The translations under genes were made by a program, and so were the position numbers. This document shows, in pieces, positions 1-15,994 of a DNA stretch of 15,994 nucleotides. The DNA is from Candidatus Rokuibacteriota bacterium (lineage in GTDB: Bacteria; Methylomirabilota; Methylomirabilia; Rokubacteriales; CSP1-6). The stretch lies in contig JACQWA010000004.1 in NCBI GenBank assembly GCA_016209425.1, positions 1-15,994 on the forward strand, in the 5' to 3' direction. The notes beneath the pieces are model-generated. The model saw only the letters and a program-made list of their open reading frames with translations. It was not told where the DNA came from and did no database searches. How positions within the stretch are numbered: the stretch's first letter is position 1; each line of letters begins with the position of its first letter.

Positions 1-36
1 GCAGCGAGGCGAACGCTTCGGCGTTCGCAATGGTGA
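1..36 (+). CDS. 3' end of an upstream ORF (possible antitoxin partner of MazF); only the last 11 codons are in the window (...AARRTLRRSQW*)
   Basis: Frame-1 ORF runs off the 5' edge and stops at TGA 34-36. It overlaps the mazF ATG (30-32) in an ATGgTGA arrangement typical of coupled toxin-antitoxin pairs. The basic C-terminus is atypical for MazE, so the identity is uncertain. Confidence 0.25.
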   Translation, partial: AARRTLRRSQW

Positions 37-374
37 TCTCGCAGGGGGAGGTCTGGTGGGCGGACTTGCCGGAGCCGTCGGGCTCGGAACCTGGGTTCCG
101 GCGCCCAGTCGTCGTCGTGCAAGCTGACGCGTTCAATCGAAGTCAAATCGCCACGGTCGTTTGCGTACCGCTGACCAGCAATCTGCGCTGGGCAGAAGCC
201 CCGGGCAACGTGCTGCTCGCCTCGAAGGTGACGGGACTGCCCAAAGACTCTGTCGCCAACGTCTCGCAGCTCGTCACGCTGGACAAATCTTCCCTCACCG
301 ACCGGGTCGGCAAGTTATCGAAGGCGAAGCTGGAGCTGGTGCTCTTCGGAATCGATGTCGTGCTCGGTCGCTGA
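30..374 (+). CDS. mazF: MazF/PemK/Kid-family type II toxin (mRNA interferase endoribonuclease), 114 aa
   Basis: The N-terminus MVISQGEVWWADLPEPSGSEPGFRRPVVVVQ is the hallmark MazF/PemK start (GE[IV]WWxDL...RPxVV[VL]). Length of about 110 aa fits the family. TGA stop. An upstream ORF end overlaps the start codon. Confidence 0.85.
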   Translation: MVISQGEVWWADLPEPSGSEPGFRRPVVVVQADAFNRSQIATVVCVPLTSNLRWAEAPGNVLLASKVTGLPKDSVANVSQLVTLDKSSLTDRVGKLSKAKLELVLFGIDVVLGR

Positions 375-501
375 GTCGGCCGTCGAACAAGCCGCTGCAG
401 CGGCCTGGATGCTCGCGTTGCTCGCACGCCAGCCCCTGAGCGCCGGCGATGGGCCGACGCTCGCCGCCGCGTTAGACGTACCGTTGGTTGAAGGGGGACG
501 C

Positions 502-756
502 ATGGGCTCCGTCGCGGGCGTCCTCATGTGGGCTATGGCTGGTCTATTCGTGTCTACCGCTCACGCGAACAGTGGTATTCCGGGTCCGCTCATCCTGGCC
601 GCTGGCTCGATCACGGACAACCCCCTCTACTGGGTCGGCGTCAATATGGGTATGTGCATCGGAATCGAGGGCGCCATTTACCACTATCTGCGTCTCTGGG
701 CGAGGCCGTACCTCGGCAGCGCCGTAGCGAACTTCGTATCTCAAGCGACCGTGTAA
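502..756 (+). CDS. Hypothetical small secreted or membrane protein (about 84 aa) with a predicted signal peptide (MGSVAGVLMWAMAGLFVSTAHA|NS)
   Basis: ATG at 502 is preceded by a strong SD (AAGGGGGA, 6-nt spacer). The N-terminus has a hydrophobic h-region and an AHA-type cleavage motif, followed by a second hydrophobic segment (GPLILAAGSITDNPLYWVGVNMGMCIGIEGAIY). TAA stop, whereas all other genes use TGA. GC3 is visibly lower than in neighbours (gct, ggt, cta, tct, agt, att, aat, tat, gta, caa codons). An alternative upstream start at 355 or 409 would overlap the mazF 3' end. Confidence 0.45.
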   Translation: MGSVAGVLMWAMAGLFVSTAHANSGIPGPLILAAGSITDNPLYWVGVNMGMCIGIEGAIYHYLRLWARPYLGSAVANFVSQATV

Positions 757-796
757 CTGCATGCGTGTAACCCCCATGCGAAACCGGAGGGACGCG

Positions 797-1192
797 ATGG
801 GCAGCGACGAGAACAAGGAGCTGGTGTCGAAGACCTGGGACGCGATCGTACGCGGTGATGTCAAATCCGCATTTGCCTCAATGTCGGATGCCGTGACGTG
901 GACGATCCCCGGGGCTATGGCGGGGCTCTCGGGCGTCAAGTCCGGCAAGGTAGAAATCATCGCCTTCCTCCGGAGGGTGGCAACGACGTTTCCCGGCGGT
1001 CTGACGAGCGACGTCCGGCAGATTTACGCGGACGGTGACGCCGTGATTCTCGAGATGACCAACCGCGGCACGACCGCGACCGGCCGCTCGTACGTGAACG
1101 ACTACTGCTTCGTTTTCGAGGTGGAGCGCGGGCGCGTCCGTGCGATCCGGGAATACGTCGACACGCAGAAGGCGGCCGAGGTCTTCGCGTGA
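797..1192 (+). CDS. SnoaL-like / NTF2-fold protein (ketosteroid-isomerase-like small enzyme or binding protein), 131 aa
   Basis: MGSDENKELVSKTWDAIVRGDVKSAFASMSDAVTWTIPG matches the typical N-terminal pattern of SnoaL_2/NTF2-like proteins (NKxLVxxfydA...GDvdal...dDvvw..PG). GGAGG lies 7 nt upstream of ATG 797. TGA stop. Codon usage is coding-like. Confidence 0.7.
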   Translation: MGSDENKELVSKTWDAIVRGDVKSAFASMSDAVTWTIPGAMAGLSGVKSGKVEIIAFLRRVATTFPGGLTSDVRQIYADGDAVILEMTNRGTTATGRSYVNDYCFVFEVERGRVRAIREYVDTQKAAEVFA

Positions 1193-1593
1193 GGAAAGAG
1201 CGGGGGCCGCGCGGTCGGCGTCGATACGATGAGGCGTCGACCTACACATTCTGCGGATAGAGAGAGCTGAGCCTCCTCCCTCGGAAGGGCTCTTCTGCTG
1301 GCCCGATGAAGGCAAGCCGTGAGCCGCCGAAGGAGCGGGCCGCAGAACCCTTATCAGGCCCCCGGCTGTCAAGAGGAGAAACTGGTAACGTCTCCGCGGC
1401 CGAGAAACTCATCGGTGCCCTGTTGCCGGCCGACTCAATGCGGGCGGGCTCTGGCGGGAGACCAGTCCCAGTTCTTCGATTCGATCGTCGGAAGAGGACT
1501 ATGCGTCGGCCCTCACCCCGGGGCTCGCGTCCCGGCACTACCCGGAACGGTCGCTTGGGGCGAGGCCACCGAAGCTACGCGGGGGGCGAGGCC

Positions 1594-2409
1594 GTGAAAA
1601 TCGGATGCTTCATCGCGGTGGTCAGCGTGTTCCTGGGGTTGGCGGCCTTTTCCCCCGCGGAGGCGCGTTCCCATTTCATGGGGAAGAAAGGCGATCGGGG
1701 TGAGCAGGAGCAAGGCAAATCTGATGCCGGCTTGGAACCTCGGATGAGGATCCGGCCGAGCGGCTTGGTTGCCGTGTTCCCGGCCGAAGCCGCTTGCCCG
1801 GACATCGCCTCTCCCTTCGGCTCGAGCACCCGCTATGACGGAAGCCGCCGGCCGTCGGACCGCTACGGGGGACTCCACGGCGGCATCGACATCAGCCTGG
1901 AAGAAGGCACCCCATTGCGGGCGATCGCGGCGGGCCAGGTGATCAGCGCAGGGACCGGCGGGCTGGCCCGCGGGATCTATCTCTGGTTGCAGCACTCGCC
2001 GCAGGAGACCGGATTGCCCTTCTGGGTCTACTCCAAGTATCAGCATCTTCGCGATATTCCCGAGCTCAAAGCGGGGGAGACGGTCACGGCGGGCCAAATC
2101 GTCGGACTGTCCGGCAAGACCGGCACCGTCGGCAGACATTACGGCCCCGCAGGCTATCCGCATCTTCACTTGACGACGTTTGCCGTGTCCAGCGACCGAT
2201 ACGAAGTCAGGGGCTCCTCCGTCGTCGCCCCGATGTCGCGGATCTTTGATCCCGTCACCCTGTACGTCAAAGGGCTTCGTGACGTGGACGAGATCGAACG
2301 TCTCTCCGGAGATCAGAAGAACGTCCCGGTTCCCTACGTCGCGGAAGACGGTTCAGTTCATCCAGCCGGCGCTCCTGTGGTCTGGCCGGTTGCCTGTAGA
2401 CGGCGGTGA
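1594..2409 (+). CDS. Secreted M23-family (LytM/lysostaphin-type) zinc metallopeptidase, about 271 aa from a GTG start
   Basis: Zn-binding motifs HGGID (HxxxD) and HLHL (HxH) occur with the spacing typical of the M23 family, with YQHL in between. KIGCFIAVVSVFLGLAAFSPAEA is a signal peptide immediately after the in-frame GTG at 1594. In-frame codons 1306-1593 use rare codons (tta, tca, aga, gga, act, ggt), so the longer 367-aa ORF is unlikely. The start (GTG 1594 versus ATG 1500) remains uncertain. Confidence 0.75.
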   Translation: MKIGCFIAVVSVFLGLAAFSPAEARSHFMGKKGDRGEQEQGKSDAGLEPRMRIRPSGLVAVFPAEAACPDIASPFGSSTRYDGSRRPSDRYGGLHGGIDISLEEGTPLRAIAAGQVISAGTGGLARGIYLWLQHSPQETGLPFWVYSKYQHLRDIPELKAGETVTAGQIVGLSGKTGTVGRHYGPAGYPHLHLTTFAVSSDRYEVRGSSVVAPMSRIFDPVTLYVKGLRDVDEIERLSGDQKNVPVPYVAEDGSVHPAGAPVVWPVACRRR

Positions 2410-2493
2410 CTGGGCGGACTGCACGCAGCATGGAGTCCCCGGTCACGCTATCCGCGGCGTCTAACGAGCGAATGGACCACGACGCGGACTGGC

Positions 2494-3447
2494 TCAGGCG
2501 GGTTCTTCGAAGACGCCGATCTTGCGGAATTTCTCGTAGCGGTCGCTGACGAGCTGGTCCGGACTCTTTCCCTTCAGCTCCCACAGGTGGTCGCGGAGCG
2601 GCGGGCGCAGGGCGGCTGCGGTCTCCTCCCAGTTCCGGTGCGCGCCGCCCATGGGCTCCGGGACGATGGCGTCGATGACGCCGAGGCGCTGAAGATCGGG
2701 GGCGGTGAGCCGGAGCAGCTCGGCCGCCTCGGGAGCCTTGGCGGCGTCTCCCCAGAGGATGGCGGCGCACCCTTCGGGTGAGATGACCGAGTAGATCGCG
2801 TATTCGAGCATCAGCACGCGGTCCGCGACGCCGATGGCCAGGGCGCCCCCGCTCCCCCCCACCCCCGTCACCACGGCGATCACGGGCGTTCGGAGCGCGG
2901 CCATCTCGCGGAGGTTGCACGCGATGGCCTCGGCCTGCCCGCGCTCCTCGGCGCCCACCCCGGGATAGGCACCCGGCGTGTCGATGAGCGTGAAGACCGG
3001 CTTGGCGAACTTCTCGGCGAGCTTCATCAGGCGGAGCGCCTTCCGGTACCCCTCCGGGTGGGGCATCCCGAAGTTTCGTGCCAGGTTCTCGCGGGTGTCC
3101 CGCCCCTTCTGGTGGCCAAGCACGACCACCGACTGTCCCTCGAAGTGCGCGAGCCCGCCCACGATGGCTTTGTCGTCGCCGTAGAGGCGATCGCCGTGGA
3201 GTTCCACGAAGTCCTCGAGGAGGAGCCGGAAGAAGTCAAGCGTACGGGGACGCTTGGGGTGACGGGCCAGCTGGGTGCGCTGCCACGGCGTCAGGCTGGC
3301 GTAGGTCCGTTGCTGGAGGCGGCGGAGGCGCTCCTCGAGCGACAGGATCTCGTCCCGGGCCGCCAGCGGGTCGGTCGAGGCGCGGAGCTCGGCGATCCGG
3401 TTCTCCAGCTCCAGGAGGGGCTTCTCGAAGTCAAGCCCTTCCGGCAT
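2494..3447 (-). CDS. accA: Acetyl-CoA carboxylase carboxyltransferase alpha subunit, 317 aa
   Basis: [23 protein letters not shown]..., [39 protein letters not shown] and [13 protein letters not shown] are all canonical AccA blocks. ATG at 3447 overlaps the dnaE stop by 17 nt. The dnaE-accA adjacency matches E. coli. TGA stop. Confidence 0.95.
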
Positions 3448-6400
3448 ATTCGACGAGTACGCTCCCCTGCCCGAGCAGGGTCTCCACCTTGCCAACCAGC
3501 TCGTGCGCCGGGTCCACGGACAGCTCCGTGACGCGCACCACGACCTCATGCTCCGGGAGAAGCAGATGAAGAAACAAGGGAACCCTCCCGGGATGCTCGG
3601 CGCAGAGCCGCTTGACGGACTCGAGGAGCGCCAACGCCTCGCCGCTGCCGGGAACGCGGATGCGGCAGGTCTGGGGCTCGGGTCGGGGCGCTCCGGCGAA
3701 TGGGTCTGCCGGGGGTTCGGGCTCAGGCTGGCCCTCCAGCGGGCGAATGTCCTCTGCCAGCACGACCCTCCCCTTGTCGGTTTCGTCCACCCGGCCCCTC
3801 ACCACGATGGGTTCGCGCGAGCGCAGGAGGGTTGCGGCAATTTTGAAGGGGGCGGGGAATACGGTGAGCTCCACGCTCCCGCCCATATCCTCCAGGGTCG
3901 CGAAGGCCATCCGGTCACCGCTCTTGGTCGGGATTTCCTTGAGGGCCGTGACCTGGCCGACGAGGCCGACGCGGGCACCGACCGCCTTGTGGACCAGGTC
4001 CGCGATCGGCGTCGCCCCGAGACGCTGGGTCACCGCCCCGAAGCGAGCCAGCGGGTGGCCGGACAGGTAGAAGCCCAGCACGTCCTTTTCGTAGGCGAGC
4101 CGCTGGTCTCCTTCCCACTCGGGAATCACCTCTTCCTCGGCGCGCGGGTGGTCGGGGGTCGCTCTGTCATCAGTCCCCATCACGTCGAAGAAAGACCCCT
4201 GCCCCTCCTGGCGGTCGCGCTGCCGGCGCTGGCCCGTCTCCATGGCCCGATCGAGCGTGGAGAGGAGGTGGGCGCGGGACACCCCCAGCGAGTCGAACGC
4301 CCCGGCCTTGATGAGGCTCTCGATCACCCGCCGGTTCACCAACCGGAGGTCCACGCGAGCGCAGAAGTCCGTCAGCGACTCGAACCGCCCCTTGGCCTCA
4401 CGGGTTGCCAGGATGGACTGGATGGCGGCCTCCCCCACATTCTTGATGGCGGCGAGGCCGAACCGGATGGTCTCCTTCACCACGCTGAACTGGAGGCCCG
4501 GGACGTTCACGTCGGGCGGGAGGACCTGGATCCCCATCGCCCGGCATTCCTCGATGTACGTGACGATCTTGTCGGTGTCCCCCATTTCGGAGGTAAGGAG
4601 GGCGGCCATGAACTCCACCGGGTGGTTGGCCTTGAAGTACGCGGTCTGGTAGGCGACCACCGCGTACGCCGTCCCGTGGGAATTGTGGACGACGATCCCG
4701 TTGGCGACGAAGCTCTTGGCTCCCGGCACCTCGAAGTCGTACGTGGGCTCGAAACCCTCCGCGACGAACCTCCTTGGCCTCGACCAGCCAATGGCAGGGT
4801 CGCCCAGCGCGTGCAACTCGGGGGAATCAAGCCGCTCGGCCAGGCACTTGAGCGTATCCCGGCGAATTCCCCGCTTCTTCCGTTCCTTGGCAACGAGTCG
4901 GGATGAGACCCCGAGCGCTCGACACCCAGCTTTCAGGCTCAGGGAACGCTTGAGGATCGCCTGTCGGAGCGGCTCCAGGCAGATCGCCAACGGGATCACA
5001 TCGACCGTCCCGCGTGCGAGGAGGGTCCTCATGCCGTTGTACGAAGCGGCGAGCGCCGCAAGCCCCGCCTTCCTTTTCCCGATCAGATGGGGACCCATGA
5101 GTTCCTGGAACCTTGCGTAGGTCGAGCGGGCCCCGGGGAGGCTGACGGTATCCCCGATCCGTGAATAAAGGTAGAAATGGCTGTCGTAGCCGAGGCTCCC
5201 TTCGGAGAGGGCGTAGCCAAGGAGGGCGGCTTTGTGCGGGGGAACCGCCTCGATCCCGCGGGGAAGCTGCCGTGCCACCGCTACGAAATCGGCGTCCGTC
5301 AGATCCTCGGCGTTGATCCATCCTCGCTGGGTCCAGAGGGGGTGGTCGGGAGTGCAGCGCACGCTCATGCCGTTGGCGAGCCGGAGGCGCCCAACCCGCC
5401 GGAGCCCGCTCGGTCGCACGCCGAGGGCCTTGAAGGGGCCATCCTTCGTCAGGACGAGGTCGCCGGCCCGTATCTCGATAATCGGCTTTTCCGTGCCGTC
5501 GGCCATCGCGATCTGGGTGTCGCCTGTGAGGCACTTGTTAAACCCGTAGCCCGCAAACTTCTCCATGAGGTCGAAGACCTTCTCGGCCTTCTTCTCCCCG
5601 ATGGCGCGCGCCTTCGCCCCCTCGATGAACTTGGCCCGCTGCCGCGCCATCAGCTCGCGGTCCTTCTTCCCCATGGCGCGCCGGAGAATGTCGGCCTCGC
5701 CCATGCTGAAGCCGGCCATCTCCGAGGCGATCTGCATGACGCTTTCCTGGTAGACCATGATGCCGTACGTGTCCTTGAGGTACTTCTCCATCAGCGGATG
5801 CTCGTAGGTGATCTTCGCCCGGCCGTGCCTGCGGTTGATGAACTCCGGAATGAGGTCCATGGGCCCGGGCCGGTAGAGAGACACCATCGCGATGATGTCC
5901 TCCAGGCGCTCCGGCTTGAGCTTCTTCAGCGCCTCTCGCATGCCGGCCGACTCGAGCTGGAACACGCCGAAGGTCTTGCCCTCGGACAGGAGCTGGTAGC
6001 TCTTGGGGTCGTCGAAAGGGATCGCGTCGAGGTCCACGGCCACCCCGGTGGACGCCCTCACCAGGCGCGCCGTGTTGGCGAGGACCGTGAGGGTGCGCAG
6101 CCCCAGGAAGTCCATCTTGAGGAGGCCGATCTTCTCGATGGGCCCCATGGCGTACCCGGTGACCACCTCGTTCCGCTTCGGATCCTTGTAGAGGGGGACG
6201 TGCTCGACCAGGGGCTCGTCTGAGATCACGACGCCCGCCGCGTGCTTGGAGGCGTGGCGCGTCAGTCCCTCGAGCGACTTGGCGACCTCCCACAGCTCCG
6301 CGAGCTCAGGTCGGCTCCTGATCGCCTCCGCCAGCGACGGGGATTGGGACAACGCATCATCCAGGGTGATGTTCAGCGGGAACGCGGGAACGAGCTTGGC

Positions 6401-7780
6401 GATCCGGTCGACCTCGTTGTAGGGCATGCCCAGCACGCGCCCCACGTCCCGGATCGCAGCCTTGGCTCCCAGGGTTCCAAACGTGATGATCTGCGCGACA
6501 TTCTCCCTGCCGTACTTACCGGCGACGTATTCAATGACCTCATCCCGTCTGTCGTCGGCGAAGTCGATGTCCATGTCGGGCATCGAGATCCTCTCGGGGT
6601 TCAGGAAGCGCTCGAAGAGGAGGCCGTAGCGGATCGGATCGATGTTGGTGATTCCCAGCACGTAGGCGACCAGGGAGCCCGCGGACGAGCCACGCCCGGG
6701 CCCGACTGCAATGCCCTGGCTCTTGGCGTACCGGATAAAGTCCCACACCACGAGGAAGTACCCGGCGAAGCCCATCTTCTCGATGACCGCGAGCTCCTGC
6801 TCGAGCCGCTCCACCACGAGATCGGGGGGCGGGGCGCCGTAGCGGGACCGGAGCCCCTCCCGGGCGAGGTGTCGCAGATAGCTCTCCAGCGTGTGCCCTT
6901 CCGGAACCCGGTAGCGCGGGAGGTGGAACTGGCCGAAGGTGAGCTCCAGGTTGCAGCGCTCGGCAACGGACAGGGTGTTGCGGCAGGCCTCCGGAAGCTC
7001 GGCGAAGACGCGCCGCATCTCCTCGGCGGATTTCAGGTAGAACTGGTCGGTGGAGAAGCGCCAGCGGTCCGGATCCCGTATCGTGGTCCCGGTCTGGATA
7101 CACAGGAGCGCCTCGTGGGCCCGGGCGTGGGCGGCCTCGAGGTAGTGGGCGTCGTTGGTCGCGGCCACAGGCGCCCCGACGGCGCGGGCGATGCGGAGGG
7201 TCGCTTCGGTGACCCGGGCCTGCTCCGGGAGGCCGTGGGACTGGACCTCCATGAAATAGCAGTCCCTGCCGAACACCTCCTGGAACCAGCCCGCCACCTG
7301 GCGGGCCTTGTCCTCCTCCCCCTGGGCGAGGAGCCGCGAGACTTCCGAGTTCAGGCAGCCGGAGAGGACCAGGAGGCCGTCGGAGTGCTGGGCTAAAAGC
7401 TCCTTATCTACCCGGGGCTTATAATAGAACCCTTCAAGATATGCTTTGGACACGAGCTTCATGAGGTTCCGATAGCCCGGGAGGCTGCGGACCAGGACCG
7501 TGCAGTGGTTGGCGCCCTCGTAGGACCCATCCACGTTGGCCCGCTCGAACCGGCTTCCCGGCGCCACGTACAGCTCGGCGCCGATCAGCGGCTTGACCCC
7601 CGCTCTCTGGCAGGCCAGGTAGAACTCGATGGCCGCGAAGAGATTCCCGTGATCGGTCAGGGCCAGGGCGGGGAACCGGAGCTCCTTGGCCTTGGCGACG
7701 AGCTTGTCGAGGTGACTGGCGCCGTCGAGGAGGCTGTACTCCGAGTGAACGTGCAGGTGGACGAAATCCGAATGGGTCAT
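3431..7780 (-). CDS. dnaE: DNA polymerase III alpha subunit, intein-containing precursor (1449 aa; mature about 1165 aa after splicing)
   Basis: PHP domain ([13 protein letters not shown]), [35 protein letters not shown] and the C-terminal OB region cover the whole DnaE architecture. The protein is about 284 aa longer than the usual 1160 aa. The extra segment sits between FAGYGFNK and SHGTAYAV, which are contiguous (GFNKSH) in E. coli DnaE, and has intein hallmarks. Confidence 0.95.
4682..5533 (-). mobile_element. Intein (284 aa) within dnaE at the GFNK|SHG site: Cys1 ... His-Asn, +1 Ser
   Basis: Block [11 protein letters not shown], block [14 protein letters not shown] (TxxH), block [23 protein letters not shown] followed by the extein +1 Ser. 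The central region carries one LAGLIDADG-like block ([13 protein letters not shown]). Removing residues 750-1033 restores a colinear DnaE. Codons checked directly: tgc (C) at 5531-5533, aat (N) at 4682-4684, tcc (S) at 4679-4681. Confidence 0.85.
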
Positions 7781-7784
7781 AGGG

Positions 7785-8741
7785 TCAGCGCCTTCCTTCG
7801 GCGCCGGGCACGGGGAGCTGGATGAGCGGGGTGGCGTTGCCGCCCATCATGAACTGGGGCAGCTTGCCGTCCCAGCGGGCCAGGTACTGCTGCTGGATGA
7901 GGGCCGGCGTCAGCGAGGCCGCCACCTTGGCGTTGTAGGCCGCCTCGGCCTCGCCCTTGATCCGAAGCGCCTCGGCCACGCCCTTGGCCTCCTCCCGAGC
8001 CGCGTCGCCCTTGCCCTTGGCGGTGGCGGCGGCGATCTCCGCCTGGCGCTGGGCCTGGATCAGCTCGTAGCGTTTCTGCTCGGCCTTCTGCTCCTCGATC
8101 TGCTTGGCCTCGATGGCGCGCTCGTAGGAGGGATCGAAGCGGATGTTGGCCAGCGCCACTTCCTTCATCTCGATCCCGTACTTGACCAGCCACTGGGTGA
8201 GCTCTTTCTGGACGTCCGCCTTGATGGCCGGTCGTTTTTGCAAGATCTCCGCGGCATTGTGGAGCGCACTGTTCGCCTTGAGGATTTCCTGGGCGGCAGG
8301 ATCCACGATGACGTTGGAGTAGCCGACTCCCACCCGCTGGTAGACCTCCGCTGCCTTCTCGGGGAGGAGCCGGAAGTTGAGGACCATCTCCACGTGGACG
8401 GCCTGGAGGTCCTTGGACGCCGCGTCGTAGCGGGCCTGATGTCGTTTCACGCGCGTGTCCATATCGATCACGTCGTAGAGCGGGTTGACGACGTTGAGCC
8501 CTTCGGTGAGCGGGACGGGCTGGACCTGGCCGAAGAGGAGCGCCACGCCCACATGCCCCGCGGGGATGATACGGAAGGTGGAGAAGAGGAGGATCAGGGC
8601 CGGAATCACGATGCCGCCGAGGAACGCCAGGCGCGCCCCGAGCCGCCGCATCTGAGGCGGAAGGTCTTCTGCCCGGTTGAGGAGGCGCGAGATCCCCATG
8701 CCCAGCGCGAACACGATCACCGCCAAGACGAGTTTGGCCAT
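7785..8741 (-). CDS. SPFH/band-7 domain membrane protein (prohibitin/HflC-like), 318 aa
   Basis: N-terminal transmembrane segment or segments, then an SPFH core (RIIPAGHVGVALLFGQV...LNVVNPLYDVIDMDTRV...VHVEMVLNFRL), then a Glu/Ala/Lys/Gln-rich coiled coil, as in prohibitins. The start is taken at ATG 8741 (MAKLVL), preceded by GGGAGTGAGGG. An in-frame GTG at 8756 is an alternative. TGA stop lies 4 nt before the dnaE ATG. Confidence 0.85.
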   Translation of the reverse strand: MAKLVLAVIVFALGMGISRLLNRAEDLPPQMRRLGARLAFLGGIVIPALILLFSTFRIIPAGHVGVALLFGQVQPVPLTEGLNVVNPLYDVIDMDTRVKRHQARYDAASKDLQAVHVEMVLNFRLLPEKAAEVYQRVGVGYSNVIVDPAAQEILKANSALHNAAEILQKRPAIKADVQKELTQWLVKYGIEMKEVALANIRFDPSYERAIEAKQIEEQKAEQKRYELIQAQRQAEIAAATAKGKGDAAREEAKGVAEALRIKGEAEAAYNAKVAASLTPALIQQQYLARWDGKLPQFMMGGNATPLIQLPVPGAEGRR

Positions 8742-8746
8742 CGCCC

Positions 8747-10288
8747 TCACTCCCACTCGATGGTGCTCGGAGGTTTGGAAGAAATGTCGAAGACGACGCG
8801 GTTGATCCCTTTGACCTCGTTGATGATCCGGTTCGAGATCCTCCCCAGCAGCTCGTAGGGGAGCCGCGCCCAGTCCGCGGTCATCGCATCTTGACTCATG
8901 ACCGCGCGCAATGCGATCACCTGGGCGTACGTGCGGAAGTCGCCCATGACCCCGACGGTTTTGACCGGGAGGAGCACCGCGAAGGCCTGCCAGAGCTCCC
9001 GTTCCAGCCCGGCTTGCTTCACCTCTTCCTGGACGATGGCGTCGGCTTCCCGAAGCAGGTCGAGCCGTTCATCGCTCACCTCGCCCAGGATCCGGATGGC
9101 CAGTCCCGGCCCGGGGAACGGCTGGCGCCAAACGATCTCCGGCGGGAGCCTCAGGAGCTCGCCGAGCTGGCGCACCTCGTCTTTAAAGAGCTCGCGGAGC
9201 GGCTCGAGGAGCTTGAACGGCATCGTGGTCGGGAGGCCACCCACGTTGTGGTGGGTCTTGATCGTGGCCGAGGGCCCCCGGAAGGACACCGACTCGATGA
9301 CGTCGGGATAGAGGGTGCCCTGCGCGAGCCAGGGGATCTCGCCGAGCCGGCGCGCTTCCTCTTCGAACACGGCGATGAACTCGGCCCCGATGCGCTTGCG
9401 CTTCAGTTCGGGGTCGGCGACGCCGCCGAGCTGTTGGAGGAAACGTTTTGACGCGTCGACGTGCACCAGATTGATCTTGAAGTGGTCCCGGAAGGTGAGA
9501 ACCACGGCGGCGGCCTCCCCCTAGCGAAGCAATCCGTTGTCCACGAAGACGCAGGTGAGCTGGTCGCCGACCGCCCGGTGGACGAGCACCGCCACCACGG
9601 CGGAGTCAACGCCCCCGGAGAGGGCGCACAGGACGCGGTCGCTTCCCACCGGCTTCCGGATCTCCTGCACGGCCGCATCGATAAACGAGGCCATGGACCA
9701 GGTGGGATTGGCCTCGCACAGGGCCAGGAAGTTCTGGAGGATCGTCTTTCCCTGCGGGGTGTGGACCACTTCGGGATGAAAGTGGACCGCGTACAGGCGC
9801 CGGGTCGCGTCCGCCATGGCGGCCACCGGACAGTTTTCCGTGGCGCCGATCGTGACGAAGCCCTTGGGGGGTCGCAGGACGGTGTCGCCGTGGCTCATCC
9901 AGACCGTGATTCGGTTGCCGCGCTCGGGCCTCACGCCGTCGAACAGCCCCTCGCTCCCCTCCAGCCGGAGCTCGGCCGCGCCGTACTCCCGCCGCTCGGC
10001 GGGGATCACGTGACCGCCGAGGAGGTAGGCCATGGCCTGCATCCCGTAGCAGATGCCCAAGATGGGGATGCCCGCCTCGAAGAGCTTCCGCGGCGGGAGC
10101 GGGGCACCGTCCTCGTAGACGCTGGAGGGCCCGCCGGAGAGCACGATCCCCTTGTACCCGCCCCGGAGGATCTCCTCCATGGGGTGCAGGCAGGAGAAGA
10201 TCTCGGAGTACACGGAGAGCTCGCGGATGCGGCGGGCGATCAGCTGGGTGTATTGCGAGCCGAAGTCGAGGACGGCGATCTTATCCAT
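8747..10288 (-). pseudogene. guaA: GMP synthase (glutamine-hydrolysing) interrupted by a single in-frame TAG (plus-strand cta at 9521-9523). Fragments: GATase plus N-half of the ATP-PPase (10288..9524) and C-half (9505..8750, ending TIEWE)
   Basis: End-to-end colinear with E. coli GuaA (MDKIAVLDFGSQYTQL, GICYGMQ, SGGVDSAV, CVFVDNGLLR | x [21 protein letters not shown] ... KPPSTIEWE). Both pieces share one reading frame (all codon tops are congruent to 1 mod 3), so this is a point stop, not a frameshift. The TAG falls where E. coli has Leu (LLR-L-NEAEQ). Confidence 0.8.
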
Positions 10289-10387
10289 CACCGCCAAGCC
10301 TCGCCGGCGGAGAGCCCCCGGCGAACAGGACACCATGCCCGAGGGGGTCCCCACCCACGCCTTCGGCGTGGGGCCCACCCCCTCCCG

Positions 10388-11551
10388 TCATGACTTGGGC
10401 GTTCCCAGCTTCTGGGCGCGCTGGAAGACCTTCCCTTCCGTCTTGATGGCCGGGGCGATGATGAGCTCCGTGAGCTGGAGCTCGCGAATGTTCCGGGCCC
10501 CCACCGATCCCATGCACGTCCGGACGGCACCCACGAGGTTCTGAGTGCCGTCATCGGTGAACGCGGGGCCCAGGAGAATCTGCTCCAGCGGGCCAGTCAC
10601 CCCCACGCGGATACGCGTCCCGCGCGGCAGGTTCTGGTGGGGAGTGGCCATGCCCCAGTGGTAGCCGCGGCCGGGGGCCTCCTCGGCGCGGGCGAACGCG
10701 GACCCGATCATCACGGCGTCGGCCCCCGCGGCCAGTGCCTTGCAGATGTCGCCCCCCGTGGTCATCCCGCCGTCGGTGATGATCGGGATGTAGCGACTCG
10801 TCTGCTTGTAGTGGAAATCCCGGGCCGCGGCCGAGTCCGTGGTGGCGGTCACCTGGGGCACGCCCAACCCGAGGACCTCGCGGCTCGTGCACGCGGCGCC
10901 CGGGCCGACGCCGATGAGCAAGGCGTCGACGCCGCACTGCATCAGTTCCAGGCAGGCTTCGTAGGTCACGCAGTTGCCGACGATCAGGGGGATCGAGAGG
11001 TTTTTCTTCAGCTTGGTGAAGTCGAGCGGGGTGTACTCGGTGGCGATGTGCCGGGCGGTCGTGACGGTGGACTGGACCATGAAGATGTCGGCGCCCGCCT
11101 CCTCGGCGATCTTTGCGAAGCGCTCGGCGCGCTGGGGGATGGAGGAGACCACCGCCGGACCACCGCCCTTCTTGATTTCGCTGATCCGCTTGTGGATCAG
11201 CTCTTCCTTGATGGGCTCGCCGTAGATCGACTGGATGATCCGCGTCGCCTCGTCGAGGCTGGCCGAGACGATTCGATCCAACACCTCGTCGGGCTCCTCG
11301 TACCGGGTCTGGATGCCCTCCAGGTTCAGCACCGCCAGGCCGCCGAGCCGCCCCATCTCGATGGCGAGCCGTGGCCCGACCACGCCGTCCATGGCCGCGG
11401 CAATGATCGGGATGTCGAAGCGCCGGCCGCCGAGCTCCCACGAGATGTCCACTTCGTTCGGGTTGACGGTGACCGCTCCCGGCACCAAGGCGATGTCGTC
11501 GAAGCCGTATGCGATCCTGGCTTTGCGTCCGCGGCCGATCCACATGCCCAT
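10388..11551 (-). CDS. IMP dehydrogenase-family protein lacking the CBS (Bateman) subdomain, 387 aa (GuaB3-like / CBS-less IMPDH)
   Basis: FDDIALVPG start region, IMPDH catalytic Cys loop [13 protein letters not shown], and TIM-barrel phosphate-binding region ([27 protein letters not shown]). Only about 387 aa, with no roughly 120-aa CBS pair between the first barrel elements. ATG 11551 is preceded by AAGGAGGA (9-nt spacer). It sits immediately upstream of guaA (99-nt gap). Confidence 0.85.
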
Positions 11552-11611
11552 GTTCGCGCGTCCTCCTTGGCGAGCCGACACCCCGTATATAGGAAGCCCG
11601 CTTTCGGACCC

Positions 11612-11656
11612 TACTATATTTGGGGTAGTGTACCGGTCCGGCCCCTCCCCTGTCAA
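11612..11656 (-). promoter_or_regulatory. Candidate sigma70-type promoter for the IMPDH-like/guaA operon: -35 TTGACA (11651-11656, overlapping the coaX TGA stop), 18-nt spacer, -10 TACACT (11627-11632). A second TATAGT lies at 11613-11618
   Basis: The minus-strand reading is gttcTTGACAggggaggggccggaccggTACACTaccccaaaTATAGTagg. It lies in the only AT-enriched patch of the 100-nt coaX to IMPDH-like intergenic region. Confidence 0.4.
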
Positions 11657-12429
11657 GAACCCTGGGGGTGGCTCTGCTCCCAGATCAGGCGGAGCCCTTC
11701 CAGCCTGAGGTCGGGGTTCACGTGCTGGACGGTTCGGGTGGCTTCCTGGATCAGGCCGGCGAGGCCCCCGGTGGCGATCACCTTCGGATCGCCGTCCATC
11801 TCGGCCCGAATCCGTTCGACGAGGCCGTCGACGAGCCCCGCGTAGCCGTAGACCAGGCCGGACTGGATATTGGTGGTCGTGTTGCGGCCGATGGCCTCCT
11901 TCGGGCGCACGATCTCCACCCGGTAGAGGCGCGCCGCCCTGGAGATCAGCGCCTCCGCGGCCACGGTGATCCCGGGGGCGATGGCCCCCCCGATGAACTC
12001 CCCGCGGGAGTTCACGCAGTCGAAGGTTGTCGCGGTGCCGAAGTCGATCACGATGAGCGGCGGGCCGTAGAATTCCACGGCGGCCACGGCATTGACGACG
12101 CGGTCGGATCCCACCTCGCGCGGGTTGTCCACGCGCAGGGGCATCTTCACGTTGACCCCCGGCTCCACGGTGAAGGGATGGATCCCGAAGTATTTCTCGC
12201 ACATCCACTCGAGCGTCTGCTGGACGGGCGGGACGACGTTGGAGATGGCCACGGCGGTGATCTGGCTGCGCTCGATTCCACGGCTCGCCAGGAGGGTCTG
12301 GATGAAGACGCCGTACTCGTCGGCGGTCTGCTCGCGTCGGCTCGCCAGGCGCCAGGAGACCAGCAGGCGGCGGCCGTCGAAGACCCCGAGCCCCGTGTTG
12401 GTGTTGCCGACGTCAACGACGAGGAGCAT
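11653..12429 (-). CDS. coaX: Type III pantothenate kinase, 258 aa
   Basis: MLLVVDVGNTNTGLGVF N-terminus, the acetate/sugar-kinase fold motifs (IDFGTATTFD, GGAIAPG) and C-terminal ATGGLA are typical of CoaX. The ATG overlaps the birA stop by 17 nt. TGA stop. Confidence 0.9.
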   Translation of the reverse strand: MLLVVDVGNTNTGLGVFDGRRLLVSWRLASRREQTADEYGVFIQTLLASRGIERSQITAVAISNVVPPVQQTLEWMCEKYFGIHPFTVEPGVNVKMPLRVDNPREVGSDRVVNAVAAVEFYGPPLIVIDFGTATTFDCVNSRGEFIGGAIAPGITVAAEALISRAARLYRVEIVRPKEAIGRNTTTNIQSGLVYGYAGLVDGLVERIRAEMDGDPKVIATGGLAGLIQEATRTVQHVNPDLRLEGLRLIWEQSHPQGS

Positions 12430-13174
12430 AGAAATCCCCGGCGTGGAGCCGGACGAGGGCGCCCGAATCCGTCTTCACCACCAGCGCGCCATCGTCGGCG
12501 AGGTCCACGGCGACTCCCGCGACGCCGCCATCGCCGTCGATCCGCCGGCCGAGGGTTTCCGCCCGGTGACGCCACGCCTCACGCACCGGTTGGAAGCCGT
12601 CCGCTACCCACCAGCGGTACCAGGCTTCCAGGCGCTCGAGCAGCAGTCTCAGCACCCGCGCTCGGTCGAAGGGATGCCCCGCCTCCATGGCCAGCGACGT
12701 GGCGCGGCCGCCAAGCTCCCCCGAAAAGTGCGTCTGGTTGACGTTGATGCCGATGCCGAGGATGACCACGCCTGGGGCGCCCTTCGTCAGGCAGGACTCG
12801 GCCAAGATGCCCGCCACCTTGCGACCACGGATCAGCAGATCGTTGGGCCAGGAGAGGGTCACCGGCAATTCTGACTCCCCCGCCAGGGCGTCGGCCACCG
12901 CGACCCCGGCCAGGAGCGAGATCTGAGGGAGGCGGGACGCGTCGAGAGCGGGGCGGAGAATGATCGAGATCAGGAGGGAGGCGGCCGGCTCATCCACCCA
13001 ACTCCGGCCGAGGCGCCCGCGGCCGCGGGTCTGGTGCTCCGCCCAGACGACCGTCCCCTCCGGGACGCCCTCGTCCGCCAGCCGTCGGGCCTCATTCTGG
13101 GTCGAATCGACTTCGCCCAGCCGGTGCACCGCGCGGCCGGCCCACGCCCCCCGAACGTCAGCCGCTTGCGTCAT
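12413..13174 (-). CDS. birA: Biotin-[acetyl-CoA-carboxylase] ligase, class I (no N-terminal HTH), 253 aa
   Basis: GRGRLGRSW (the GRGRxGRxW biotin-binding loop) and ILGIGINVN are canonical BirA motifs. There is no DNA-binding N-terminal domain. The ATG overlaps the valS stop by 17 nt. The birA-coaX adjacency is a common conserved pairing. Confidence 0.85.
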   Translation of the reverse strand: MTQAADVRGAWAGRAVHRLGEVDSTQNEARRLADEGVPEGTVVWAEHQTRGRGRLGRSWVDEPAASLLISIILRPALDASRLPQISLLAGVAVADALAGESELPVTLSWPNDLLIRGRKVAGILAESCLTKGAPGVVILGIGINVNQTHFSGELGGRATSLAMEAGHPFDRARVLRLLLERLEAWYRWWVADGFQPVREAWRHRAETLGRRIDGDGGVAGVAVDLADDGALVVKTDSGALVRLHAGDFYAPRR

Positions 13175-15809
13175 CGATGAGCCCGAGGCTCTCCTGGAGC
13201 TTCGCGCGAATGGCCTGCTGCTCCAGGAGCCGTGCCTCTTCCCGCTCCACCACGTCCGGGGGGGCTTTGGCCTTGAACTGCGTGTTCGTCAGCTTGGCCG
13301 CGAGGAACGCGAGGTGGTCGTCGACCTTCCTGATCTCTTTGACCAGGCGCCGGCGCTCGGCCGCGAGATCGACCAGCCCTTCGAGCGGAACGAAACATTC
13401 CACCCCCTCGGCGATCGCCATCGCCGAGGCCGGGGGGCGTGCGGCCTGGAGGTCCACGGTCAGGGTACAGCGAGCCAAGCTCTGGATGAGTAAGGCATGG
13501 GCCGTGATCACGTCCGCGGCACCGGGGGTCGCGGGCCGGAGCAGCGCCCGCAGGGTGGCCGACGGGGGGATTCGCATCTCGCCGCGGATGTTGCGGATGG
13601 CGGTGACCACTGCGATGAGCACCGCCATCTCGCGCTGGGCCGCCGGATCCAGGTCTCCCCGGCGCACCTTCGGAAACGGAGACAGCATGATGCTCGAGCC
13701 CGCGTGCCGGCCCCCCCCGCGAAGCGCGGGGAGCCGCTGCCAGATCTCTTCGGTGATGAACGGCATGAAGGGGTGGAGGAGCCGGAGCGTCGCCTCGAGG
13801 ACCTCCGCGAGGGTCTTCTGGGTCCGCGCCCTCGCCGCGGGGTTCTCGCTCCGGTAGAGGCTCAGCTTCGCGCACTCCAGGTACCAGTCGCAGAACTCGT
13901 GCCAGAGAAACTGGTAGAGGGCGCCCGCCGCGTCGCTGAACCGGTAGGCGGTGAGCGCCTTCCGGACCTTGCCGATCGTGCCGGCCAGGCGGCTCAGGAT
14001 CCATCGGTCGATCAGCCCGGGGGCGGTCCCCTCGGCGAGGGCGGCGTCGTAGTCCTCGAGATTCGTCAGGACGAACCGCGCCGCGTTCCAGAGCTTGTTG
14101 GCGAAGTTCCGGTAGGCCTCCACGCGCTCCTCGCCGAAGCGGATGTCCCGCCCCTGCCCCACCAGCGCCGCCAGGGTGAATCGGAGGGCGTCGGTCCCGT
14201 ACTTGTCCATGAGGTCCAGGGGATCGATGATGTTCCCCTTGACCTTGGACATCTTCTGGCCCTCGGGATCGCGGATGAGCCCGTGGAGGTAGACGTCCCG
14301 GAACGGGATGTCCCCGGCGCACTTGATCCCGAGCATGATCATGCGGGCGACCCAGAAGAAGAGGATGTCGAAGGCGGTGACGAGGCAGGAGGTGGGATAG
14401 AAGGTCCGGAGGTCCGCGGTGTCCTTCGGCCACCCGAGCGTCGAGAAGGGCCAGAGGCCAGACGAGAACCAGGTATCCAGGACGTCGGCGTCCTGGCGGA
14501 GAGGTCCCCCGCACGTCGGGCATCGGTCGAGGTCGGTGCGCGAGACGTGGATCGAGCCGTCCCTGTCGCAGTACCAGGCCGGGATCCGGTGCCCCCACCA
14601 GAGTTGGCGGGAGATCGGCCAGTCGCGGATGTTCTCCATCCAGTGATAATAGGTCTTGGCCCAGCCCCGCGGGATGATCTTGATCTTCCCCGACCGCACC
14701 GCCTTGATCGCCGGCTCGGCCAGGGGCTTGGTCCTGACAAACCACTGCGTGGAGACCAGGGGTTCGACGACGGTCTTGCAGCGGTAACAGACCCCGAGGC
14801 TGTGGCGGTAGGGCTCAATCTTCTCGACGAGGCCCAGGCGCTGCATATCCTCCACGATGTGGCTGCGGCACTCGAAGCGGTCCAGGCCCGCGTACTTTCC
14901 GGCCCGTGCGTTCATCTTGGCGTCGAAGCCGATGACCTGCCGCGTCTCCAGGCCGTGGCGCCGGCCGATCTCGAAATCGGCCGGGTCGTGGGCCGGAGTC
15001 ACCTTGACGACGCCGGTCCCGAACTTGGGGTCGACGGCCTCGTCGGCGATCACCTTGATCCGGATCGTCCCCTCGACGGAGGGGATCTCCAGGGTCTGCC
15101 CGACGTAGCGGGCGTAGCGGCGGTCGCGGGGGTGCACCGCCAGGGCCGTGTCGCCGAGCTTGGTCTCCGGGCGGACCGTGGCCAGGGTGAGCGGGCCGTA
15201 CTTGATGTAGAAGAGCCGGGCATCCCGCTCCTCGTGCTCCACCTCCAGGTCCGAGAGCCCCGTCTGGCAGCGCGGGCACCAGTTGACCATGTAGTCGCCC
15301 CGGTAGAGGAGCCCCTCCTCCCAGAGCCGGACGAAGACTTCCCTGACGGCTTCCGACAACCCGGGATCCATGGTGAAGCGCGTCCGCTCCCAGTCACAGG
15401 ACGCCCCAAGGCGCTGGAGCTGGCGGAGGATCGTGCCCCCCGCTTCCTCCTTCCACTTCCAGAGGCGCGCGATGAAGGCCTCCCGCCCCAGGTCCTCCTT
15501 GGTTTTCCCCTCGGCGGCGAGCTGGCGCTCCACCACGTACTGGGTCGCGATGCCGGCATGGTCGGTGCCGGGAACCCAGAGGGCGTTGAAGCCGTCCATG
15601 CGCTTCCAGCGGATCAGGATGTCCTGGATGGTGTTGTCGAGGGCGTGGCCCATGTGGAGCGAGCCGGTGACGTTGGGGGGCGGGATCACGATGCAGTAGG
15701 GCGGCTTGGGCGAGGCCGGGTCGGCGCGGAAGTAGCCGCGCTCCTGCCAGTGACGGTACCAGCGCTCCTCGACCTGCTTCGGGTCGTACCGGTCCCCGAT
15801 CTGCGTCAT
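13158..15809 (-). CDS. valS: Valyl-tRNA synthetase, 883 aa
   Basis: PPPNVTGSLHMGHAL (HIGH motif), KMSKVKGN (KMSKS motif), editing domain and C-terminal coiled coil are all present. The length is typical of ValS. ATG at 15807-15809, TGA stop. Confidence 0.95.
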   Translation of the reverse strand: MTQIGDRYDPKQVEERWYRHWQERGYFRADPASPKPPYCIVIPPPNVTGSLHMGHALDNTIQDILIRWKRMDGFNALWVPGTDHAGIATQYVVERQLAAEGKTKEDLGREAFIARLWKWKEEAGGTILRQLQRLGASCDWERTRFTMDPGLSEAVREVFVRLWEEGLLYRGDYMVNWCPRCQTGLSDLEVEHEERDARLFYIKYGPLTLATVRPETKLGDTALAVHPRDRRYARYVGQTLEIPSVEGTIRIKVIADEAVDPKFGTGVVKVTPAHDPADFEIGRRHGLETRQVIGFDAKMNARAGKYAGLDRFECRSHIVEDMQRLGLVEKIEPYRHSLGVCYRCKTVVEPLVSTQWFVRTKPLAEPAIKAVRSGKIKIIPRGWAKTYYHWMENIRDWPISRQLWWGHRIPAWYCDRDGSIHVSRTDLDRCPTCGGPLRQDADVLDTWFSSGLWPFSTLGWPKDTADLRTFYPTSCLVTAFDILFFWVARMIMLGIKCAGDIPFRDVYLHGLIRDPEGQKMSKVKGNIIDPLDLMDKYGTDALRFTLAALVGQGRDIRFGEERVEAYRNFANKLWNAARFVLTNLEDYDAALAEGTAPGLIDRWILSRLAGTIGKVRKALTAYRFSDAAGALYQFLWHEFCDWYLECAKLSLYRSENPAARARTQKTLAEVLEATLRLLHPFMPFITEEIWQRLPALRGGGRHAGSSIMLSPFPKVRRGDLDPAAQREMAVLIAVVTAIRNIRGEMRIPPSATLRALLRPATPGAADVITAHALLIQSLARCTLTVDLQAARPPASAMAIAEGVECFVPLEGLVDLAAERRRLVKEIRKVDDHLAFLAAKLTNTQFKAKAPPDVVEREEARLLEQQAIRAKLQESLGLIDDASG

Positions 15810-15920
15810 CAGCCTATTCTAGCCCCAATGCGATCGCGCCTGGCGAGGAACGAGGGGCCCGCACCTGCCGCCGCGGGTCCTGTCGCCGGGCGCTCCCGGA
15901 CTCGCGGGCTCCGTCACCCG

Positions 15921-15963
15921 TTCAGCCCCTTGCGCAGTACCACCCCTGCGCAAGGAGGCTGAA
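15921..15963 (-). promoter_or_regulatory. Strong hairpin in the valS 5' leader (two imperfectly complementary 17- to 19-nt arms flanking a 7-nt loop), with a T-box-like core motif GGGGTGGTACTGCG (plus 15933-15946)
   Basis: Minus-strand RNA reads cuucagccuccuugcgcag-GGGUGGU-acugcgcaaggggcugaa, about 110 nt upstream of the valS ATG. The arms pair on both sides of a small internal loop and the loop is GGGUGGU. GGGUGGUACUGCG matches the T-box consensus GGGUGGNACCGCG at 12 of 13 positions. Any upstream Stem I or specifier loop would lie outside the window. Confidence 0.35.
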
Positions 15964-15994
15964 GGGGTCCCACTCCGCCCGCTCGCTCGGGAGC

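Follow-up and report, generated by a model that had tools for sequence, protein, structure and literature searches.

The guaA gene of a Candidatus Rokuibacteriota bacterium is interrupted by a single in-frame TAG codon. We estimate, with a probability of about 0.85, that this lone AAG to TAG difference in an otherwise intact gene is either a sequencing or assembly artefact or a very recent null mutation; between these two, we infer roughly equal odds. The stretch of DNA analysed here (the window, 15,994 nt) had previously been interpreted from its letters alone, and that sequence-only reading listed four explanations for the stop: a sequencing or assembly error, a recent inactivating mutation, amber suppression or read-through, and a genuinely split ATP-pyrophosphatase. 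The first two fit all the evidence described below, whereas read-through and the split enzyme do not find support in it. Annotation pipelines routinely mark lone internal stops of this kind as pseudogenes or possible sequencing errors. In annotation, the locus should accordingly be recorded as a guaA gene that contains an internal stop and may be a sequencing error or a pseudogene, and not as a case of recoding or a new split enzyme.

Table 1 Features of the interrupted guaA and of neighbouring genes in the window
Feature	Positions	Strand	Basis or remark
guaA, glutamine-hydrolysing GMP synthase	8747..10288	minus	translation, Pfam, NCBIfam, 1gpm alignment
N-terminal fragment, 255 aa	9524..10288	minus	class I GATase and first 55 ATP-pyrophosphatase residues, including the P-loop
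P-loop SGGVDS, residues 224-229	9602-9619		
In-frame TAG, codon 256	9523-9521	minus	in place of Lys (AAG/AAA) of relatives; direct reading, alignment
C-terminal part, 257 codons	8750..9520	minus	remaining ATP-pyrophosphatase core and GMP_synt_C dimerisation domain
GGGGAGG, Shine-Dalgarno-like heptamer	9514..9520	minus	sequence; GGG-GAG-G(CC), Gly257-Glu258-Ala259
Spacer between GGGGAGG and GTG, 8 nt	9513-9506		
In-frame GTG, codon 262 (Val262)	9503..9505	minus	opens 252-aa ORF 9505..8747; possible fortuitous reinitiation codon
MazF/PemK-type toxin gene	30-374	plus	Pfam 3.6e-27
133-aa ORF	355-756	plus	TAA stop
accA, longest ORF, 351 aa	2494-3549	minus	
dnaE, 1449 aa	7780..3431	minus	
DnaE intein	~4682-5533		Pfam Intein_splicing, Vint, Hint at aa ~750-1033
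SPFH/Band 7 gene in the variable guaA-dnaE slot	7785-8756	minus	
606-aa ORF, GuaB3 family	10388-12208	minus	TIGR01304, 450 bits
coaX	11653-12429		

A single nonsense codon in a conserved, undecayed gene

The gene comprises 513 codons in a single frame, with an internal stop only at codon 256 and a terminal TGA, and it aligns over its whole length with E. coli GuaA (1gpm, E-value 1.5e-183), in agreement with the end-to-end colinearity described in the sequence-only reading. Its length, 1542 nt, is that of the L001 and L002 orthologues, to which it aligns without gaps. The order of the domains, namely GATase, ATP-pyrophosphatase and dimerisation domain, is the same as in the single-chain bacterial GuaA (E. 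coli 1GPM, NF000848). Pfam detects the GATase domain (6.6e-44, residues 6-188) and the start of an NAD_synthase-like PP-loop domain before the TAG and GMP_synt_C (6.3e-46) after it, and the TIGR00888 model gives 235 bits. The N-terminal domain carries the catalytic Cys, His and Glu of the class I glutamine amidotransferases within the motifs GICYGMQ (Cys80) and HFHPE (His171, Glu173), at positions that are invariant in an alignment of 38 Rokubacteria-type GuaA proteins (alignment A1), and the SGGVDS ATP-pyrophosphatase and the dimerisation domain of GuaA are likewise both represented. The two parts of the translation match the NF000848 equivalog model, the part preceding the TAG at positions 1-253 (336 bits) and the part that follows it at positions 256-512 (431 bits). 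Thus, the window gene differs from a single-chain GuaA by one nonsense codon, at residue 256, and as written it lacks the continuous reading frame of some 510-545 codons that is typical of this enzyme.

Around the break, the minus strand reads CTT CGC TAG GGG GAG GCC GCC GCC GTG GTT CTC. Both translation and alignment bear out the earlier observation of a lone in-frame TAG that is aligned to a leucine of the E. coli enzyme (LLRLNEAEQV). In the Rokubacteria-type loci, codon 256 is a lysine codon, AAG or AAA, in 10 of 10 cases (L081, L082 and the eight loci obtained by the genome scan). Lysine also prevails among the best 120 protein matches (K in 103 of 118, A in 13, Q and S in 1 each) and across 82 loci from many phyla (K in 52, A in 6, Q, R and L in 5 each, T, S, E and N in 2 each, F in 1). 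A change from AAG to TAG by one A-to-T transversion is enough to explain the stop. The sequence-only reading had suggested that orthologous guaA genes be checked for the same TAG; none of the 82 related loci carries a stop, each being represented by one HSP across the whole query without an in-frame stop codon, and the best 120 GuaA protein matches, each 511-543 aa long, are uninterrupted.

The TAG also creates a tetranucleotide that is avoided in this lineage. In the window, CTAG is about 25 times rarer than the base composition predicts (2 observed vs 48.6 expected), and it is similarly scarce in the relatives L001-L008, L081 and L082 (0-8 observed vs 28-61 expected). One of the two sites in the window is the one made by the guaA TAG (9521-9524, GC-TAG-G), and the other lies at 15819-15822. 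The appearance of a new CTAG fits a change that has not yet been acted on by selection or repair, or one that is absent from the cell.

Apart from the stop codon, the gene shows no trace of decay. With L001 and L002 used as a pair to polarise the changes on the window branch, the codon changes upstream of the TAG came to 55 synonymous and 14 non-synonymous, and those downstream of it to 60 and 11, respectively, with no indels in either part. The window protein contains 7 residues that are unseen in 57 same-length homologues, compared with a leave-one-out baseline with a median of 4 and a maximum of 23, and the sole unseen residue in an invariant column, T405S, is a mild, conservative replacement. 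Judging from these substitution patterns, both halves of the gene were under equal, strong purifying selection until very recently, and an old, decaying pseudogene is rejected on the grounds of the missing indels relative to L001 and L002, the downstream counts set against the upstream ones, and the number of unique residues, which stays within the baseline. This lack of decay is equally expected for an artefact, a very young mutation or a still-working allele. A cluster of window-specific changes near the TAG (V253L, S261A and H264L) was dismissed as a signal because Leu253 is the majority residue, Ala261 is also found among the Rokubacteria matches and position 264 is variable; moreover, three changes in 16 positions amount to only about double the rate for the whole gene.

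We propose that an A-to-T difference has converted the Lys codon AAG 256 of a constrained guaA to TAG, so that, in the gene as written, ribosomes would be predicted to stop after Arg255 and full-length GMP synthase would not be made at the normal level. One option is that the TAG does not exist in the organism: the base would have been miscalled or set wrongly in the consensus, or the assembler would have taken up a rare allele; the other is a very recent null mutation, in which case guaA might be bypassed through guanine (purine) salvage. De novo synthesis of GMP normally requires guaA, and for this reason a fixed null allele would be somewhat unexpected unless salvage exists. Elsewhere in the window, nothing points to poor sequence quality, and the error option is slightly weakened by this. 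Sequences of the same species were sought as a stand-in for reads: searches for the exact products of the two guaA fragments, of accA and of the SnoaL gene gave nothing, and in the JGI metagenomes, no match was obtained either with a 24-mer carrying N at the mutated base or in a degenerate scan for the lineage-specific peptide at the mutated codon. A literature search on premature stops in guaA yielded pathogen pseudogenes, which are not relevant here.

Among the known counterparts of this locus are the unitary pseudogenes, or 'internal stop' genes, of draft and metagenome-assembled genomes, in which an otherwise conserved housekeeping gene likewise contains a lone premature stop that is unique to one assembly. 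Unlike such pseudogenes, the window guaA displays neither further lesions nor relaxed constraint and would have to be very young if real. Should the TAG be real and fixed, the locus would be of modest interest, either as a newly arisen guanine auxotrophy in an uncultivated bacterium of soil or groundwater or as a natural fragment complementation of an N-type ATP-pyrophosphatase.

Coding origin of the restart-like sequence

Downstream of the TAG, the sequence-only reading had identified a "perfect SD-GTG restart signal". The sequence part of this claim stands: on the minus strand, the TAG is followed by GGGGAGG and, after 8 nt, by the in-frame GTG 9505, an arrangement in which a stop is closely trailed by a start that is preceded by a Shine-Dalgarno-like motif. 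A reading of this arrangement as a designed signal finds no support. The heptamer and the start codon fall on the conserved G-E-A...V residues of GuaA; in alignment A1, no variation is seen at E258 and V262 and almost none at G257 and A259. The relatives encode residues 257-259 by GGT GAG GCC, GGC GAG GCG or GGG GAA GCC, and the SD-GTG found in the window requires nothing beyond the synonymous choices GGG and GTG.

The same arrangement recurs in genes that contain no stop. Among 57 intact guaA genes in which the motif could be located, 5 (9%) have a strict GGAGG together with an in-frame ATG or GTG at the right distance in the same place, and 11 more have a 4-mer core and a start there, for a total of 16. 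The intact guaA of L045 reads AAA GGGGAGG CTCGAAAA GTG, and those of L051 and L076 are similar, with GGAGG and then GTG. Across the genes of the window (G+C content, 67%), a random codon is trailed by the strict GGAGG signal in 1.2% of cases and by the 4-mer core in 7%; the strict SD-GTG is common at this position, though rare window-wide, because the conserved peptide forces it. As judged from these coding sequences, the SD-GTG is a by-product of the conserved Gly-Glu-Ala...Val codons and not an evolved signal. The signal does not exceed the coding expectation, and the stop that it would serve occurs in none of the 82 related loci. More generally, conserved Gly-Glu codons can fully explain Shine-Dalgarno-like "restart signals" in G+C-rich genes. 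With the Shine-Dalgarno-like motif and the start codon lying within 15 nt after the TAG, some C-terminal fragment may nevertheless be made by accident. No internal promoter or terminator was detected near the break.

Possible alternatives: sense codon, two-piece enzyme and read-through

The sequence-only reading had pointed out that TGA dominates the gene ends of the window and that TAG is unused there. This is correct, with 11 TGA, 1 TAA and 0 TAG among the 12 gene ends checked, and would be expected if TAG were a sense codon in this organism, through either reassignment of the code or pyrrolysine; the residue replaced, lysine, is the parent amino acid of pyrrolysine. However, the absence of TAG stops from the window is weak evidence and carries little weight because L082, a relative as close as L081, shows none either (8 TGA, 1 TAA and 0 of 9 TAG). 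TAG ends 5 of the 13 called genes of L081, a relative with 93% identity in protein and 87% in DNA, namely guaA, dnaE, accA and two others, and the observation on the window was accordingly rejected as evidence of reassignment. The guaA genes of L003 and L007 terminate in TAG as well, and the SPFH orthologue of L002 aligns up to the last residue of the window protein and then stops with TAG exactly where the window has TGA. By the testimony of these gene ends, TAG is an ordinary working stop codon in this lineage. Moreover, instead of the several in-frame TAGs in conserved genes that accompany reassignment or the use of pyrrolysine, the window contains a lone one in the roughly 5,100 codons of its 12 genes, all other genes being intact; a one-base change from AAG to TAG requires no special explanation, and the literature search gave no paper linking Rokubacteria to pyrrolysine. 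We regard a sense TAG as extremely improbable.

With TAG taken as a genuine and fixed stop, activity could still be kept either by reinitiation at the GTG, giving a two-piece enzyme, or by read-through at the loop that contains residue 256, giving a full-length one; taken together, these possibilities appear unlikely. Under the first scenario, translation would terminate at the TAG and reinitiate at GTG 9505 via GGGGAGG, and the resulting 255-aa and 252-aa fragments would assemble non-covalently. All the elements, that is, the TAG, the Shine-Dalgarno-like motif, the 8-nt spacer and the in-frame GTG, lie within 21 nt; such a strict signal trails few codons in the window's genes; GGAGG is in use at one or more real starts of the window, among them that of guaB3, where it lies 10 nt upstream of ATG 11551; and the C-terminal half has not decayed. 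Bacterial post-termination ribosomes have been reported to scan locally and to restart at the first start codon preceded by a Shine-Dalgarno sequence (review PMC5972666). With such a start within 15 nt of its stop, the window gene resembles the termination-reinitiation of bacteria, which includes translational coupling and restarts after nonsense mutations. In the window, however, the motif and the start are dictated by conserved residues and recur in 9% of the intact genes, which provides no evidence of adaptation; the complete arrangement is found in no relative, and the recent change or artefact that we favour explains the lack of decay equally well. The sequence-only reading's notion of a genuinely split ATP-pyrophosphatase also runs against the comparative record, in which no guaA is split at any site among the 82 loci and 120 proteins. 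The structural consequences are unfavourable too. In an AlphaFold2 model of P0001 (93% identical, same length, gapless; mean pLDDT 71, higher in the N-terminal 320 residues), codon 256 falls within the ATP-pyrophosphatase core, in loop 251-257, which links strand 244-250 to helix 258-269. The Rossmann-like core would therefore be cut between this strand and this helix, with the N-terminal fragment keeping the P-loop SGGVDS and one further strand and the C-terminal fragment keeping all else, and a restart at the GTG would lose residues 256-261, including the invariant Glu258, and begin inside the helix. A likeness exists to the archaeal two-subunit GMP synthase (A, GATase; B, ATP-PPase; 2dpl, 6jp9; NF001975), in which two polypeptides likewise cover GuaA. 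The archaeal split coincides with the domain boundary, as 2dpl and 6jp9 align from residues 200-201, whereas the window break lies 56 residues inside the ATP-PPase domain. The N and C fragments match positions 2-55 and 57-310, respectively, of the TIGR00884 guaA_Cterm model, so that the sequence-only reading placed the break correctly. Furthermore, the archaeal form consists of two genes conserved across a lineage, as opposed to two parts of one mutated ORF in the window, and a split conserved in relatives was seen in 0 of the 82 loci (including ten of the Rokubacteria type) and 0 of the 120 best proteins. A reinitiated enzyme would be split in the nucleotide-binding core, at a site used by no known GMP synthase, be it solved or annotated, and we find such an enzyme hard to credit; the complete scenario of termination, restart and non-covalent assembly seems very unlikely.

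Low-level read-through, by near-cognate decoding or by a suppressor tRNA encoded elsewhere in the genome, would instead restore the full-length enzyme. Position 256 tolerates at least ten residues across the 82 loci and belongs to a lower-confidence loop between a strand and a helix, so that, going by the model, an enzyme with any inserted amino acid would probably be active; the remainder of guaA is perfectly preserved. There is, on the other side, no tRNA gene in the 16-kb window and no stimulatory RNA structure: the fold of 9560..9440 is not significant (z -0.85), and no Rfam families were detected in the window. In E. coli, a G after the stop (UAG-G) is not known to make for a notably leaky context. 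An efficient suppressor would be costly, given that TAG terminates many genes in the nearest relatives, and nothing distinguishes this TAG from any other fresh nonsense mutation. The amber suppression or read-through listed in the sequence-only reading is thus left without support, TAG being a genuine stop in the closest relatives and occurring in frame only once in the window's genes. We consider read-through at a level that would meet the GMP synthase needs of a slow-growing organism quite unlikely. An artefact or a very recent null mutation remains the preferred explanation.

Gene neighbourhood and relatives

The closest relatives of the window are metagenome-assembled genomes labelled Rokuibacteriota or Methylomirabilota, the intact GuaA proteins of which are 92-93% identical to the window protein (85-87% DNA identity). 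The gene order valS, birA, coaX, guaB3, guaA, variable gene, dnaE, accA is conserved in the relatives, with guaA always present as one 513-aa gene. In the window and L002, the slot between guaA and dnaE is occupied by an SPFH/Band 7 gene; L081 has a periplasmic binding protein gene (Peripla_BP_2; 11556-12473) in this slot, and L082 has a nucleotidyltransferase/HEPN pair (11562-12264).

The DnaE protein of the window carries an intein. This intein is absent in L081 (DnaE of 1179 aa), L003, L005 and L008; in the P0002 contig, it is larger and contains a LAGLIDADG domain (DnaE of 1600 aa), and at the intein site, the DnaE proteins of L001, L004, L006 and L007 exceed that of the window by about 130 aa. 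The longest ORF of accA shares 119 nt with the 3' end of dnaE; AccA is 317 aa long in the relatives, which suggests that the window accA starts about 34 codons downstream.

Upstream of guaA, the 606-aa ORF encodes an IMP dehydrogenase-related protein of the GuaB3 family, without the CBS pair. Its real start is probably ATG 11551, the relatives being 386 aa long, and the upstream 220 codons appear to be a spurious extension that overlaps coaX. No canonical guaB adjoins guaA. At the edge of the window, a MazF/PemK-type toxin gene is overlapped by the 133-aa ORF, which has no Pfam match; the antitoxin gene, expected upstream of the toxin gene, would fall beyond the window edge.

Although its title names an archaeon, Nitrosotalea sp., the L007 contig (DATIWG010000012.1) combines in one locus Rokubacteria-type orthologues of guaA (77% identity), dnaE, accA, valS, birA and guaB3; a wrong label or a binning error is probable for this contig or bin.
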